Source of the DNA: a bacterium
GTDB taxonomy: Bacteria; Patescibacteriota; CPR2; UBA1875; JAJYID01
Direction: 5' to 3'
NCBI GenBank assembly: GCA_021787535.1
Contig: JAJYLR010000001.1
Location: 556,321-620,320, forward strand
DNA: 64,000 nt
In this document: positions 1-64,000 of the stretch, piece by piece
Layout of the letters: each line of letters opens with the position of its first letter
How positions within the stretch are numbered: the stretch's first letter is position 1
Translations under genes and position numbers: made by a program
Notes under the pieces: generated by a model
Seen by the model: only the letters and a program-made list of their open reading frames with translations
Databases searched by the model: none
Told to the model about the DNA's origin: nothing

Positions 1-1831
1 CCGGAGTTGTGACTTCCACTTTCATAATCGGCTCTAGAATAATCGGGTTTGCCTGTTTGACACCCGCCTGGAGCGCCATAGAACCGGCGATTTTAAAGGC
101 CATCTCAGAAGAATCAACTTCGTGGAATGATCCGTCATAGAGCGTGGCTTTGATATCGACTACCGGATAGCCGGCGATAACCCCGTTTGTCATCGCTTCT
201 TCGATACCTTTCTGGACAGGATTAATGTATTCCTTGGGAATCGCGCCGCCGACAATCTTATTTTCAAACTCAAAGCCGGTACCGCTTTCAATCGGTTCAA
301 GCTCAAGCCAGACATGGCCGTATTGGCCGCGGCCACCGGACTGCCTGATAAACTTGCCTTCAACTTTAGCTGTGCCTTTAATAGTTTCTTTGTATGCCAC
401 TTGAGGTCTGCCGACATTTGCTTCAACTTTAAACTCACGCTTCATTCTATCTACGATAATTTCCAGATGAAGCTCACCCATGCCCTCAATCAAGGTTTGG
501 CCTGTTTCTTCATTGGTTTTAATGCGAAATGTCGGATCTTCTTCGGCCAGCCGCGACAAAGCCACGCCCATTTTCTCCTGATCGGCTTTGGTCTTCGGTT
601 CGATAGCCACTTGGATAACCGGCTCCGGAAAAGTGATTTTCTCTAAAATAATAGATTTTTGCGTATCGCAAATCGTATCTCCGGTTGTAGTACCCTTTAA
701 GCCGACCGCGGCTGCGATTTCACCCGCATAAACTTCTTTCACTTCCTCCCGTGAGTTTGCATGCATTTTCAGGATTCGCCCGATTCTTTCCTTTGAACCG
801 GTTGTGGCATTTAGAACATAACTGCCGCTTGTCAGCACTCCCCTATAAACACGGAAAAAAGCCAGTTTGCCGACAAAAGGATCAGTGGCAATTTTAAATA
901 CTAGCGCAGCGAGCGGTGCGTCATCTTTCGGCTCAATAACGACTTCGTCGCCGGATTTGGCATCTTCGCCCTTTGCAGGCGGCACTTCTGTAGGCGCCGG
1001 CAGATAATCAACTACCGCATCAAGAATAGTTTCGACAATAACACCTCTGCCGTCTCCGCCGAGAACCGGGTAGAATTTGCCTGTCAAAACACTTTTTCTG
1101 ATGGCATCTTTAAATTCCGATTCGCTGATTTCTTCGCCGCCAAGATATTTTTCCATCAGAGCATCGTCGATTTCTACTACTTTTTCCAGAAGCTCTTCCC
1201 GATACTTTTTCACCTTATCCTGCATGTCGGCCGGCACTTCAGTTTCTTCCAGTTTTTTGTCAGTATACGCTTTATACTGATACGCTTTCTGAGTCACCAG
1301 ATCTATGACGCCGTGAATTTCTTGTTCAAAACCGATCGGGAGCTGGAGAGCGTAGGCATTTTTATTTAAACGTTCTCGGATAGAATCCAAACTTTTATAG
1401 AAATCACCTCCGGTCTGGTTGATCTTGTTGATAAAGCAGATTCTCGGGACGTGATATTTATCAGCTTGCCGCCAGACAGTTTCACTTTGAGGTTCTACCC
1501 CCATTTTTCCATCGAATACCACAACTGCGCCATCTAAAACTCGAAGAGATCTTTCTACCTCAACAGTAAAATCTACGTGACCAGGAGTATCGATAATATT
1601 AATGTTGTGATCTTTCCAGAAACAGGTGGTCGCAGCCGAAGTAATGGTAATGCCCCGCTCTTTCTCCTGTTCCATCCAGTCCATAGTCGCTTCCCCCTCA
1701 TGAACTTCACCAATTTTATGGGTACGCCCCGTAACGTACAAAATACCCTCCGTGACAGTCGTTTTTCCGGCGTCGATGTGGGCGATAATCCCGATATTTC
1801 TCATTTTTTCCAAGCTGTATTTTCTGGGCAT
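1..1831 (-). CDS. fusA: Elongation factor G, 3' part truncated by window edge
   Basis: Reverse-strand translation from 1831 gives [25 protein letters not shown]...GHVDFT (GTPase G1-G3 motifs). The reading frame stays open to position 1, ending in ...[12 protein letters not shown] (EF-G domain V). Confidence 0.9.
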
Positions 1832-1893
1832 TCTAATTCCTAATCAAACTTAAATTTATCCTAATTACTAATTAACTAGTCCTTGTGACTTGA

Positions 1894-2370
1894 TTAATAT
1901 CTGGCAAAGTGAGCAAAGGCCTTGTTCGCTTCAGCCATTCTATGCGTATCTTCTTTTTTCTTGAAAGCCGTGCCGGCGCTATTATAAGCGTCAATGATTT
2001 CTTCCGCCAAACATTTGTCGTATGACTTTCCTTTTCTGCTACGCGCTGCATCACGAATCCAGGTAAAAGCATAGTGAACTTTTCGATTGCCTTTTACTTC
2101 TATCGGCACCTGATAAGTAGCTCCACCAATTCTCCTGGATTTAATCTGAACTTGGGGAGATACATTTTTAACAGCTGTTTCAAAGACTTCCAGCGGATCC
2201 GCCTTCAAAGTTTCCTGCACATTATCAAAAGCTTGATAAACCAGCTTGGTGGCTAGATTTTTCTTGCCGTTTAACATAGTTTTATTAATAAACTCAGACA
2301 CCAGAACGCTTTTGTATCTGGCATCCGGCGCGATAGGTCTTTTTGCTACTTTTCTTGGATCTCTTGGCAT
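1894..2370 (-). CDS. rpsG: 30S ribosomal protein S7
   Basis: 158 aa, MPRDPRKVAKRPIAPDARYKS...; typical S7 sequence and its position in the str operon. Confidence 0.95.
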   Translation of the reverse strand: MPRDPRKVAKRPIAPDARYKSVLVSEFINKTMLNGKKNLATKLVYQAFDNVQETLKADPLEVFETAVKNVSPQVQIKSRRIGGATYQVPIEVKGNRKVHYAFTWIRDAARSRKGKSYDKCLAEEIIDAYNSAGTAFKKKEDTHRMAEANKAFAHFARY

Positions 2371-2402
2371 TTAAATTCCTTATTTGATTTATTATAGTTG
2401 TT

Positions 2403-2430
2403 GAATCGCTTCGCTTGTTGGAATTGTCAT
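2403..2430. repeat. Degenerate copy of the dispersed GAATCGCTTCGCT...GGAATTGTCAT palindromic repeat (rpsL-rpsG spacer)
   Basis: gaatcgcttcgcttgttggaattgtcat shares the GTCATTCC/GGAATGAC ends and CGCTTCGCT core with copies at 60416 and elsewhere. Confidence 0.45.
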
Positions 2431-2474
2431 TTCGTTTCTAAGCTTTCCTACAATTCCCACATCTCTAACATTTT

Positions 2475-2882
2475 CTACGACTTTTTGGCTCCGTATTTGC
2501 TTCTTCCTCTTTTTCTATTTTGAACCCCAGCGGTATCAAGCGTACCTCTGACGATGTGATACCTGACGCCCGGCAAATCTTTCACTCTCCCGCCTCTGAT
2601 CATGACCACACTGTGTTCCTGAAGATTATGACCGATACCTGGAATATAAGCGGTGACTTCCATGCCATTAGTCAAGCGCACTCTCGCAATTTTTCGAAGC
2701 GCTGAGTTTGGTTTCTTAGGCGTGGTAGTTGAAACTTTGACGCAAACACCTCTTTTCTGGGGAGAATTAGCGAAAACTGCTTTTGATTTCAAAGCATTAT
2801 AAGACCTGGCCAAAGCCGGAGATTTGCTCTTTTTGATCTTATCTTTTCTGGGTTTCCTAATCAGCTGATTTACTGTTGGCAT
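2475..2882 (-). CDS. rpsL: 30S ribosomal protein S12
   Basis: 135 aa, [13 protein letters not shown]...KKPNSALRK...[17 protein letters not shown]. Confidence 0.95.
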
Positions 2883-2956
2883 TTCTTTCTCTTAAATTTA
2901 TTTAACCTGTTTATTTTATCATTTCTAGCTTAATCTTTCAACTCTAAGTTTCAATA

Positions 2957-5900
2957 CTATTGTTCGCCATGAAACCCTGTCCCTACCGGCACAAGTTTGC
3001 CGATAATCACATTTTCTTTGAGTCCACGAAGATTATCGACCTTGCCTTTGGTAGCCGCATCTATCAGAATTCTATTCGTTTCCATAAATGATGCCGCTGA
3101 AAGGAAGCTGTCTGTTGAAAGCGATACTTTGGTGATCGACAGCAAGAGGTTCGTTGCAGTTGCGGGTTTGCCGCCGGTTTTCTTAACTCTTTCATTCTCT
3201 TCCAGAAAACTGGTTCTGGAAACAATATTTCCGGAAACAAAGGTAGTATCGCCAGGTTCATCAACCTTAAGCCGCGAGAACATCTGCCGAATGATTACTT
3301 CTATGTGTTTATCATTAATAGTTTGGCCCTGTGAAGCATAAATCTGCTGTACTTCCGTAGTAATATATCGCTGTATCGCATTTTCACCGAGAAGTTCCAA
3401 AGCATCCTGTAAATTCCAAGATCCCTCAGTAAGCTGCTGGCCAAGTGAAACTTCATCCCCGTCTTTCACTAAAATACTAATATTATTTGCAACAATATAT
3501 TCTTTAATGTCTGCTTCTTTGACAACTGTTATAGTATTTTTATCCTTGGATATTTTAACAATTCCGCTGTTTTTAGCTTTGACAGATTTGCCATGGGCAT
3601 TTTTGGCGAGTACATCCTTGGCCTCGACCGTTTGGTTATTTTTGACTGATATTTCACCGCCCTTTACCTCATACTCATCTTTTTCAATAATTGTAGAAGC
3701 CACTGTTATAATTTTCTGGTTTTGCTTTGATGCAATATGCACTTTACCGGCAATCTCGGCCAGAACCGCTTGGCCTTTCGGCGGTCTGGCTTCAAAAATT
3801 TCTTCAACTCTTGGTAGTCCTTGAGTAATGTCAGCTCCGGCTACACCACCTGCATGAAAAGTTCTCATGGTTAGTTGAGTGCCGGGCTCGCCGATACTTT
3901 GAGCAGCAATAATGCCGATAGCTTCGCCCAGTGAAATCAATCCGCCGCGCGCCAGATCAGCTCCGTAACATTTCTGGCACACTCCCCATCTGACTTTACA
4001 AGTAAGAACGGAACGGATTTTTATTTCATTAATACCGGATTTTTCCATTTTCTTATAATCTTCTTCTGTTACAAGAGTTCCCTTTTTGACCACAACTTCG
4101 CCTGTTTTCTTGTTCATCGCATTCTCCGCCAAAACCCTGCCGATAATTCTAGCTGAGAAGTCCTCGCCTATCGTCTCACTCTCTTCCTTTGAAATAAGCA
4201 TACCTTCCGTATCTTTACAGTCACTCTCGGTAATCATAACGTCTTGAGCCACATCAACCAATCTCCTCGTTAGATACCCGGCATCTGCGGTTTTGATAGC
4301 GGTATCAGATAATCCTTTTCTAGCGCCATGGGTTGAGATGAAATATTCGAGAGAGGAGAATCCCTCTTTATAGTTTGATTTAATAGGAAGCTCAATGGTC
4401 CGGCCTATTGCATTCACTACATTGCCTTTCATGCCTGCAAGCTGGACAAGCTGCCCGATCTCTCCTCTAGCCCCTGAATCCATCATAATATAGAGCGGAT
4501 TGAGTTTATCCATTTCATCTACCATTGTCTTTTGAATCTTAGTCTTTGTCTTTTCCCAAAGTTCAAGATTCCTATTATATTTCTCTTCTTCCGTTATTAG
4601 CCCCTGTCCTACCATTTCCGTCAGCTTATCTACCCTTGCCTCGGCTTCCTTAATAGTTTCTTCCTTTGACCCTGGTATCTTTAAATCATCCATCGAGAAA
4701 GAAATGCCGGATAGAGTGGCATAATGGAATCCCATATCTTTAATATCATTGACAAATCTTGCTGTTTCTTCTTGACCATAGCTGTCGAAAATAAGTTTAA
4801 TAATTTCAGCCAGCTTTTTCTTGGTCAAAACTTCATTTACAAATTCGGTTCCTTTCGGCATCAGAGCATTGAATTTAAGCCGCCCGACCGTGGTCTCTAT
4901 TATCTTTCCGCTAATTCTAACTTTTATTTTAGCAAGCAATCCCGCATATCCGTTTTGGTATGCTAAAATCGCCTCATCAGAGTCCGAAAAATATTTGCCT
5001 TCGCCTTCCTCTCCGTCTTTAATTAAAGACATATAGTAGCATCCAAGTACTATATCCTGACTGGGATTCATGACCGGTTCCCCGGCGGCGGGCTTCAAAA
5101 TATTTTTTGTTGAAAGCATAATTTCGCGGGCTTCTTCTTGAGCTTTGCCGGATAAAGGAACATGCACGGCCATCTGGTCTCCATCAAAGTCTGCGTTAAA
5201 AGCGGCGCAAACCAGCGGATGAATCTGGATCGCCTTGCCTTCTATTAAAACCGGCTGGAAAGCTTGAATACCGAGACGATGCAAAGTCGGAGCGCGGTTT
5301 AGAAGAACATATTTATTTTTAATAATCTCATCGAGCGCATCCCAAACTTCGCTTGTGCCCATTTCTATAAGCTTGGAAGCATTTTTTATGTTATGGGCGA
5401 TGCCGCCGGTAATGAGTTTAGAAATTACAAAGGGCTTAAAGAGTTCCAGAGCCATCATTTTAGGAATGCCGCATTGGTGAAGTTTCAGATCGGGTCCGAC
5501 AACGATCACACTTCGGCCTGAGTAATCAACACGTTTTCCAAGCAGGTTTTGTCTGAAGCGGCCGTGTTTGCCTTTCAGCATATCGGCTAAAGATCTAAGT
5601 TTCTTTTTCTGGCCCGCCCCTTGAGCCGCTTTTTCCCTTTTTGAGCTGGAATCAATCAGAGAATCAACTGCTTCCTGCAGCATTCTTTTTTCATTTCGGC
5701 AAATCACGCCGGGCGCATCCATAGCAAGAAGTTTTTTCAAGCGGTTATTTCTGTTTATCACTCTCCGATATAGATCGTTTAAATCACTGGCGGCAAATCT
5801 GCCCCCGTCAAGCTGAACCATAGGGCGAAGATCAGGCGGGATAACCGGCAAAACGTTCATAATCATCCATTCCGGCTTAATTCCTGCATTCTTAAAACCC

Positions 5901-6700
5901 TCGGCCCATTTAAGGCGTTTGAGAGCTTTTTTTCTTTTTTGGCCGTGTGACACATTAACCTCATTTACCAATTCTTTCACAAGAGTATCAATATCAACTT
6001 TCTTTAAAAGCTCTAAGATGGCCTCAGCTCCTATCCCGGCTTTGAAAAGGTGGCCGTATTTCATGGAATATTCTCTGTATTTGGCTTCTGTTAAAGTAGA
6101 TCGCTCCTTTAATTCTTCAATTTCTTTTTTGGCCGCATTTCTGGAGTTTTCCAAGTCCTCGATTGCCTTTTGGGCAGCACGGGCATCTTTTTCTTCGCTT
6201 AAAACAGCTTTCTTTTTACTCTTTAGTTCATCATCCAAAGAGGCGATCATCTCTTTTTTTGCCTTTTCATTCACTTCTGTCACAGCGTAATTTGCAAAAT
6301 AAACTACTCTTTCCAGATCTTTTACACCGATTTCAAGCAAAAGCCCGACAGAGCTTGGGATACCTTTTAAAAACCAAATATGAGCGACAGGAACCGCGAG
6401 TTTAATATGGCCCATTCTTTCTCTTCGAACTAAGCTTCGAGTTACTTCAACCCCGCATTTATCGCAAATAATGCCTTTGTACCGGATTTTTTTATATTTT
6501 CCGCAGTAACATTCCCAGTCTTTAGTCGGACCGAAGATTTTTTCGCAGAAAAGGCCGTCTTTTTCCGGTTTCTGGGTTCGATAGTTAATCGTTTCCGGCT
6601 TTGTAACCTCACCGTGCGACCATTTTAAAATCTGTTCCGGCGACGCTACCGAAATTTTGACCGCATTAAATATTTGGCTTTGTTCGTCAATTTTTGGCAT
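2957..6700 (-). CDS. rpoC: DNA-directed RNA polymerase subunit beta'
   Basis: 1247 aa; zinc-binding CxxC...CxxC N-terminus, [12 protein letters not shown] catalytic motif and [19 protein letters not shown]. Confidence 0.97.
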
Positions 6701-6734
6701 CTTGAAATTCCTTAAAACTTATAAATTTAATTAA

Positions 6735-9700
6735 CTAATCACTCGTCACATCTATCTCAGGCAAATCCGCTCCTTTGCCCTCGATAATTTCCGCATCTTT
6801 CAATTCTTCAATATCTTCTTCATACTCAGTTTCTATAACTTCTTCGGCTGTCGCTTCTCTTTTGATCCGATCTTTAGCATCTTTCTGCAAGAGTTCAATA
6901 TTCAAACCTAAACCTTGCAGCTCTTTAGTTAAAACATTGAAAGACTCCGGTATACCCGGCTCTTTAATTTGTTCACCTTTAATAGTAGATTCATAAACCT
7001 TGCTTCTGCCGATTACATCATCACTCTTCACTGTTAACATTTCCTGCAAAGTATGGGCGGCCCCATAAGCTTCAAGTGCCCAGACTTCCATCTCTCCAAA
7101 TCTCTGGCCTCCGTTTTGGGCTTTTCCGCCGAGCGGCTGCTGCGTCACCATGGCATATGGGCCGATTGATCTGGCATGAACTTTATCCTCTACCAAATGA
7201 AGTAATTTTAAAATGTAGTTATAACCGACTGTTGTTTTCTGATTGAAGTATTCACCGGTCCTGCCGTCTCTCAGCCGGATCCGGCCGTCTTCCGGCAAAC
7301 CGGCTTTTGCAAGTTCTTCCTTGATATTTTCAATGTTTACGCCATTAAAAACAGGTGAAGCCACTTTATAGCCAAGCGCTTTAGCCGCCCATCCAAGATG
7401 AGTCTCTAAAACCTGCCCGATGTTAAGGCGGGAAACAACCCCTAGAGGATTTAAAATGACGTCAACCGGCGTGCCGTCTTCAAGATAAGGCAGGTCTTCA
7501 ACCGGCAGAATTCTGGCAATCACTCCTTTGTTTCCGTGGCGCCCGGCCATCTTATCCCCGACCGCTACCTTTCTCATTTGAGCAACGGTAACAAATACCT
7601 GCTTTATAACCCCGACCGGCAGCTCGTCGCCTTTATCCCTGGACTTAATTCTGACATCGATCACTTTGCCATTCAGCCGCGACGGCAGCCGAAGCGACGT
7701 GTCTTTCACATCACGGGCTTTTTCACCGAAAATAGCACGGAGCAGTCTTTCCTCAGCCGTTAGCTCGGTCTCGCCTTTTGCAGTAATCTTACCGACCAAA
7801 ATATCGCCCGACGTTACTTCGGCGCCGATTCTCACTATCCCATCCTCATCCAGATCGCGAAGAGCTTCTTCACCGACATTTGGAATATCGCGGGTAATCA
7901 CTTCGGGACCAAGTTTGGTATCACGAACATCTATAGGAAACTCTTCCAGGTGGATAGAAGTATATCTATCATCCGAAACGAGCCGTTCTGAAATAATAAT
8001 AGCATCTTCGTAGTTGCCTCCTTGCCAATTCATGTATGCCACAAGGACATTCTGGCCTAAAGCTATCTCTCCGTCTTCTGTGGCAGTCCCGTCTATTAAA
8101 AGATCGCCTTTTTTAATTTTCTGTTCTTTTTCAACAACAGTTTTTTGATTGATGCAGGTTCCCTGATTAGACATCGCAAATTTATCTAGCGCATAAATTT
8201 CTTCTTTGCCATCTGTGTATTTAACAGCTACGGAATCAGCCGTAGAAGCAATAACTTCTCCGCCTGTGCGAGCTCTCACAATTTGCCCGGACGATTCCGC
8301 TACATTCCCTTCAACGCCGGTTCCTACAACCGGTGACTCCGGTTTCACAAGAGAAACGGCCTGGCGCTGCATGTTTGCGCCCATCAGGGCTCTCTTTGCA
8401 TCATCATGTTCCAAAAATGGTATGAGAGCTGTTGAGATGCTGACAGATTGTTTAGTTGAGACGTCAAGATAATCTATTTCTTCCACTAGCGCTTCGTCTG
8501 CTTCCAGTTTTCTCCTGACCGGAAGAATTTTATCCTTGAAATATCCCTTTTCATCCAGAGGTGTGCTGGCTTCGGCAATAATAGAATTTTCTTCCTGAGC
8601 TGCATTTAAATAAACTATATCGTCTGATACTCTTGATTTGATTTTAATGATATCTTTTTTCACCTTTTGAAGCTGCGCAGCTATTTTTTGAGTGATAACA
8701 TCTCCGCTGTCCACAACCTTTCTCGCTCCGTCTTTGATGGTTTCAGCTGAAATTTCTCCAACCGGAGATTTGCCGTCATTTTTCACTTCTTTCAGTACTT
8801 TACGGTACGGCGCTTCTAAGAATCCATATTCATTGACTCTCGCATATGAAGCAAGAGCATTCACAAGACCAATATTCGGCCCTTCGGGAGTTTCTATCGG
8901 ACAAATGCGGCCGTAATGCGTACGGTGCACATCTCTAACCTCAAAACCTGCCCTTTCGCGGGTTAAACCGCCGGGACCGAGAGCTGATAATCTTCTTTTA
9001 TTTGAAAGTTCAGCGAGCGGATTTGTTTGATCCATAAATTGCGAAAGCTGAGATGAAGCAAAGAATTCTTTAATAGAAGCAACAACCGGTCTCACATTTA
9101 CCAGCTGGCTCGGGGTAACCGTTTCGGGGTCATTGGTACTCATCCGGTCTTTGATGATTCTCTCAGTCCTTAGCATCCCTACCCTGAATCTCTGTTGTAG
9201 TAGCTCGCCCATAGTTCTGAGCCGTCTGTTTGCTAAGTGATCAATGTCATCATGTTCTCCCTGTGCATTGTTCAGTTTAATAATTTCTTTAATAACTTCA
9301 ACCAGATCGCTCACCTGAAATACTCTGTGTTTTCTATCTTCCGGCAAATTCAAACCCAACCGTTGGTTTATCTTGAATCTGCCAACGCGCGAAAGATCAT
9401 ATTTTCTATGGTCAAAAAACATTCCGTCAATCAAAGATTTGGAATTATCGGCAGTTGCAAGATCACCGGGACGGATCTTTTTATAAGTTTCTATATAGGC
9501 CTCTTCTCTATTGGAGGAAGTGTCTTTTTCTAAAGTAGCATTTATATAGTCATGTTCCTTATCAGTATTAACTGAAGTGAAAAGCTTTTTTATATCTTCA
9601 TCCGCGGCATAACCAAAAGCTCGAAGCAAAGTTGTAACAGGAAATTTTCTCTTGCGGTCGATTTTGACATAGATCACATCCTGAGCCGATGTTTCCAGTT

Positions 9701-10211
9701 CAAGCCAAGCGCCATAGACCGGAATAATTTTGGCGCCGAAATATTTTCTTCCGCTTATCCAGTCAACAGTAAAAAATGCACCCGGTGAGCGCATTAGCTG
9801 GCTAATTATGACTCTCTCGACACCATTGATAATAAAAGTCCCTCTCTCTGTCATAATAGGCAAGTCGCCGAGAAATATCTCTTGATTCCGAGTTTTCCCG
9901 GTAACCTTGTTTTTGAGCTCTAGATTGACTCTGATAGGAGCTTCATAAGTCATCTTTTTTTGTTTGGCAACTTTTTCCGAATGTTTTTCTTCTTCTAGAT
10001 AATAATCTTTAAAAGACAGCTCTAAGTTCTGTTTGGTAAAATCTTCTATCGGAGAGAGTTCTTCGAATATTTCTCCTATGCCTTCTTTAACAAACCAGTT
10101 GTAACTATCGGCCTGAATTTCAAGAAGATTTGGCAGCGGCAAGATCTCCTTTGTTTTATTAAAATACTTCCTTTGTGTTTTCGATGCGGTCACAGAGTCG
10201 CTTTTTGCCAT
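6735..10211 (-). CDS. rpoB: DNA-directed RNA polymerase subunit beta
   Basis: 1158 aa; conserved RpoB blocks (GEMEVWALEAYGAA, ...RHGNKGV...), directly upstream of rpoC. Confidence 0.97.
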   Translation of the reverse strand: MAKSDSVTASKTQRKYFNKTKEILPLPNLLEIQADSYNWFVKEGIGEIFEELSPIEDFTKQNLELSFKDYYLEEEKHSEKVAKQKKMTYEAPIRVNLELKNKVTGKTRNQEIFLGDLPIMTERGTFIINGVERVIISQLMRSPGAFFTVDWISGRKYFGAKIIPVYGAWLELETSAQDVIYVKIDRKRKFPVTTLLRAFGYAADEDIKKLFTSVNTDKEHDYINATLEKDTSSNREEAYIETYKKIRPGDLATADNSKSLIDGMFFDHRKYDLSRVGRFKINQRLGLNLPEDRKHRVFQVSDLVEVIKEIIKLNNAQGEHDDIDHLANRRLRTMGELLQQRFRVGMLRTERIIKDRMSTNDPETVTPSQLVNVRPVVASIKEFFASSQLSQFMDQTNPLAELSNKRRLSALGPGGLTRERAGFEVRDVHRTHYGRICPIETPEGPNIGLVNALASYARVNEYGFLEAPYRKVLKEVKNDGKSPVGEISAETIKDGARKVVDSGDVITQKIAAQLQKVKKDIIKIKSRVSDDIVYLNAAQEENSIIAEASTPLDEKGYFKDKILPVRRKLEADEALVEEIDYLDVSTKQSVSISTALIPFLEHDDAKRALMGANMQRQAVSLVKPESPVVGTGVEGNVAESSGQIVRARTGGEVIASTADSVAVKYTDGKEEIYALDKFAMSNQGTCINQKTVVEKEQKIKKGDLLIDGTATEDGEIALGQNVLVAYMNWQGGNYEDAIIISERLVSDDRYTSIHLEEFPIDVRDTKLGPEVITRDIPNVGEEALRDLDEDGIVRIGAEVTSGDILVGKITAKGETELTAEERLLRAIFGEKARDVKDTSLRLPSRLNGKVIDVRIKSRDKGDELPVGVIKQVFVTVAQMRKVAVGDKMAGRHGNKGVIARILPVEDLPYLEDGTPVDVILNPLGVVSRLNIGQVLETHLGWAAKALGYKVASPVFNGVNIENIKEELAKAGLPEDGRIRLRDGRTGEYFNQKTTVGYNYILKLLHLVEDKVHARSIGPYAMVTQQPLGGKAQNGGQRFGEMEVWALEAYGAAHTLQEMLTVKSDDVIGRSKVYESTIKGEQIKEPGIPESFNVLTKELQGLGLNIELLQKDAKDRIKREATAEEVIETEYEEDIEELKDAEIIEGKGADLPEIDVTSD

Positions 10212-10430
10212 AAAAACAAGTGCTCCTTAAATAAATTTAAATTAACTTCTCTTGTTAGGAGTTTCTTTTTCCGTTATTTTTGGGAATGGAACCTGGTGCA
10301 AATCTCATGATCGACAAGTTCATTTCTATAGTTTTCAGAGCGTTGAGATTTTTGAACAGGCCTAGTCTTGGTCAAAGTATTCCCTTTTCTGTATATAATA
10401 AAGACTAAAAAACAATATACTCTTTTTGTC

Positions 10431-10450
10431 AAAAACTGTCAACAGTTTTT
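10431..10450. terminator. Palindromic hairpin aaaaactgtcaacagttttt between rpoB start and upstream operon end
   Basis: Perfect 8-bp inverted repeat flanked by A/T runs. It could terminate the upstream tig-clpP-NIF3 unit and/or act as an operator ahead of an rpoB promoter (tatataat at about 10395). Confidence 0.35.
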
Positions 10451-10472
10451 ATAAAAAATAATTTTTTATAAG

Positions 10473-11444
10473 CTATTTAAGGTTATTTTTAAATCTTTTC
10501 ACTCTTATTAATCCCGAGCATGGAATAACTTTCACGCCTTTTTTCTCGATTTCATCCAGCAATAGATTCGTCCCTAGAGAATCCGAGGATATATGGCCGG
10601 CAATCACAATATTAATATGGTTTTTTGCCGCTTCCTTTCTATCTTTTTCATTAACATGCATAGCTATCACAGTACCGATGCCTGCCTGCGCCATCTTCTC
10701 ATAAACTTCTGACCCCATGCTTGTTCCGCCGGTAATACCGGCCGCCACTATTTTTCCAGCTTTACTCTTCGGGCTGCCGGAGAAAATCTTGGGTCCGGCT
10801 CCAATTTTCACCGCTTCCTTATATTCCGGAACTTCTTTCAAAATATCCAGAATTTCGCCGACAGTTTCGGGTTTTTTCTTCTTCATCAGATTCTCTATAA
10901 AAGTGTAAACGCTATTATCAGCCGGGGTATGGGCGCATAAAAATGGAATATCGAGAATTTTAGCGGTATCTACCGGACGATTGTGGTTAGCCGGAGCAAT
11001 ACCCCGATCAACTTCACCGATTCTTTCCATGGAAACACCCTCAGCAATATTGATCGGCACTCCCCCAATATGCATAACATCAATATTTAAATCCATTACA
11101 TCGGCAAGTCTCGCATAAGCTTTTCCCTCCGGATGGTGGGCAAAAACAAGATCAATATTTTCTCCTTTTTCTTTCAATCTATCGGCTAGAAGTATCTCTG
11201 GAGTTTCCATATCGATACCGGCTAAAACAGTTTTCACCTCTGTTTTGGGATCGCCGTACAGAATGCGCGTGTCGGCAAAGGGATTAGCCAGTTTTTCTTT
11301 GTCAAACTCATCTTTTTTCTTTTTATCCAGCTTGGCATATTCACCCTCGAGCTTTTTTAATCTCTTTTCGATTTCTTTTTTACCGCGTGGATCCGCGTCA
11401 ATGCCCTTTTGGATAAAAAGATTATAAATCTCTTCAAGTTTCAT
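10473..11444 (-). CDS. NIF3/YbgI-like putative metal-binding protein
   Basis: 323 aa; VFAHHPEG and C-terminal IAGHISSDS motifs resemble the HHxx / GHHxxE metal-ligand motifs of NIF3-family proteins. The N-terminal coiled-coil segment is atypical. Confidence 0.35.
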   Translation of the reverse strand: MKLEEIYNLFIQKGIDADPRGKKEIEKRLKKLEGEYAKLDKKKKDEFDKEKLANPFADTRILYGDPKTEVKTVLAGIDMETPEILLADRLKEKGENIDLVFAHHPEGKAYARLADVMDLNIDVMHIGGVPINIAEGVSMERIGEVDRGIAPANHNRPVDTAKILDIPFLCAHTPADNSVYTFIENLMKKKKPETVGEILDILKEVPEYKEAVKIGAGPKIFSGSPKSKAGKIVAAGITGGTSMGSEVYEKMAQAGIGTVIAMHVNEKDRKEAAKNHINIVIAGHISSDSLGTNLLLDEIEKKGVKVIPCSGLIRVKRFKNNLK

Positions 11445-11445
11445 G

Positions 11446-12066
11446 CTATCTCCTCGATTCGATTATTTTATCAACCATACCATAAGTTTTAGCTTCCCGA
11501 GCGCTCATAAAGTAGTCTCTTTCAACATCCTCGGCAACTTTTTTAACGCCTTGGCCCGTATGTTTGGCTAAAATATTATTCAGATTTTCTTTGAGTCTTC
11601 TTATTTCTTTAGTGTGGATTTCAATATCAGTCACTTGTCCGCCCATACCCATAATATGCGGCTGATGAATCATAATCTGAGAGTTTGGCAGTGAAAATCT
11701 TTTATTCTTTACTCCTGCACCCAGCAGTATAGCCGCGCCGCTCGCAGCAAGTCCAACACAAATCGTTGAAACATCGGGCTTTATATATTGCATGGTGTCA
11801 TAGATTGCCAGTGCTGAAGAGACTGCGCCTCCCGGCGAATTAATGTACAAATTAATATCTTTTTTAGGATCCTCACTTTCTAAAAATAGAAGCTGGGCAA
11901 TAATAATATTTGCCACGGTATCATCGATCGGAGTCCCCAGAAAAACTATGCGGTCTTTCAAAAGCCGCGAATAAATATCATAGGCCCTCTCACCCATGTG
12001 AGTTTTTTCAATGACTGTGGGAATAAGTATTTGGTTTTTAGGTGTCATATTCTTCCTTTCTGTCAT
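11446..12066 (-). CDS. clpP: ATP-dependent Clp protease proteolytic subunit
   Basis: [19 protein letters not shown]...INSPGG(S)...MIHQP... catalytic Ser/His context. The ATG for MTERKNM is preceded by AAGGAGG; the ORF track starts 6 nt earlier at GTG. Confidence 0.9.
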
Positions 12067-12147
12067 TCCCACCCTCCTTTGTCATTCCCGCGCAGGCGGG
12101 AATCCAGAATTTATTTGTATAGATTCCGGATCAAGTCCGGAATGACA
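12061..12147. repeat. Cluster of 3 palindromic repeat units (tgtcattcc / gtcattcccgcgcaggcgggaatcc / gattccggatcaagtccggaatgac)
   Basis: Imperfect hairpin units with GTCATTCC...GGAATGAC ends in the clpP-tig spacer, overlapping the clpP RBS and start. The last unit is the reverse complement of the copy at 56788-56812. Confidence 0.7.
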
Positions 12148-12153
12148 TATGAA

Positions 12154-13440
12154 TTACTTTACGCAATATTCAAATAATTTATCAATTGTCTTTTTTGATA
12201 TAATTCCGTTTTCTATCTGGTGTTCAGTTTCATGATCGGCAAGCTGTTTTTTGACCTCTGCTTTCCTGTCTTCGCCGACTGACGCGAGAATGGTGTCTTT
12301 TTCCGCCTGTATTTCTTTATCTGTCGCTTTTATCTTCTCAAGTTCGGCAATTTTTGACAAGATCAGTCCGTATTTTACCCTTTTTGAAGCATCGCCTTCC
12401 ATTTCATGTTCCAGCTCTTCCCTTGTCTTCTTTGTCATTTCCATATATCTATCCATAGTGATGCCGGATTGGGCCAGATTGGCCTCGGCGTCGTGCCACA
12501 TCTTATGGACTTCCTGATGGATAAGCGCTTTTGGCAGTTCTATTTTGACCATATCCGATATCTTTTTCATTATCTCTTCTTCCAAACGCCTTTTCTCTTC
12601 CATTTCCTTCGCTTCTTCCATGTTTTTCTTAACTCCGGCTTCAAGCTCAATAACGTTTTTGAAAATACCAAACTTTTTGGCAAAATCATCTGTAACTTCC
12701 GGCAGAACCTTCTCGGAGATCGACGCTATTTTTACTTTGAAAGTAACTTTTTCTCCCTGCAATCTTTTCTCATGATAATCTTTCGGGAAAGTCACGTCGA
12801 AAGTTTTCTCTTCGCCTTTTTTCATGCCGACCAGGTTTTCTTCAAAACCGGGTATAAACATGCCGGCGCCAATCGTAATCGGATACTTTTCAGCTTTCGT
12901 TCCTTCAACCGGCACACCGCCTTTCGTCCCTTCAAAGTTAATCTCAGTCCGATCATCTTTTTTAGCCGCTCTTTTGACCTCTTTAAATTCCGCATATCTT
13001 TCACGCAACTCTTGAATAGAATCCTTCATTTCTTTATCCGTTACTTTGGCCGCTACGCGCGAGACTTTGATTTTTTTATAATCCGGCATCGTAAAATCAG
13101 GCAAAATCTCCACTTCCGCTTCAAATGTCAGGCCGCCGGTCGGAGCAAACTTGGTAACTTTAATCTCCGGCCGGCTAACCGTAATCAGGTTTTCTTTTAT
13201 AATGGCATTGTAATAAGCTTCAGGCAGAACAGCATCCATGACTTCCGCATAGAACTTATCCTGTCCCACTTCTTTCTCAACAATAAACTGCGGGGCTTTT
13301 CCCGGCCTGAAACCGGCAATTTTCAAGTTTTTAGCCAGATTCTTATACACTTTTTCAATATGGGGCTTGAGCTCGGTCTCTGGCACATCAACTGTCAGCT
13401 TTACCTTTACTTTCGATAAATCTTCCCTTTTAGTCTGCAT
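12154..13440 (-). CDS. tig: Trigger factor
   Basis: 428 aa; N-terminal ribosome-binding GFRPGKAPQ motif and tig-clpP adjacency. Confidence 0.9.
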   Translation of the reverse strand: MQTKREDLSKVKVKLTVDVPETELKPHIEKVYKNLAKNLKIAGFRPGKAPQFIVEKEVGQDKFYAEVMDAVLPEAYYNAIIKENLITVSRPEIKVTKFAPTGGLTFEAEVEILPDFTMPDYKKIKVSRVAAKVTDKEMKDSIQELRERYAEFKEVKRAAKKDDRTEINFEGTKGGVPVEGTKAEKYPITIGAGMFIPGFEENLVGMKKGEEKTFDVTFPKDYHEKRLQGEKVTFKVKIASISEKVLPEVTDDFAKKFGIFKNVIELEAGVKKNMEEAKEMEEKRRLEEEIMKKISDMVKIELPKALIHQEVHKMWHDAEANLAQSGITMDRYMEMTKKTREELEHEMEGDASKRVKYGLILSKIAELEKIKATDKEIQAEKDTILASVGEDRKAEVKKQLADHETEHQIENGIISKKTIDKLFEYCVK

Positions 13441-13510
13441 TAATCCCCTTTCTCATCAACAAATTTACAAGTTATAAAATTATATAATAAATAAAAACTT
13501 TGATCAATAG

Positions 13511-13540
13511 AAAAGCGCCCCAAAATTTAAGGGCGCTTTT
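13511..13540. terminator. Rho-independent terminator hairpin aaaagcgcccCAAAATTTAAgggcgctttt
   Basis: 8-bp GC-rich stem with A/T tracts on both sides, immediately downstream of the minus-strand small gene ending at 13559. Confidence 0.6.
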
Positions 13541-13558
13541 GATGAAACTGAAGATCAT

Positions 13559-13858
13559 TTAACTCTGTGTGAGTACGCCATACTCAGAGGGTGTCAGCAC
13601 AATCTCCCTCCCCGGTACTTCAACTTTGAACCTTTCTCCGTTTTCGGCGACTTTAACAACAACATCATCACCCATTACCACATAGTCACCTTCTTCGGTT
13701 TTTCTTATTGACGGAAAGTTGCGCTTTCTATATCTCTTCTGAGAGATAAAGGTTGCGCTCTCTCTCCCTGAGAGTATGCAACAACCCGGAGGTGCACCGC
13801 TTATAACAACAGCGAAAACTCCTAAACTAGCCGGCTGGTAATCGTTATGATCGTTCAT
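13559..13858 (-). CDS. Hypothetical small protein (about 100 aa) with consensus promoter, strong RBS and terminator
   Basis: ORF MMNDHNDYQPASLGVFAVVISGAPPGCC...; GAGGAGG sits 5-8 nt before the tandem ATG ATG. It is GC-richer than its surroundings, and no family was recognised. Confidence 0.55.
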   Translation of the reverse strand: MNDHNDYQPASLGVFAVVISGAPPGCCILSGRESATFISQKRYRKRNFPSIRKTEEGDYVVMGDDVVVKVAENGERFKVEVPGREIVLTPSEYGVLTQS

Positions 13859-13909
13859 CATTCCTCCTCGGTGCGCCAAACAAGAATTTATAGAAAACTT
13901 GGTGATCGG

Positions 13910-13938
13910 ATTATACGATAAAACCCTTAAGATGTCAA
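13910..13938 (-). promoter_or_regulatory. Near-consensus sigma70-type promoter (TTGACA-17-TATAAT) for the small gene at 13858
   Basis: On the minus strand: TTGACA (revcomp of 13933-13938), a 17-nt spacer, then TATAAT (revcomp of 13910-13915). Confidence 0.55.
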
Positions 13939-13962
13939 TCGATAGTTCTGTTTAATACAAGA

Positions 13963-13997
13963 GGGCTCGGGAACCAAAAGTTCCCGAGCCCGTTTCA
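13963..13997. terminator. Hairpin gggctcgggaacCAAAAgttcccgagccc + T-rich tail; likely pyrFE terminator
   Basis: 12-bp perfect stem downstream of the pyrE stop (14012); the minus-strand continuation is T-rich (tcttgtatt). Confidence 0.5.
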
Positions 13998-14011
13998 TTT
14001 CAACAGGAGAA

Positions 14012-14754
14012 TTATGCCGCTTCGGACATTGCTTTTTCAAGCGCATCCCACTTGTCTTTCGGTTTCCAGACGACATTGCCTGCTTCGATGTCGTCTTTGA
14101 CGTAAGGATCATCCTGACAATAATCCTTCATCTTGATGCGTACCAACTCTGTGACAGGAATGGATAAACCACCTTTGGTCATATAGGAACCATCCACATC
14201 CATAGACCGATTAAGAAGGCAAATAATTCTCCAAACATTACCTCCTCCGGCCTGAATCAGCGGAACCAGCTTCTCAGTTGTCGAGAAGTTATTGCAAACA
14301 TCCTCGACAATGGCATACCTGACGCCCGGTTCCACCGAGTCGCGAGCGAATACCAGATCCGTTTCCTCGCGCGAAGATTCCGTTGCCAGGGCAGTTACTT
14401 TCTTCTCGGCTTTTATGACGGGTACGCCATAGACGAGGCCGAGGATGGCGGCAAATGAATAACCGCCAAGAGGAGCGCCGCAAAAGGCCTGAATTGCACC
14501 GTAAAAGAGGTGGCCGATATCAAGGTCACGAGCATAATGCTCAAGTATCCAAGGATAGTTATCGGCTTTAGCGAAGTTACAGTAAACTTCACCGACTTTC
14601 TGCTTCTTCACTCCGTTCTCGTCTTCGTATGTGCCGGCATAGCCGACAAGCGGACCAATCCTTTTGCCGGACGCATCTTTCGGACACTCATAGTAACCCT
14701 TGATGGCCCGGAGAGTCCTGAGAGAATCACCCGGAACTATTTCTGCCTTCATTT
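14012..14754 (-). CDS. pyrE: Orotate phosphoribosyltransferase-like protein
   Basis: PRTase signature YAIVEDVCNNFSTTEKLV (VxDVxxTG-like PRPP-binding loop). It sits directly downstream of pyrF, and its start at MKAEIVPG follows AGGAGGAG. Confidence 0.6.
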
Positions 14755-14762
14755 GACTCCTC

Positions 14763-15635
14763 CTATTCTGGAATTGCGTTTTGTATCTGATCGCGAAGTT
14801 TGCGCGCTTCTTCCGCCGGATCGTCGGCGAAGATGATACCAGAAGACGAATTGATCGCAATAGAACCATATCCTGTCCACGCCGCCTTTACCGTTTCTTC
14901 GACATAACCGCCTTGAGTGCCAACGCCGGGGATTAAGAACCAGAGATCATCACCGACGATTTCACGGCAGCGAGTTAAATGCTTAGAATAGACATTCTCG
15001 GAACCTTTAGGACTCTCATACGCTGCGGCCATGACGAGACCGGCATTTTCAAGGACTCCCAGATCCTTTGCCCAACCGAGCGTTGTCTCGGCAATGAATT
15101 CCCAATAACGCCTGCCGTCTATCAGACCGATATCCTGAACTTCCCGCGCTGCCGGATTGCTAGTGTAGCAAAGTCCGACGATGGCGCGACCCGGATATTT
15201 CTCTTTGTCAACGAGAGCTGACATGCAATCCATTCCCATATAGGGCGAGAAATTCATACCGTCCACGCCGTCGAGGCCAAAGTGGGCTTCGCGATAGCGA
15301 GCTTGGGTCCGCCCGATATCACCGCGCTTGCAGTCAAGAAAGACAGGAATGTCTGGATAGTCTGTCTTGATATAATTAATCACTGCCCTAAGCGCCTTTT
15401 CCCCGCCGGGGATTGCCTCCCAATGAGCGCGCTGCGGTTTGAACATGCAAGCATAGGGAGCCGTTTCACCGATGACTATTTCTATTTCCATTCTTGCAGT
15501 TTCGGCCTCAGTAAAAGAAAGTCCCTTAACTTGCATTTTTTCGGCTAGCGGATCCAATCCCACACAGAGAAGTGACCCTGTCTTTTCCTGACGTTCCTTA
15601 AGCATTTGCCGAAAACCTTTCTGCAACTTCCTCAC
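14763..15635 (-). CDS. pyrF: Orotidine 5'-phosphate decarboxylase, long (type 2) form
   Basis: 290 aa; LCVGLDP, the DxKxxDIG-like motif (FLDCKRGDIGRT) and a C-terminal PGVGTQGG phosphate-binding loop. Confidence 0.8.
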   Translation of the reverse strand: MRKLQKGFRQMLKERQEKTGSLLCVGLDPLAEKMQVKGLSFTEAETARMEIEIVIGETAPYACMFKPQRAHWEAIPGGEKALRAVINYIKTDYPDIPVFLDCKRGDIGRTQARYREAHFGLDGVDGMNFSPYMGMDCMSALVDKEKYPGRAIVGLCYTSNPAAREVQDIGLIDGRRYWEFIAETTLGWAKDLGVLENAGLVMAAAYESPKGSENVYSKHLTRCREIVGDDLWFLIPGVGTQGGYVEETVKAAWTGYGSIAINSSSGIIFADDPAEEARKLRDQIQNAIPE

Positions 15636-15816
15636 CTATCCTTTCAGTTGTTTAATGTACAAAAGCAAAAACCAACCCTCCAGTTGGCTATAAACCCTTT
15701 GCCTCGCAGAAATAATCTACATTATTTTTTGGATTTTCGCAAATTTGGTTTGAATAATTCATTAATCAATCTCTTATGTTATACTTATTTTATAAGGTTA
15801 TAGGGAGAAGATTATT

Positions 15817-16704
15817 ATGGTAGAAGAACAAAGTTTCGGTGAACTCAACGGCCATGCGGTCGGCATCATAATGAAAGAACTCGTCTCAAGAGCTATAGCC
15901 GCTATTCAGGAAAGGCGCTTTATTTTCCAGAGTGAAGAAAAAGAATCTGACTATAAATCAGACACAGATTTTGTCACGGACGCAGATTTTCGCGCCCAAG
16001 AGATATATGTTAAATCTCTTATAGAATGTTTCCCGGACTTTGGCATCGTGGCAGAAGAAAAAAACCTAAAGAAAGAACCGGCATCAGGAATAGATGCTTG
16101 GTTTACAATTGACCCTCTGGACGGCACCAAAGCTTTCACCAGAACCGCTTCCAGCGGTATCGGCACCATGGTATCTCTAGTTGTAAACGGCCAAATAGCC
16201 GCCGCTTATATCGGTGATGTCATGACTGGGGAAATCTATGGTTTCCGGCCGGGTTCAGAAAAGACAAATAGGATTTCCAGACCGCATGGCGCTTTTAATC
16301 TTTCAGATAAGTTTGATAAAAAATCTCCTGCCGAAAAATATGCGGTATATCGCGGTTTGCCGTCAAGTTTTTCAAAAACTCTTTCTCCGCTTTTAAAGCC
16401 GGGCGGATTTTTCAAGGATGCGATCGTTGACAACGGCAGTATTGGCATTACCTTCACCCGCCTCTGGAAAGGAGAGGTATCCGGAGTCTTTTTAAAAAAT
16501 TTTGTTGAAACCCCTTGGGATTTGTGTCCCGTTCTTGGCATTTCAGAAAGACTGGGATATCACTTTATAGACATTGGCAAATCCGCTGATACCTTTAAAA
16601 TAGATCCTTTTACACCCAGCAAGGAGAACCAAAAGCCGATCGGTGATGTTGCTGTGATCCGTGAAGATTATATTCCATCTTTGAAAACCGCGCTTTATTC
16701 CTGA
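15817..16704 (+). CDS. Inositol monophosphatase / CysQ family phosphatase
   Basis: 295 aa; metal-binding WFTIDPLDGTKAF motif plus upstream EE and DAD residues typical of the IMPase/FIG superfamily. RBS AGGGAGAAG. Confidence 0.75.
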   Translation: MVEEQSFGELNGHAVGIIMKELVSRAIAAIQERRFIFQSEEKESDYKSDTDFVTDADFRAQEIYVKSLIECFPDFGIVAEEKNLKKEPASGIDAWFTIDPLDGTKAFTRTASSGIGTMVSLVVNGQIAAAYIGDVMTGEIYGFRPGSEKTNRISRPHGAFNLSDKFDKKSPAEKYAVYRGLPSSFSKTLSPLLKPGGFFKDAIVDNGSIGITFTRLWKGEVSGVFLKNFVETPWDLCPVLGISERLGYHFIDIGKSADTFKIDPFTPSKENQKPIGDVAVIREDYIPSLKTALYS

Positions 16705-16713
16705 TTTAAATAT

Positions 16714-17202
16714 TCACATCAAATATTTCTCTTTGACAAATTTATCAAAGCTGAGATCATAAAATTCTTGTATCGGATAAGAAATAAATTTATTTTCTTG
16801 CGGTAATACAACCTCGCTAATGCCGGATTCCATTAAGATTCTGCTGCAATGTGCGCAGAAAGAATCTTCCGTGGAATAGAGTTTATCTCCTTTGGCATAA
16901 GTCGAGTACAGAGTCGCGCCTTTCGGATCATGGCCTTTCTCGAGAGTATCAACGAGCGCTCTTTCTTCCGCGTGCATGGCAAAGCAAAGTTCGGTTTTCA
17001 CGCCTTTCTCTAGCATATCTAAGAGACAGGTTTCACAGCTATGTTGAAGCGGACCGTTATATCCTTCCCCTATTACTTTCCCGTCTTTTACTAAAACCGC
17101 GCCGATTCTTCTAACCGGACAAATCACTTTGCCTGAGATGCCGGCCGCTTTTTCCAAATATTTTTTAGCGCTTTCGCGCTCTTTGCTCTCTAATATTTCC
17201 AT
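16714..17202 (-). CDS. CMP/dCMP deaminase zinc-binding protein (dCMP deaminase/ComEB-like)
   Basis: 162 aa; HAEERAL (H-A-E zinc and catalytic motif) and a downstream CAHCSRIL (CxxC) motif. Confidence 0.7.
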   Translation of the reverse strand: MEILESKERESAKKYLEKAAGISGKVICPVRRIGAVLVKDGKVIGEGYNGPLQHSCETCLLDMLEKGVKTELCFAMHAEERALVDTLEKGHDPKGATLYSTYAKGDKLYSTEDSFCAHCSRILMESGISEVVLPQENKFISYPIQEFYDLSFDKFVKEKYLM

Positions 17203-17247
17203 AAAAAATAATTCAATAGGGATTTTCGTTATTCAAACACCAAACTT

Positions 17248-17334
17248 TGGTGCCGCGGGGGAGACTCGAACTCCCAATCCGGTTAAGGAACTAGTTCCTA
17301 AGACTAGCGCGTATACCAATTCCGCCACCGCGGC
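17248..17334 (-). tRNA. tRNA-Leu (anticodon UAG), with encoded CCA
   Basis: Reverse complement GCCGCGG...CTAGT-CTTAGGA-ACTAG...GGGAGTTCGAGTCTCCC-CCGCGGC-A-CCA. It has a 7-bp acceptor stem, anticodon loop CU-UAG-GA, a long variable arm and a GTTCGAGTC T-loop. Confidence 0.85.
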
Positions 17335-17432
17335 TAAATGTTGAACTATTCTATCATGTATCCTTACCGAAGTTAAGCATAAAAATCAAGTATTGGTTCC
17401 ATTCAATTACCAAAAAATTATGCAAAGAGAAA

Positions 17433-17454
17433 GGGCGCCTTTATTAAGGCGCCC
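17433..17454. terminator. Hairpin gggcgcctTTATTaaggcgccc flanked by A/T runs
   Basis: 8-bp GC stem. The minus-strand reading is followed by tttctctttgcataatttttt, so it could terminate a minus-strand transcript from the ORF-free region 17460-18300. Confidence 0.45.
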
Positions 17455-18030
17455 AGTTGCGATCAATAAAACGTGGGGAAATAAGAGATCGCAATATTCA
17501 CACAGTGCACTTATTACTTAAATTAATGAGATGACTTTCCCCAAAATCATCTCTTTCATCATAGCTTTTCCGTTTCTGTCTTTTTATCTAAGATGGTCTT
17601 CCATCAAGTGTGAAGCACTTTGACCCTTCAGAGTTGGAGTTATAGAACTCGAGCTCGGATCTAGTATTTACAACACTCTTTAAAAGGTCTTAGCATCGAC
17701 AACTACGGTACTTGCTACGACGGCTACTGATCTTTTCTTTTGCCCCTAACAATCTACCGTCGGCCGGAGTGCAAGTGATTTTGCCTACTCAAGACCGATT
17801 TCGGTCAAGGGAAACTGGCGCAATTCTCTTACAGCTACTCGAGCCCAATTGGTAAAGGGTATGTGACGACAAAAGTACCCAATCAGTAACACTAAATATG
17901 ATACACTAACTTCAAAATTTTGTCAACATTTTTCTGGCTCTCTAACCTTTAGCGTGGTAAATTCGTGCTTACTTGAGCACAAAAAAGTTGTCCGGACAAG
18001 TTTTAGAGTAAATTAATTTTTTTGCGTCTT

Positions 18031-18108
18031 GTCATTCTGGCTTGTCCAGAATCAATTTTTAAGATTTAAGGAAAAGGATTCCGGTCTCCTAATCGTCGCC
18101 AGAATGAC
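18031..18108. repeat. Composite palindromic repeat gtcattctggcttgtccagaatc ... gccagaatgac
   Basis: An inner hairpin attctgg/ccagaat plus an outer inverted repeat gtcattctggc/gccagaatgac 55 nt apart. The same 23-mer recurs at 21171, 55912 and 60215. Confidence 0.65.
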
Positions 18109-18448
18109 AATACTCATAAGATTTATTATTGCCAAGATTTACCACGCTAATCGGCGAAGAGTCCCATTTTTCTGATTTTTTAATTCCCTAAATTAAAAAG
18201 TCCCTTACGAGATCAAAAAACGTTTCGCATTAATTAGTGAAAAATGAAAAACAAACTAGAGTCTTCTTCCTTAGCAACTTACTAGCTTATCAACCATATT
18301 TCTTATTTAAAAGGCGCGGGGTCGCCGCGCCTTTCCGCTCGGATAGCGGCAATCCTGCTTATAAAGATAAGCACATATAAATTACTTATCCACCACCCTT
18401 AGATAAATTTTACAGCCGCCAAAAATCCAAAACAAGTATACAAAAATT

Positions 18449-18480
18449 AGCGGAGACTTACGTAAGTCTCCGCTTTTGTT
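18449..18480. terminator. Bidirectional terminator agcggagacttACGtaagtctccgct + TTTT
   Basis: 11-bp perfect stem with T tracts on both strands, immediately after the stop of the minus-strand 77-aa gene at 18480. Confidence 0.65.
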
Positions 18481-18713
18481 TAGCCATTTTCTGCTTCCTT
18501 GATGATCTCTTCCGGAATGTCCAATTTGTGTTTTTTGCAAAAATCACTTAACGACATTCCCGAATCAGCATCAATCCATATTGCCTCCAAATCAGGACAA
18601 TCATCGATACCCCAGAGGAGTATTTCCAGAACCTTCTCGGCACTTTCTATAGAGATATTCCATTTTTGGCTGGCATACGATGCAAGGGTTGTTTCGTCCA
18701 CCTTCATGCCCAT
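18480..18713 (-). CDS. Hypothetical small acidic protein (77 aa)
   Basis: ORF MGMKVDETTLASYASQKWNISIESAEKVLEILLWGIDDCPDLEAIWIDADSG...; 13-nt spacing to the upstream gene and shared terminator. Confidence 0.5.
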   Translation of the reverse strand: MGMKVDETTLASYASQKWNISIESAEKVLEILLWGIDDCPDLEAIWIDADSGMSLSDFCKKHKLDIPEEIIKEAENG

Positions 18714-18725
18714 TTCGCTTCCCCC

Positions 18726-19382
18726 TTACCCAGTATAGGTTTCGTAAATGTGGTAAGCCATGAGAACCTTGTCCATCCATCTTTCCTTGTGAACATCCTT
18801 TACAAGTTCCTCTAGCATCTCCCAGAGCGTTATGTCGGGAAGAGCGCGGAAATCGTCCTCGCCGATTCTGATACCACCCTTGGTATGCCAGTAGTCCGGC
18901 ACCTGGTAGAACTTCTTCTCTCCGAGAAGGCATGTCTGAATGTTGAAGAAAGACCTGCCTTTTGAGAGATTATATCTCTCGATCGGCTCCTTCATCGACT
19001 CTTCTTCATCCGCCTCGTCGAGAATATTGAACATCGGCCAGATAATACTCTCATCCGAAATGCCAACTTTGCAATAACTATTGTTCCTCTCGTCAATGTT
19101 TTCCACGACAATGAAAGGAACCGTCATGTCATTTGGCATCTGATTCCAGACTTCTTTGCATTTTAAGCAAGGCAGACCCGGCAAATCTCTCTCAAACAGA
19201 TCCGGCGAAAACACAAAGTTGTTGACGCAAGGATTATCTTCAATCCCCAGAGCCGCTTTGGCATGCCGCTTGCAACAAAAAAGCATTTTCCCCATTGGCC
19301 AGGCGCTGCCAACCAAATCGACGCCACAATTTCTATAACCGCACTGTCCCATCGAATGCAAAGCTCTAGCTGCTTCGGTCAT
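18726..19382 (-). CDS. Hypothetical Cys-rich protein (218 aa), putative zinc-binding N-terminus
   Basis: N-terminal CGYRNC...CCKRH...C...C..C cluster. GC-richer than its neighbours. Its own promoter has an extended -10 (TGCTAAAAT, minus strand about 19440). Confidence 0.5.
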   Translation of the reverse strand: MTEAARALHSMGQCGYRNCGVDLVGSAWPMGKMLFCCKRHAKAALGIEDNPCVNNFVFSPDLFERDLPGLPCLKCKEVWNQMPNDMTVPFIVVENIDERNNSYCKVGISDESIIWPMFNILDEADEEESMKEPIERYNLSKGRSFFNIQTCLLGEKKFYQVPDYWHTKGGIRIGEDDFRALPDITLWEMLEELVKDVHKERWMDKVLMAYHIYETYTG

Positions 19383-19498
19383 CTTAGGTCATCCTTTCGA
19401 AAATAAAGGTACAGTTAGCATAAAAGCTCTCAGATTTTAGCATAAAAATATTTTTTCTACTAGCAAGAAGCGGTTGTCTAGAAAAATCATTAAAAAGA

Positions 19499-19945
19499 CT
19501 AAAAAAGTTCTTTTATTTTCCGCCAATCTAAGGTTTGAATGTAGTCTTCCGGCAATCCGCAATCCTTAGCACCCTCAAGAACAATGCCTTGATACTTTTC
19601 ACCCGGAATATCTTCAACTGGATTGGGACGAATATAAACAATGGCCTTTGTTTTATTGCCTTCATCATCTTTCACTAAAACAATCTGTCTCTCATAAAGC
19701 CGTTCCTTATACCTCTCATATTCGTCAAGATTAGTGAGATCCTTTTTGTGAATGTCAAAAAGCCCTCCCCAAACAATATCTCCTTCAGCCGCGGCAATAT
19801 TACCGCAAGTGTACCAGAAACCGCATCCGCCATCGTAAACGAAGCGATAATTTTCCAGATGGGCCCTTTTCATAAACTTCGCCTCAGGACATCTCTCCCT
19901 CATCTGTTCAAAATTCATATTCGATCCGTAAGCAAAATATTTCAT
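19499..19945 (-). CDS. Gamma-glutamyl cyclotransferase-like (AIG2/GGCT family) protein
   Basis: N-terminal YFAYGSNM motif characteristic of the GGCT/AIG2 fold; 148 aa. Confidence 0.75.
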   Translation of the reverse strand: MKYFAYGSNMNFEQMRERCPEAKFMKRAHLENYRFVYDGGCGFWYTCGNIAAAEGDIVWGGLFDIHKKDLTNLDEYERYKERLYERQIVLVKDDEGNKTKAIVYIRPNPVEDIPGEKYQGIVLEGAKDCGLPEDYIQTLDWRKIKELF

Positions 19946-20631
19946 TTCATTTTCTCAATTCTTCTTTTAATCGGTTCACTTTTTAGCTCTCGGAGCGCGT
20001 CAGCCGCGATCCAGCGCCCTGGCCTCGAGCCAGTCTTTTGAATTTCTTCCGCTGTTTGAATCGCCTTTTCATAAAGATTTCGGTTTCTCATTTTTCCGAT
20101 GTTTCTAAGCGCCCAGTTGGCCGCTTTTTTGACAAAGTTTCGCTCATCCGCCGACTCTCTTTTAATAATTTTTAAAAATTCGATGAATTTCTCATCATCC
20201 GCTTCTTTATCATGCGCCGCAAGACCGGCCATCAGCGAGAAAGCGGCGCGTTTCACAAACTCTTCATCTCGGCCCGCCCACTCGATCGCCTTTTTGTAGG
20301 CAAACGCGGTCTGATCGAAAAGATCGGTTGTAGTAATATCGCACAACCCCCACGAATCAAAGTCGTTGGCCCAAACGTCCATCTGCTCTTCCGTCACCTT
20401 CTCCGGCTCATCGATCAAGGCCGCCAGCTGTTTGGCATCGCGAATTGGCTGCTGCCAAAGTTCAAGTGCCAGTTCATGGCTTTTGCCGATTTCTTTGGCT
20501 AATTTTCGTAAATTCGGCAGTGAAACTCCGATAGATCCCTCGACCGGACAGGCAAAACGCTCATTTCTCGCCAAATACTCAGGATCAGCAAGCTTATTCA
20601 ATCTTCCTATAATCTCTTCAACTTTAGTCAT
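19942..20631 (-). CDS. DNA alkylation repair protein (AlkD/AlkC-like HEAT-repeat family)
   Basis: 229 aa all-helical; matches the DNA alkylation repair enzyme family by pattern (…NFVKKAANWALRNIGK…, …WANDFDSWGLCD…). Confidence 0.6.
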   Translation of the reverse strand: MTKVEEIIGRLNKLADPEYLARNERFACPVEGSIGVSLPNLRKLAKEIGKSHELALELWQQPIRDAKQLAALIDEPEKVTEEQMDVWANDFDSWGLCDITTTDLFDQTAFAYKKAIEWAGRDEEFVKRAAFSLMAGLAAHDKEADDEKFIEFLKIIKRESADERNFVKKAANWALRNIGKMRNRNLYEKAIQTAEEIQKTGSRPGRWIAADALRELKSEPIKRRIEKMK

Positions 20632-20981
20632 TTTTTACTCTCTAGGACTTGGATCCTTATCCCAAGCGCACCATATTTTTCCTCTTTTTCCTTCGGATAG
20701 TAGTTCACATAAGTTGATGATATAAAATCTTCCCTGTTCCAGTTTCTAAAATGCCTTTCGCCCAGCAAATCATAAAGTTCGCCAAACGTTTTGCAAGATA
20801 TTAGTTCAACTACCTCAACCAAGAGTTTTTCAGCTAAATCAGGTCTTTTTAAGAACTCAATTTTGTCGCCAATCCTAAGTTTCTGCCTTTTCTCATCATT
20901 AAGCCGCACTTCGACAGTCTTTTCTCCGCTTTTCAGCTCTTCGAAGGGTCGTGCATTTAATCTCATATAATGTGTTTTCAT
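20628..20981 (-). CDS. ASCH domain protein
   Basis: 117 aa; MKTHYMRLNARPFEELKSGEKTVEVRLNDEKR... resembles the ASCH (PUA-like) beta-barrel N-terminus. 4-nt start/stop overlaps with both neighbours. Confidence 0.55.
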   Translation of the reverse strand: MKTHYMRLNARPFEELKSGEKTVEVRLNDEKRQKLRIGDKIEFLKRPDLAEKLLVEVVELISCKTFGELYDLLGERHFRNWNREDFISSTYVNYYPKEKEEKYGALGIRIQVLESKK

Positions 20982-21418
20982 AAACTTACCTGATTCTTAA
21001 TTTGCTCAAATTTACTTTCTCCGATTCCCGGCACTTTTTTCAAATCTTCCAGTACTTTAAATAATCCGTTTTGGTTGCGCCAATCAATGATTTTTTGTGC
21101 CGTTGCCGGACCGATGCCCTGTAGCTTATCTAAATCTTGCAAATCGGCGGTGTTTATATTAATTTTTGCCGTCATTCTGGCTTGTCCAGAATCTGTCTGC
21201 CCGCCCTTTACTTCAGAATTTGTCTGAATGTCAGTCTTTTGCGGCTGGACAATTTTAATCGGCTCTTTGCCGTCATCCGAATATTTAATAAAGAGCAGTC
21301 CTGTCCCGCCGATAATACCGATCACCAGTAAAATGCCTATGTTATTATAGATTCTCTGTCTTCTATCCTTTTTTTGATCTTGATCCATAAAACCTTTAAT
21401 ATTCAATGCCGAAAACAT
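20978..21418 (-). CDS. comEA: ComEA-like helix-hairpin-helix DNA-binding protein
   Basis: N-terminal TM segment and C-terminal INTADLQDLDKLQGIGPATAQKIIDWRNQNG.F..LEDLKKVPGIG (tandem HhH). Contains an in-frame copy of the 23-nt repeat encoding DSGQARMT. Confidence 0.75.
   Translation of the reverse strand: MFSALNIKGFMDQDQKKDRRQRIYNNIGILLVIGIIGGTGLLFIKYSDDGKEPIKIVQPQKTDIQTNSEVKGGQTDSGQARMTAKININTADLQDLDKLQGIGPATAQKIIDWRNQNGLFKVLEDLKKVPGIGESKFEQIKNQVSL
21171..21193. repeat. Palindromic repeat gtcattctggcttgtccagaatc inside comEA coding sequence (in frame)
   Basis: Identical 23-mer to 18031 and 55912. On the minus strand it translates as ...DSGQARMT... within the ComEA ORF. Confidence 0.7.
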
Positions 21419-21428
21419 GGTACGGACA

Positions 21429-22019
21429 TCAGTCTCCCTCGCCCTTCTTTGTATTTTTGATTAATCCGCCGTGACCGGGAATGATGTAGTCCGCCACTTT
21501 TAATATCTTCAAGCGGCTCTTCACCAAGTCTTCCTGGGTGTTGGCATACGGATCTTCCTCGGGAGTAAAATCCTCGTACCACCAGAGATCGCCCGCCACA
21601 CAGACCAGTCCGATATCAGTTCGAACCAGAAGCGAAGCATGAATGTCTCCGCCATGGCCGGGAGTGGCAACCATTTTGACATCCGGCGTAATATCAATCT
21701 CTTCATCGCTTGAGTGAAACCTATGCTCATCTCCTCTATGATATCCCCACCTGTCCATAATGGTCGCATTTTCAAAGACGGCCCGGTTCATGGAGTGGTC
21801 TAAGTGCTCGTGAGTGGTAAAAACTAAGTTAATATCTGAAATAGTCAGTCCGAAGTCGCCAAGAGCAAAAATATACATGCCGATCGACTGATGTGAGCCC
21901 GGGTCTACAATGATATTCTTATCCCGATCGCGAACCAGCGTGCAAGTGCAGGCATATTTATGAAATTGCTGATTCAGCTCTTTGTTATAACCCTTGATTA
22001 AAACGTCAACTTGTGCCAT
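21429..22019 (-). CDS. Metallo-beta-lactamase fold hydrolase
   Basis: THEHLDH (HxHxDH) zinc motif; 196 aa. Confidence 0.75.
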   Translation of the reverse strand: MAQVDVLIKGYNKELNQQFHKYACTCTLVRDRDKNIIVDPGSHQSIGMYIFALGDFGLTISDINLVFTTHEHLDHSMNRAVFENATIMDRWGYHRGDEHRFHSSDEEIDITPDVKMVATPGHGGDIHASLLVRTDIGLVCVAGDLWWYEDFTPEEDPYANTQEDLVKSRLKILKVADYIIPGHGGLIKNTKKGEGD

Positions 22020-22418
22020 TTATACTCCTACTTTCTCTATTTCCTTAATATCTTCAAATTCTATCACTTTATCCGCCATTTCGCGTAAAAATGTAGTTTC
22101 GATTCCTTTTCGGATAAACAAAACTACCTTTTTCTTCTTTACCAGCGCGTATCCGAATTCGATTAACATGCCTTCGCTCTTTGTTTCAGAATTAACAAAA
22201 GTGAAAACCAGATCTGCTCTATCCAATTCCCTAAATGCATATTCCAAAAGTTTTTTGTTTGAGTAATTATTTTCCTTAAAAAACCCGCTCTTGCTTTCCC
22301 AGTAAGTACAGAAAACTTCATGGCCGGCTTCTTTCAAACCAGAACAAATAGTTTTAATATTTCGGTCAAGCTCAGCCGAATCTTCACCCGTAAATCTGTA
22401 TGACACAAATATTCTCAT
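22020..22418 (-). CDS. Nucleoside 2-deoxyribosyltransferase-like / TIR-like (flavodoxin-fold) protein
   Basis: 132 aa. MRIFVSYRFTGED..., GHEVF, ADLVF...SEG..EFGYA..KKKV pattern resembles NDT/Rcl-like and TIR-like families. Confidence 0.45.
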   Translation of the reverse strand: MRIFVSYRFTGEDSAELDRNIKTICSGLKEAGHEVFCTYWESKSGFFKENNYSNKKLLEYAFRELDRADLVFTFVNSETKSEGMLIEFGYALVKKKKVVLFIRKGIETTFLREMADKVIEFEDIKEIEKVGV

Positions 22419-22705
22419 TCAGCTTTAAATCCGATGTTTTGATCAGGTTCCTGAGCCGCTTCGATCTTCCCGAACTGATCCTCGTATTTTTTTACGTTAT
22501 CTTTAAGAGCATTTAAGATTCTTTTCGCATGACCGGGACTGGTGAAAACTCTGGAAACTAATGACCCTTGCGGTGGAAACACATTCAAAAAATCGAGCAC
22601 AAACTCTTCTTTGGTATGTCCAATAATTAAATTATTTGTGTAGACACCTTTCGCCGTCTGATCATCAGCTTTGATTTGTATTTGTTGTTGTGGCTGCTGA
22701 TTCAT
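22415..22705 (-). CDS. DUF3467-like small protein
   Basis: 96 aa; ...YTNNLIIGHTKEEFVLDF...SRVFTSPGHAKRILNAL... matches the DUF3467 pattern. 4-nt overlap with the downstream gene. Confidence 0.45.
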   Translation of the reverse strand: MNQQPQQQIQIKADDQTAKGVYTNNLIIGHTKEEFVLDFLNVFPPQGSLVSRVFTSPGHAKRILNALKDNVKKYEDQFGKIEAAQEPDQNIGFKAE

Positions 22706-22818
22706 TTTTTATTCTCCTTTTTAAAATTATACCCCAAAAACCCCTTTTTTATAAGCCCTATGCAAAAGGACCGGTGTCGATATACCGGCCCTTTGATTTT
22801 TATAGGAGACTTGAGTTG

Positions 22819-23400
22819 CTAAGCAAGCTTGCTCAGGTAAGCCCGTAGCTCTGTTCTCCTCAGACCCGGAAGCCGCCACCCGAAACGACTGTTCACTTTT
22901 AAAGTAAACCGATCACTCCAGATAACCTTCGACCGAACCTTGAACTTGGCTCCCGTCATGTAATGGCTGATGTGACTGGGATCGAAAAAGTCGAATGTCT
23001 TTTTATGAATGATGCGAACATGTGTTGGGTCAAGCGTAGCATTTGGATGCTTCCAGAATGGTACTCTTACCTCCGCCACCCCATGCGTCCCAAGGATTCT
23101 ATAAACCTCCTCAAAGAAAGCATAGAATCCATCTCCCGGAACCCCCGGAATTGCATGAGGGATATGCTCCGCCAGATGGCTTATCAGGATCTGGTCAAAA
23201 TACGAGTCAGGAAGATCCCATGGAAAGCTAAAGGCATCGAAGTGCTGATCCGCCCTTACCTCAGGGGAAAGGTCTACATTCAGCCAACCTGCATGATAAT
23301 CATTTCCGCACCCTAGGTTGAGTAGCCGAGGTAAAGATGGAGTAACGCGGTTCTCGCTAATGGAAACAACTTGACTCTCTTTGGTAGCCACAGAAGCCAC
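22819..23400 (-). CDS. Class I SAM-dependent methyltransferase
   Basis: LNLGCGNDYHAGWLNVDL (motif I GxGxG). The gene is noticeably GC-richer than the surrounding DNA. Confidence 0.7.
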   Translation of the reverse strand: MASVATKESQVVSISENRVTPSLPRLLNLGCGNDYHAGWLNVDLSPEVRADQHFDAFSFPWDLPDSYFDQILISHLAEHIPHAIPGVPGDGFYAFFEEVYRILGTHGVAEVRVPFWKHPNATLDPTHVRIIHKKTFDFFDPSHISHYMTGAKFKVRSKVIWSDRFTLKVNSRFGWRLPGLRRTELRAYLSKLA

Positions 23401-23464
23401 CTCCTTTTAATAGTTGAATGAGCGCCCCACCTTAAGTTTTTTATATTATACAGTAACACAAGAG

Positions 23465-25528
23465 TTATTCCAAACTTGCTACCCCGTCATATTTTTTAAT
23501 TTTCTCATCAAGCAGCGGAAAATCGTCTAGGTTATTCTTTTCGAGGAATTTTTTGGCCTCGGTTTTGGTACGTTTGATTAGTTCCACATTCATCAAGTTT
23601 TTAGTGTTTATATCAGGAAGGCCATGCTGGCGTTCACCGAGAACTTCACCCGGCCCGCGGATTTCCAGATCTTTTTCTGCTATTTCAAACCCATTGCTTG
23701 TTTTAGTTATCGCATCCAGTCTCTTTTCAACTGTTTCCGACCGGCTATCAGTAAAAAGGAAACAATAAGATTGAAATTTACCCCGTCCGACCCGGCCGCG
23801 AAACTGGTGAAGTTGGGCCAGACCAAACCTGTCCGCGCCTTCGATGATCATAATAGTCGCATTCGGCACATCGACGCCAACTTCGACTAGTGAGGTGGAT
23901 ATTAAAATATTCGTCTTGCCTCCGGCAAAGCCATTCATGGTTTTTTCTTTTTCTTCCGGCCGCATTTTGCCATGTAGCATGGCGATCTTTAGATCAGGAA
24001 ATATCATTCTAGAGAGCCGCTCATATTCTGCCGTTACGCTTTTTAGCTCCATCATTTCCGAGTCGTCAATTAATGGGCATATAACGAATATTTGCCGGCC
24101 TTTTTTCACCTCTCGGCGCATAAACTCATATGAATCCTCTTTCTTCTCGGGAGGAATGACAAATGTCCCGACTTTCTTTCTGCCCGGAGGCATCTCATCG
24201 ATAATCGAAATATCAAGGTCGCCGTAAACCCCAAGCGTTAAAGTTCTGGGGATCGGTGTGGCCGACATTGAAAGAAAATGCGGCATCGTGCCATCTGAGC
24301 CGCTTCTTTTTTTGAGAGCCGATCTCTGGCTAACCCCGAAACGATGCTGTTCGTCAACGATGACAAATGCCAGATTCCAAAACTCAACCTCTTCTTTTAA
24401 AACCGCATGAGTGCCGACCAGAACCTGCACTTCCCCTTCCTTTAATCTCTTTAAAATGTGTTTTCTTTCCGATTTTTTAGTTTTTCCAGTTAGAAGCTCG
24501 ACATCGACCTCAAAAGGTTCAAGCATTTTTTTCAAGCCCTCATAATGCTGGGTGGCCAGGATTTCAGTCGGCGCTATAAAAGCGGTCTGAAAACCGTCCG
24601 AGGCAACCATGAGAGCCGCCATAGCCGCCACCACGGTTTTGCCTGAACCGACATCCCCTTCCAGCAATCTGTTCATGGGGACAGGCCTCTCCAAATCCCG
24701 AATAATTTCCCAAGCCGACTTTTTCTGGGCATTTGTCAGCTTAAAACCGAGAGATTTCACAAAACTTTTCGAAAGATCTTCGTTAAATCGGATAGCTATC
24801 GCTCTGTTTTGGTCTAGCGCTTTCCGCTGGTTCAAAATAGCAACCTGAAGCAGGAACATTTCATCAAAGTTTAGACGGTCTCGAGCTCTTTCCAGTTGGA
24901 ATGAATTATCTGGAAAGTGAAGCTGGCGGATCATGGCCGAGTAACCGATCAAACCCTGGCGCTTTAGAACCTCCGCCGGCAGATATTCTTTGAGCGAATA
25001 GATAACTTTAACAAGTTTAGACATCTCATTTCTGAGCCATTTCGAGCTTAAACCCTCCGTTTCTTTATAGACCGGGATAATTTTTCCCAGATGTTTTTGC
25101 TTGTCTGACTTTTTTTCGTAAGCCGGAGACATCATCTGAGCCGTACCGAAGTTGTTTTCCACTCTTCCGGCCAGAAGCACCTCATCGCCCTGCTTCATAT
25201 TTTTTATAAGGAATGGCTGATTAAACCAGACAGCTTTTAGAGTCCCTGTTTTATCGGCGATAATCGCTTCTGTGATCGTCATTCTTTTGCGAGCCGAGCG
25301 TTTGTTGCCGATACTCCAAATACTGCCTTCTACGCAATATGCGCCCGGCGGCCGCACCTCGGCGATGGATGTGATTTTCGAGAAATCCTCCCACTTTCTA
25401 GGTAAATACAAAAGCAGATCCTCGACTGTCTCTACGCCGAGTTTTGCCAGTTTCTCCTGATATTTTGAGCCCACCCCCTGGAGTTCAGTTACTTTTGTTT
25501 TGAGAGTAATAGTCATTTTAATTTCCAA
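23465..25528 (-). CDS. recG: ATP-dependent DNA helicase RecG
   Basis: 687 aa; N-terminal wedge/OB domain, Walker A GDVGSGKT, DEQHRFG (DExH) and helicase C motifs. Confidence 0.92.
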   Translation of the reverse strand: MEIKMTITLKTKVTELQGVGSKYQEKLAKLGVETVEDLLLYLPRKWEDFSKITSIAEVRPPGAYCVEGSIWSIGNKRSARKRMTITEAIIADKTGTLKAVWFNQPFLIKNMKQGDEVLLAGRVENNFGTAQMMSPAYEKKSDKQKHLGKIIPVYKETEGLSSKWLRNEMSKLVKVIYSLKEYLPAEVLKRQGLIGYSAMIRQLHFPDNSFQLERARDRLNFDEMFLLQVAILNQRKALDQNRAIAIRFNEDLSKSFVKSLGFKLTNAQKKSAWEIIRDLERPVPMNRLLEGDVGSGKTVVAAMAALMVASDGFQTAFIAPTEILATQHYEGLKKMLEPFEVDVELLTGKTKKSERKHILKRLKEGEVQVLVGTHAVLKEEVEFWNLAFVIVDEQHRFGVSQRSALKKRSGSDGTMPHFLSMSATPIPRTLTLGVYGDLDISIIDEMPPGRKKVGTFVIPPEKKEDSYEFMRREVKKGRQIFVICPLIDDSEMMELKSVTAEYERLSRMIFPDLKIAMLHGKMRPEEKEKTMNGFAGGKTNILISTSLVEVGVDVPNATIMIIEGADRFGLAQLHQFRGRVGRGKFQSYCFLFTDSRSETVEKRLDAITKTSNGFEIAEKDLEIRGPGEVLGERQHGLPDINTKNLMNVELIKRTKTEAKKFLEKNNLDDFPLLDEKIKKYDGVASLE

Positions 25529-25587
25529 TTACCAATATCCAATGACCAATCAAGTTCCAATTTTTTAATTTAATAATTGAAAAATGT

Positions 25588-25713
25588 GTCATTCCGACTG
25601 ACACCACGCCAGTGGCGAATGGAGGAATCCTTTTCCTCTAGTAACTTACCAACTTATAAACTCTTTCAAGGGATTTCTCGACTCGTCGCTCCGCGAAGTC
25701 GTTCGAAATGACA
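25588..25713. repeat. Two palindromic repeat units (gtcattccgactgacaccacgccagtggcgaatggaggaatcc; ggatttctcgactcgtcgctccgcgaagtcgttcgaaatgaca) upstream of recG
   Basis: Same GTCATTCCGA...GGAGGAATCC family as 30699, 55004, 56480 and 56750. They are preceded by an AT-rich CCAAT array (25535-25568). Confidence 0.7.
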
Positions 25714-25736
25714 AAGCAGGGATGACTATTTGGTTA

Positions 25737-26990
25737 TTAGCCATTTAATTCTATAAACCTTCTTTTCCCGACTTGCACGACATGCTTTCCTAAATCTAAT
25801 GCGTAATCGATATCAGTAACAGTTCTGTCATTGTCTTTGACGCCGTTTTGCTGAATCAGGCGCCTTGCTTCGGATTTTGAACTAATAATTTTCGCATTAA
25901 CCAAAATGTCGACCAGCTTATCGCCTTTTTTGAAACTCGCTTTTGGCATCTCTGATGGCTTTTCTTTATTTTTAAATATTTTTTCAAACTCTGCCGCCGC
26001 TTTCTCAGCTTCCTTCTCGCCGTGATATAAGGAAACAATATCTTTTGCTAGCTGGAATTTTAAATCTCTTGGGTTTTCACCGTCTTTTAAATCTTTTTCA
26101 ATTTTTTTAACCTCTTCATCGGTTCTATCCGTACAAAGCGTAAAATACTGGACGATCAGCTCATCTTTAATGCTCATCACTTTCCCGAACATATCGTTTG
26201 CCGGATCGGTAACACCGATAACATTTCCATAGCTTTTGCTCATTTTCCGCCCGTCTGTGCCAACAAGCAAAGGCACAGTTAATACCTGCTTTTCCTTTCC
26301 CTTGAGAGCTTTCATGAGAGTCCTTCCGGCTAGCATATTAAATGTTTGGTCGGTTCCTCCCATTTCCACGTCTACATCCAGAGCCACCGAGTCATACCCG
26401 ACCATTAAAGGATAGAGAAACTCATGAAGACCGATCGGTTTACCCCCTTTCAGCCGCTCTTGGAACATATCCCTCTCTATCATCTGCTGAACTGTAAAGT
26501 TTGCGGCAAGTTTTACGACATCTTCAAATTTCAGTTGATCGAGCCACTCGGCATTGTATCTGATCTCCGCTTTTTTGATATCTAAAATTTTTCCCGCTTG
26601 ATCAAGATATGTCTTAGCATTTTCCAGAACTTCTTTCTCAGTCAAAGGCACTCTCTGTGCCTTTTTATCTGTCGGGTCGCCAATTCTTCCCGTAAAGTCT
26701 CCTATTAGAAAAATAACTTGATGGCCGAGATCCTGAAATTCTTTCAGCTTTCTAAGTCCCACTGCATGACCGATGTGGATGACGGGACTTGACGGATCAA
26801 CACCTATATAAATTCTTAGATTTTTACCTGAAAGAAGCGCTTTTTTAAGATCCTTTCTGACGATCACTTCCGACACATTTCTCGTCAGGAGATGTTCAAC
26901 TGCTTCTTCGTTTGTATTTACCATTTCAAAACCCTTTTCTGATTTAATAAAAACTTGTTCAATTATACTTTCTTTTTTGCTATAATTCAA
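25737..26990 (-). CDS. tyrS: Tyrosine--tRNA ligase
   Basis: HIGH-type motif (IHIGHAVG) and KMSKS (KMSKSYGN), plus a C-terminal S4-like domain. Confidence 0.92.
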   Translation of the reverse strand: MNYSKKESIIEQVFIKSEKGFEMVNTNEEAVEHLLTRNVSEVIVRKDLKKALLSGKNLRIYIGVDPSSPVIHIGHAVGLRKLKEFQDLGHQVIFLIGDFTGRIGDPTDKKAQRVPLTEKEVLENAKTYLDQAGKILDIKKAEIRYNAEWLDQLKFEDVVKLAANFTVQQMIERDMFQERLKGGKPIGLHEFLYPLMVGYDSVALDVDVEMGGTDQTFNMLAGRTLMKALKGKEKQVLTVPLLVGTDGRKMSKSYGNVIGVTDPANDMFGKVMSIKDELIVQYFTLCTDRTDEEVKKIEKDLKDGENPRDLKFQLAKDIVSLYHGEKEAEKAAAEFEKIFKNKEKPSEMPKASFKKGDKLVDILVNAKIISSKSEARRLIQQNGVKDNDRTVTDIDYALDLGKHVVQVGKRRFIELNG

Positions 26991-27029
26991 TGCACTACCA
27001 GTAATAAGAAATTTTTACTTTTCAAATAA

Positions 27030-29633
27030 ATGGCTAGAAGAAGATACAAAAGCAGAAGAACTGCTTTCCGAAACCCTAGAAGCAGAAAAACAGTTAAAAA
27101 TCCTTTCAGGCAATACGGCATCATTGCCGGCTCAAAGGAGTTTTTGCTAAATCTTTTTACTACAAAAGAAGGATGGAAAAAGATTGGAATTGGCGCTGGT
27201 ATTCTCGTGGGGCTTATTATACTTCTGGCCGCCTGGTACGCCAAAGACCTGCCCTCTCCGAGTAAAATTAACTCTAAAGTTTCCGCGCAATCGACTCAGA
27301 TATTTGATCGCAACGGCAAGATTCTCTATGAAGTGCATGGAAATGAAAATAGAATCTTAGTTGACTGGAACCAAATACCCAATAATGTCAAAAACGCTAC
27401 CATAGCCGTGGAAGATAAAAATTTTTACCACGAGCCGGGCTTTGACGTGAAAAGAATTGTCGGCGCCTTCATTTATGACATCATTCACAGCGATAAAAGC
27501 CAGGGCGGCAGTACTATTACACAGCAGTATGTGAAAAATGCTCTGCTTTCAAACGAGAAATCAATTTCCAGAAAGATTAAGGAAATGATGCTGTCAGTAA
27601 TGATTGAGCAGATGTATTCGAAAGATGATATTTTGAAAATGTATTTAAACGAAATCCCATACGGATCAAACGCATATGGCATACAGGTTGCCGCCAAAAC
27701 TTATTTCAATAAAGATGCGAAGGATCTGGATTTGGCTCAGTCGGCAACACTCGCAGCACTGCCCAATGCACCGACTTACTATTCCCCTTACGGCCAGCAC
27801 AAAGATGAGCTCATGAAGCGAAAAGATATGATTCTCGATCTTATGGCTGATCAAAAATATATTACCCAAGCTCAGGCAGATGCAGCCAAAAAAGAACAGC
27901 TTGTTTTCTCAAATAATCCGTATGGATCTATTACCGCTCCGCATTTCGTCATGTATGTCAAACAAAAGCTGATAGAAAAATACGGTGAAAATACTGTTAA
28001 CACCGGCGGACTGAAAGTTTACACCACTTTAGATCTGGATAAACAAAAATTAGCTGAAGAAGCTGTCGCCAAATATGCCGGCAAAAATGCAAAAAGCTAT
28101 AATGCCACTAATGAATCGCTTGTTGCCGAAGATCCCAAAACCGGACAAGTCTTAGCTATGGTTGGCAGCAAAGATTTCTTTGATACAAAAATCGACGGCA
28201 ATGTTAACGTTGCGATAAGCGGCCGCCAGCCGGGTTCGTCATTTAAACCATATGTTTATGCAACGCTCTTTAAGTCAGAAAACTGGGGTGCAGGCAGCAC
28301 TATTTATGATGTTAAGACTGACTTCGGCGGAGGATACATTCCCGCGAATTATGAAGGCAACTTTATGGGTCCGCAATCCATTCGATCTGCTCTCCAGGGA
28401 TCCAGAAATATCCCAGCAGTAAAAGCTATTTATATGGCAGGTGTTAATAATTCAATCGCTACTGCCAAAAGCATGGGTATTACGACTCTTGGTGATTCAT
28501 CCCAATATGGCCTCTCGCTTGTGTTGGGAGCGGGCAATGTCACACTCTTAGACCATACGAGCGCCTATGGCGTTTTTGCAGACGGAGGTGTCAAGCATGA
28601 TTCTACTGTGTTTCTAAAAATCGAAGATGCTAGCGGCAAAACATTAGAACAATATAAGGATTCTTCCGGCCAGAGAGTGTTGGACCCTCAGGTTGCATAC
28701 CTAATGAGTAATATTCTCTCCGATGACCCGGCCCGGGGATATGTTTTCGGACGAGGAGGTTATTTAACTTTAAATGGCCGTCAAGTTGCCGCAAAAACAG
28801 GCACAACCGATAACTTTAAGGATGGATGGACTATGGGTTATACGCCTTCTCTTGTCACTGGAGTTTGGGCGGGAAACAGTGACGGCACTCCGATGAAATG
28901 GGGCTCAGACGGATATTATGTAGCGGCGCCGATTTGGCACGAGTTTATGAGCAAAGCTCTCGCCGGTACAAGAGTTGAACAGTTCTCGAGGCCTTCAGGT
29001 ATTAAAACCGTAACTTTAGACGCCATCACCGGCAAAAAACCAACCTCAGCCACAAAAGAGGCCAGAACTGATATTTTCCCCAGCTGGTACCAAGTCCCTT
29101 CAAGCGATGCCGGCAGTACTTACAAAATTGATAAGACAAACGGACTGCTAGCCACAGATAGCTGCCCCGCCGACCTTGTACAGATCGTAACCAGAAGTAA
29201 TGCTTTAACGGCCGAGATTCCCAAAAGCGACCCGGCGTATCAGAGATGGTTTGCGCCTATCGCCGCTTGGGCCCAAGGACACGGATATTCGATAAGCGAT
29301 AACTCGCCGCCAACCCAAGTTTCACCAAATTGTAGCGCATCTCAGAATACTTCAAACAATTTAGAAATAAATATCACAGACCCGGCTGACGGCTCTAATG
29401 TCACAAGCCCTACCGTGATCGATATGTATGCCAGCGCTTCGGGCGGTATAGATTCTGTCACTGTTACTGTCGATAATCAGACCAGTTACTTGGCTTCTCA
29501 AATGGCAAATGGCAACGGTTATACGGCCAATATCCCGATCGCGAATGGTAATCACACAATCTTTGCCACATTAAAGGACAAAAACGGCAATACCAAACAA
29601 TCATCAACCATCACCGTCAATGTCCAGCATTAA
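27030..29633 (+). CDS. Bifunctional class A penicillin-binding protein (glycosyltransferase + transpeptidase) with C-terminal Ig-like extension
   Basis: GT51 motifs (EDKNFYHEPGFD, GGSTITQQ), transpeptidase SSFKP (SxxK), SRN, KTGTT. N-terminal basic tail and TM. About 150-aa S/T/N-rich beta-rich C-terminal domain. Confidence 0.9.
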   Translation: MARRRYKSRRTAFRNPRSRKTVKNPFRQYGIIAGSKEFLLNLFTTKEGWKKIGIGAGILVGLIILLAAWYAKDLPSPSKINSKVSAQSTQIFDRNGKILYEVHGNENRILVDWNQIPNNVKNATIAVEDKNFYHEPGFDVKRIVGAFIYDIIHSDKSQGGSTITQQYVKNALLSNEKSISRKIKEMMLSVMIEQMYSKDDILKMYLNEIPYGSNAYGIQVAAKTYFNKDAKDLDLAQSATLAALPNAPTYYSPYGQHKDELMKRKDMILDLMADQKYITQAQADAAKKEQLVFSNNPYGSITAPHFVMYVKQKLIEKYGENTVNTGGLKVYTTLDLDKQKLAEEAVAKYAGKNAKSYNATNESLVAEDPKTGQVLAMVGSKDFFDTKIDGNVNVAISGRQPGSSFKPYVYATLFKSENWGAGSTIYDVKTDFGGGYIPANYEGNFMGPQSIRSALQGSRNIPAVKAIYMAGVNNSIATAKSMGITTLGDSSQYGLSLVLGAGNVTLLDHTSAYGVFADGGVKHDSTVFLKIEDASGKTLEQYKDSSGQRVLDPQVAYLMSNILSDDPARGYVFGRGGYLTLNGRQVAAKTGTTDNFKDGWTMGYTPSLVTGVWAGNSDGTPMKWGSDGYYVAAPIWHEFMSKALAGTRVEQFSRPSGIKTVTLDAITGKKPTSATKEARTDIFPSWYQVPSSDAGSTYKIDKTNGLLATDSCPADLVQIVTRSNALTAEIPKSDPAYQRWFAPIAAWAQGHGYSISDNSPPTQVSPNCSASQNTSNNLEINITDPADGSNVTSPTVIDMYASASGGIDSVTVTVDNQTSYLASQMANGNGYTANIPIANGNHTIFATLKDKNGNTKQSSTITVNVQH

Positions 29634-29978
29634 AGTTGTTGTGATGTTTCTCTTTTTGCAATAAAATGTCTTTGTATAGTCGGGTAAGCCAGATTTCTTA
29701 AATTTTTAGTGGAGGGCTCCGCTTTCCCGGCTAGACTGAAAGATGACGATGCCATGGCTAGGACATTCCGAGCAGTTCGGCCTTGGCGAACAAAAAGAAG
29801 CCGAGGCATTTGCTGCTTACAGTTCAAGCCCTATCCGAGTCTTTCTGTTCGATGCAAAGGAGAGATCTTTTCTTTCGGAAGCTGCCCAAAAGTAGGCATC
29901 CGATATCTAGGGAAAGGTTGGAGTCGGGTGTGAAGTTCTTCTAGAAGGGCTTCTCATCCGGCTTCTTGTATTTATTAA

Positions 29979-30051
29979 AAGGACATTCCTTGTCATTGTA
30001 ACAACCGAAAAAGGACATTCCTTACTTTCGCATTTTGCAAGGTGTGTCCTT
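29979..30051. promoter_or_regulatory. Three spaced palindromic operator-like sites (AAGGAcatTCCTT x2, AAGGtgtgTCCTT)
   Basis: Sites at 29979-29991, 30011-30023 and 30039-30051, centre-to-centre 32 and 28 bp, in an ORF-free region between convergent genes. Confidence 0.35.
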
Positions 30052-30177
30052 TTCTTATTATAATTGCTTGATATGCTGGATTACTTCGCTTGTTATAATT
30101 GTTGAAGTTGTATTAAAGAAGGTCGAACCTCACCTCTAACGAGGTTCAATCTTCACAGAAAAAATTATTTTTCATCG

Positions 30178-30558
30178 CTACATTTCCCAGTATGGGATAA
30201 GATCATTCAGCCTAACTTTAAAAGGTCCATTTTCTTTCTTGAGAATCACATAAGGATTTCCAAACTGTCTTATCATTTCCCTACACTTTCCGCAAGGCGG
30301 TAAAATTTGTCCTTCTGAAGTCACGGCTACTATTGTTTCTATTTCTTGGTCGGCCTTTGAGTGCATTTTTCCTATTGCCGCATACTCAGCACACATCGAA
30401 CACGGACTTGAATGTATCTGTTCGATATTGACTCCTGTATAAATTTCGCCGTTAGTTGTCATTAAGGCAGACCCAACAGTAGAAAGATCGCTCTTTCTTT
30501 TTTTTATTAGCTTTTCTGCGATACTCATCAACTCTTTATCTTGATCATTAATTTCCAT
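30178..30558 (-). CDS. cdd: Cytidine deaminase
   Basis: 126 aa; CAEYAAI (zinc/catalytic Glu) and PCGKCRE motifs. Confidence 0.85.
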   Translation of the reverse strand: MEINDQDKELMSIAEKLIKKRKSDLSTVGSALMTTNGEIYTGVNIEQIHSSPCSMCAEYAAIGKMHSKADQEIETIVAVTSEGQILPPCGKCREMIRQFGNPYVILKKENGPFKVRLNDLIPYWEM

Positions 30559-30578
30559 ATTTCGGATTATAGCACAAA

Positions 30579-31232
30579 CTACTGAGACACAAATTTATTG
30601 TCTTTGATTGTAAACCGCCAAAGCTTATCGCGGTAAATGTCGGCATAGTCTATGCCAATGCGTTTTGAGGTTTCGATTTTAAATTTATTAAAGAAAGAGA
30701 TTCCTCCACTCGTCGCTCTGCGAAGTCGGTCGGAATGACAGAGAAAAGGATCCTCAACCCAAACGCGATCTGAATCCGTAATGTCTTCATCGTAGAATGT
30801 TTTATCCAGATTAAGGGCGGCGCACAGTTTACCCGGCCCTTTCATGAAATCTTTGTCCGAGCGAACCCGGCCGAAATTTCTTAAATTTTCTCTGGCAAAT
30901 TCAATTCCGCCAACCGGTTCAAGGGCGCGGATTAAAACTGCCTCCGGCACATGTTCCTTTGCAGTTACAATATTGAAGTTATAGTACATCCCATAAATCA
31001 GATAGATGTAAATATGGCCGGCTGCACCATACATGACTTTGTTGCGCTCGGTTTTGCCATTACGCGCGTGGCAAGCCAGGTCTTCTTCGCCGACATAGGC
31101 TTCAGTCTCGACAATTTTGCCGCTAATAATACCTTGATCGGTTTTTCTGACTAATATTTTACCTAGGAGTTCCGGCGCCACCTCTAGCACCGGCCGCTCA
31201 AAGAATGTTCGATCCAATTTTGAATTTTGCAT
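30579..31232 (-). CDS. DNA-3-methyladenine glycosylase (Mpg/AAG family)
   Basis: VETEAYVGEEDLACHARNGKTERN...YGAAGHIYIYLIYGMYYNFNIV matches the Mpg family. The C-terminus contains an in-frame palindromic repeat. Confidence 0.8.
   Translation of the reverse strand: MQNSKLDRTFFERPVLEVAPELLGKILVRKTDQGIISGKIVETEAYVGEEDLACHARNGKTERNKVMYGAAGHIYIYLIYGMYYNFNIVTAKEHVPEAVLIRALEPVGGIEFARENLRNFGRVRSDKDFMKGPGKLCAALNLDKTFYDEDITDSDRVWVEDPFLCHSDRLRRATSGGISFFNKFKIETSKRIGIDYADIYRDKLWRFTIKDNKFVSQ
30699..30740. repeat. Palindromic repeat gattcctccactcgtcgctctgcgaagtcggtcggaatgaca inside the 3mA-glycosylase coding sequence (in frame)
   Basis: Same family as 25671-25713; translated as LCHSDRLRRATSGGI within the ORF. 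Confidence 0.7.
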
Positions 31233-31248
31233 TTTTAATTTTGAATTG

Positions 31249-32166
31249 TTAAAGATATCTTACCTCTGGTTCCAGTTCAATCCCAAATTTATCGAAAACC
31301 TCTCTTTTAACCTCTTCTGCCAGCTTTTTGATATCATCGGCTGTGGCATTGCCTTTATTTATTAGAAAGTTTGCATGAGTATTTGACACCTCGGCGTCCC
31401 CAATACTCATACCTTTACCTCCTACATCTTCGATTAATTTGCTTGCAGGTATTTTCCCGTTTATTTCCCACTCTAAGATTTTATCCAGAGTTTCTTTAGA
31501 CAAACCATTGACATCCACATTTTTAAAATAACTTCCACAAGATCTGCCTACAGGATGTTTACCGCTTCTCTTTAATAAAATTTCCCTAACCCTATTGCCA
31601 ACATCATGGGGTTTGGATTTTTGAAGAATAATATCGGCCCCAAGAATAATCCCTTGCATCTTTTTAAAACTACTATCCCTATATGAAAAATCGAGATCTT
31701 CCTTGGAAATTTGCCGAATCCCGTTTTTATCCATAAATTCCACTGATTCTATAATATCATCAAGCGACTTTCCCCAAGCTCCGGCATTTCCCAGAATAGC
31801 ACCTCCAAAGCTCCCCGGAATTCCCGCCAGAAACTCCACCCCAGCCAGGCCTTCCTGTACTGTATACTTCATAAGTTCTGCCGTAGAAGTACCGGACTCT
31901 ACGTGAAGATTATCACCAGACCGCCCGATACCTTTAGATCTATTTACAATGACAAGTCCTTTATATCCGCTATCGGAAATCAAGACATTGCTGCCCTTAC
32001 CCAAAATCACATAAAAAATATGTTTTTCTTTTGCAAAATTTAATGCGTCTATCAAATCCTGTCTGCTTTCTGCAATAACTAAGTAGCGAGCTTTACCGCC
32101 GATATAGTATGTATTATATTTTTTGAGATCAATATTATTTTCTGGTTTCAGCATGTTCTGTGCCAT
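31249..32166 (-). CDS. murB: UDP-N-acetylenolpyruvoylglucosamine reductase
   Basis: 305 aa; FAD-binding N-terminal domain (YNTYYIGGKARYL..., GKGSNVL), MurB C-terminal domain. Confidence 0.88.
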   Translation of the reverse strand: MAQNMLKPENNIDLKKYNTYYIGGKARYLVIAESRQDLIDALNFAKEKHIFYVILGKGSNVLISDSGYKGLVIVNRSKGIGRSGDNLHVESGTSTAELMKYTVQEGLAGVEFLAGIPGSFGGAILGNAGAWGKSLDDIIESVEFMDKNGIRQISKEDLDFSYRDSSFKKMQGIILGADIILQKSKPHDVGNRVREILLKRSGKHPVGRSCGSYFKNVDVNGLSKETLDKILEWEINGKIPASKLIEDVGGKGMSIGDAEVSNTHANFLINKGNATADDIKKLAEEVKREVFDKFGIELEPEVRYL

Positions 32167-33088
32167 TCATTTTTGAGAAATACATCTTGCCGGCCGGGGT
32201 CTGTAAAATCCTTGTAATAGTCACATCAAGTTTCTTGCCGACAGATTTTCCGCCTTTTTCGACAACAATCATCGTTCCATCCGGCAAATATCCGACACCT
32301 TGTGTTTTGTCTTTTCCGAGCTGGATAATTTTCAAGTTCAGCTTTTCGCCTGGGATAATGATCGGCTTTATTGCCTCAGAGAGTTCATTGATATTCAAAA
32401 CCCTGACTCCCTGAATTTTTGCAACTTTGTTAAGATTATAATCTGTTGTGAGAATAATGGCATCCTTTTGCTTGGCAAGTTTGACTATCTTCGCATCCAC
32501 TTCCTGAATATCTTTCGCATCCTCGCTAGAGATCTCAAGCCGTACCCCTTTTTCTTTTTTCAGAGTGTCCAGGATTTCAAGACCGCGTTTGCCTTTTTCC
32601 CGTCTTAGGTTATCGCTTGAATCAGCGATGTTCTGGAGTTCATGCAATACAAATCTGAAAAGCAGAAACCTCCCTGTGAGAAATCCGGTTTTTACCACTT
32701 CTAAAAACCTTCCGTCAATGATGGCTGAAGTATCAAGCACTATTTTATTTTTCTCTTTGCTTTTAACAGTTTCTTCGAACTTGGGTATCTTCACCAGTTT
32801 TAAAAGGTCGGTAAAGAACTTTTCTATTCCCTCTGTTTTTGCATAGAAAAGATAAAGCGATGCAACGACACAGATAGTCGTTACTGTCACCGGAACCCAA
32901 ATGCCAAAGTCGCCCGGCAGTTTTTGGAATGGTAAGGAGATTAGTGCTCCTATAATAAGTCCTATGATAATTGCTGGTATGCCGATAAAAATCCTCTTTG
33001 CCGGCATGGAAACAAAAATTCTTGTGGCAAAAATGCCTCCAAAAACTAAGGCGAGAAGAACCAAAAGCAAAACCGTGTTTGCTGCCAT
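32135..33088 (-). CDS. PIN/TRAM domain membrane protein (YacL-like)
   Basis: N-terminal TM helices, PIN domain (IVLDTSAIIDGR...), C-terminal TRAM-like domain. Conserved position downstream of radA. Confidence 0.7.
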   Translation of the reverse strand: MAANTVLLLVLLALVFGGIFATRIFVSMPAKRIFIGIPAIIIGLIIGALISLPFQKLPGDFGIWVPVTVTTICVVASLYLFYAKTEGIEKFFTDLLKLVKIPKFEETVKSKEKNKIVLDTSAIIDGRFLEVVKTGFLTGRFLLFRFVLHELQNIADSSDNLRREKGKRGLEILDTLKKEKGVRLEISSEDAKDIQEVDAKIVKLAKQKDAIILTTDYNLNKVAKIQGVRVLNINELSEAIKPIIIPGEKLNLKIIQLGKDKTQGVGYLPDGTMIVVEKGGKSVGKKLDVTITRILQTPAGKMYFSKMNGTEHAETRK

Positions 33089-33116
33089 TTGATTAATCCT
33101 TTTTATTTATAAGGTG

Positions 33117-34457
33117 CTACTCAAGCGCTGCTTTAATGGCTTCTTTAACGTTCGCTGCTTTTATAATTTTAATCTTGTTTGAGGTGAGTTTCGTATTTTT
33201 CGGTATAATGACCGCCTTGAAGCCGAGTTTTGCTACTTCCTTGATCCGCGCTTCTATATTATCCACATTTCTTACCTCTCCTGCAAGACCTATTTCTCCA
33301 AAGACAGCCATATCTTTTTTTACCGGCTTGTTTTTATAGGCAGAGGCCACAGCGAGCGCTACCGCCAGATCCAGAGCCGGCTCTCTGATATTCAAGCCGC
33401 CGACAATATTGATAAAAACGTCCTGATTTGTCAGGTTAAGCCCTGCTCTTTTGGTCAGAACGGCAATTAGAAGCTGCAAACGGTTTAAATCCATCCCGCT
33501 AGCCGTTCTTTTGGGGTAACCAAAATTTGTTATAGAAGTAAGTGCCTGTATTTCAACGAGGAGCGGTCTAGTACCTTCCATTGTCGGAAATATCACGGTA
33601 CCTGACGCCGATTCTTCTCTCTCAGACAAAAGAATCTTTGACGGGTTCTCCACTTCGCGCATTCCGTCTTTTGCCATCTCATATATACCGGTTTCGTTCG
33701 TGGAGCCGAAACGGTTTTTCATACCCCTCAAGATTCGAAAACCACCGTAACGGTTGCCTTCTAAATATAAGACAACGTCTACCAAATGCTCTAGCAGTCT
33801 GGGGCCGGCCAAGTTTCCTTCCTTGGTCACATGGCCGATGATAATAATAGCGATATGTTCGCTCTTTGCGGTTTCCATAAGCTTCTGAGCACAAACAGAT
33901 ACTTGTGAAACACTGCCGGCATTTCCCGGTATATCCTCGGAGTAAATCGTTTGAATAGAGTCGACAACTGCCACCTTCGGTTTCTCTGCCTTAATCTCCG
34001 CAATAATGGTCTCCACATTTGTTTCAGAAATCAAATATAACATCTCTGATGTAATCTGCAGTCTGGATGCCCTCATCCCAACTTGCCGTACCGACTCCTC
34101 TCCGCTTATATAAAGAACTTTTGCTTTATCGGCAATCCTGCCCGATATTTGCAAAATCAAAGTTGACTTTCCTATCCCCGGATCTCCACCAACGAGCACA
34201 AGCGAACCCGGCACTATTCCCGAACCGACTACTCGGTCAAACTCTGAAATCCCGCTGGCAAGACGCAAAAGATTTTCTTCTTTGGCATGTTTAATTGATT
34301 GGGCCTTTACAGTATGCTGCACTGTGTTTGAGCGGGATTTGGCGACCTGAGTTTCCGTCAGAGTATTCCATTCCCCGCAATTTGAACATTTCCCCTGCCA
34401 ACGCTCGAAAGCCGCCCCGCAAGCCGAACAAATAAACTGTGATTTAATCTTCGCCAT
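33117..34457 (-). CDS. radA: DNA repair protein RadA/Sms
   Basis: Zinc finger CSACGAAFERWQGKCSNCGEWNTL, Walker A GDPGIGKST, KNRFG motif, Lon-like C-terminal domain. Confidence 0.93.
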   Translation of the reverse strand: MAKIKSQFICSACGAAFERWQGKCSNCGEWNTLTETQVAKSRSNTVQHTVKAQSIKHAKEENLLRLASGISEFDRVVGSGIVPGSLVLVGGDPGIGKSTLILQISGRIADKAKVLYISGEESVRQVGMRASRLQITSEMLYLISETNVETIIAEIKAEKPKVAVVDSIQTIYSEDIPGNAGSVSQVSVCAQKLMETAKSEHIAIIIIGHVTKEGNLAGPRLLEHLVDVVLYLEGNRYGGFRILRGMKNRFGSTNETGIYEMAKDGMREVENPSKILLSEREESASGTVIFPTMEGTRPLLVEIQALTSITNFGYPKRTASGMDLNRLQLLIAVLTKRAGLNLTNQDVFINIVGGLNIREPALDLAVALAVASAYKNKPVKKDMAVFGEIGLAGEVRNVDNIEARIKEVAKLGFKAVIIPKNTKLTSNKIKIIKAANVKEAIKAALE

Positions 34458-34460
34458 ATC

Positions 34461-35033
34461 TTATTCTACCTCTATATCTAAGTGTGACAAAAGCCCTATC
34501 ACTTGCGGAAATGTAAACCTTGCTCTTTTAATATTATTAAGATTTGGATTAATTTGATAATTACTTGCATGAGATAGATTAGCACCAGTTATTTTCGTAT
34601 TTGAAAAAATGCTTTCAGAAAAATCAGTACCAGTGAGAGAAGATTCTGACAAATCAGTATCTGTGAAATCACAATCCCTCGCTTCGCAATTTTCGATCTT
34701 AATTTTTTTCCAATTTAACCCCGAAAATATCGAATGATTAAGTTTGCATTCCTTAAAACTGATATCCAAAAACATTTTTGAACTTTTTGTCCAATCAATG
34801 CCAACCAGTTTTGAAGACTGAAATACCACATCCGTAAAACGACAGTTCATTAGCTTACTTAAGCTAAAATCACAATTCTTAAAAAGACAATCTTCAAAAC
34901 TGGTTTCGTTAAAAACTAATTCATTAAAATAACAATTAGAAAACTGACATTTTATAAAAGCTTTATTTTTGAGTGTTTGATCTTTAAATGAGATTTTGTG
35001 AAAGTTTTCTTTTTCAGATATTTCCATGTCCAT
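34461..35033 (-). CDS. Pentapeptide repeat protein
   Basis: 190 aa dominated by A(D/N)LxX-type pentapeptide repeats (CQFSNCYFNELVFNETSFEDCLFKNCDFSLSKL...). It sits 3 nt upstream of radA on the same strand. Confidence 0.75.
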   Translation of the reverse strand: MDMEISEKENFHKISFKDQTLKNKAFIKCQFSNCYFNELVFNETSFEDCLFKNCDFSLSKLMNCRFTDVVFQSSKLVGIDWTKSSKMFLDISFKECKLNHSIFSGLNWKKIKIENCEARDCDFTDTDLSESSLTGTDFSESIFSNTKITGANLSHASNYQINPNLNNIKRARFTFPQVIGLLSHLDIEVE

Positions 35034-35078
35034 ATCTCAAGAATACGAAATACAGAGAATGAAAACAAGTAGACAAAA

Positions 35079-35351
35079 CTAGTTTTTTGCCGGAACTTTT
35101 CGGTATTTATATATAAGAGCAATATTTGAACCAACAACTAACATTGAGAGGCCATTTGTAAGAATCAGCGGCAAATCTTTGATATGAAAACCATAATAAA
35201 GCCAAAGAACTTCTGCGATTATCAGGATGAAGAACATTCCTAAAGACAAATCCTCAACTTCTTTTGTTTTTGTTATCTTAATTAGTTGAGGCAGAGTTGT
35301 AAAAATAATCATAGCTCCGGCAACCATTGCAATTGTTTGATATATATCCAT
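35079..35351 (-). CDS. SemiSWEET / PQ-loop family small transporter
   Basis: 90 aa, 3 TM, with a PQ motif (TTLPQLIKITKTK) typical of SemiSWEET. Confidence 0.65.
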   Translation of the reverse strand: MDIYQTIAMVAGAMIIFTTLPQLIKITKTKEVEDLSLGMFFILIIAEVLWLYYGFHIKDLPLILTNGLSMLVVGSNIALIYKYRKVPAKN

Positions 35352-35421
35352 AAAGATATCCTACCACATAAAAAGCCTTCTTTCGAAGACTTTTTATTGT
35401 TTAATCCCTATACCTAATACT

Positions 35422-37956
35422 CTATACTGTCCTTGCCTTGCCTCGGCCGGTTTTTACTTCAAGCACATAAAACTGAAGCGAGTCTTCCATTTTCATAACA
35501 GAGATCAGATCGCCTTCTTTGAATTTGCCGGAAAGCATGCCTTCGGCAAGCGGAGATTCTACATAGTTTTCTATAGCCCGCCTCATCGGCCTTGCGCCAT
35601 TTTCGACATCATAGCCCTTTTCCATCAGAAATTTCTTGGCGCTTTCGGAAACTTTGATTACGATATTTTTCTCTTTCAATCTGTCCCCGAGTTCCTTCAG
35701 TTGAAGATTGACAATTTGTTTGACATCCTTTTTTGACAGGGCTTTGAAAACTACAATTTTATCGATACGGTTAATAAACTCCGGCCTGAACTTCGTCTTT
35801 ACTATGTCCAGTACTTCTTCGCTGATTTTCTTATGCAGCATTTCAAGCTCTTTCTCCTCAGTCCCGCTTACGGCGTTAAACCCAAGTTTTGCGGTCCTAA
35901 ACATTTTCTCAGCCCCGACATTTGAGGTCATGATAATGATGGTATTTTTAAAGTCAACCTTTAACCCTTTGGCATCGGAAAGATAGCCGTCTTCCATGAT
36001 CTGCAGGAACATGTTGAAGACATCCGGATGGGCTTTTTCTATTTCATCAAGCAAAATGACTGAATACGGCTTGCGCCTGACGATTTCCGTCAGCTGGCCG
36101 GCTTCCTCATAACCGACATAACCGGCCGGCGCGCCGATCAGCCGGGCTACATTATGCTTTTCCATAAATTCGCTCATATCCAGTTTTATGAGCATATCCT
36201 CGGAGTTAAACATTTCCGCTGCCAGAGCTTTCGCCAGTTCGGTCTTTCCTACACCGGTAGGACCTAAGAAAATGAATGTGCCGATCGGTTTTTTCTCATT
36301 TGATATGCCGGTTCTGGCCCGCCTGATAGCTGCCGCTACTTCATGAATCGCCTCATCCTGACCGATAATTCGTTTTTTTAGATTTCTTTCCATATTCAGA
36401 AGACTTTCACTCTCTTTTTTGACTAACCGGGTAATAGGAATGCCGGTCGTGATTGCTACAACTTCTGCAATATTTTCTGAGGTAATCTCCGGTTCCTGAT
36501 ATTCTTTGGTAATCTTCTTCAGATTGCGAATCTTTGCCTCCAGAAGCTCTTCTTTCTGCTTATACTCAGCCGCTATGATATATTTCGCCCCGATAACCGC
36601 GTCTTCTTTTTTGCCCACCACGTTTTTCAGCTCTTTTTCGAGTTCTTTCAGAGTTTTGGAAGGATTTTTGCCGGTTTTGATTTTTAAAAGACTGGCCGCT
36701 TCATCTATTAGATCAATAGCTTTATCCGGCAAAAACCTGTCTGAGATGTAGCGTTTAGAAAGTTTCACGGCTGATTCAAGCGCCTCATCGCTAATTTTGA
36801 CCTTATGATAATCTTCGTAACTATTTCTGATGCCTTTCAAAATCTGCAAAGTTTCTTCGGGAGTCGGTTCGGTCAGAGTCACCGGCTGAAAGCGCCTCTC
36901 AAGAGCGGCATCTTTTTCGATGTACTTTCTGTAGTCATCAAATGTAGTTGCGCCGATCACCTGAATTTCTCCCCGCGACAGCGCCGGCTTTAAAATATTT
37001 GCCGCATCTATTGCCCCTTCGGCCGCACCGGCGCCAACAATGGTATGGATTTCATCGATGAAAAGAACTATTTCCTTGTTGGTTTTTAAATTCTCAACAA
37101 TTTTCTTCAGCCGTTCTTCGAACTCGCCCCGATACTTAGTCCCCGCAATGACGCTTGCCATATCCAGCATTAAGATTTTTTTGCCGATAAGCTGTTCCGG
37201 AACTTTTTCTGCAATAATTCTTTGAGCGAGGCCTTCAACTAACGCCGTTTTGCCTACTCCCGGTTCACCGATAAGCACCGGGTTGTTTTTAGTTCTGCGG
37301 TTTAGAATGGAGATCACCCGGGAAATTTCTTTTTCCCTGCCGACTATGGGATCAAATTCTTTATTCCTTGCTTTTTCTGTAAAATCAACGCTGTAAGATT
37401 CTAGAGCTTTGTCCCCATTTGCGCTTTGCCTGCCCATATACCCTCTGCTCGGCCCATTCATCGGCTGATCAACTGTAAAATCTTCACCATAAGCCGCCAT
37501 GTTCTCACCCGAGGCCCGTTCCAGAAATCTATCCAGTTCACTTGATAAGGCCACTACTCCTACACTGCTTTTTTTCAACGCTTCGTAGGCCTTTGATCTT
37601 TTATCCATCAGAAGCGCCCTTAAAATATGCTCGGTGCCGATGTAGTTGGACTGATAATTCTTACCGAGACCCATAGCCACTTCTAAGGAATTTTTTGCGG
37701 TTTCAGTTAAGGTAGCTAAAGTACTTTGCGTTTGGATCTCATTGCCAATATGGCCCATTGAGAATTTCTCTTTTTCACCCAGAAAGCCCTGGCTTTTCAA
37801 AAGGCGCGAACCGACTGAGTCGCTCACAAGGAAAATTCCCAGCAAAATATCATCGGTATCAATGTCTGACTTTTTTGCCTTTGCTATCTCCTGAGCATTC
37901 AGCAAACTTTGTTTAGCATTGCTTGTAAATCTCGCAAAAAGATTGAATTTTTCCAT
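35422..37956 (-). CDS. clpC: ATP-dependent Clp protease ATP-binding subunit ClpC-like (two AAA+ modules)
   Basis: Clp_N repeats, Walker A GEPGVGKT and [11 protein letters not shown]+ sensor motifs. Start assigned to MEKFNLF (SD AAGGGGGA). Confidence 0.9.
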
Positions 37957-38018
37957 TTGTCCCCCTTTCTTACTTATGAAGCCCATATCAACTTCAAAAG
38001 AATTTTAAAATCCTGCAA

Positions 38019-39506
38019 TTATTTATTTTCACTCGATGACTCTTGTTTTTCTTCTTGGCCTAATACATCTTCAACGCTCTGCTCATCTGCTTCTTCTGTA
38101 TTCTCAATTTCCTTTTCTTTTTTTTCGCCATCGATAGGTTCACGGACATCTTTTACAATCTTAGATGGTTCTTCTGTGTTTTCCTGAGCAGGATTCTCTG
38201 TCTTTTCGGACGGCTCAGCTTGTTCATTTTTTGGTTTTTCAGCCGCTTCCTTATCCTCTTCCTCCTGTTTGTCCGGCGCAGCTTCTTTATTATCAGAATT
38301 TTCAATAGATGTTGCAGAGACAGTTTCTCCTTCCTTGCTTTGTTGTTCATCCGCTTTATCCTCTGGCTTTTCCTCATCACCTTGAGAAGCAATATTCTTG
38401 ATAATCTCATCTTCGAGATCAGCTGCTCTCTTCGGTTTTACTTCCTCGGCTGCTGCCTGAACACCTTCTACCCCGGACTCATCTGCGCCGGCAATGTCAA
38501 CATTCCAACCGGTTAGTTTAGCTGCCAGCCGAACATTCTGGCCTTTTTTGCCGATAGCAAGCGAAAGCTGGTCTTCAGGTACTTTGACGATTGCTTTCTT
38601 TTCTTTTTCGTCGATCTGAACATCCACAACTTTCGCCGGCGATAAAGCGTTTATGATATAAGTTTGAATATCCGGATCCCAGAGGATAATATCTATCTTT
38701 TCATCGCCTATCTCACTCATAACCGACTGGACTCTGCTTCCGCGCTGGCCAACGAGCGCACCGACCGGATCCAAACCTTCCTGATCGGTACTGACGGCAA
38801 TTTTAGTTCTCTCTCCGCCTTCTCTGGCAATGGATTTAATTTCAATAGTTCCGGCTAGGATTTCAGGCACTTCCATTTCAAAAAGTTTTCTAATCATATC
38901 CGGGTTTGATCTGGAAAGCACTATTTGCGGTCCACGCGCAGCGCTTTCGACTCTGAGAACAAAGACTTTAAACCTCTGTCCGGTGTAATAATGTTCGCCG
39001 GACATTTGCTCTGATTTATACAAAACTCCGGTAGCTTTCCCAAGATCTACGATCACAGTATCACCCTCAACTCTCTGGACTACACTATTAACTAGCTCGC
39101 CTTCTTTGTCTTTAAATTCTTCAAAAACCATATCACGCTCAGCTTCACGGATTCTTTGAATAATGACTTGTTTGGCGGTCTGGGCAGCTATCCGTCCAAA
39201 GTCTGCCGGAACATCCAAAATCTCAACGGTATCGCCTGCTTTAGCGCCTTTTTTGATTTTGTTTGCGTCAACCACGTTTATCTGAGTGAATCTGTCTTCT
39301 ACTGTATCAACGACTTCTTTAATAACGTAAACTTTAATGGCTCCGCTATCTTCCTCTATCTCAACTTTAACTTCCTGATCTTTCGAGCCGTAATCTTTTT
39401 TATAGGCGCTAGCCAAGGCCGCCTTGACTGTTTCCATGACAACATCGCGAGAAAGGTTTTTCTCGTCGCATATTTGATCTATTGCCGCTGTAAATTTTGT
39501 TTGCAT
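38019..39506 (-). CDS. nusA: Transcription termination/antitermination factor NusA with long acidic low-complexity C-terminal tail
   Basis: N-terminal domain, S1 and tandem KH (GxxG) motifs; about 150-aa E/K/D-rich tail. Start assigned to [12 protein letters not shown] (SD GGAGA). Confidence 0.9.
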
Positions 39507-39789
39507 TTTTTCTCCATCCCCATTTCCGGTATTTATAATAACCGGTTTCATATTTAGTTGTTATTTAATTGTTTAATTATACTAATGTATCCGCTTTAAA
39601 ATTACTCTGTATAGATACCTGATTCAACTGACATTTCACCAAAAAACAAGCTCATTTTTGCATATCAAGACTATAAAAGCCGGAAAACTTCCGACCTGTT
39701 AGTATTATAGATGAGACAAATATGAATGTCAAGCTGGAATCTCATAACCCAAAATCTCCATAACTAAAAGAAGCGGTAAAGTCCTAATC

Positions 39790-39895
39790 AGCAATTTCCA
39801 ATTCCCATTCAATATCCAATGTTTTAATTTTAGATTTTTTAAATTTAGATTTGATTGGAAATTAGATATTGGTAATTGGTAATTGAAATTACCAC
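39790..39895. repeat. AT-rich inverted array of CCAAT / ATTGG pentamers upstream of nusA
   Basis: Left half ccaattcccattcaatatccaat, right half ttgattggaaattagatattggtaattggtaattg. Similar arrays occur at 25535, 51037 and 55076. Confidence 0.5.
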
Positions 39896-40344
39896 TTTCC
39901 ATGCTCAACTTTTCCGGAATTAAGCGTATTAAGCCGCCTTTTTGTCGCCGGCGAGACATTTTCAGGTAAGCTGTTTAAAGGGAAAAAAGAAAACCGATCA
40001 ATTTCAGGGCTATCCGGCCTTTTACTCAGCCGAAAATCATCAATATAAAAAAGCGATATGTGGTCGTTTTTGAATTCGGTTTTGTTTTCGTACTCGCCGA
40101 TCAGGTGGCACTTCAAAACCTCTATTCCCGTCTCTTCTTTCAGTTCACGCTTTACAGTTTCCTCCGCTGTCTCTCCTCTTTTAATGCCGCCGCCGGGAAT
40201 CGTAAACTGCCTGGAATAGGTAGTTTTGACAAGCAGAATTTTCCCATCGTCAATTAGAAGACCTTTGGCGCCAAATGTACTAGGGCGAAAGATAAACCAA
40301 TATATCTTCCTCAAAAACCCGGCAACTTTATAAACGGTTTTCAT
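39889..40344 (-). CDS. Nudix hydrolase
   Basis: Nudix box GGGIKRGETAEETVKRELKEETGI. Confidence 0.8.
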   Translation of the reverse strand: MKTVYKVAGFLRKIYWFIFRPSTFGAKGLLIDDGKILLVKTTYSRQFTIPGGGIKRGETAEETVKRELKEETGIEVLKCHLIGEYENKTEFKNDHISLFYIDDFRLSKRPDSPEIDRFSFFPLNSLPENVSPATKRRLNTLNSGKVEHGKW

Positions 40345-40377
40345 AGTTACTAATTATTCAAAGTAATGCTTAATAGC

Positions 40378-41418
40378 TTAATTAAATCTTAATTTACCTT
40401 TATAAACTTCTATGTTTTTAAAATTACCTAAGGATATTATATTTGAATCAATTTCTTTCAAAGATCCGAATATTTCTTTATACTGGTTCTGCGACACAAC
40501 TCTCATAACTATTTTGTCTCCCCTATCTTCCAAGACACCTCTACCACTCCAGAAATCTACTGTCGAAGCATAGGTCGAGCCAAGAGTCAGCCAATTATCA
40601 AAATTTTCATTGCAAAGCCCCCAAGATAAAACTAAGGGGATATGGTTGTCGCCAACAAAATAATCTCCCCGAAAATCAAAGTCAACTTCATAGTAGAGCT
40701 CATTGATTATCTTCGACTTCTCGATTCTTTCTTGGCGTTCTTTCTCATTTAGCCCAGTCAGATCCTCTTTGCCATCCCACAAGATACACTTTGGCGAACG
40801 ATGCAGACGATACTCCTTTTCCTCCTTGGGTAGTTTCTGCCAGTTCTTTTTGGCTTCAGGGAATCTTTTCCTCACCTCTTGCAGAAGCTTTTCAGTATCA
40901 CACTGGTCCTGTGAACGAACATAATTTATTTTCAAATTGTCCGGAAAGTTCTTTGCGAAAACACCGATTAGTTTTTTGAAGCTTTTGGCATACTTATCCA
41001 GTGCTTCCTCTGGAAAGTTATCTATCATGGGCAAAATCACATCTTCCGATTCATAATCCAAGATCACGCCCGGTCTATGAACTGCTAATATTGGTGCGAC
41101 AAAGTCCAGCATAAATCTCAGATTAAAAAACTCAGCCCAGTCAACTTCGGGGTAAGAAGGATTCCAGAAGTGCTTATAACCGCCAAAGGCAACTATCAAA
41201 TACACGGGCTTATTATCATCAATGCTTTTTTGAATTTTCTCTAGAATATCTTTCCGAGTGTTTTCTTTGACCGAAGCTTTTCGAAATTTTTTGGCAGTTA
41301 TTTTGCCTGTAATCCACTCTGCCTTACCTTGATTTTTTATTTTTTTCTCATCATCGGGCAGTAAAGTATACTTTTTTAATTTTAATTGCTCTTCTAAAAA
41401 CTTACTATATTTGTCCAT
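40378..41418 (-). CDS. Hypothetical protein (346 aa), AT-rich, no recognised family
   Basis: Long intact ORF on the operon strand between yraN and Nudix. Contains a VAFGGYKHFWNP glycine-rich segment. Confidence 0.5.
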   Translation of the reverse strand: MDKYSKFLEEQLKLKKYTLLPDDEKKIKNQGKAEWITGKITAKKFRKASVKENTRKDILEKIQKSIDDNKPVYLIVAFGGYKHFWNPSYPEVDWAEFFNLRFMLDFVAPILAVHRPGVILDYESEDVILPMIDNFPEEALDKYAKSFKKLIGVFAKNFPDNLKINYVRSQDQCDTEKLLQEVRKRFPEAKKNWQKLPKEEKEYRLHRSPKCILWDGKEDLTGLNEKERQERIEKSKIINELYYEVDFDFRGDYFVGDNHIPLVLSWGLCNENFDNWLTLGSTYASTVDFWSGRGVLEDRGDKIVMRVVSQNQYKEIFGSLKEIDSNIISLGNFKNIEVYKGKLRFN

Positions 41419-41457
41419 TTGCGCCCTTTAAATATTATGCCTTTATTATAGCACAAA

Positions 41458-41826
41458 TCACTTATCTTCAACCGCATTTTTCAGCCACTCTATGTGTCCG
41501 CTTTCGTAATCGATGGATACGATATCTATCCGCCAATCCTGCTTTTCCGGATCTATGTCCTGTTCAATCAAATAATTCTTGGACGTTACAATAAGTTTTT
41601 TCTTTTTCTTCTCCGTGACCATCTCATATGGTTTTCCAAATCTTGAAGTATTTTTTGCCTTCACTTCGACAAAAATTAGTTGTTTTCCAGATTTGGCGAC
41701 AATATCTATCTCGCCAAATCTGGTGCGATAATTTCTCGTGACAATTTTAAGTTTGTTGTCTGATAAAAAATCACATGCCAGCTCTTCGCCTGATTGTCCG
41801 ATCAAGTGAGTATTAACCATTTGCAA
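41458..41826 (-). CDS. YraN family (UPF0102) predicted endonuclease
   Basis: GEELA..FL...G..I..RN.R...GEIDIVA......FVEVKA pattern. Conserved rnhB-yraN pairing with a 14-nt overlap. Confidence 0.8.
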   Translation of the reverse strand: MQMVNTHLIGQSGEELACDFLSDNKLKIVTRNYRTRFGEIDIVAKSGKQLIFVEVKAKNTSRFGKPYEMVTEKKKKKLIVTSKNYLIEQDIDPEKQDWRIDIVSIDYESGHIEWLKNAVEDK

Positions 41827-42418
41827 ATGCCTTTACCGGTTTGAAGCTTTTTCGGTGAACGCGCGAAACCCCATGTTTCTTAATCAACTCTTGATGCTCC
41901 TTTGTTCCATATCCTTTGTTTTTGTCAAAGCGATAAATTGCCGCCTCCGGCACCTCTGAAATATGTCTGTCTCTTTCAACTTTTGCAAGTATCGAAGCAC
42001 AAGAAATGGAGTAGCAGACACTATCTCCACCCTTTACCGCTATCGAATCTTGTTCGCTGTAGCTAAAGGCGTCAATTAACAAAGTATCGACCTTCATCCC
42101 GAGTGCTCCGACTGCCCTTTTTATCGCAATATTTGTAGCCGCTGTCATGCCAAGCTCGTCTATCTCATAATGTTCAGCCCGGCCAGTTGAATAAGTTTTG
42201 GCTCGCTTTTTAATTTCCGTACATAACTTTTCTCTTTGCTTCGCCGTAAGCTTCTTCGAATCGTCTGCTCCGCGAATTTGGCGGCAATTTTTGGGAAATA
42301 CGACAGCCCCAACATATAGCGGACCAGCCCAAGAACCTCGTCCGACCTCGTCTATGCCGCAGAGGATTTCTTTTCCTTCCGCCCAAAGTGATTTTTCATA
42401 TTCTAAACTCGGCGCCAT
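41813..42418 (-). CDS. rnhB: Ribonuclease HII
   Basis: GIDEVGRGSWAGPLYVGAVV (DEVGRG catalytic motif); 201 aa. Confidence 0.9.
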   Translation of the reverse strand: MAPSLEYEKSLWAEGKEILCGIDEVGRGSWAGPLYVGAVVFPKNCRQIRGADDSKKLTAKQREKLCTEIKKRAKTYSTGRAEHYEIDELGMTAATNIAIKRAVGALGMKVDTLLIDAFSYSEQDSIAVKGGDSVCYSISCASILAKVERDRHISEVPEAAIYRFDKNKGYGTKEHQELIKKHGVSRVHRKSFKPVKAFANG

Positions 42419-42496
42419 AACTCAAGTGTAAAATGTCAAAGGTTAAATGTAAAATGTGAAATTTTATTTTTTCTTAATGATAGATATAATTAATGT

Positions 42497-43039
42497 ATGT
42501 TTAATTTTGACATGGAATTTGCTTTTAAAGGAGAATCTGGGAAACATAGACCAGAGGTTGTTTCAGATACACTTCTTTTAACCATACCTCCCTTAAGAGA
42601 AGGGTCTCCGTATCATGTGCTTGAATCAATTGAGGAAATCAACAGCTACGTTGAGGAACCTTTGCGAGAAACAGTAAGATCTTTGTACAAAAAGAATATT
42701 GAGACAACATCATCTTCGGCAAATAAAAACGATGTGGAGCGAAAATTCGCGAGTATTGGGATCCTTTATGACCAGCTATCTCTGGAAAATAAGGCAATAG
42801 CCGATATGCTAGTTAAAGAAAAAGCTGCTGACAAAGAATATTTCTTATTTCCTCCCGAGGTTGGAGAGTTTGCATTCAGTATAGAAACTTGTAAAAGCTT
42901 TATGAGAACAAAAGAATACAAGGTTTTGAATATCCTATTAGGAGTCAACGGGGAGACAACAGCAGGAGATATAGAAGAAAAATTTGCGATAATTACAAAA
43001 AAATTCAAAGATCAAAGTCCAGAAAAAACAGGCAAATAG
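42497..43039 (+). CDS. Hypothetical protein (180 aa)
   Basis: Plus-strand ORF divergent from rnhB; no family recognised. Confidence 0.4.
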   Translation: MFNFDMEFAFKGESGKHRPEVVSDTLLLTIPPLREGSPYHVLESIEEINSYVEEPLRETVRSLYKKNIETTSSSANKNDVERKFASIGILYDQLSLENKAIADMLVKEKAADKEYFLFPPEVGEFAFSIETCKSFMRTKEYKVLNILLGVNGETTAGDIEEKFAIITKKFKDQSPEKTGK

Positions 43040-43079
43040 AAAAATTCCCTTTCGGGAATTTTTCTAAATAGTTTTTTAA

Positions 43080-43793
43080 TTAAGCTTGACCTTCTCCTGC
43101 ACCTTTATCCTCTTCATCCTGCTTTTTGGCTTGTTCATCCTCAGACACCTTTTCAGCTAACTCACCTTCTCTGGCTTGTCCTTTCCCTAGATCTGCTTCG
43201 GCTTCTTCCAAACCTTCCTCAATTTCTTCTCGAGGATCCTTCTGCTCATCCTCAGCGACAGGACCGGCCTCTTCGTCTTTATCTATATCTTTTTCCTCGG
43301 ATTTCTCGATGTCTTCAATGCTTTCCGTATCCGCTTGAGCCATAACATCTTCAGAGATCTCGACCGGTTCTTCCTCATTTATTTCTTCCTCAATTTCCGC
43401 TTTATCCGCTGGAGACAGTTCCTCTTCCTTGACGTTCACAGCTAGAGCGTCAAATTGTTTTTCCTTCAGTTTAGCCGATTTACCGGTCAGATTTCTGAGG
43501 TAACTAATGTTTGCCCGGCGTACTTTAGCTCGTTTCACTACTTGAATTTTTTCTACCAGCGGCGAATGCAGAAGAAAAGTCCGCTCGACGCCAATGCCGT
43601 ATGACATTTTTCTGACAGTCGCAGAAGCGCCAATACCATCACCGCCCTGTTTTTTAATGACCACTCCTTCAAAAACTTGAGTTCTTTCTTTGTTGCCTTC
43701 TTTAATTTTTGTATGGACACGAACAGTATCACCCGGCTTTAAAGCAGGCAGTTTTTTGAGGTTTTGACGATCGAAGTTTTTTATTTTATCCAT
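43080..43793 (-). CDS. rplS: 50S ribosomal protein L19 with long acidic C-terminal extension
   Basis: N-terminal 115 aa are typical L19 (...[26 protein letters not shown]...). It is followed by about 120 aa of E/D/K-rich tail. Confidence 0.9.
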
Positions 43794-43810
43794 TTTTCTT
43801 ATTTAAAAAT

Positions 43811-43826
43811 ATTAGCCGAAGCTAAT
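43811..43826. terminator. Small hairpin attagcCGAAgctaat + T-rich tail downstream of dnaE
   Basis: 6-bp stem, followed on the minus strand by atttttaaataag. Confidence 0.35.
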
Positions 43827-43889
43827 TTTCTTAATCTCTAACTTTAAGATTATAGTGTCTGCGCGCTAAAAAGTCAATCGTCAAAGTCA

Positions 43890-46800
43890 CTAGCTTAGGA
43901 TTTCTATAATATCTTTTTCCAAATCTTCAGAAAAATCTATACCTTGGGGCATTTTTACTTTGCGTTTCCCACTATCCGAATTTAAGTGGATAATTACTTC
44001 ATTTTTACCCGGCCACTCCATAAGTGATTTTTTCAGGCCGGCTAGTTTAGCCGTTTCAGTATCTTTCGGTACATAAATATTCAAAAGATTGCCCTCTAGT
44101 TTGAGTAATGGCTGTTTGTCTTGAATATCTTCGCCTATTTCTTCATCAATACTGCGAATACTATCAACGAGAATTTTAGGATCGCCGTCTTTCATATTGA
44201 CTTTGCCGTTTACAAGAACAACTTTACCCTCCACAAAGAAATCGCCGTAAGAAGCTAAAATCTTTGGGAAAACCACTAGTTCTCCGCTGCCGCTTTTATC
44301 TTCAACTTTAACGAATAGCATACTCTCCTTGCTGCGGGTAAGGATCTTATGGATATTTGATATAACACAAGCAACTCGCACTTCTTGAGATGCTCCTATT
44401 CTCCCTAGATCAATCATCTTTGTAATAGAGGAAGAATCCAAAATATCTTTATAGGTGTCCAAAGGATGCTCGGATATATAAATCCCCAGAAGCTCTCTCT
44501 CCCAAGAAAGTTTTTCTTTGGAAGATATTTCACTCGGAGCTTTGGCGAGATTGAGCCCCGGCATTTCTATGCCAACTCCGCCAAAGAGGTCAACCTGGCC
44601 GTTTTGCGCATGCTTTTGCGACTTTTGGGCAAAGTCTAAAATCTTTTCTAAGTTATGGAGCAGAGTGGCGCGATCACCAAAGGCGTCCATAGCCCCGCTT
44701 TTTATAAATGATTCCATAACCTTTTTATTAATTTCTTTTGAATCTACTCTCTTGGCAAAATCTTCTATTGACTTAAACTCACCTCCTTTTTCTCTGGCTT
44801 CTATAAGAGCGTTTATAATGCCAGTTCCGACATTTTTAACAGCCAGAAGACCGAATCTGATATTGCCGGTTTCCTTTACTACCGCAAATTCTAGAAATGA
44901 TTCATTGACGCTTGGCGGCAAGACTTCTATGCCAAGTTTTCGGCACTCGTCGATATCGATGGCGATACGGTCAGTATCAGAATAGTCGCTGGTCATAAGA
45001 GCCGCCATAAAAGCCGCCGGAAAGCGGGCTTTCATATAAGCTGTCCAATAAGCAATCAAGGCATAACAGGCCGCATGAGCTTTTACAAAACCGTATTGGG
45101 CAAATTTTTCAAAGTCGTCAAAGACTTGCTCCGCTGTTTTTCTCTTAACCCCATTGACTACCGCGCCTTCGATAAATTGAGCTCTCATCTTCTTCATCAT
45201 CCGGGCAATTTTCTTGCCCATGGCTTTTCTAAGAGTATCTGCTTCACCGCCGGTAAAACCGGCCATTTCCTTGGAAATCTGCATCACCTGCTCCTGATAG
45301 ATAATAACGCCATATGTATTTTTGAGAGCATTTTCCATAAGGGGATGGGTATAGGCAACCTTTTTCTTGCCTTGTTTACGGGCGATAAACTCGTCAATAA
45401 ACTGTATCGGTCCGGGACGATATAGCGCTACCATAGCCACAATATCTTCAAAAACGGTGGGTTTTAGGGCTTTCAAATATCTTTTCATGCCGGCCGACTC
45501 AAACTGGAAAACTCCTGTTGTCTCACCCTTCGCCAGAAGAGTATAAGTTTTTTTGTCATCGAGAGAAATATCAGCCAGTTCAACTTCTTTCCCATAAACT
45601 TTTTTTACTATGCGGATAGCGTTCTTTAAAATCGTAAGGTTCGAAAGCCCCAGAAAATCCATCTTTAATATCCCAATGTCTTCCAATGGGAACATTGAAT
45701 ACTGGGTGTTTGTGGCAATATCACCCTTGGTCGCCTTTTGAAGCGGGGTGTAGTTCACCAAGGGCTCTTTAGAAATGACAACTCCGGCTGCATGAGTCGA
45801 TGAGTGCCTGGAAACGCCTTCCAGCCGAAGCGCTATATCAATCAATTTTTTGACCCTCTCGTCGGTATTATAAAGCGACCTCAGCTCAGCTACATCTCGG
45901 ATTGCATCAGCCAAATGCGTAAACTGCGGCACCATTTTGGCAATTTTATCCACTTCTGTGTATGGCATTCCGAGTACTCTGCCCACATCGCGTACAGCAG
46001 CCCTTGCCGCCATAGTACCGAAAGTTATAATCTGCGCCACGTGATCTTTGCCGTATTTTTCCGCCACGTAATCGATAACTTCATGCCTTCTGTCATCGGC
46101 AAAGTCCATATCAATATCAGGCATAGAGATTCTATCCGGATTTAGAAATCTTTCAAAAAGGAGATCAAACTTTGTCGGTTCCAGCTCGGTAATGTTGAGT
46201 GCGTACGAAACCACAGAACCGGCGGCCGAACCTCTCCCCGGCCCTACCACAATACCGCGGTCTTTCGCCCATTTTACAAAATCCCAAACGATTAAGAAGT
46301 AAGATTCGTAGCCCATACGCTCGATAACTGACATTTCATAATCGACTCTTTCGCGCATTTCCGGCGTAATTTTTCCGTATTTTTTTACCAGGCCTTCCTC
46401 CACCAGCTTTTTGAAGTAGCTCTGAATTGTTTCACCCTCAGGAACATCGAAGTTCGGGATTAAAATTTTCCCGAGATCCAGCTCTAGGTTGCATTTTTCG
46501 GCAATTTTAACCGTATTTTCGAGCGACTCGGGCACATCTTTAAAGGCCTCGGCAATTTCATCGGGAGAAACAAAAGAGATATCTCCTTCCATTTTCATTC
46601 TGTCAACGTCTGAGACAAGTTTCCCGGTCTGTAAGCACAAAAGAGCATCGTGCGCTTCGGCGTCTTCCTTTTCGATATAATGGACATCTTTGGAAACTAT
46701 CAGAGGAATATCCAGTTTTTTAGACAATTTAATAAGTTCCTTGTTTACATTTTCCTGTTTATCCCAGCCGGGATGGTACTGAAGCTCCAGATAAAAATCC

Positions 46801-47309
46801 CCGCCAAAGAGATTTTTATAAAACAGCGCTGCTTCTTCAGCTTTTTTAAGATCGCCGTTATCAATATAGCCTGCAACCTCACCTTTCAGGCATGCGCTGC
46901 AAGCGATTAAACCTTCTGAGTGTTCAGCTAGAACCTCTTTGTCGATTCTTGGCTTGTAATAGTAGCCCTCAAGATGGGCAATACTTGAGAGTTTCATAAG
47001 GTTTTTATATCCGGTTTCGTTTTTTGCCAGTAGAATTAAATGGTTTGGCCGAGTATCGAGCCGGGCTGTCTTGTCTGTCAGCTTTCTGGGAGCTACATAA
47101 ACCTCGCAACCGATAATCGGCTTGATATCGCGAGCCCGCGCCTCTTTATAAAAGTCAATGGCTCCGTACATAACTCCATGGTCTGTAATAGCCACAGCCG
47201 GCATCCCGTACTCTTTCGCTTTATCCAAGAGCGCCGGCAGCTTGCACATCCCATCAAGAAGCGAGTAGTGCGTATGGACATGAAGATGGACAAATTGTTT
47301 TTTAGCCAA
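43890..47309 (-). CDS. dnaE: DNA polymerase III alpha subunit
   Basis: 1139 aa; N-terminal PHP domain (FVHLHVHTHYSLLDG), polymerase core, OB-fold. Confidence 0.95.
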   Translation of the reverse strand: MAKKQFVHLHVHTHYSLLDGMCKLPALLDKAKEYGMPAVAITDHGVMYGAIDFYKEARARDIKPIIGCEVYVAPRKLTDKTARLDTRPNHLILLAKNETGYKNLMKLSSIAHLEGYYYKPRIDKEVLAEHSEGLIACSACLKGEVAGYIDNGDLKKAEEAALFYKNLFGGDFYLELQYHPGWDKQENVNKELIKLSKKLDIPLIVSKDVHYIEKEDAEAHDALLCLQTGKLVSDVDRMKMEGDISFVSPDEIAEAFKDVPESLENTVKIAEKCNLELDLGKILIPNFDVPEGETIQSYFKKLVEEGLVKKYGKITPEMRERVDYEMSVIERMGYESYFLIVWDFVKWAKDRGIVVGPGRGSAAGSVVSYALNITELEPTKFDLLFERFLNPDRISMPDIDMDFADDRRHEVIDYVAEKYGKDHVAQIITFGTMAARAAVRDVGRVLGMPYTEVDKIAKMVPQFTHLADAIRDVAELRSLYNTDERVKKLIDIALRLEGVSRHSSTHAAGVVISKEPLVNYTPLQKATKGDIATNTQYSMFPLEDIGILKMDFLGLSNLTILKNAIRIVKKVYGKEVELADISLDDKKTYTLLAKGETTGVFQFESAGMKRYLKALKPTVFEDIVAMVALYRPGPIQFIDEFIARKQGKKKVAYTHPLMENALKNTYGVIIYQEQVMQISKEMAGFTGGEADTLRKAMGKKIARMMKKMRAQFIEGAVVNGVKRKTAEQVFDDFEKFAQYGFVKAHAACYALIAYWTAYMKARFPAAFMAALMTSDYSDTDRIAIDIDECRKLGIEVLPPSVNESFLEFAVVKETGNIRFGLLAVKNVGTGIINALIEAREKGGEFKSIEDFAKRVDSKEINKKVMESFIKSGAMDAFGDRATLLHNLEKILDFAQKSQKHAQNGQVDLFGGVGIEMPGLNLAKAPSEISSKEKLSWERELLGIYISEHPLDTYKDILDSSSITKMIDLGRIGASQEVRVACVISNIHKILTRSKESMLFVKVEDKSGSGELVVFPKILASYGDFFVEGKVVLVNGKVNMKDGDPKILVDSIRSIDEEIGEDIQDKQPLLKLEGNLLNIYVPKDTETAKLAGLKKSLMEWPGKNEVIIHLNSDSGKRKVKMPQGIDFSEDLEKDIIEILS

Positions 47310-47442
47310 AAAAAGCTCCTTCCGAAGTCTATTATCTACGTCCCGTTTCTCTTATTTTATCACAATAAGAGCAATACAAAAATCAAATTTTACCGCATAA
47401 AATTTTTTGCATGAATGAGATGCAGTTAGACTTCCTTAGAAT

Positions 47443-47835
47443 TCATTCAATTTCGCTGAAAGCTGATATGAGAGCGGTAATAATGTAAATCACAATATAA
47501 TAAAACGCCATCGCCGCCAGGGTCTCGAGTTCGAACCTCGGCGAAACCACACTGATGCTGCCAAGACTGTTAAAAAGGTAAAAGAAAAACCAGACAAAAG
47601 GATAGCTGATAGTATAGAAAAACGCGCTTAGCATGTTTCCTCCGACCGCCCCGAAGGCCGCAAGCACTAGGCGAATCAAAAGAATGACCTCAGCTAGTCC
47701 AAGTACCCACCAAAGCAATTTTTCGATGAAAAGCGCAGTAACATGAACCTCTCTAGGACGGGCTAATGGTTGCGCAATCGGGTGCGCTTTATAGAAAATT
47801 TCTCCTTTTGCCAAGTCTTTATTCCTTTTTTTCAT
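47443..47835 (-). CDS. Small membrane protein, paralog A (YggT-like?)
   Basis: 130 aa. N-terminal motif (GEIFYKAHP) is shared with the next two genes; the TM region is 40-50% identical by eye to paralog B. Confidence 0.5.
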   Translation of the reverse strand: MKKRNKDLAKGEIFYKAHPIAQPLARPREVHVTALFIEKLLWWVLGLAEVILLIRLVLAAFGAVGGNMLSAFFYTISYPFVWFFFYLFNSLGSISVVSPRFELETLAAMAFYYIVIYIITALISAFSEIE

Positions 47836-47856
47836 GTTTTCTCTCCTTTTAGAACA

Positions 47857-48258
47857 TTAATGTTGACTTTTTAATGCCCTTATAATTTTTAAGGCGCCAT
47901 AGAAAATGACAAAGTAAATTATCATGATCGCCAAATTTTCATACAAAAACTGGTTATTTATGAGCGGAACCTGTTGCTGGTTTGAACTTACAACCATAAC
48001 AAAGGGATAACTGGAAGCATACAAGAGATAAGTCATAAGATTGCCTCCATTTATGCCAAACATCATCAGAATCACGCGAAGCAAAAGCAATATCTCAGCC
48101 GTCCCTAGAGAGAAAAAGATTATGCCTTCCAGAAATTCCGCAACCCTTACGCTAATACGAGGCAGTTCCAGCTCATGCGAACCCGCTGCTGCTGCCGGAA
48201 TGGCTTCATAAAAAGTATTACTCTCTTCTTTCTTTTCCCTCCTTGCATCTTTTTGCAT
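47857..48258 (-). CDS. Small membrane protein, paralog B (YggT-like?)
   Basis: 133 aa; SNTFYEAIPAA motif, LGTAEILLLLRVILMMFGINGGNLMTYLLYASSYPFV aligns with paralog A. Confidence 0.5.
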   Translation of the reverse strand: MQKDARREKKEESNTFYEAIPAAAAGSHELELPRISVRVAEFLEGIIFFSLGTAEILLLLRVILMMFGINGGNLMTYLLYASSYPFVMVVSSNQQQVPLINNQFLYENLAIMIIYFVIFYGALKIIRALKSQH

Positions 48259-48382
48259 AAGAGCCTCCTAAACTTTTAGCCCAATAGTTTAACTGTTTCC
48301 AGAATAGATGAAAGATTTTTAAAGCGCCTCTGGCAGAGTTCTAATTTTTTCAAGTTATTTTGTATGAAAGTTGTCGCAAGTA

Positions 48383-48423
48383 CCAAATGGAAAAACAGCA
48401 TTTCCAGCTGTTTTTCCATTTGG
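48383..48423. terminator. Perfect 17-bp stem hairpin (ccaaatggaaaaacagc-ATTTCCA-gctgtttttccatttgg)
   Basis: Directly downstream of the HdeD-like gene stop (48438). Confidence 0.5.
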
Positions 48424-48437
48424 TAGCGCCAACTATT

Positions 48438-49055
48438 TCACGTAGTTAACGAATGTGCTCCCGTACCTAAAGCTGCCAGCGAGAACCCGCCAATGACAAG
48501 ATCTACTCCCACCAGAAGACCTAGAAACCATATCGCGCTAAGCGGCCAGCTGAAGAATACTATTACTCCAAGTACCACAGCAACTATACCACTGAAGAGC
48601 ATCCAGCCCCAGTTGCTTGCATGCCTTGAGACAGCCGATAAAACGATTTTGAAGATTCCGGATAAAACGAAGTAAATAGATAAGAGCAGAGTCAGGGTTA
48701 TAAGTCCCCCTAGAGGATAGACGAGCAACAAGATGCCAATAACCGCGTAAGTGAGAGCTACAAGAATGTGCCAGAAAAAGCCGCCCCAACCGCGGATGTT
48801 GAGCGCATGAATAAACTGCACTAAACCGGCAACCAAAAGAACAATTGCAAGCAGAATAACCGCTCCCACCGAAGTGATAGCCGGGTAAACTATGGCTAGC
48901 GCTCCAAGCAGTATCATGACTATCCCCACAGCTACTGCCCAAGCCCAATGCCTCGAAATAGCTTCAGTTTCATTTCTATCCGCATACATCGCACCGGTTG
49001 CAACTGATCGATAGAATGTTTTGCTTTTCTTTTTTTCCTGAGCCACTTTAATCAC
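48438..49055 (-). CDS. HdeD/DUF308-like membrane protein with N-terminal FYR motif
   Basis: 205 aa; N-terminus SKTFYRSVATGA is like the two downstream paralogs. The body has repeated GxLxxxxGxxLL glycine-zipper TM segments typical of DUF308/HdeD. GC-richer than neighbours. Confidence 0.55.
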   Translation of the reverse strand: MIKVAQEKKKSKTFYRSVATGAMYADRNETEAISRHWAWAVAVGIVMILLGALAIVYPAITSVGAVILLAIVLLVAGLVQFIHALNIRGWGGFFWHILVALTYAVIGILLLVYPLGGLITLTLLLSIYFVLSGIFKIVLSAVSRHASNWGWMLFSGIVAVVLGVIVFFSWPLSAIWFLGLLVGVDLVIGGFSLAALGTGAHSLTT

Positions 49056-49215
49056 CTCCTTTCTTACTTGCTTACCCCCATTATAAAAAAGGGGCTCCTA
49101 AAAACCTCTTTCATAATTACAAAAAGTATGTTGGTTATGTTTCTAGATGTTGGATCGCTTTGCTTGCGGGGACTGTATTTGCATTTCCCGCATTTCCAAC
49201 AATGCTGCCATTTCT

Positions 49216-49500
49216 TTAATCTATACCCCAAAACCTCTTTTTGTAATGAGTGCTTGAACCGTAAATTTTAAATTCTGACATATCCTCGAGATTACTTATC
49301 ACGAGTCCCATACCCAACGCAATCAAACTCAAGGAAAACTTATCCTCAAAAAGAAAGAGATAACTCGTCATCCCTGCAAATGCAAAAGCTGTACCAAAAA
49401 CCCAAAGATGAGGCATTTTGGTCTTTCTGTTTAAAATCCGTATGATACGGCCCGCGATAAAGCTAGCCGATAAAATTAAAATGTCAATCAAAACCTGCAT
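49216..49500 (-). CDS. Hypothetical small membrane protein (94 aa)
   Basis: Two predicted TM helices; sits between gatB and the HdeD-like gene on the same strand. Confidence 0.35.
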   Translation of the reverse strand: MQVLIDILILSASFIAGRIIRILNRKTKMPHLWVFGTAFAFAGMTSYLFLFEDKFSLSLIALGMGLVISNLEDMSEFKIYGSSTHYKKRFWGID

Positions 49501-49511
49501 ATTTCTTTTCC

Positions 49512-50999
49512 CTAATTACTATTTCCTAATTTCCTGGCTAAAGTTTCGTTCACTGCCTTCGGATTTGCTTGGCCGCGCGTCTTCGCCATCACCTGGCCGA
49601 CTAGAAATCCGAATGCTTTTTCTTTGCCGGATTTATAATCTTCCACAACTTTGGGATTCGCCTCCAAAACATCGTCAATGATTTTCCCGATTTCGCCCGT
49701 ATCTGTAATCTGTTTCATTCCTCTTTCTTCGATTATACCATAGCAACTTTTGCCTGTCTTAAACATTTCGGCGAAAACTTGCTTTGCCTGTTTGCCGCTA
49801 ATTGCGCCTTTTTCTATTGAAGCCATAAGCTCTGCCATGTTTTCCGGCTCGATTTTAATTTCACTAATTCCAATAGAGATCTCATTCATTTTTCCGGCAA
49901 GTTCCGAGGTCATCCAGTTGGCTAATCTAATAGCGTAATTTTTCATAATCTCGGAGTTCTTGGCCGTCTCCCCGATGTGTTCCAGTGTTTTTTCGAAATA
50001 ATTTGCCATATCTAGATCATCGGCCAGATAATTGGCGTCTTTCTTATTTAATCCATATTCCAAAGCAAATCGCGCCTTTTTCTCCCAAGGTAGTTCCGGC
50101 ATCATACTCTTGATTTTTTCAAGATCAATCGCATTCTCGTCGCCTTTTCTTGTGGTAATCGGCGGAATATCCGGCTCCGGAAAGTAACGGTAATCATGGG
50201 CTTCTTCCTTTGACCTTTGCCCCAAAGTTTTTCCTTTTGAGTCATCCCAGCCGCGAGTTTCCTGATATATTTTCTTACCGTCATTTAAAAGATCAGATTG
50301 TCTCTCGATTTCGTAGTTCACAGCCCGTTCGATCATTTTGAAAGAGTTCATATTTTTGACCTCGACCTTGGCGCCGAGCTTTTTCTCATCATATTTACGC
50401 AGTGAAATATTAACGTCGCAACGCAAATTCCCCTGCTCCATGTTTGCATCTGATATTTGTAGATGTCGCAGAAGAGATCGCAAAGTCTGCATAAATACCC
50501 GAGCTTCCGCCCCGCTTCGGAGATCCGGTTCCGTCACCATCTCAACAAGCGGTGTACCGGCACGGTTGAGGTCGACAAGCGAAGTGCCGTTTTTAGCATG
50601 CACCAGCTTCCCGGCGTCTTCCTCCAGATGAATGTGATGCAGGTGAATCTCTCTCTCGGCACCATTAACGTCAATCTTTAAGCCGCCTCCAATTACCGGC
50701 GGATTGGTGGCTGAGGAAATCTGATACGCTTTAGGCAGATCAGGGTAAAAATAGTTTTTGCGTTCAAAGTTAAACTCCTCGGCTATTTTTGCCTCCAGTG
50801 CCATACCGAGTAGCATCGTCCACTCGATGGCCTGCCGGTTCGGCACCGGCAAAGTTCCGGGAAATCCCATACACACCGGACAAACATTTGTATTCGGGTC
50901 TGCTTCGATGGAATGATTGTCGCTCCCGCAAAACATCTTAGACCTAGTCTTAAGCTGGGCGTGTATCTCAAGCCCTATCACTGCTTCATATTCTTGCAT
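49512..50999 (-). CDS. gatB: Aspartyl/glutamyl-tRNA amidotransferase subunit B
   Basis: 495 aa; MQEYEAVIGLEIHAQL...; CxxC zinc ligand, GatB/YqeY C-terminal domain. Confidence 0.93.
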   Translation of the reverse strand: MQEYEAVIGLEIHAQLKTRSKMFCGSDNHSIEADPNTNVCPVCMGFPGTLPVPNRQAIEWTMLLGMALEAKIAEEFNFERKNYFYPDLPKAYQISSATNPPVIGGGLKIDVNGAEREIHLHHIHLEEDAGKLVHAKNGTSLVDLNRAGTPLVEMVTEPDLRSGAEARVFMQTLRSLLRHLQISDANMEQGNLRCDVNISLRKYDEKKLGAKVEVKNMNSFKMIERAVNYEIERQSDLLNDGKKIYQETRGWDDSKGKTLGQRSKEEAHDYRYFPEPDIPPITTRKGDENAIDLEKIKSMMPELPWEKKARFALEYGLNKKDANYLADDLDMANYFEKTLEHIGETAKNSEIMKNYAIRLANWMTSELAGKMNEISIGISEIKIEPENMAELMASIEKGAISGKQAKQVFAEMFKTGKSCYGIIEERGMKQITDTGEIGKIIDDVLEANPKVVEDYKSGKEKAFGFLVGQVMAKTRGQANPKAVNETLARKLGNSN

Positions 51000-51087
51000 A
51001 AAATCAATTTTAGCAGAATAGGCGTTTTTTTGAAATTTGAAAATTAGAAATTGATTGAAAATTGAGACTTGAAAATTGGAAATTTCA

Positions 51088-51573
51088 TCACAGTTTATCC
51101 ATCAACTCTTTCTTCTTCTCGTCGTATTCTTCCCGAGTGATAATCTTCTCATGGAAAACCTGGGCTAGCTGCTCCATTTCTTCAACAACACTGGCCGTTG
51201 CCTTTCTTCTGCTTGAAGGGTTATGCAGAATCAGCTGCCTGTTCATTTCGCAGAAAAACTGTACCGTTCTTTTTCTATTTTTCCTGAAAAACTGCAAGCG
51301 AAACTTCTGGCCGTAATAATCAACAAAAATGGTGTCAAAAATGACACCTTCATTCATATCCGCGCTAAGCGCTCCCAGATACATCGGCCAGATATCATAG
51401 GAAATACCAAATGGCCATCTTATGATACAAATCATCCTCCTGTCAGTCAGAATAGTCCATCTTTGCCACTTAACATAACTCCAAGGTTCTTTCACCGCAT
51501 CAACAATTTTTTCGCCCTGATCCAATACAGAAATCAGCTGATTTCTTACACCGCTCGGCAATAAAATTTTCAC
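51088..51573 (-). CDS. PH-like domain + SHOCT domain protein (paralog 1)
   Basis: KEPWSYVKWQRWTILTDRRM (bacterial PH-like core); C-terminal EKIITREEYDEKKKELMDKL matches the SHOCT motif. Confidence 0.55.
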   Translation of the reverse strand: MKILLPSGVRNQLISVLDQGEKIVDAVKEPWSYVKWQRWTILTDRRMICIIRWPFGISYDIWPMYLGALSADMNEGVIFDTIFVDYYGQKFRLQFFRKNRKRTVQFFCEMNRQLILHNPSSRRKATASVVEEMEQLAQVFHEKIITREEYDEKKKELMDKL

Positions 51574-51689
51574 TTTTTACACCCCCTCTCGCCCAATGTT
51601 CGCACTGCTTGCTAACATAAAAGTAATGTTTTCGATGATGCAAAAACATATGTCAAATACCAAAAAAACCAGTATTTTTTTAGATAATT

Positions 51690-52184
51690 TTATAACTTAT
51701 CTATTAACCTTTTTTTCTTGAATTCATATTCTTCTGACGTAATTTTGTTTTCATAAAATGTCCGAGCTAATGCCTCAAGCTCAGTCTTGGCGGCTGTTTT
51801 TTCTCTCTCTTCCTGTTCCTTTTCCAAATCTCTAAACATCTCATCGCGCGCTTTTTCTATTTCGTTGACAAACCTGATAGTACTTTCGCGAACTGAAGGG
51901 AAAAAATTGATCATGCGTTCACCAGTTGAATCGCGAATATAAATCGTGTCCATAATCACGCCTTCGATCATTTCAAAATTCGCCCCGGATAAAACAATCT
52001 GGATGATATCGAAGCTCAGTCCGAAGAAAACCCTCTTTATAAGGTAGAGTCTTTTGCTCGTTAAAATCACCCACCTATTCCTTTTATAGAAACTCCAGGG
52101 CTCTTTGCGAAAATCTATCGGCTTTTCATCATCTTCAAGAAATCTCGCCAGTTCTTTTGCGATGTCTTTTGGCAATCCCAGCAT
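51690..52184 (-). CDS. PH-like domain + SHOCT domain protein (paralog 2)
   Basis: KEPWSFYKRNRWVILTSKRLYLIKR; C-terminal ENKITSEEYEFKKKRLIDKL (SHOCT). Same architecture as the upstream paralog. Confidence 0.55.
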   Translation of the reverse strand: MLGLPKDIAKELARFLEDDEKPIDFRKEPWSFYKRNRWVILTSKRLYLIKRVFFGLSFDIIQIVLSGANFEMIEGVIMDTIYIRDSTGERMINFFPSVRESTIRFVNEIEKARDEMFRDLEKEQEEREKTAAKTELEALARTFYENKITSEEYEFKKKRLIDKL

Positions 52185-52247
52185 ACAAATATACTAAGAA
52201 TTTATAGGCCAAAAAACATTATGAAAAATTACGAAAACCCTTACAAC

Positions 52248-52277
52248 TTGACATGCAAGCTGTGCATAAGCTTTAAT
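52248..52277 (+). promoter_or_regulatory. Putative sigma70-type promoter TTGACA-18-TTTAAT for the 52305 gene
   Basis: TTGACA at 52248-52253, TTTAAT at 52272-52277, RBS AAGGAAGGAAG before the ATG at 52305. Confidence 0.4.
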
Positions 52278-52304
52278 TGGGTAAAGTAAAAGGAAGGAAG
52301 AAAT

Positions 52305-52655
52305 ATGAGTAAAGACATCATAACAGCTGACCAGCAAGAAAGCTCCACCCAGTTTAAAGCCCATGCACGGCTTTTGGTGCTTTTTGGGATCTTTCTTATT
52401 TTGGCCGCGGGAGCGGGAATTTCACTTCTCACCCTCAGGGGCAGTGGTCAAAAAACAACAAACACAATCTCATCCGCAAACCATAATGCTAGCCCAAGCC
52501 CTTCGGCCAGTACCGTAACCAGCGCTAACACCTCGGATAGCCAGTTAAACAGCGATGTAAATACTCTAAACAGCCAGTTGAACAGTATCGACCAAGGCTT
52601 AAACAGCACAAATAGCGCCATGAGTGACCAGCAAACTAACCTAAACTCAAACTAG
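52305..52655 (+). CDS. Membrane-anchored S/N-rich low-complexity protein
   Basis: 116 aa; one TM (LLVLFGIFLILAAGAGISLLTL) then S/N/T-rich repeats (LNSQLNS...). Confidence 0.45.
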   Translation: MSKDIITADQQESSTQFKAHARLLVLFGIFLILAAGAGISLLTLRGSGQKTTNTISSANHNASPSPSASTVTSANTSDSQLNSDVNTLNSQLNSIDQGLNSTNSAMSDQQTNLNSN

Positions 52656-52663
52656 GAGGAAAT

Positions 52664-53467
52664 ATGAGAAACAAAATACTTGCATATTTAACCATCGCGG
52701 CCACAGCCATAATGCCGGTACAATCCTTAGCTATAGGAAAGATGAATGTGAATGCTATGCCAAACACTGCTAATCAGCAAGCTGCTCAAACACAAGCAAA
52801 CAGCCAGAAGATGACAAACCTGCGCCAAAGAGGAGATCAGGAAATCAACCGAAGAATCACCGCCCTCAATCGGTTAATTTCTATGATTAATGCCATGAAA
52901 AAGATAAGCGGAGACCAAAAATCATCATTTGTGAGCCAGGTCAACTCCTACATTACAGAGCTTAACAACTTAAAGAATAAAATTGATGCTGACACCGATC
53001 TTGACACCATGAAAACTGACATTCAATCGATTGTGAGTGATTATAGAGTTTTTGTTCTCTTTATGCCCAAGATTACCATTCTAGCCACGGCCGATAAATT
53101 AAGCGACATTTCCGACCAACTAACAACATTTGCCGGTAAATTACAGACCAGAATTACTGCCGATCAGCAAGCCGGGAAAGATGTAACGTCATTGAATACG
53201 GAATTGTCTGATATGCAAGCAAAGATCGCTGATGCCAAAACTCAGGCCGCAAATGTAGAAAACGCTGTTATGACACTTGATCCAAGCGGTTACCCGGGAA
53301 ACAGAACAGGGCTTGAAACCGGACGAACTGACCTTCAAACCGGTAGAACAGATGTAAAAAATGCTATTGCCGATGCCCGAGAAATTATCCAAGGATTAAA
53401 AACACTGGAAGGCACAGGCACAAATACAACACCGCCTTCAGGTACAGCTGCTCCAACTAATCAATAG
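52664..53467 (+). CDS. Secreted coiled-coil protein (signal peptide)
   Basis: 267 aa; N-terminal signal peptide (ILAYLTIAATAIMPVQSLA), Q/N/T-rich helical repeats. Confidence 0.5.
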   Translation: MRNKILAYLTIAATAIMPVQSLAIGKMNVNAMPNTANQQAAQTQANSQKMTNLRQRGDQEINRRITALNRLISMINAMKKISGDQKSSFVSQVNSYITELNNLKNKIDADTDLDTMKTDIQSIVSDYRVFVLFMPKITILATADKLSDISDQLTTFAGKLQTRITADQQAGKDVTSLNTELSDMQAKIADAKTQAANVENAVMTLDPSGYPGNRTGLETGRTDLQTGRTDVKNAIADAREIIQGLKTLEGTGTNTTPPSGTAAPTNQ

Positions 53468-53486
53468 CTATTACGAGAATTAACCT

Positions 53487-53513
53487 AAAAACCCGCCGAA
53501 ATAGCGGGTTTTT
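53487..53513. terminator. Bidirectional rho-independent terminator aaaaacccgcCGAAATAgcgggttttt
   Basis: Perfect 5-bp GC stem flanked by A5 and T5 tracts, between convergent genes. Confidence 0.75.
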
Positions 53514-53958
53514 AGATAGCCCTTAGTTCTTTCAGTGCTTTCTCATAATATTCCATGGCCCTTTTTACTTCCGGGTACAGGAGCTCGTGTCCGGCTTCAT
53601 GAGCGACTCGATTTCTAACCTTATGAGCTTTCCAAAGGTTGTCATAGTCGCTATAGTTTACGAAGCAGCTTCTTGATTTTTTAAGACGGTCGGCCATAGT
53701 TCCGTTAACACCGACTTTAGATTTTAAAACATAATCAACCAGCTTATCAGCCTCAACTATTGCCGCCTTATAAGCACTGGGCTGTTTTTGCTTAACAAGA
53801 CTCTCGGCCTCTTGCCATTTTTGCCAGATCATCCTCCGGTCAAGCGGTCCTTTCTTATTAACAAATCCTTTAAATATCCAGCCCTTTTTAATAAGCACAG
53901 CAAAGACAGCCGCGAAAACTCCGACAAAAAGTATTAAATATAAAAATGTTGTGTCCAT
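53512..53958 (-). CDS. Hypothetical membrane-anchored protein (148 aa)
   Basis: N-terminal TM, then a soluble domain with a HEAGHE segment; no family recognised. Confidence 0.4.
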   Translation of the reverse strand: MDTTFLYLILFVGVFAAVFAVLIKKGWIFKGFVNKKGPLDRRMIWQKWQEAESLVKQKQPSAYKAAIVEADKLVDYVLKSKVGVNGTMADRLKKSRSCFVNYSDYDNLWKAHKVRNRVAHEAGHELLYPEVKRAMEYYEKALKELRAI

Positions 53959-54236
53959 ATTTTGAAATTCTATTTTCTAAAACCTAAACAAATTCTAATG
54001 GCCAAATCCCAAAAAATCAAACCAGAAACGTCATGCGGCTATCGGATCGAAAAGCGAGCCTGGGAGTGAACGAACCTTTAAAAATAATTTTGTCTGAGCT
54101 TGCGAGTTAATTTTTTTAAAGATGAGAGAACGAACCAGACGACACTTTGAAATACCGCCTAAGCCGCGATTTTTACTATACTTTTTCTAAAAAAGTAGAA
54201 AATATTTCAAATAAATAAGATGTGAATTTGGGGGGG

Positions 54237-54989
54237 CTATTTTCCCGTTATTTCAATCGATTCAATCACGACCTTTTCCTTCGGTTTCGACTCTTCCCCG
54301 CCCGCGCTTTTCTCTACCGGCGTGGCGGCTATTTTCTGAACTGTGTCCATACCGCTTGTCACATTACCGAATATAACATAATTTTTAGGCAATTTACCAC
54401 CCGAGTAGTCGCTTGTCATAATGAAAAATTGCGAGCCGTTGGTGTCTTTGCCGGAGTTTGCCATAGCGATTGTTCCGGGAAGATAATCTTTTGTGATCGG
54501 TTCATCGGGAAATTTGTAGCCAGGCCCGCCGGTACCATCACCTTTCGGGTCTCCGCCCTGAATCATAAAGTCTTTAATGATTCTATGAAATGTCAGACCG
54601 TCGTAAAATCCGCTTTTGGCCAGAAATACGAAATTGTTTACTGTCTTCGGCGTGTCTTTGGCGTCAAGCTCGATAGTAATATCACCATCGCTCGTCTTCA
54701 TGACCACCGTGTACTTTTTGCTTGGGTCTATCACCATCTCCGGATATTTATCGTAATGTTTCACGCTTGCCTCCTTTTTTATCGCGCTCAATTTGCTAGT
54801 TGTTTGGTTAGCCGCCTTCTTGTTTGGCATAAATTTAGCGTAACCATAAGCCCCCACAAGCCCCAACATAATCACTACAAATCCCACAGAAAAAATCTTC
54901 AATAATTTTTTTCGATTTTCCCTTTTCCGTTTTTCCTCCTTAACCCTTTCGATCTTTCTTTCTAGCTTGAGTTTTTGATTTCTTCCCAC
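54237..54989 (-). CDS. Peptidyl-prolyl cis-trans isomerase, cyclophilin type, membrane anchored
   Basis: Cyclophilin signature FHRIIKDFMIQGGDP, with a basic N-terminus and a TM segment. Confidence 0.88.
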   Translation of the reverse strand: MGRNQKLKLERKIERVKEEKRKRENRKKLLKIFSVGFVVIMLGLVGAYGYAKFMPNKKAANQTTSKLSAIKKEASVKHYDKYPEMVIDPSKKYTVVMKTSDGDITIELDAKDTPKTVNNFVFLAKSGFYDGLTFHRIIKDFMIQGGDPKGDGTGGPGYKFPDEPITKDYLPGTIAMANSGKDTNGSQFFIMTSDYSGGKLPKNYVIFGNVTSGMDTVQKIAATPVEKSAGGEESKPKEKVVIESIEITGK

Positions 54990-55003
54990 AGTTTTCTCCT
55001 AAT

Positions 55004-55051
55004 TACACTTGCTGTCATTCCGAGCGATCCGACAACCGCCGGACGACAAGC
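55004..55051. repeat. Palindromic repeat gtcattccgagcgatccgacaaccgccggacgacaagccgaggaatcc
   Basis: GTCATTCCGAGCGA...GAGGAATCC family member in the PPIase upstream region, followed by a CCAAT/ATTGG array at 55076-55175. Confidence 0.65.
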
Positions 55052-55178
55052 CGAGGAATCCCTTGGCTTTTAATTTACAATTTACAAGCCCCAATTTTCA
55101 ATGAATGAGTCAATGTTTCAATTTTCAAATTTATTAATTGGGACTTGATTGGTTATTAGTTATTGGAAATTGGTCATT

Positions 55179-56669
55179 CTAAACCTTTGGTTTATATTTT
55201 CTCCACTCTTCATTCCCTGTTGCTTTTTCGAACTGATGCGCAACATTCAGTATCTTCGCCTCTTCAAAATGTCCTCCAATAATCTGTATCCCGATCGGCA
55301 ATTTATCAGTTGAAAATCCAGCCGGGACAGAGATTGCCGGAAGACCTGCCAGACTTACCGGAACCGTGAAAACGTCCGCCAAATACATAGAAACAGGATC
55401 TGCCTTTTCGCCAATTTTAAACGCCGGGGTCGGCGCCGTCGGTGTCAGTATCACGTCAACGTGCTCAAATGCCTTTATAAAATCATCATGAATTAATCTC
55501 CTGACTTTGGCCGCCTTCATAAAATATGCATCGTAGTAGCCGCTTGATAAAACATAAGCCCCAAGCATAATTCTCCTCTTTGCCTCGTCGCCGAATCCTT
55601 CATCGCGTGTTTTGAAGTAAGAATCAATTAAATCCTTTGAATTTTTGGCTGAAAAGCCGTATTTTACCCCATCATATCGACCCAAGTTTGAGGATGTTTC
55701 GGCTGTCATTATGATGTAGTACGCCGCCAGCGCATATTCCGTATGAGGCAGGCTGATTTCAATAACTTCTGCTCCCATTTTTTCAAGGGTTAACAAAGAT
55801 TGCTTAAACACCTCGCCAACCTCATCAAATAGTCCCAGCCCAAAATACTCTTTTGGTACGCCTATTTTTAGGCCTTCGATGCCCTTATTCAAATCCTTGG
55901 TGAAATCGGTTGTCATTCTGGCTTGTCCAGAATCGTCCTTTAGTGTGGTCGCATCCTTCGGATCTTCCCCTGCAATCACATTCAAAACTATTGCCGCATC
56001 CTCCACTGTCTTCGTTATCGGCCCGGGACAATCCAGCGATGAGCCCATGGCAATCAGCCCATAACGCGAAACCCTGCCGTATGTCGGCTTTAGGCCTACC
56101 ACCCCGCAGAAACTCGCCGGCTGGCGAATAGATCCGCCGGTGTCTGTGCCAATGGAATATGGCACTTCGCCTGCCGCTACAGCTGCCGCCGAGCCTCCTG
56201 AAGAACCGCCGGAAACCCGGGCCAAATCCCAAGGATTGGGCGTCACACCATAATCGGAGTTCTCAGTTGAGGAACCATGCGCCCAAGCATCACAGTTGTT
56301 TTTTCCGACAACTATTGCTCCGGAGTCTTTTAATTTCTTAACTACGGTCGCATCATACGGCGGAACAAAGTTATCCAGCATCTTGGCACTCGCCGTCGTC
56401 CGCAAATTCCTCGTACAAATCACATCCTTAATCCCCACCGGAATACCTTGCAGAGGACTGTCCTCTGCACTACCGCCTTTGTCATTCTGAGCGACTTCCT
56501 GAAAGGACGAGTCGAAGAATCCCTTTCCCTCGACATCTTCCGCCGTAAGTGTCGTCACGAAAGCATGCAGCTTCGGCTCAACTTCCTTAATCCTACTCAA
56601 ACAAGCAGACAAAATCTCCCGCTTATCCTCTTTTTCTAATTCTTTAATTGGTAAATCTGTAATTTTCAT
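55179..56669 (-). CDS. gatA: Glutamyl-tRNA(Gln) amidotransferase subunit A
   Basis: Amidase signature ([20 protein letters not shown]...T.AS). Start assigned to [11 protein letters not shown]. Carries two in-frame palindromic-repeat insertions. Confidence 0.92.
55912..55934. repeat. 23-nt palindromic repeat gtcattctggcttgtccagaatc inside gatA (in frame, encodes DSGQARMT)
   Basis: Identical to the copies at 18031 and 21171. Confidence 0.7.
56480..56522. repeat. Palindromic repeat gtcattctgagcgacttcctgaaaggacgagtcgaagaatcc inside gatA 5' region (in frame, encodes [14 protein letters not shown])
   Basis: GTCATTC...GAATCC family. It replaces the normally variable loop between the N-terminal helix and the GIP(V/I)(A/G)IKD motif. 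Confidence 0.7.
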
Positions 56670-56749
56670 TTCTCTTTCCCTAAATAGGTCGGATCCTTGC
56701 GTGCTCGCCAGGCCCGACCTCCCAGCAAGCAATTTTTTATTATTCTCTT

Positions 56750-56855
56750 GTCATTCCGACCAAAGTGGAGGAATCCCTTTCCTATTTGTCATTCCGGACT
56801 TGATCCGGAATCTATATAAATCATTCCTGGATCCTGAATCAAGTTCAGGATGACA
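56750..56855. repeat. Cluster of three palindromic repeat units in the gatC-gatA spacer
   Basis: gtcattccgaccaaagtggaggaatc; gtcattccggacttgatccggaatc; tcattcctggatcctgaatcaagttcaggatgac. Confidence 0.7.
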
Positions 56856-56859
56856 TAAT

Positions 56860-57156
56860 TTATTCCAACACCGACTTTACTTTTATAAATCCATCCTCAT
56901 GTTTCGGCGCTTCTGATATAAGCTCTGCCGGCGTACCTTCAATCTTCTCAACTTTATCTTCACGCATCTCGTTTCTCTGCTCTATCCCCGCCGCCATCGG
57001 CTCAACTTTATCCGTATCCACTTCGTTTAATTTTTCTACATAACCTAAAATATCCGCCAAGTCTTTCTGGTACTTGGTAATTTCCTTTTCGGTCAGCCCA
57101 ACCCTCGCCAGCTTCGCCAAATATTCAACTTCTTCTTTTGATATTTTTCCCACCAT
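56860..57156 (-). CDS. gatC: Glutamyl-tRNA(Gln) amidotransferase subunit C
   Basis: 98 aa; ...LAKLARVGLTEKEI..YQKDL..IL.YVEKL.EVDT..VEP... typical GatC. Confidence 0.85.
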   Translation of the reverse strand: MVGKISKEEVEYLAKLARVGLTEKEITKYQKDLADILGYVEKLNEVDTDKVEPMAAGIEQRNEMREDKVEKIEGTPAELISEAPKHEDGFIKVKSVLE

Positions 57157-57166
57157 AACTCACTAA

Positions 57167-57733
57167 TTATACCTTATTTTGTTCTGGTATTAAATTTAAT
57201 CCCCAAAATTCATCTAGGGTTTTCTCAAATTTTTTTCTCAAGCCATGGGTATCATTCTCAAGATCATTGAGATACTCATTCATGCCATCAATTAAATCCT
57301 GTCCAAAGTCTTTAACACTAATATTCAAACACTGAGCTTGCCCCATTTTAGTCATTTTTAGATGAGATTGTTTATTGCTGTAGTGTATTCTCCAGGTATA
57401 AATATTATCTTGATAATCCGTTAGTGGCGCTGGCATCCCTGAATGTACTAATTTATGACGATATATCTGCTGAACTAATTTCATTTGATCCTTAGAGTAA
57501 TGCATATATTTAACCATAAATTTTTTAGCGTTATCCGCTTCTTTTCTTTTGTCATACCGACCAGTTAAGTAAGCTCCCATCAAGTCAATATTTGAGAAAC
57601 AATAAAGTAAAGCTACATAGGGAGCTGCTTCAATATGTGAATTTAAACAAAGAGAAACAATTTGGCTAATCGATTCCATCCTTAATTGTATTTGAGCAGC
57701 CCCAAAATATTTATGTGGATCATTAATATTCAT
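57167..57733 (-). CDS. Hypothetical protein (188 aa) embedded between ligA and gatC
   Basis: Intact ORF, 10 nt from gatC and 2 nt from ligA; AT-rich; no family recognised. Confidence 0.5.
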   Translation of the reverse strand: MNINDPHKYFGAAQIQLRMESISQIVSLCLNSHIEAAPYVALLYCFSNIDLMGAYLTGRYDKRKEADNAKKFMVKYMHYSKDQMKLVQQIYRHKLVHSGMPAPLTDYQDNIYTWRIHYSNKQSHLKMTKMGQAQCLNISVKDFGQDLIDGMNEYLNDLENDTHGLRKKFEKTLDEFWGLNLIPEQNKV

Positions 57734-57735
57734 GT

Positions 57736-59718
57736 TTATTTCACCATCTTCAAGAACTCTTGTTCGTTTAGAATTTTAATTCCTAATTGTTCGGCTTTGG
57801 CGGCTTTGGAGCCAGGATTATCACCAACTACTACAAAATCAGTGGTTTTGGAAACTGAGCCGGATGCGCTGCCGCCATTTGAACGAATCATTTCTTCCGC
57901 CTCATCTCGAGTTAATCCAGAGAGTGAACCGGTGATGACAAATGTCTTGCCGTCCAGCTTATGACGAACTTGCTCGTAGCGAATCTCCACCCCATTTTGC
58001 TGTAATTTCTTGACCAGCTCCAAATTCTTTTTGTTATGAAACCAGTTGTAAATACTTTCTGCTCCGACTGTGCCAATACCTTCAACTCCTTCAAAATCTT
58101 CCTTCTCCGCCTTTTCCAAGTCTTCCAACTGAGCAAATTTTCTGCTCAAATCTGACGCTGTGATAGCGCCGATGTGGCGGATGCCGAGCGCATTTATAAA
58201 CCGCCTGAATGATACCTTTTTGCGCTCATCAATTGACTCGACTAGGTTCTTGGCAGAGGTTTCGGCAAATCTCTCAAGCGGTGTCAGATCGCCCTCGGTA
58301 AGCGCGAAGAGGTCGGCCGCATCCTCAATCAATCCTTCTTCAATTAGCTGCGTAACAATTTTTTCGCCGAGGCCTTCTATATTAAACGCGCTTTTTGAGA
58401 CAAAGTGGCCTATCTTTTGAAGTTCAATGGCAAAGCAGTTGTCGGCCACACATCTTGCTACCGCCTCACCTTCCGGCTTAACAATCGGCCCGCCGCAAAT
58501 CGGACAAGTTTTAGGCATTTTGAAGACTTTTTCTTGTCCTGTGCGCAGATTGGGCAGCGATTGCACCACTTCCGGGATAATATCTCCTGCCTTTTGGATA
58601 ACCACCGTGTCACCGATACGGATGTCTTTCCTGTGGATTTCATCTTCGTTATGAAGTGTCGCCCGAGAAACGGTTGTGCCGGCAACTTTTACCGGCGTGA
58701 AGACAGCAAAGGGCGTCACTGCACCGGTCCGACCAACGTTAACCCTGATGTCTTCCAGTTTTGTTGTTACTTGCTCGGCCGAGAATTTGTAAGCCGCTAC
58801 CCCGCGAGGAGCTTTTCCGACTATACCAAGCCGGCGAACTAAGTCTTCGGAATTTACATTGACCACGGCTCCATCGGTTTGATACGACAGTTTCTTACGC
58901 TTGTCTTCCCACTCTTCTAAAAATTTCTCGGCATCTTTCATAGTCTTGCAATGCCGTGAGTTCGGCTCGACTTTGAATCCTAGCTTTTTTGCCACCTCGT
59001 GTTCTTCCTGATGGGTTTGAATGCCTTCCTTATAAATCGCCCATGCCATGAACTTGAGTTTTCTCTCGGCTACAATGCGCGCATCCAGCTGGCGAAGTGT
59101 GCCGGCCGCCAAGTTTCGAGGATTGGCATATGTTTTCTCTCCCTTTTTCTCCTGCTCGGCATTAACTTTCTCGAATTGTTTATAGTCCATGTAAACCTCA
59201 CCGCGCACCTCCACATCGACAGCTTGGGTTAGCTTCAGAGGAATGCTTTCGATAGTACGAATATTCTGCGTCACATCCTCACCAATCTGGCCGTCGCCTC
59301 TCGTCGCCGCTGTTTTTAAAAATCCTTTTTCATAAGTTAAATAAACGCTTAGTCCGTCCAGTTTCAGCTCCGCATAATAGTCGAGTTTCTCGTTTGGAAT
59401 TAATTTTTGAATCCTCTTTTCCCATTCTTCGAGTTCGCCGAAATCAAACACATCATTGAGTGAAAGTCCGGGGTGAGCATGACGAATTTTTTGAAACTTT
59501 GATAATGGTTTGCCGGCTACCCTTTGAGTCGGCGAATCGGGAGTGACGAGTTCAGGATACTTCTCTTCAATTTGTGAAAGCTCGTGCATCAGGGATGTTT
59601 TGGCCGCTTCGGACACAATCTCCTTATCCAAAACATGGTAGGCGTATCTGATGCGATCAATTTCTTTTCTGAGTTTTTCCGCCCTTTTTCGCGCCTCAAT
59701 TAGAGAAATCTTTTCCAT
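57736..59718 (-). CDS. ligA: NAD-dependent DNA ligase
   Basis: KxDG adenylation motif (ELKLDGLSV), OB domain, 4-Cys zinc finger (CPICGGP...C..C), HhH and C-terminal BRCT domains. Start assigned to MEKISLIEARK. Confidence 0.93.
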   Translation of the reverse strand: MEKISLIEARKRAEKLRKEIDRIRYAYHVLDKEIVSEAAKTSLMHELSQIEEKYPELVTPDSPTQRVAGKPLSKFQKIRHAHPGLSLNDVFDFGELEEWEKRIQKLIPNEKLDYYAELKLDGLSVYLTYEKGFLKTAATRGDGQIGEDVTQNIRTIESIPLKLTQAVDVEVRGEVYMDYKQFEKVNAEQEKKGEKTYANPRNLAAGTLRQLDARIVAERKLKFMAWAIYKEGIQTHQEEHEVAKKLGFKVEPNSRHCKTMKDAEKFLEEWEDKRKKLSYQTDGAVVNVNSEDLVRRLGIVGKAPRGVAAYKFSAEQVTTKLEDIRVNVGRTGAVTPFAVFTPVKVAGTTVSRATLHNEDEIHRKDIRIGDTVVIQKAGDIIPEVVQSLPNLRTGQEKVFKMPKTCPICGGPIVKPEGEAVARCVADNCFAIELQKIGHFVSKSAFNIEGLGEKIVTQLIEEGLIEDAADLFALTEGDLTPLERFAETSAKNLVESIDERKKVSFRRFINALGIRHIGAITASDLSRKFAQLEDLEKAEKEDFEGVEGIGTVGAESIYNWFHNKKNLELVKKLQQNGVEIRYEQVRHKLDGKTFVITGSLSGLTRDEAEEMIRSNGGSASGSVSKTTDFVVVGDNPGSKAAKAEQLGIKILNEQEFLKMVK

Positions 59719-60163
59719 AAGTAAATTATAGCGTAAAAAACACCGATTAACCACTGCCAATGCACTGATTTTTTTAGATTCCTTTGCCACTTTTTTCTCC
59801 GTTCCGGTAGTAAATCTCCATTTTGCTATTGACTTCTTAATAGAGATGACGTAATGTGTGAATATTCGTGCTTTTACTTCATTTTTTCGCTAGTATTTCT
59901 TGTAGCAATTGAACCTTTCATTTCAGCGTCGCGCTGGCACAATTCCTTTGCTTTCTCTTTATTGGATTGCTAGTGTAACCAGCAAAATAAAGCTTGAACG
60001 GAAACAGAGGGCTGACCCTCACATCTAATGATGTTAGGGCCGTAGGTTAAAACGTGTTTGCGAGACGGTTTTACCCGACGCCTACTGAATCTGTTCAATT
60101 GAGGTCTATGAAGCAGCTCTCTCCAGCTAACTTCCTCTAGGCCTCTTTTTCTTGCTCTTCTAA

Positions 60164-60196
60164 AGAAATCTTTTCCATAAAGCTATTATAACAAAC
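60164..60196 (-). pseudogene. Duplicated fragment of the ligA start region (RBS + first ~6 codons; ORF ends after 13 codons)
   Basis: agaaatcttttccataa + [A/T]-rich upstream matches 59706-59722 (17/17 nt). It would encode MEKISLEEQEKEA*, versus the ligA N-terminus MEKISLIEARKRA. Confidence 0.4.
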
Positions 60197-60214
60197 TTAA
60201 CCCTCTAATTCATC

Positions 60215-60296
60215 GTCATTCTGGCCTGCCCAGAATCCCGTAGAAATAGATCCTGGTCAAGCCAGGATGACAAAAAAACGGGATCCGAAATGACAT
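60215..60296. repeat. Composite palindromic repeat (gtcattctggcctgcccagaatc + atcctggtcaagccaggatgac + gggatccgaaatgac)
   Basis: Three consecutive hairpin units with GTCAT/ATGAC ends; the first is a 2-mismatch variant of the 23-mer at 18031. Confidence 0.65.
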
Positions 60297-60415
60297 GGTG
60301 AGCGGTAAATTATGCCAAAAAAGAGAGCCGAAACCTCTCTTTTTTACTATGTTCTAACTTGTTCAAATGATGGAATTGTTGGAATGAAACATTTAAGGAA
60401 AATGTAGGAGTTGAG

Positions 60416-60444
60416 TAATCGCTTCGCTTATTGGAATCGTTGGA
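60416..60444. repeat. Degenerate repeat copy taatcgcttcgcttattggaatcgttgg
   Basis: Matches 2403-2430 (gaatcgcttcgcttgttggaattgtcat) at 22/26 positions. Confidence 0.45.
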
Positions 60445-60494
60445 GACGTATGCAATAAGTCACAACTAAAGCAATGCAAAATTTCAAACTTTTT

Positions 60495-61478
60495 CTAGAT
60501 TTGCATTTCTTTGGCTTGGTTCTCCTGATCACCAGAGCTTTCATTGTTTATAGGAGAAGGAGCAGTGTCAACTGATTGCGGTATGGATTGTGGTTCTGAA
60601 GCCACCGGAGAAGTTGCAACTACTGTATCATTTGCCGGTTCTGGCGCCTGTGGAACAGCTTGAGGTGATGATTGCAATGTATCGGCAACCGGCGGTGTTG
60701 AAGGAGTGAGATCTGAATCCTGGCCACCAACATCTCCTTGTACTCCAGGGTTAACCTCGGGAACATAAGTGGTATCTGGAACAAAAGCTGAGTTTTCAGT
60801 CGGTACAGTTTGAGGTGCATTATTTTCTTCTGTCACTGGCGGAACTTCGCTGATTTCTGTGTCATTAACCTCCGCTTCAACTTGGCTTAGATGCTCATCT
60901 TCCTTCGTCACCGGCACAGTCGCATCGGCAATGCCGCTGTCCACTGAATCATCTATAGATTGTTGCGGCGTCGGACTTACTGCGGACTGTTCATTATCCA
61001 TCAAACTCCCGGTTAAGTTTGCTTCCAGCGGACTCGTACCCCCAGCGTTTGAAATGTTACTATCCTGAGCGACAGGAGTATTATCAGTACCAGAGGACAC
61101 ATTATCAAAATCTGTTTGTGAAGGGAAATCATGATTAACCATCGGCTGTTCTTGTGACTGCATCGGCGCAATAGGCGGTTGCGGAGCCTCGGGAGCACTC
61201 ATAGGCGGCTGAGATCCGACTATATCATTCATTACAGGAGCTTGACTCTGCGCCATGACATTCGTCCCTTGGGTTTGCTGGGTAGCATCAAAATTATCTG
61301 GAACCGGTGCATTAACTTGAGAATCCGGCGCCGGCATGCCATAACTCGGCACATTGCTATAATCAGCATTTTCTGCCGCCTCTTTTTTATGTTTGGACTT
61401 AAAAAGTAAAAAGTATGCTGCAGCACCAACGCCTGCAACTACCAACAGAGCTATAATGATAATAATAAGAATACCCAT
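60495..61478 (-). CDS. Membrane-anchored intrinsically disordered P/Q/S/T/D/E-rich protein
   Basis: N-terminal TM (ILIIIIIALLVVAGVGAAAYFLLF) followed by about 290 aa of low-complexity sequence. Confidence 0.45.
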   Translation of the reverse strand: MGILIIIIIALLVVAGVGAAAYFLLFKSKHKKEAAENADYSNVPSYGMPAPDSQVNAPVPDNFDATQQTQGTNVMAQSQAPVMNDIVGSQPPMSAPEAPQPPIAPMQSQEQPMVNHDFPSQTDFDNVSSGTDNTPVAQDSNISNAGGTSPLEANLTGSLMDNEQSAVSPTPQQSIDDSVDSGIADATVPVTKEDEHLSQVEAEVNDTEISEVPPVTEENNAPQTVPTENSAFVPDTTYVPEVNPGVQGDVGGQDSDLTPSTPPVADTLQSSPQAVPQAPEPANDTVVATSPVASEPQSIPQSVDTAPSPINNESSGDQENQAKEMQI

Positions 61479-61679
61479 CCTCCCTCCTTAGAGTCAAAAT
61501 TTATTTGTAAATTTATCATAACAAAAGAAAAAAATAATGCAAGGGTTAATAAGATACAAGCCACAAGATGCAATAACTAAACAAATCTCAATATTCAAAA
61601 AACAAACCTGTACAAAAAATTTAGTATTTGATAATTGGGTATTGTTTGTAACTTGTTTCTTGGTCTATTGTATCTTCGC

Positions 61680-62579
61680 TTACATTTCTCTTAATCTTTT
61701 AATTCTCTCCTCTATCGGCGGATGAGTGTCAAAAAGTCCGCTAAACCATCCGCGGGAAGTACCCTCATGCTCTTTCAAAGGATTGGTAATATAGAGATGT
61801 GCCGTAGCTTTGTTCGCCACTTCCAAAGGTTCACGATCGGCTGAGATTTTCTCGAGTGCCCGAGCCAAACCTTCCGGATAACGAGTCAGGAGAGCGCCTG
61901 AAGAATCGGCTAAATACTCTCTGTTTCTGGAAAGTGCCAGCTGTAAAATAACAGCAAAAACAGGAGCTAGAAGCGCGAGAACGATGCCGACAACCATCAG
62001 TATCAGACCTAGCTGTCCTTCGTCTCTATCTCTATTGCCGCCAAAGAAACTGATCCGTAAAAACCAGTCAGATATGAGCGCCACAAAACCGACTAAGATA
62101 ACCACAACTGTCATGAGGCGTATGTCATAGTTGCCGATGTGCGAAAGCTCATGAGCGGTCACTCCTTCAAGCTCGACTTTTTCCAATTTTTGAATTATGC
62201 CAGTCGTATAGCATATGACTGCATGATCAGGATCACGGCCGGTAGCAAAGGCATTTGGCGCCGCATCGTCAATAACATAAATTTTCGGCATAGGAAGACC
62301 TGCCGCGATACAAAGATTCTCGACTAAATGAAAAAGTTCCTTGTTATCATCATGGGTGATTTCTCTGGCCTTTGAGATAGATAATGTGATTTTATCGCTG
62401 TACCAGTAGCTGATTAGCGCTTGGAAACAAGCAAAGATGATAGCCGCCGGAAAGATCCAGTAAATGTTTAAGGCAAGCGAGAAAACCCACCCAAGCGCCA
62501 TAATGAAAATCAAAAAACCCAGTATTAAAAATACCGTTCGCCTTTTGTTTGATGAGATTTCAGTATAAGTTGTAGCCAT
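61680..62579 (-). CDS. htpX: Zinc metalloprotease HtpX (M48 family)
   Basis: HELSH (HExxH) at the expected position, 4 TM segments, C-terminal E...THPP..ERI motif. Confidence 0.85.
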   Translation of the reverse strand: MATTYTEISSNKRRTVFLILGFLIFIMALGWVFSLALNIYWIFPAAIIFACFQALISYWYSDKITLSISKAREITHDDNKELFHLVENLCIAAGLPMPKIYVIDDAAPNAFATGRDPDHAVICYTTGIIQKLEKVELEGVTAHELSHIGNYDIRLMTVVVILVGFVALISDWFLRISFFGGNRDRDEGQLGLILMVVGIVLALLAPVFAVILQLALSRNREYLADSSGALLTRYPEGLARALEKISADREPLEVANKATAHLYITNPLKEHEGTSRGWFSGLFDTHPPIEERIKRLREM

Positions 62580-62591
62580 AGTTTAGTAAAC

Positions 62592-63662
62592 TCACAATTT
62601 CTCTAAAGAGTCATATAATTTAATCTTATATTTTCGCTCAAATGGTTTGGCTCTTGGCAGCCGGATATCTTTGCCTGTTAGTTTCTCAATTTTTACATCG
62701 GTAGGTTTATCAGCAGTAGCCCCTTTAAAATAGTATTTCAGAAAAAATTCTCGCCTTTCCTCGTCTAGCTCTTCAGGGTCGTGGGCAAACCGTGCAAAGC
62801 TGACCGCAAAATCTTCCTCTGGCCTTGTTCCTGCATATTCAGTTGGTACCTCTTTTGAGGCATGCCATCCATTTTCAATCCCGTTGGTCCAACCGCCAAT
62901 TTCTAGCCAATCTTTTACATTTTGGCCGCAACCAGGCCTGTGGGATCTTGTAAAACTTCCTACAGAATCGTGTTCAAGTAAATGCCCAAACTCATGGTAA
63001 ATATGTTTATCTGTAAATACGTCATGAGTTCCGTTTTCTGTTAAAATAATCGATTTTATACTGGATTCGGCATACCCGGCTGGGTCATCTTCTCTACCAA
63101 GAGCATCAGTGACAGTTTTGCCCGGCTTCAAAAGAATGGCTGGACAAATCAAAGCAGCTTTATCACCGAATAGTTCAAAAAGCCGTTTAACCCCCTGGCA
63201 TATTTGATCTAGTTTTCTTTTATAATACACATCTTTTTCGTTAAACGGTTTTTGAAAATTAAAAATTTCAATAGCTTTATCGTTATGTGATATTCTAATT
63301 TGTTCACATAACTTACCTTCTTTAAGCAGCTTTTGCCACTCTTCTTCTAACCACCACCGACCACTAGCTAGTGCTACTTCATTTGTCCCTTGAATATGCT
63401 CATTAAGATAGTTCTTTTGAGCTTGATTAAGCTTGCCACTTTCCACGAAGCCAATGTCCTGACCTTGAAGGGCGGGAACAGTGATTGTTTCTGCTTCTTT
63501 ATAACCAGGTTCACCTGGCTTAACCTCGGTTGAAGTAATACCAGCCGCAAATTCTTGCGGAGTTTGGTAAGAATATTCTAGATGTTCAGTTGTAGCGCTA
63601 GAATCAAAAATGCCTTTTTGAAGCTCCTGTACATTATCAGGCGGGAAAGCACCTTCCTTCAT
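62592..63662 (-). CDS. Putative neutral zinc metallopeptidase-like protein (HExxH)
   Basis: 356 aa with a HEFGHLLEH motif. Its position between lemA and htpX resembles the common lemA / YpfJ-type zinc-peptidase neighbourhood. Family assignment is tentative. Confidence 0.45.
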   Translation of the reverse strand: MKEGAFPPDNVQELQKGIFDSSATTEHLEYSYQTPQEFAAGITSTEVKPGEPGYKEAETITVPALQGQDIGFVESGKLNQAQKNYLNEHIQGTNEVALASGRWWLEEEWQKLLKEGKLCEQIRISHNDKAIEIFNFQKPFNEKDVYYKRKLDQICQGVKRLFELFGDKAALICPAILLKPGKTVTDALGREDDPAGYAESSIKSIILTENGTHDVFTDKHIYHEFGHLLEHDSVGSFTRSHRPGCGQNVKDWLEIGGWTNGIENGWHASKEVPTEYAGTRPEEDFAVSFARFAHDPEELDEERREFFLKYYFKGATADKPTDVKIEKLTGKDIRLPRAKPFERKYKIKLYDSLEKL

Positions 63663-63683
63663 CTATAAGTCCTTCTAACTATT

Positions 63684-64000
63684 TTATTTTTCCTCAAAGT
63701 CCACTTTGACCGGTTCCTTTTCGCTCTCTTCAGTCTGGAAGAAATCCCGCGCTTTATAGCCCAAAATACCGGCTAACAAACTATTTGGGAATACCTGGAT
63801 TTTGGTATTGAAGTCTCTGACATTACTGTTATAAAATCTGCGAGCCGCTTGGATTTTGTCTTCTGTATCGGTCAGCTCGTCTTGAAGTTTCATAAAGTTT
63901 TCATTCGCCTTTAGCTGAGGGTAGTTCTCAGCTACGGCAAACAAGCTTTTTAAAGTATCGGAAAGCATATTTTCAGCTTTTCCCTTTGCCTCTAAGCCAT
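63684..64000 (-). CDS. lemA: LemA family protein, 5' part truncated by window edge
   Basis: ...LFAVAENYPQLKANENF..LQDEL..TE..I..AR..YN..V..FNT.IQ.FP matches the LemA C-terminal half; the frame remains open to position 64000. Confidence 0.75.
   Translation of the reverse strand, partial: GLEAKGKAENMLSDTLKSLFAVAENYPQLKANENFMKLQDELTDTEDKIQAARRFYNSNVRDFNTKIQVFPNSLLAGILGYKARDFFQTEESEKEPVKVDFEEK

Follow-up and report, generated by a model that had tools for sequence, protein, structure and literature searches.

The closest described relatives of the repeats considered here form the CGTC/TGTC-tagged palindromic repeat superfamily defined by Di Nocera et al. 2013, which includes Neisseria dRS3 and the CGTC-type Rickettsia elements RPE-4 and RPE-6 (PMC3733652). 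Members have an unpaired (C/T)GTC at one end, an 8-9-bp stem that starts with A-T pairs, a 4-5-nt loop and a short unpaired 3' tail with the consensus CCA, and variants with other loop lengths have been noted (PMC3733652). The copies are mainly intergenic, often as inverted dimers, and some are intragenic, where they encode extra residues, often in genes of DNA synthesis/replication and repair (PMC3733652).

Chenal et al. 2025 widened the definition of dRS3 to a 28-nt NTS (CGTCATTCCCGCGMAVGCGGGAATCYRG) and a degenerate Ssn-related motif, SRM, with the pattern HGTCWYN(0-2)YYVSBRHN(0-5)WNVSBRGN(0-2)RNCYNB (PMC11893778). SsnA, a 94-aa GIY-YIG protein, binds the hairpin strand as single-stranded DNA and cleaves immediately upstream; cleavage depends on the three bases that precede the palindrome, and binding on the C that follows it (PMC11893778). 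Ssn is a single-domain cd10448 GIY-YIG nuclease whose gene is typically flanked by the hairpins, and in Neisseria NTS copies that flank genes affect the integration of transforming DNA (PMC11893778). A further point of comparison is the set of Rickettsia palindromic elements (Ogata et al. 2000; summary in PMC10969869), selfish repeats that lie in-frame in unrelated housekeeping genes and are translated into segments compatible with the fold of the host protein.

A repeat copy in mpg and its relatives

The window, by which we mean the whole 64,000-nt stretch of DNA analysed here, carries a repeat of this kind inside the coding sequence of a DNA glycosylase. An earlier note on this DNA had placed a 42-nt member of a repeat family in an Mpg-like ORF, and we recovered the string, GATTCCTCCACTCGTCGCTCTGCGAAGTCGGTCGGAATGACA, once, at 30699-30740 on the + strand, with paralogous copies in the window and an enrichment of the family over chance. 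The place of the repeat therefore stood as given; the unit did not, being a 41-nt core with CT-rich flanks that together bring a net gain of 54 nt.

30579..31232, minus strand: mpg, gene of an Mpg/AAG-type 3-methyladenine (alkylpurine) DNA glycosylase of 217 aa, intact, assigned from Pfam, AAG sequence and structure matches and invariant residues
30699..30739, minus strand: repeat core, 41 nt, inside mpg; coding strand GTCATTCCGACCGACTTCGCAGAGCGACGAGTGGAGGAATC, translated (C)HSDRLRRATSGGI
30690..30747, minus strand: approximate full insert, core plus the CT-rich flanks TTTTCTCT and TCTTTCTTT, from DNA alignment with the empty sites of L002 and L004

The pattern GATTCC-N20-40-GGAATGAC occurs 4 times in the window where 0.02 occurrences are expected, and a hairpin-filtered family pattern gave 11 matches compared with 0.33 expected in random sequence. 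The curated family comprises 14 copies in 64 kb, with the general form tGTCATTC-stem-loop-stem-GAATC and size forms of 23, 25, 26, 28, 32, 41, 42 and 47 nt. Besides the mpg copy, its members are as follows.

12080..12107, plus strand: NTS-like 28-nt member TGTCATTCCCGCGCAGGCGGGAATCCAG, between clpP and tig; agrees with the NTS consensus at 27/28 positions and fits the SRM
12122-12146, strand opposite to the 12080-12107 copy: inverted partner of the NTS-like copy, family member
18031..18108, intergenic: inverted pair of family members (18031-18053, plus strand; 18077-18108, minus strand)
21171..21193, plus strand: 23-nt short member GTCATTCTGGCTTGTCCAGAATC, in-frame in a ComEA-like HHH protein (20978-21418, minus strand), where it reads DSGQARMT in the linker before the HHH domain
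25672..25712, minus strand: nearest paralogue of the mpg copy (86% over 49 nt), 41-nt subfamily, intergenic between tyrS and recG, paired with the inverted member 25588-25629
55014..55060, plus strand: 47-nt long-loop member, intergenic
55912..55934, plus strand: 23-nt member identical to the 21171-21193 copy, in-frame in gatA, again reading DSGQARMT
56481..56521, plus strand: 41-nt subfamily copy in gatA (ORF 55179-56732, minus strand), translated from the reverse-complement strand as 14 residues
56750-56775 and 56788-56812, plus strand: two tandem members of 26 nt and 25 nt in the gatA-gatC spacer, the 26-nt one being a short-loop relative of the mpg copy
60215..60237, plus strand: 23-nt member, intergenic

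Ten of the 14 copies are intergenic, and the remaining four lie in coding sequence: one in mpg, two in gatA and one in the ComEA-like HHH gene. Since 85% of the window is coding, this is a clear depletion (P=3e-6), as would be expected if most intragenic insertions were lethal. Inverted pairs are formed by 12080-12107 with 12122-12146, by 18031-18053 with 18077-18108 and by 25588-25629 with 25672-25712. Each of the 14 copies opens with GTC, in most cases after a T or a C (cTGTCATTCC in the mpg copy), and the GTC, the ATTC/GAAT stem base and the C right after the stem are kept in every member, the mpg copy included.

Closer relationships within the family are equally evident. The mpg copy is 86% identical over 49 nt to 25668-25716 and 80% complementary to 56477-56525 in gatA, and the inner 21-mer of the 41-nt type is matched elsewhere within 1 mismatch, where 0 such matches are expected by chance. 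The outer arms of the mpg copy resemble the 26-nt copy at 56750 (GTCATTCCGAC-CAAA-GTGGAGGAATC), but enclose an inner hairpin of 19-21 nt. We considered whether the 41-nt form might be a short repeat with an inner module that moves independently; this is unsupported, as the inner 21-mer never occurs alone. Rfam gave only a tRNA in the window and no family match for the repeat. In viral contigs the 41-nt type was not found; the 25-nt type does occur there, with no nuclease gene close by.

The 41-nt core of the mpg copy can be drawn as an interrupted 14-bp hairpin, with 14 pairs over 37 nt and a 3-nt loop, in which a 5-bp outer stem (ATTCC/GGAAT) surrounds the interrupted inner hairpin. In a set of five 41-nt copies, pairing holds in 88.6% of cells, and at four pairs both sides have changed in a compensatory way, as with CGC/GCG in the window for CAC/GTG in L001; the covariation score was reached by 0 of 500 shuffles, in a sample that is small at five copies. 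In terms of stability, the mpg hairpin was no better than shuffled sequence, whether as DNA (-7.2 kcal/mol, z=-0.67) or as RNA (-11.5 kcal/mol, z=+0.73), and the short family members fold into much cleaner hairpins than the 41-nt copy.

Compared with the CGTC superfamily, the window repeats share the unpaired (C/T)GTC tag, the A-T stem base, dispersed and mostly intergenic copies, inverted pairs, the lack of an adjacent transposase and intragenic copies that include one in a repair gene; the short copies of the window (23-28 nt) fit the published description. The combination of an 8-9-bp stem and a 4-5-nt loop is found in the copies at 12080-12107, 12122 and 56788, and not in the mpg copy, which differs as a 41-nt long variant with a 5-bp outer stem and a CT-rich tail in place of CCA. 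The 3' tails vary across the window, reading CCAG in the NTS-like copy, TCTTTCTTT in the mpg copy, CCTTTCC in the other long copies and TATAYAAAT in the 25-nt type. Two further differences are the host, an uncultivated WS5/Patescibacteria-like lineage not covered in PMC3733652, and the recurrent filling of one orthologous loop by different variants, which is not described there. Judged by its sequence features, the mpg repeat is best classified as a long-loop variant of the known (C/T)GTC superfamily.

The relation to NTS/SRM is closest for the copy at 12080-12107, with its 27/28 NTS positions, and it is the only match to the strict SRM pattern in the window. The GTC and C determinants are present in all window members, including the mpg copy; this copy, however, falls outside the SRM pattern because its loop is too long, and we therefore rejected its assignment as a strict SRM. 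The two systems also differ in that no ssnA homologue was found in ~74 kb, and in that PMC11893778 makes no mention of intragenic copies, translated copies or candidate-phyla bacteria. With the Rickettsia elements the window repeats share palindromic copies that lie in-frame and are translated in unrelated conserved genes of a small genome, here mpg, gatA (twice) and the ComEA-like gene. RPE-1 itself measures ~100-150 bp and encodes a conserved peptide, in contrast to the 23-58 nt found here and a peptide that depends on frame and strand; with a unit of 41 nt (~54-58 nt with flanks) and a peptide that varies by frame and strand between genes, we rejected an RPE-1 type.

GTAG-tagged REPs are mobilised by RAYT tyrosine transposases, and MITEs consist of terminal inverted repeats with a target-site duplication. 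Both resemble the window repeats as short dispersed hairpin or inverted-repeat elements that are sometimes intragenic. The tag here is GTC, however, rather than GTAG, and the window ORFs examined included no RAYT or IS200/IS605 gene. Terminal inverted repeats with a target-site duplication were likewise not seen, and as the insert has no such duplication around it in comparison with empty sites, we rejected a MITE-like mechanism. Intragenic copies of the CGTC superfamily, and the RPEs, are already published, so that what is new here is the example and its host lineage, and the hotspot/turnover pattern at the Mpg loop described below is the only moderately novel aspect.

The insert in the glycosylase

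The ORF at 30579-31232 is a Pur_DNA_glyco protein (PF02245, E=3.2e-61, profile positions 2-181 of 181; Pfam). A HMMER sequence search with the 217-aa Mpg retrieved human AAG chains at E=1e-33, in an alignment that ends at residue 163, the start of the insert. The earlier note had held that the gene remains intact downstream of the repeat, and this is borne out: the ORF reads ...VWVEDPFLCHSDRLRRATSGGISFFNKFKIETSKRIGIDYA... free of stop or frameshift, the protein across the insert reads ...VWVEDPFLCHSDRLRRATSGGISFFNKFKIETSKRIGIDYADIY... without interruption, the PF02245 match is full-length, and Mpg retains the residues of all 22 columns that are invariant among 115 aligned sequences. These include E42, E44, Y46, H55, Y80, N87 and R102, and the active-site region (IVETEAY...H) is conserved. 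A public protein, P0001, is identical to Mpg but has its start called later; the 217-aa start matches the orthologues. The nearest homologue with a named source comes from candidate division WS5, and related MAGs are labelled Candidatus Saccharibacteria or just bacterium; together with a source contig of ~636 kb, this indicates an uncultivated lineage with small genomes. Orthologues agree with Mpg more in amino acids (79-85%) than at third codon positions (52-60%), which indicates that mpg is under purifying selection.

Relative to empty-site orthologues, mpg has a net 54 nt (18 aa) more, at residues ~162-181. In the window the 54 extra nt lie between GAGGAT and AAATCGAA and consist of the 41-nt core and its CT-rich flanks, with insert boundaries (~30690-30747) that are uncertain by ~4 nt at each end. 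No target-site duplication flanking the insert was visible in DNA comparison with the empty sites.

An AF2 model of Mpg has a mean pLDDT of 91.3 and a pTM of 0.88, and matches human AAG (1EWN) with TM 0.81/0.88 and E=4e-22 (Foldseek). Residues 161-180 are the only low-confidence part (pLDDT block means of 68 and 52) and are flanked by strands 157-160 (VWVE) and 186-189 (IETS). The model of P0005, an empty-site orthologue, contains both of these strands (at 155-158 and 166-169), and the turn between them has 7 residues at pLDDT ~96. Structure mapping, which had been put forward as a check on the insertion, thus locates the insert in a beta-hairpin turn, modelled as a low-confidence loop of an otherwise confident AAG fold. 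In the model the insert site is a surface beta-hairpin tip close to the C-terminus, where the insert probably widens a 7-residue beta-turn to a flexible 25-residue loop, and the predicted fold and catalytic residues are unaffected. The counterpart of the insert loop in human AAG, by alignment, is residues 247-254, and in the human structure 3QI5 no interpretable density is seen for the side chains of Leu249 and Glu253 (PMC3075667), as would fit an exposed and mobile loop.

Another way to view the insert is through the frames it offers to the ribosome. The element and its flanks are open in 5 of 6 frames, the single stop being the TGA from GAATGAC in one reverse frame. The mpg mRNA bears the GTCATTCC...GGAATC strand and reads CHSDRL..., and the gatA mRNA bears the reverse complement of the 41-nt element. 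The 23-nt copies within genes (gatA and the ComEA-like gene) are likewise translated from the reverse strand, as DSGQARMT, and Aquifex GatA shows a gap of 6 residues precisely where gatA has its short insert (55912-55934). The suggestion that mpg and gatA use different frames of the repeat was hence right in that the two are read differently; the gatA copy, though, is on the opposite strand and not merely in another frame. The wider proposal, that the elements tolerate translation in several frames, agrees both with the open frames and with the Mpg orthologues, which use two forward frames at the insert site (CHS... and VIP...).

The same site in orthologues

We compared the site in orthologues, and those without the repeat are also without the segment, in line with the earlier note's reading of a repeat-derived in-frame insertion. 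Five loci are empty at the DNA level (L002, L004, L053, L054 and L056); P0005, the 82% identical protein of L002, lacks the segment and reads ...IWVEDVGEKPEIETAK.... The stretch between the conserved residues corresponding to Trp158 and Arg191 spans 14-17 residues in 97 of 115 homologues, against 32 in the window Mpg. A second loop of variable length follows residue 124 among the 115 homologues. An apparent match of L051 to residues 165-189 was discarded as a chance match in RNase E.

Filled sites are occupied by several kinds of palindrome, recognisable as the same family by their GTCATTC...GAATC ends. The 41-nt type is found at the Mpg loop in the window, in L001 and in L133/L134, which come from two different data sets, and L003 has the 41-nt type with 27 nt more. 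The loop of L055 holds a 24-nt NTS-like hairpin, GTCATTCCCGCGTAGGCGGGAATC, with a related one in L136; L135 has the 26-nt type, and in L137 the 26-nt type is preceded by a further palindrome. L138 carries an unrelated perfect palindrome, AATCCCACACCAGGTGTGGGATT, and L146, a distant orthologue at 48% identity, has two elements in the loop, one forward and one reverse. In all nine filled orthologues the inserts are multiples of 3 nt (+9 to +81) and free of stops, and on these grounds we rejected the idea that the insert is taken out by bypassing or splicing. In the DNA alignment, part of the native loop sequence seems to have been replaced where the inserts are shorter.

In a bootstrapped Mpg tree built without the loop, the clade of the window protein with P0002, P0004, P0005 and P0007 (86% bootstrap) contains four loop states, and the sisters P0004 and P0007 (87%) hold different palindromes. 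A comparable contrast is seen in the intergenic spacer downstream of tyrS, where the window has the 41-nt form and the syntenic L133 the 26-nt short-loop form in the same orientation. From these sequences, a single Mpg loop with at least five different hairpin variants among orthologues appears to be either a permissive site or a turnover hotspot.

The repeat core is identical between orthologues at 39/41 and 36/41 positions (95% and 88%), compared with 52-60% at third codon positions, and the copy in L133 is decaying (GGAATC to GAAACC). The high conservation of the core could have arisen through insertions made recently and independently out of a conserved pool, through other copies converting or replacing it, or through constraint acting directly on the DNA.

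Origin and persistence of the insert

We consider it very likely that mpg carries an in-frame, tolerated insertion of the repeat. A copy of a dispersed, hairpin-forming (C/T)GTC palindromic repeat would have inserted into the coding sequence, adding 54 nt without a stop codon so that the ribosome would read through it, and the enzyme would have gained ~18 residues of flexible loop with its fold and catalytic residues untouched. The copy would then persist because the loop is permissive, with insertions that break the frame or hit the structure being removed by selection. Such selection against damaging insertions would leave most copies intergenic, and the presence of other variants, or of none, in the Mpg loop of related genomes suggests that the site has been repeatedly hit or remodelled. 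For glycosylase activity we infer that the insert is near-neutral. Neutrality alone does not predict a core more conserved than third codon positions.

How the family spreads is a separate matter. A motif scan of six frames of the window and the compared loci did not find a GIY-YIG (Ssn) gene; Pfam searches of 30 small or unassigned window ORFs found no Ssn, RAYT or other transposase, and none of these was found in L148 (10 kb past the right end of the window) or in the syntenic 20-kb L133. Within the source genome this search covered ~74 kb, about 12% of the ~636-kb source contig. By analogy with Neisseria, the family might spread through a single-stranded DNA hairpin intermediate handled by an Ssn-type GIY-YIG nuclease. 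We put this forward tentatively, as a possible rather than a probable route, drawing on the shared recognition positions and the NTS-like copy (27/28). The lack of a target-site duplication, together with the partial replacement of native loop sequence, suggests that repair or template switching is favoured over cut-and-paste or simple transposition.

A more specific reading is that an existing hairpin attracts nested insertion or templated replacement through the single-stranded DNA hairpin pathway, such that variants are swapped in place. We regard this as rather unlikely; were it true, a host nuclease, of the Ssn or another type, would recognise the core and so account for its conservation.

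We judge it improbable that the hairpin in mpg has been co-opted, either by being kept at the DNA or RNA level (as an Ssn-like site that modulates recombination or transformation, or as mRNA structure) or through a loop that gives the enzyme a new property. Conservation of the core at 95% and 88%, against 52-60% at synonymous positions, would fit such a role, as would compensatory changes that preserve pairing, but the same conservation could equally be produced by insertions that are recent and independent, or through conversion by a conserved genomic pool, and the energy of the hairpin is unexceptional. The Mpg loop is occupied in many lineages; its occupants, however, vary in sequence, length and frame, and in L146 also in orientation, close relatives fare well with the site empty, and the L133 copy is decaying. 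In favour of a role, the intragenic repeats of the superfamily are often in replication and repair genes (PMC3733652), and gene-flanking NTS copies affect the integration of transforming DNA in Neisseria (PMC11893778). Against it, disorder is predicted for the peptide encoded here.

A sequencing or assembly artefact, or a decaying mpg pseudogene whose frame was spared by chance, would be conceivable in an uncultivated, metagenome-derived genome, where repeats can mislead assemblers. We consider either highly improbable. Homologous in-frame inserts recur in independent assemblies of related genomes from other samples (L001, L003, L133 and L134), which answers the concern that resequencing might reveal a frameshift, and the public protein P0001 is identical. 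Nor does the gene behave as a pseudogene, having kept its invariant and catalytic-region residues and an identity of 79-85% in amino acids against 52-60% at third positions. An ordinary lineage-specific extension of a loop whose length varies in the family, as does that of the loop after residue 124, with a coincidental likeness to the repeat, is effectively refuted by the matches to the intergenic copy (86% over 49 nt) and the gatA copy (80%), by the inner 21-mer found within 1 mismatch where chance predicts 0, and by orthologue inserts with the same GTCATTC...GAATC ends.

The tolerated in-frame insertion in mpg extends the survival of (C/T)GTC/NTS-like repeats in-frame in housekeeping and repair genes to an uncultivated lineage with small genomes, where protein annotation and homology searches can be inflated or misled by inserts of this kind. 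The presence of an NTS-like copy (27/28) in the genome leads us to expect an Ssn-type single-stranded DNA nuclease elsewhere in it. The orthologue series, with empty sites, at least five hairpin variants and both orientations at one beta-turn, amounts to a compact natural experiment that informs which protein positions accept insertion and how repeats turn over. If the Mpg loop is indeed a hotspot, then this loop and the tyrS-recG spacer would let genomics test how CGTC repeats propagate without a transposase of their own.

In-frame elements and length-variable loops

Two members of the hairpin repeat family lie in-frame within gatA (window 55179-56732), at 55912-55934 and 56481-56521, and both are translated from the reverse-complement strand. 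The first of these encodes the peptide DSGQARMT, and the GatA of Aquifex has a six-residue gap at this position. The same peptide is encoded by an element in a second gene, where it falls in the linker directly before the HHH domain:

21171-21193, 23-nt element, in-frame, encoding DSGQARMT, in the gene for a ComEA-like helix-hairpin-helix protein (20978-21418)

Another alkylation-repair gene, at 19942-20631 (AlkD-like; PF08713 DNA_alkylation, E=4e-30), adjoins this ComEA-like gene and an ASCH-domain gene, and is located about 10 kb away from mpg.

In the Mpg glycosylase itself, the beta-turn that carries the repeat is occupied in two orthologues, P0007 (L138:1501-2106) and P0018, by a perfect palindrome, AATCCCACACCAGGTGTGGGATT, which lacks the GTC tag, is translated as NPTPGVG and differs from the other occupants of the turn. 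A second Mpg loop, following window residue 124, also varies in length, with 5-11 additional residues in 15 of the 115 homologues aligned (for example, KIREIRAKFV and RNLRVFAFRSA).

Repeats between and upstream of genes

Downstream of tyrS, the window carries a 41-nt long-loop element with an inverted 42-nt partner (25588-25712), whereas at the syntenic position in a related genome (L133:15985-16010) there is just one element, a 26-nt form with a short loop, which points the same way. The difference between the two forms at this site suggests that the loop content of the element changed in place.

A hairpin resembling NTS, the 28-nt Neisseria repeat, was found close to clpP, together with two related sequences:

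12080-12107, NTS-like hairpin between clpP and tig, identical to the consensus of Neisseria NTS in 27 of its 28 positions
12122-12146, 25-nt partner, inverted relative to the hairpin
12062-12074, half-element GTCATTCCCACCC, overlapping the predicted clpP start region

Read on the clpP strand, the half-element is AAAGGAGGGTGGGAATGAC, and thus repeat-derived sequence may supply both the ribosome-binding site and the start codon of clpP.

Two further kinds of repeat occur in the window. One is a distinct motif, TTGTTGAATCGCTTCGCTTGTTGGAATTGT, roughly 30 nt long and without a match in Rfam, which is present in four copies (75-84% identical), all of them in intergenic spacers and sharing one orientation:

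2396-2427
30071-30102
49145-49176
60409-60440

The other consists of AT-rich repeats of AATTTCCAATTACCAAT-like units, which directly precede a number of genes on the minus strand (recG, nusA, gatB and a PPIase gene) and may be promoter or leader elements:

25512-25585
39819-39892
51028-51084
55072-55178

The 25-nt element in other genomes

In L001, a locus of a related genome carrying an mpg orthologue, the 5' end of mpg is partly duplicated (L001:2990-3075 versus L001:3228-3310). The partial copy precedes the real gene by about 230 nt, and two 25-nt hairpin elements (2799-2823 and 2900-2924) lie immediately ahead of this copy. The exact 25-nt element GTCATTCCGGACTTGATCCGGAATC is found unaltered in L001 and in L002, a second mpg-bearing locus, as well as in seven IMG/VR viral contigs (L139-L145) that range in GC content from 35% to 63%. 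Therefore, an identical hairpin is common to very different genomes.

Follow-up and report, generated by a model that had tools for sequence, protein, structure and literature searches.

The gatA gene, encoding the Asp/Glu-tRNA amidotransferase subunit A, lies on the minus strand of the window (the whole 64-kb stretch of CPR DNA that was analysed), with gatC directly upstream at 56860-57156 and gatB as the ORF at 49512-50999, which is also found in the syntenic loci of relatives. The gene is one unbroken minus-strand ORF, and two copies of a palindromic repeat are read through within it, one at each of two positions referred to below as site 1 and site 2. The features of the locus are the following:

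55014-55064, plus strand: intergenic long-class copy, downstream of gatA
55179-56669, minus strand: gatA, 496 aa from the ATG at 56669, hosting both inserts
55912-55934, plus strand: site-2 insert in gatA, the exact 23-mer hairpin repeat GTCATTCTGGCTTGTCCAGAATC, with its tag on the plus strand, antisense to gatA
56449-56469, no strand assigned: untagged perfect palindrome TGCAGAGGAC t GTCCTCTGCA within gatA, adjoining the site-1 insert and read as the peptide SAEDSPLQ
56480-56527, plus strand: site-1 insert in gatA, the long-class member TGTCATTCTGAGCGACTTCCTGAAAGGACGAGTCGAAGAATCCCTTTCC of about 48 nt, between the N-terminal helices and GIPVGIKD
56750-56854: three-copy cluster in the gatC-gatA spacer, at 56750-56778 (plus), 56788-56812 (plus) and 56830-56854 (minus), the last two forming an inverted pair

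The host gene and its two insertion sites

The protein matches the Pfam Amidase family over residues 18-474 (E 3.9e-148), and its Lys/cis-Ser/Ser triad (K102, S177, S201) is unchanged across 120 GatA sequences. The amidase-signature domain, this triad and the presence of both the gatC and gatB partners identify it as the GatA of GatCAB. An AF2 model built from a 120-sequence input (pLDDT 87.5, pTM 0.91) matches 3H0L_A with a TM of 0.95, which is the GatA fold. The protein is the same as P0001 (100% identity) and shares 71-82% identity with GatA sequences of WS5/Patescibacteria, and the same protein was also found on a separate ENA contig. The true start of gatA is most likely the ATG at 56669 (MKITDLP), because orthologues begin there, and the 517-aa ORF that opens at the TTG at 56732 is probably an over-extension of the gene.

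The 23-mer at site 2 stands in gatA in frame and as originally described. It is read as DSGQARMT immediately ahead of the KIGVPKEYF strand, and as DNA it folds into a 7-bp stem with a 5-nt loop (-5.2 kcal/mol, z = -4.25). At site 1, a 43-nt family member had been placed at 56480-56522; the element is indeed a member and lies in frame, but it is somewhat longer than predicted, beginning at 56480/56481, with the part from the tag to GAATC running to 56521 and a conserved tail to about 56527. It is read as a 16-aa segment between a flanking E and K. As a long-class member it combines an inner hairpin with an outer stem of just 5 bp, and it folds weakly on its own, no better than shuffled sequences (z = -1.0). 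Its ends and its CCCTTTCC tail are those of the intergenic copies, and an alignment with four other copies in the window shows 21 columns without variation, among them TGTCATTC, GA..GAATC and the CTT tail.

Both inserts fall in variable segments of GatA, as had been proposed. In sequence alignments the solved GatA chains are gapped at both sites, with a 6-residue gap at site 2 in 3H0L and 4WJ3, and in the AF2 model both inserts are low-confidence coil between confident core elements: the site-2 insert has a pLDDT of 75-80, against more than 90 in its flanks, and the site-1 insert one of about 50-55. Taken together, the alignments and the per-residue confidence suggest that the inserts are surface loops.

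The repeat family in the window and in metagenomes

The window holds about 17 copies of the family, four of them inside genes, and all start with (T/C)GTC. Besides those at the gatA locus, the following were placed:

12080-12146: intergenic inverted pair, 12080-12107 (plus) TGTCATTCCCGCGCAGGCGGGAATCCAG and 12122-12146 (minus) GTCATTCCGGACTTGATCCGGAATC
18031-18108: intergenic inverted pair, the exact 23-mer at 18031-18053 (plus) and a 32-nt variant at 18077-18108 (minus)
21171-21193, plus strand: 23-mer in frame in a ComEA-like gene (20978-21418, minus), read as DSGQARMT in the same frame, in the linker before the HhH domain
25588-25712: intergenic inverted pair of long-class copies, 25588-25629 (plus) and 25672-25712 (minus)
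30695-30739, minus strand: long-class copy in a methylpurine DNA glycosylase (MPG) gene (30579-31232, minus), in frame and in sense, read as CHSDRLRRATSGGIS
60215-60271: intergenic inverted pair of 23-mer variants, 60215-60237 (plus) and 60249-60271 (minus)

These numbers exceed chance. The exact 23-mer occurs three times, in gatA and at 18031 and 21171, where 100 shuffles gave an expected count of 0.00, and two variants of it lie at 60215 and 60249; the motif GTCATTCYGR occurs 12 times against 0.49 expected; there are 15 tagged hairpins against 2.2 expected, and the long-class pattern GTCATTCYGASC-N15-40-GARGAATCYCTT was found three times against none expected. Five inverted pairs are present (12080/12146, 18031/18108, 25588/25712, 56788/56854 and 60215/60271). 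A scan of the whole window against Rfam at the gathering threshold retrieved one tRNA-Leu only, the repeats matching no curated RNA family, and a second palindromic family of the relatives (CACWCCAGGTG) is absent from the window. The hairpins were also considered as transcription terminators and this was ruled out, as they are weak, lack a T-run behind them and are located within an ORF. A further family copy is carried by the gatB gene of the relative L083.

Its sequence makes the repeat a stem-loop with a YGTCAT tag, belonging to the superfamily that comprises the CGTC-REPs, dRS3-NTS and the Ssn-related motif (SRM). CGTC-tagged REPs have a 5' CGTC (TGTC being allowed in many), an 8-9 bp stem that opens with two A-T pairs, and a loop of 4-5 nt (PMC3733652). 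The tag is carried by most of the 23-mer copies of the metagenomes and by all window copies, all family stems begin with AT, and in the NTS-like and CCGG copies the stem is 8 bp long and the loop 4-5 nt. The short tail is likewise shared with the published repeats, as are the several sub-families per genome, the dispersed and mainly intergenic copies with frequent inverted dimers, and the occasional in-frame copies in replication, repair and translation genes. In contrast, the stem of the 23-mer has 7 bp rather than the published 8-9, in the long class an inner hairpin interrupts the stem, and CPR is not among the five phyla reported for CGTC-REPs (PMC3733652). The copy at 12080-12107 equals the Neisseria NTS consensus save for its first base and matches the NTS pattern as well as the SRM pattern in their published forms. 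It is the only one of the roughly 17 window copies that fits the SRM pattern HGTCWYN(0-2)YYVSBRHN(0-5)WNVSBRGN(0-2)RNCYNB, which neither gatA copy does, although this pattern was hand-built from 29 genomes of four phyla, so that failing it does not exclude relatedness. The gatA copies also differ from the Neisseria NTS in their stem sequence (TCTGG/CCAGA, or GAGCGA...). GTAG REPs and BIMEs with RAYT resemble these elements in being short, extragenic, tagged hairpins, often in inverted pairs and with an enzyme gene bounded by repeats, but their tag is GTAG instead of CGTC and their enzyme is an HUH tyrosine transposase instead of a GIY-YIG nuclease.

The Rickettsia palindromic elements (RPEs) were originally invoked as the known precedent. 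The comparison holds for the in-frame behaviour: here too palindromic elements lie in frame in unrelated housekeeping genes of a reduced genome (two in gatA, one each in the ComEA-like and MPG genes), with orthologous sites empty, and add a peptide at permissive positions, most closely as the short RPE-4 and RPE-6 do. It also goes beyond analogy, since RPE-4 and RPE-6 of R. conorii were assigned, together with Neisseria dRS3, to the CGTC-tagged REPs (Di Nocera et al. 2013, PMC3733652) and would thus belong to the same superfamily, a link of tag anatomy that rests on that classification. In contrast, the classic RPE-1 is about 100-150 bp long, while the elements here span 23-50 nt, and the host is a CPR bacterium instead of an alphaproteobacterium. 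Rickettsia is not the sole precedent, however, as in-frame intragenic CGTC repeats, often in replication and repair genes, are also known from Opitutus terrae, Thauera, Xanthomonas and others (PMC3733652), and the occurrence in an unrelated lineage is less notable than predicted, such copies having already been reported in several phyla. In the literature searched, we found no report of these repeats in CPR, nor of a CPR link to Ssn-type nuclease genes. Our results therefore extend a known phenomenon, rather than a new kind of thing, to a new lineage: the in-frame colonisation of housekeeping proteins by CGTC/NTS hairpins, with their Ssn association, in the very small genomes of CPR.

Filled, empty and differently filled sites

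The alignment of orthologues supports the view that the gatA segments are lineage-specific in-frame insertions, at variable GatA positions, of a palindromic repeat found genome-wide. The close orthologue L001 has both sites empty, both in the protein alignment and in a codon-level DNA comparison; site 2 is empty in L003, P0012 and P0013, and site 1 in L002. The peptides are thus missing, at the respective sites, from the repeat-free close orthologues that were compared, which is the opposite of what an ancestral origin predicts, and distant GatAs lack both segments. The identical 23-mer occupies site 2 in L002, P0004 and P0008, while in P0011 this site holds an NTS-like member read as DSRFRGND. 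At site 1, the element of the window is common to P0002/L082, whereas L005, L006 and L083 hold the 23-mer instead and L003 another variant. L082 and L083 also contain copies that are nested or in tandem.

A clean empty site was found outside gatA. The MPG orthologue L087 (71% identical) lacks exactly 18 aa, or 54 nt, and the Pfam span of the window's MPG covers 204 residues for 180 profile positions. The gatA alleles are less tidy: filled and empty alleles differ by a net +6 aa rather than the 8 aa of the element, so that some local remodelling must be assumed, and their comparison revealed neither a target-site duplication nor a clean insertion boundary. This absence of a boundary, together with the general variability of both sites in GatA, is what could be said for the segments being ancestral, or an assembly artefact, with a merely coincidental likeness to the intergenic repeats. 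Such a coincidence is nevertheless so improbable as to be negligible, given that the 23-mer is identical at 23 of 23 positions to two other sites of the window and recurs, in unrelated contexts, in at least 120 metagenome stretches, that a separate contig yielded the same protein, that the same or sibling elements occur in relatives from other studies, and that the distant GatAs and the solved structures are without the segments. A neighbour-joining tree of 16 close GatAs is star-like and does not give the order of gains and losses; therefore, a single old insertion followed by losses and replacements is inseparable from repeated insertion.

The metagenome copies indicate how the repeat fares in coding sequence. 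About 90% of a CPR genome is assumed to be coding; against this share, only 32 of 132 metagenome copies (about 24%) fall within open frames that span 150 aa or more, and overall roughly a sixth to a quarter of the copies are in long ORFs; the copies are thus strongly depleted from coding sequence. Among the 21 interior copies, 18 are antisense to the gene, and the DSGQARMT frame is the one used in 12 (P = 2e-4, with equal use of the five open frames as the null). The base preceding GTC in 135 unique copies of the 23-mer is T in 61%, C in 33%, A in 6% and G in none.

Part of this pattern could be read as a sign that the inserts were domesticated and are useful in gatA, for instance as Ssn cleavage sites limiting the recombination of incoming DNA at essential genes, in the way of NTS in Neisseria, or as additional surface loops that play a part in the transamidosome. 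The use of frames is not random, the exact 23-mer is kept between genomes whose GatAs are only 54-80% identical, and the palindrome beside site 1 retains its pairing: where an orthologue has site 1 filled, a palindrome stands at the position equivalent to 56449-56469, its two arms having changed in concert, and where site 1 is empty there is none. In addition, SsnA/NTS has a modulating effect on Neisseria transformation (PMC11893778), and one of the window's genes codes for a ComEA-like DNA-uptake protein. We nonetheless consider domestication very unlikely. An unchanged repeat is what one would expect in any case from young copies or from recognition of the 23-mer by a nuclease, the depletion from coding sequence is strong, and the orthologue without either insert, together with the varying occupants of the sites among relatives, points to tolerance rather than to a required function.

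Ssn-type nucleases and a proposed route of spread of the repeat

Seven of the metagenome loci with the 23-mer encode proteins of 95-100 aa that consist of a GIY-YIG domain only (Pfam E 1e-13 to 5e-16). In six of them (L086, L101, L125, L172, L201 and L202) a forward element lies directly upstream of the gene and a reverse one directly downstream, and in the seventh (L118), which involves a variant, forward-oriented copies lie on both sides; in L086, L101 and L202 the 23-mer also provides the TGA stop of the gene (...ILDKPE*). The reference for SsnA was a 94-aa ORF flanked by NTS in a gonococcal record of a plasmid collection, to which the CPR proteins are 47-54% identical over their full length (E 9e-30 and 6e-37). 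The layout of hairpin, gene and hairpin in these CPR contigs is that of the NTS-ssnA-NTS architecture described in Neisseria and reported across phyla, in a study that does not discuss intragenic in-frame copies or Patescibacteria (PMC11893778). NCBIfam gave no informative name for the CPR proteins, and a search of the PDB retrieved no Ssn structure, the nearest match being the UPF0213 protein 1ZG2 (E 0.012).

From these observations, we consider it very probable that the gatA segments are copies of a hairpin of the CGTC-REP/NTS/SRM superfamily that entered the reading frame in a CPR (WS5-like) bacterium, and that this family is tied to Ssn-type nucleases. It would be of the kind that accompanies Ssn-type single-domain GIY-YIG endonucleases of single-stranded DNA; since the 23-mer bounds Ssn genes as inverted copies in related contigs, the repeats are presumably spread or maintained through this enzyme, acting on hairpins extruded in single-stranded DNA. 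A copy would survive in a gene where the frame is kept, where the frame used has no stop and where the segment is variable and structurally permissive. Because the gatA copies are in frame, free of stops and in such a segment, the ribosome would read through them, which would add short loops to GatA and leave its amidase core intact. Selection would remove most genic insertions, leaving survivors biased towards the hydrophilic frame and towards loops. We infer that Ssn mobilises the copies, that this genome encodes an Ssn, and that the inserts are translated and neutral.

The link between the nuclease and this particular genome is indirect, because a motif search revealed no GIY-YIG gene either within the 64 kb of the window or at the close relatives' syntenic loci (L001-L006, L082 and L083), and because the named Ssn homologues, among the best 120 of 2,437 matches, come from Levybacteria and Woykebacteria. 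This lack of an ssn gene nearby would also suit a different mobilising enzyme, or none (an IS200/IS605-type or RAYT transposase, replication slippage, template switching or gene conversion), with Ssn being incidental. The survey of Di Nocera et al. identified no transposase dedicated to the CGTC repeats (PMC3733652), and Ssn has been shown to cut DNA and to limit transformation, while transposition of the repeat by Ssn was not demonstrated (PMC11893778). Moreover, the members share their ends (GTCATTC...GAATC), swap at the same sites and nest, which fits recombination or template switching as well. However, no transposase-like ORF was noticed beside any copy, the adjacency of the 23-mer to both sides of Ssn-family genes in six of seven loci, with its provision of the stop in three, is not due to chance, and the same architecture recurs across phyla. 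A different mobiliser therefore seems unlikely, and an origin tied to Ssn remains our preferred explanation.

A broader interpretation, which we regard as rather doubtful, is that the hairpin-ssn-hairpin unit is an ancient, IS-like element shared across phyla, whose solo hairpins target existing hairpins, repeatedly hit the same loops of essential proteins and drive variation in the length of CPR proteins. The near-identical hairpins of 24-28 nt in Neisseria and CPR, the nested copies and the re-paired palindrome beside site 1 would then be signatures of hairpin targeting. How these repeats insert was left open both by the REP survey of 2013 (PMC3733652) and by the Ssn study of 2025 (PMC11893778), and the filled, empty and differently filled gatA alleles, together with the 54-nt empty site of the glycosylase gene, offer natural material on insertion. 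In CPR genomes, such repeats lengthen proteins, break assemblies and can confuse the calling of start sites and of homology. Many of the Ssn genes among the best 120 of the 2,437 matches lie on contigs of about 1 kb.

A family of tagged hairpin repeats

When every GTCATTC in the window was extracted with its context, the copies formed a single family: the ends, (T/C)GTCATTC ... GAATC, are constant, and the self-complementary sequence between them varies. GTCATTCYGR occurs 12 times against 0.49 expected, and GTCAT leading directly into a perfect stem of 6 bp or more is found at 15 sites against 2.2 in random sequence. The short copies (23-25 nt) have stems of 7-8 bp and loops of 4-5 nt; the 23-mer lying in gatA (55912-55934) recurs identically at 18031 and 21171. 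The long copies (30-50 nt) consist of GTCATTCYGA(G/C)C, an inner hairpin and GA(G/A)GAATC(C/T)CTT(T)CC, and the long gatA element (56480-56527) shares 21 invariant columns and a CCCTTTCC tail with four others. When folded as single-stranded DNA, the short copies are far more stable than shuffled sequences (z about -4.3 to -4.6), and the long gatA copy is no better than its shuffles (z -1.0). Many intergenic copies form inverted pairs. One pair (18031-18108) and tRNA-Leu (17248-17334) adjoin about 1.2 kb (17340-18600) without an ORF longer than about 80 aa, where nothing matched Rfam at the gathering threshold.

Judged from its sequence, the gatA repeat appears to belong to a known superfamily, of which some Rickettsia elements are already members. 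The CGTC-tagged REPs, hairpin repeats defined by Di Nocera et al. (2013; PMC3733652), often have TGTC as the tag, stems of 8-9 bp that begin with AT, loops of 4-5 nt and short tails, and are mostly inverted dimers; Neisseria dRS3 and the R. conorii palindromic elements RPE-6 and RPE-4 were placed among them. In the flanks of 135 unique 23-mer copies, the base before GTC is mostly T or C and never G. The Neisseria hairpin repeat NTS, CGTCATTCCCGCGMAVGCGGGAATCYRG, is cut as single-stranded DNA by SsnA, a 94-aa GIY-YIG protein, and NTS-like "Ssn-related motifs" (SRM) occur at the flanks of ssn genes across phyla (PMC11893778, 2025). The window copy at 12080-12107, TGTCATTCCCGCGCAGGCGGGAATCCAG, fits both the NTS and the SRM patterns, while the other window copies do not match the SRM pattern, which is hand-made. 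The superfamily is also represented near gatA of the gammaproteobacterium Alloalcanivorax xenomutans (L078, 8917-8999), where two tagged hairpins, GTCATGCCGGACTCGATCCGGCATC / GTCATCCCGGGCTTGACCCGGGATC, form an inverted pair.

The original prediction named Rickettsia palindromic elements as the precedent; in-frame intragenic copies of CGTC REPs were already known from several species beyond Rickettsia (PMC3733652). The host lineage of such repeats is new in the material searched.

Insertions in gatA

The window has a G+C content of about 42% and most of its genes on the minus strand, among them gatA, which lies between gatC, immediately upstream, and a downstream peptidyl-prolyl isomerase gene.

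55179-56669, minus strand: gatA, one ORF, start taken as ATG 56669 (MKITDLP)

These limits were adopted because the orthologues start at ATG 56669. The TTG at 56732, 21 codons 5' of it and the start in both the ORF listing and the database protein P0001 (517 aa), is probably mis-called, as all orthologues use the ATG. The extra stretch of this over-long gatA (56670-56732) holds a 7-bp inverted repeat, AGGTCGG ... CCGACCT, at 56686-56720. The best database matches of the window GatA (71-82% identity) are labelled candidate division WS5, placed by NCBI under the bacterial candidate phyla, or Patescibacteria group. Between ligA and gatC lies a 188-aa ORF without Pfam match (57167-57733, minus strand), with a homologue at the same position in the related locus L082; in L083, the stretch from ligA to gatA instead holds two unrelated genes (659 aa and 286 aa), so that gene content varies here although the surrounding region is syntenic.

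We aligned the window GatA with the 15 GatAs closest to it and six more distant ones, and compared six genome loci and two further loci at the codon level. Wherever the repeat DNA is missing the peptide is missing too, so that the result which the original prediction named as its refutation was not seen, and its central claim, that palindromic repeats had inserted in frame into gatA, proved right: the finding is real. Site 2 lies between AG.D..D.T and KIGVPKEY. Here the distant GatAs and several relatives (P0007/L001, P0009/L003, P0012 and P0013) have a six-residue linker (e.g., SDSQVL), and the solved structures 3H0L and 4WJ3 have a gap of six residues relative to the window. In the window, L002, P0004 and P0008, this site reads LK(D/N)-DSGQARMT, coded by the same 23-mer. 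It is occupied by DSRFRGND, coded by an NTS-like member, in P0011; by a 23-mer-like unit within a longer hairpin in L083; by two full elements and then the last 10 nt of a 23-mer in L082; by long composites in L005 and L006; and by a member of an unrelated palindromic family in L004. Site 2 has at least four different occupants and so has been hit, or remodelled, more than once.

Site 1, between KLHAFVT and GIPVGIKD, holds the long element in the window and L082, the 23-mer, again read as DSGQARMT, in L005, L006 and L083, another short variant in L003, and a short segment without repeat DNA in L001, L002 and several others. That the same two GatA sites have repeatedly taken up different family members is new in the material searched. 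L005, L006 and P0016 also have a filled third site, close to the C-terminus, which is not filled in the window. Adjoining the site-1 insert is a perfect 10+1+10 palindrome without the GTCAT tag (56449-56469). It recurs at the same place where site 1 is filled (L005, 2859-2879; L082; L083), its arms having changed together (GAGGAC/GTCCTC, GAAGAC/GTCTTC, AAAGG/CCTTT), and is absent from orthologues with an empty site 1. The unrelated palindromic family, TTTCACACACTCCAGGTG ... CACCTGGAG(A/C)GTG (peptide VSHTPGEK..HLE), lies in frame in relatives' gatA (L004 site 2; L006 site 3) and was not found in the window.

Between filled and empty alleles the net difference is six residues instead of eight, and no target duplication can be seen; the insertion boundaries have therefore been blurred by later change. 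The tree of close-relative GatAs is star-like and so gives no count of separate insertion events.

The catalytic Lys and both Ser residues are invariant. An AlphaFold model from a 120-sequence alignment (mean pLDDT 87.5, pTM 0.91) matches Aquifex GatA (3H0L_A) with a TM score of 0.95. With residues numbered as in P0001, from TTG 56732, the site-1 insert (69-87) has a pLDDT of about 50-55, and the site-2 insert (267-274) is coil in a block of pLDDT 75-80; the flanks of both exceed 90. Both loops are inferred to face the solvent and to stay away from GatB, GatC and tRNA.

In-frame copies in other genes

The in-frame behaviour of the repeat is general and not confined to gatA. Two further window genes contain copies:

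20978-21418, minus strand: ComEA-like gene, with the 23-mer in the same frame as in gatA (DSGQARMT)
30579-31232, minus strand: methylpurine DNA glycosylase gene, with a long-class copy in sense orientation and in frame, read as CHSDRLRRATSGGIS

The glycosylase orthologue in L087 (71% identical) is shorter by exactly 18 residues (54 nt), a clean empty site, and gatB of L083 carries an NTS-like copy. We also scanned metagenome contigs for the 23-mer, which occurs in at least 120 stretches. Among the matches listed, open frames of at least 150 aa hold 32 of 132 copies, 21 of them well inside; of these 21, the DSGQARMT frame is used by 12, and 18 run antisense to their host gene. Many of these intragenic copies are in-frame dimers, and the more hydrophobic frames are used chiefly in hydrophobic contexts. 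Recognisable hosts among these matches include a P-type ATPase (after DKTGTLT), a GatB-like protein, a YchF-like GTPase and a ligase-like protein. The GatA of L159 is only 54% identical to that of the window, and the exact 23-mer is therefore common to quite distant lineages.

Single window copies carry the GTCAT tag on the plus strand (21171, 25588, 55014, 55912, 56481, 56750), except that at 30739, on the minus strand. The plus strand is opposite to most window genes, and GC skew is negative across the whole window. The near-uniform plus-strand tags, together with the antisense bias of the metagenome copies, suggest a preference for one strand that is linked to replication or transcription, beyond peptide selection alone.

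Ssn-type nuclease genes

Among the at least 120 metagenome loci, seven code for a protein of 95-100 aa whose sole domain is GIY-YIG; such a single-domain gene was found neither in the 64-kb window nor in its relatives' syntenic loci. Six of these genes have a forward family element immediately upstream and a reverse one immediately downstream; in the seventh (L118), copies on both sides are all forward-oriented. In three of the seven the ORF ends in ...ILDKPE* and takes its TGA from the 23-mer. Also new in the material searched is that contigs of the candidate phyla radiation (CPR) have Ssn-type genes bounded by this 23-mer.

A tblastn search of the plasmid collection PLSDB retrieved two 2.17-Mb Neisseria gonorrhoeae records (NZ_CP119140.1 and NZ_CP119142.1), evidently chromosomes labelled as plasmids. 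The gonococcal locus has a 94-aa ORF between NTS copies, with full-length identities of 47% and 54% to two CPR protein types. A protein search gave 2,437 homologues at E <= 1e-10; Levybacteria and Woykebacteria are named among the matches listed, many of which lie on contigs of about 1 kb.
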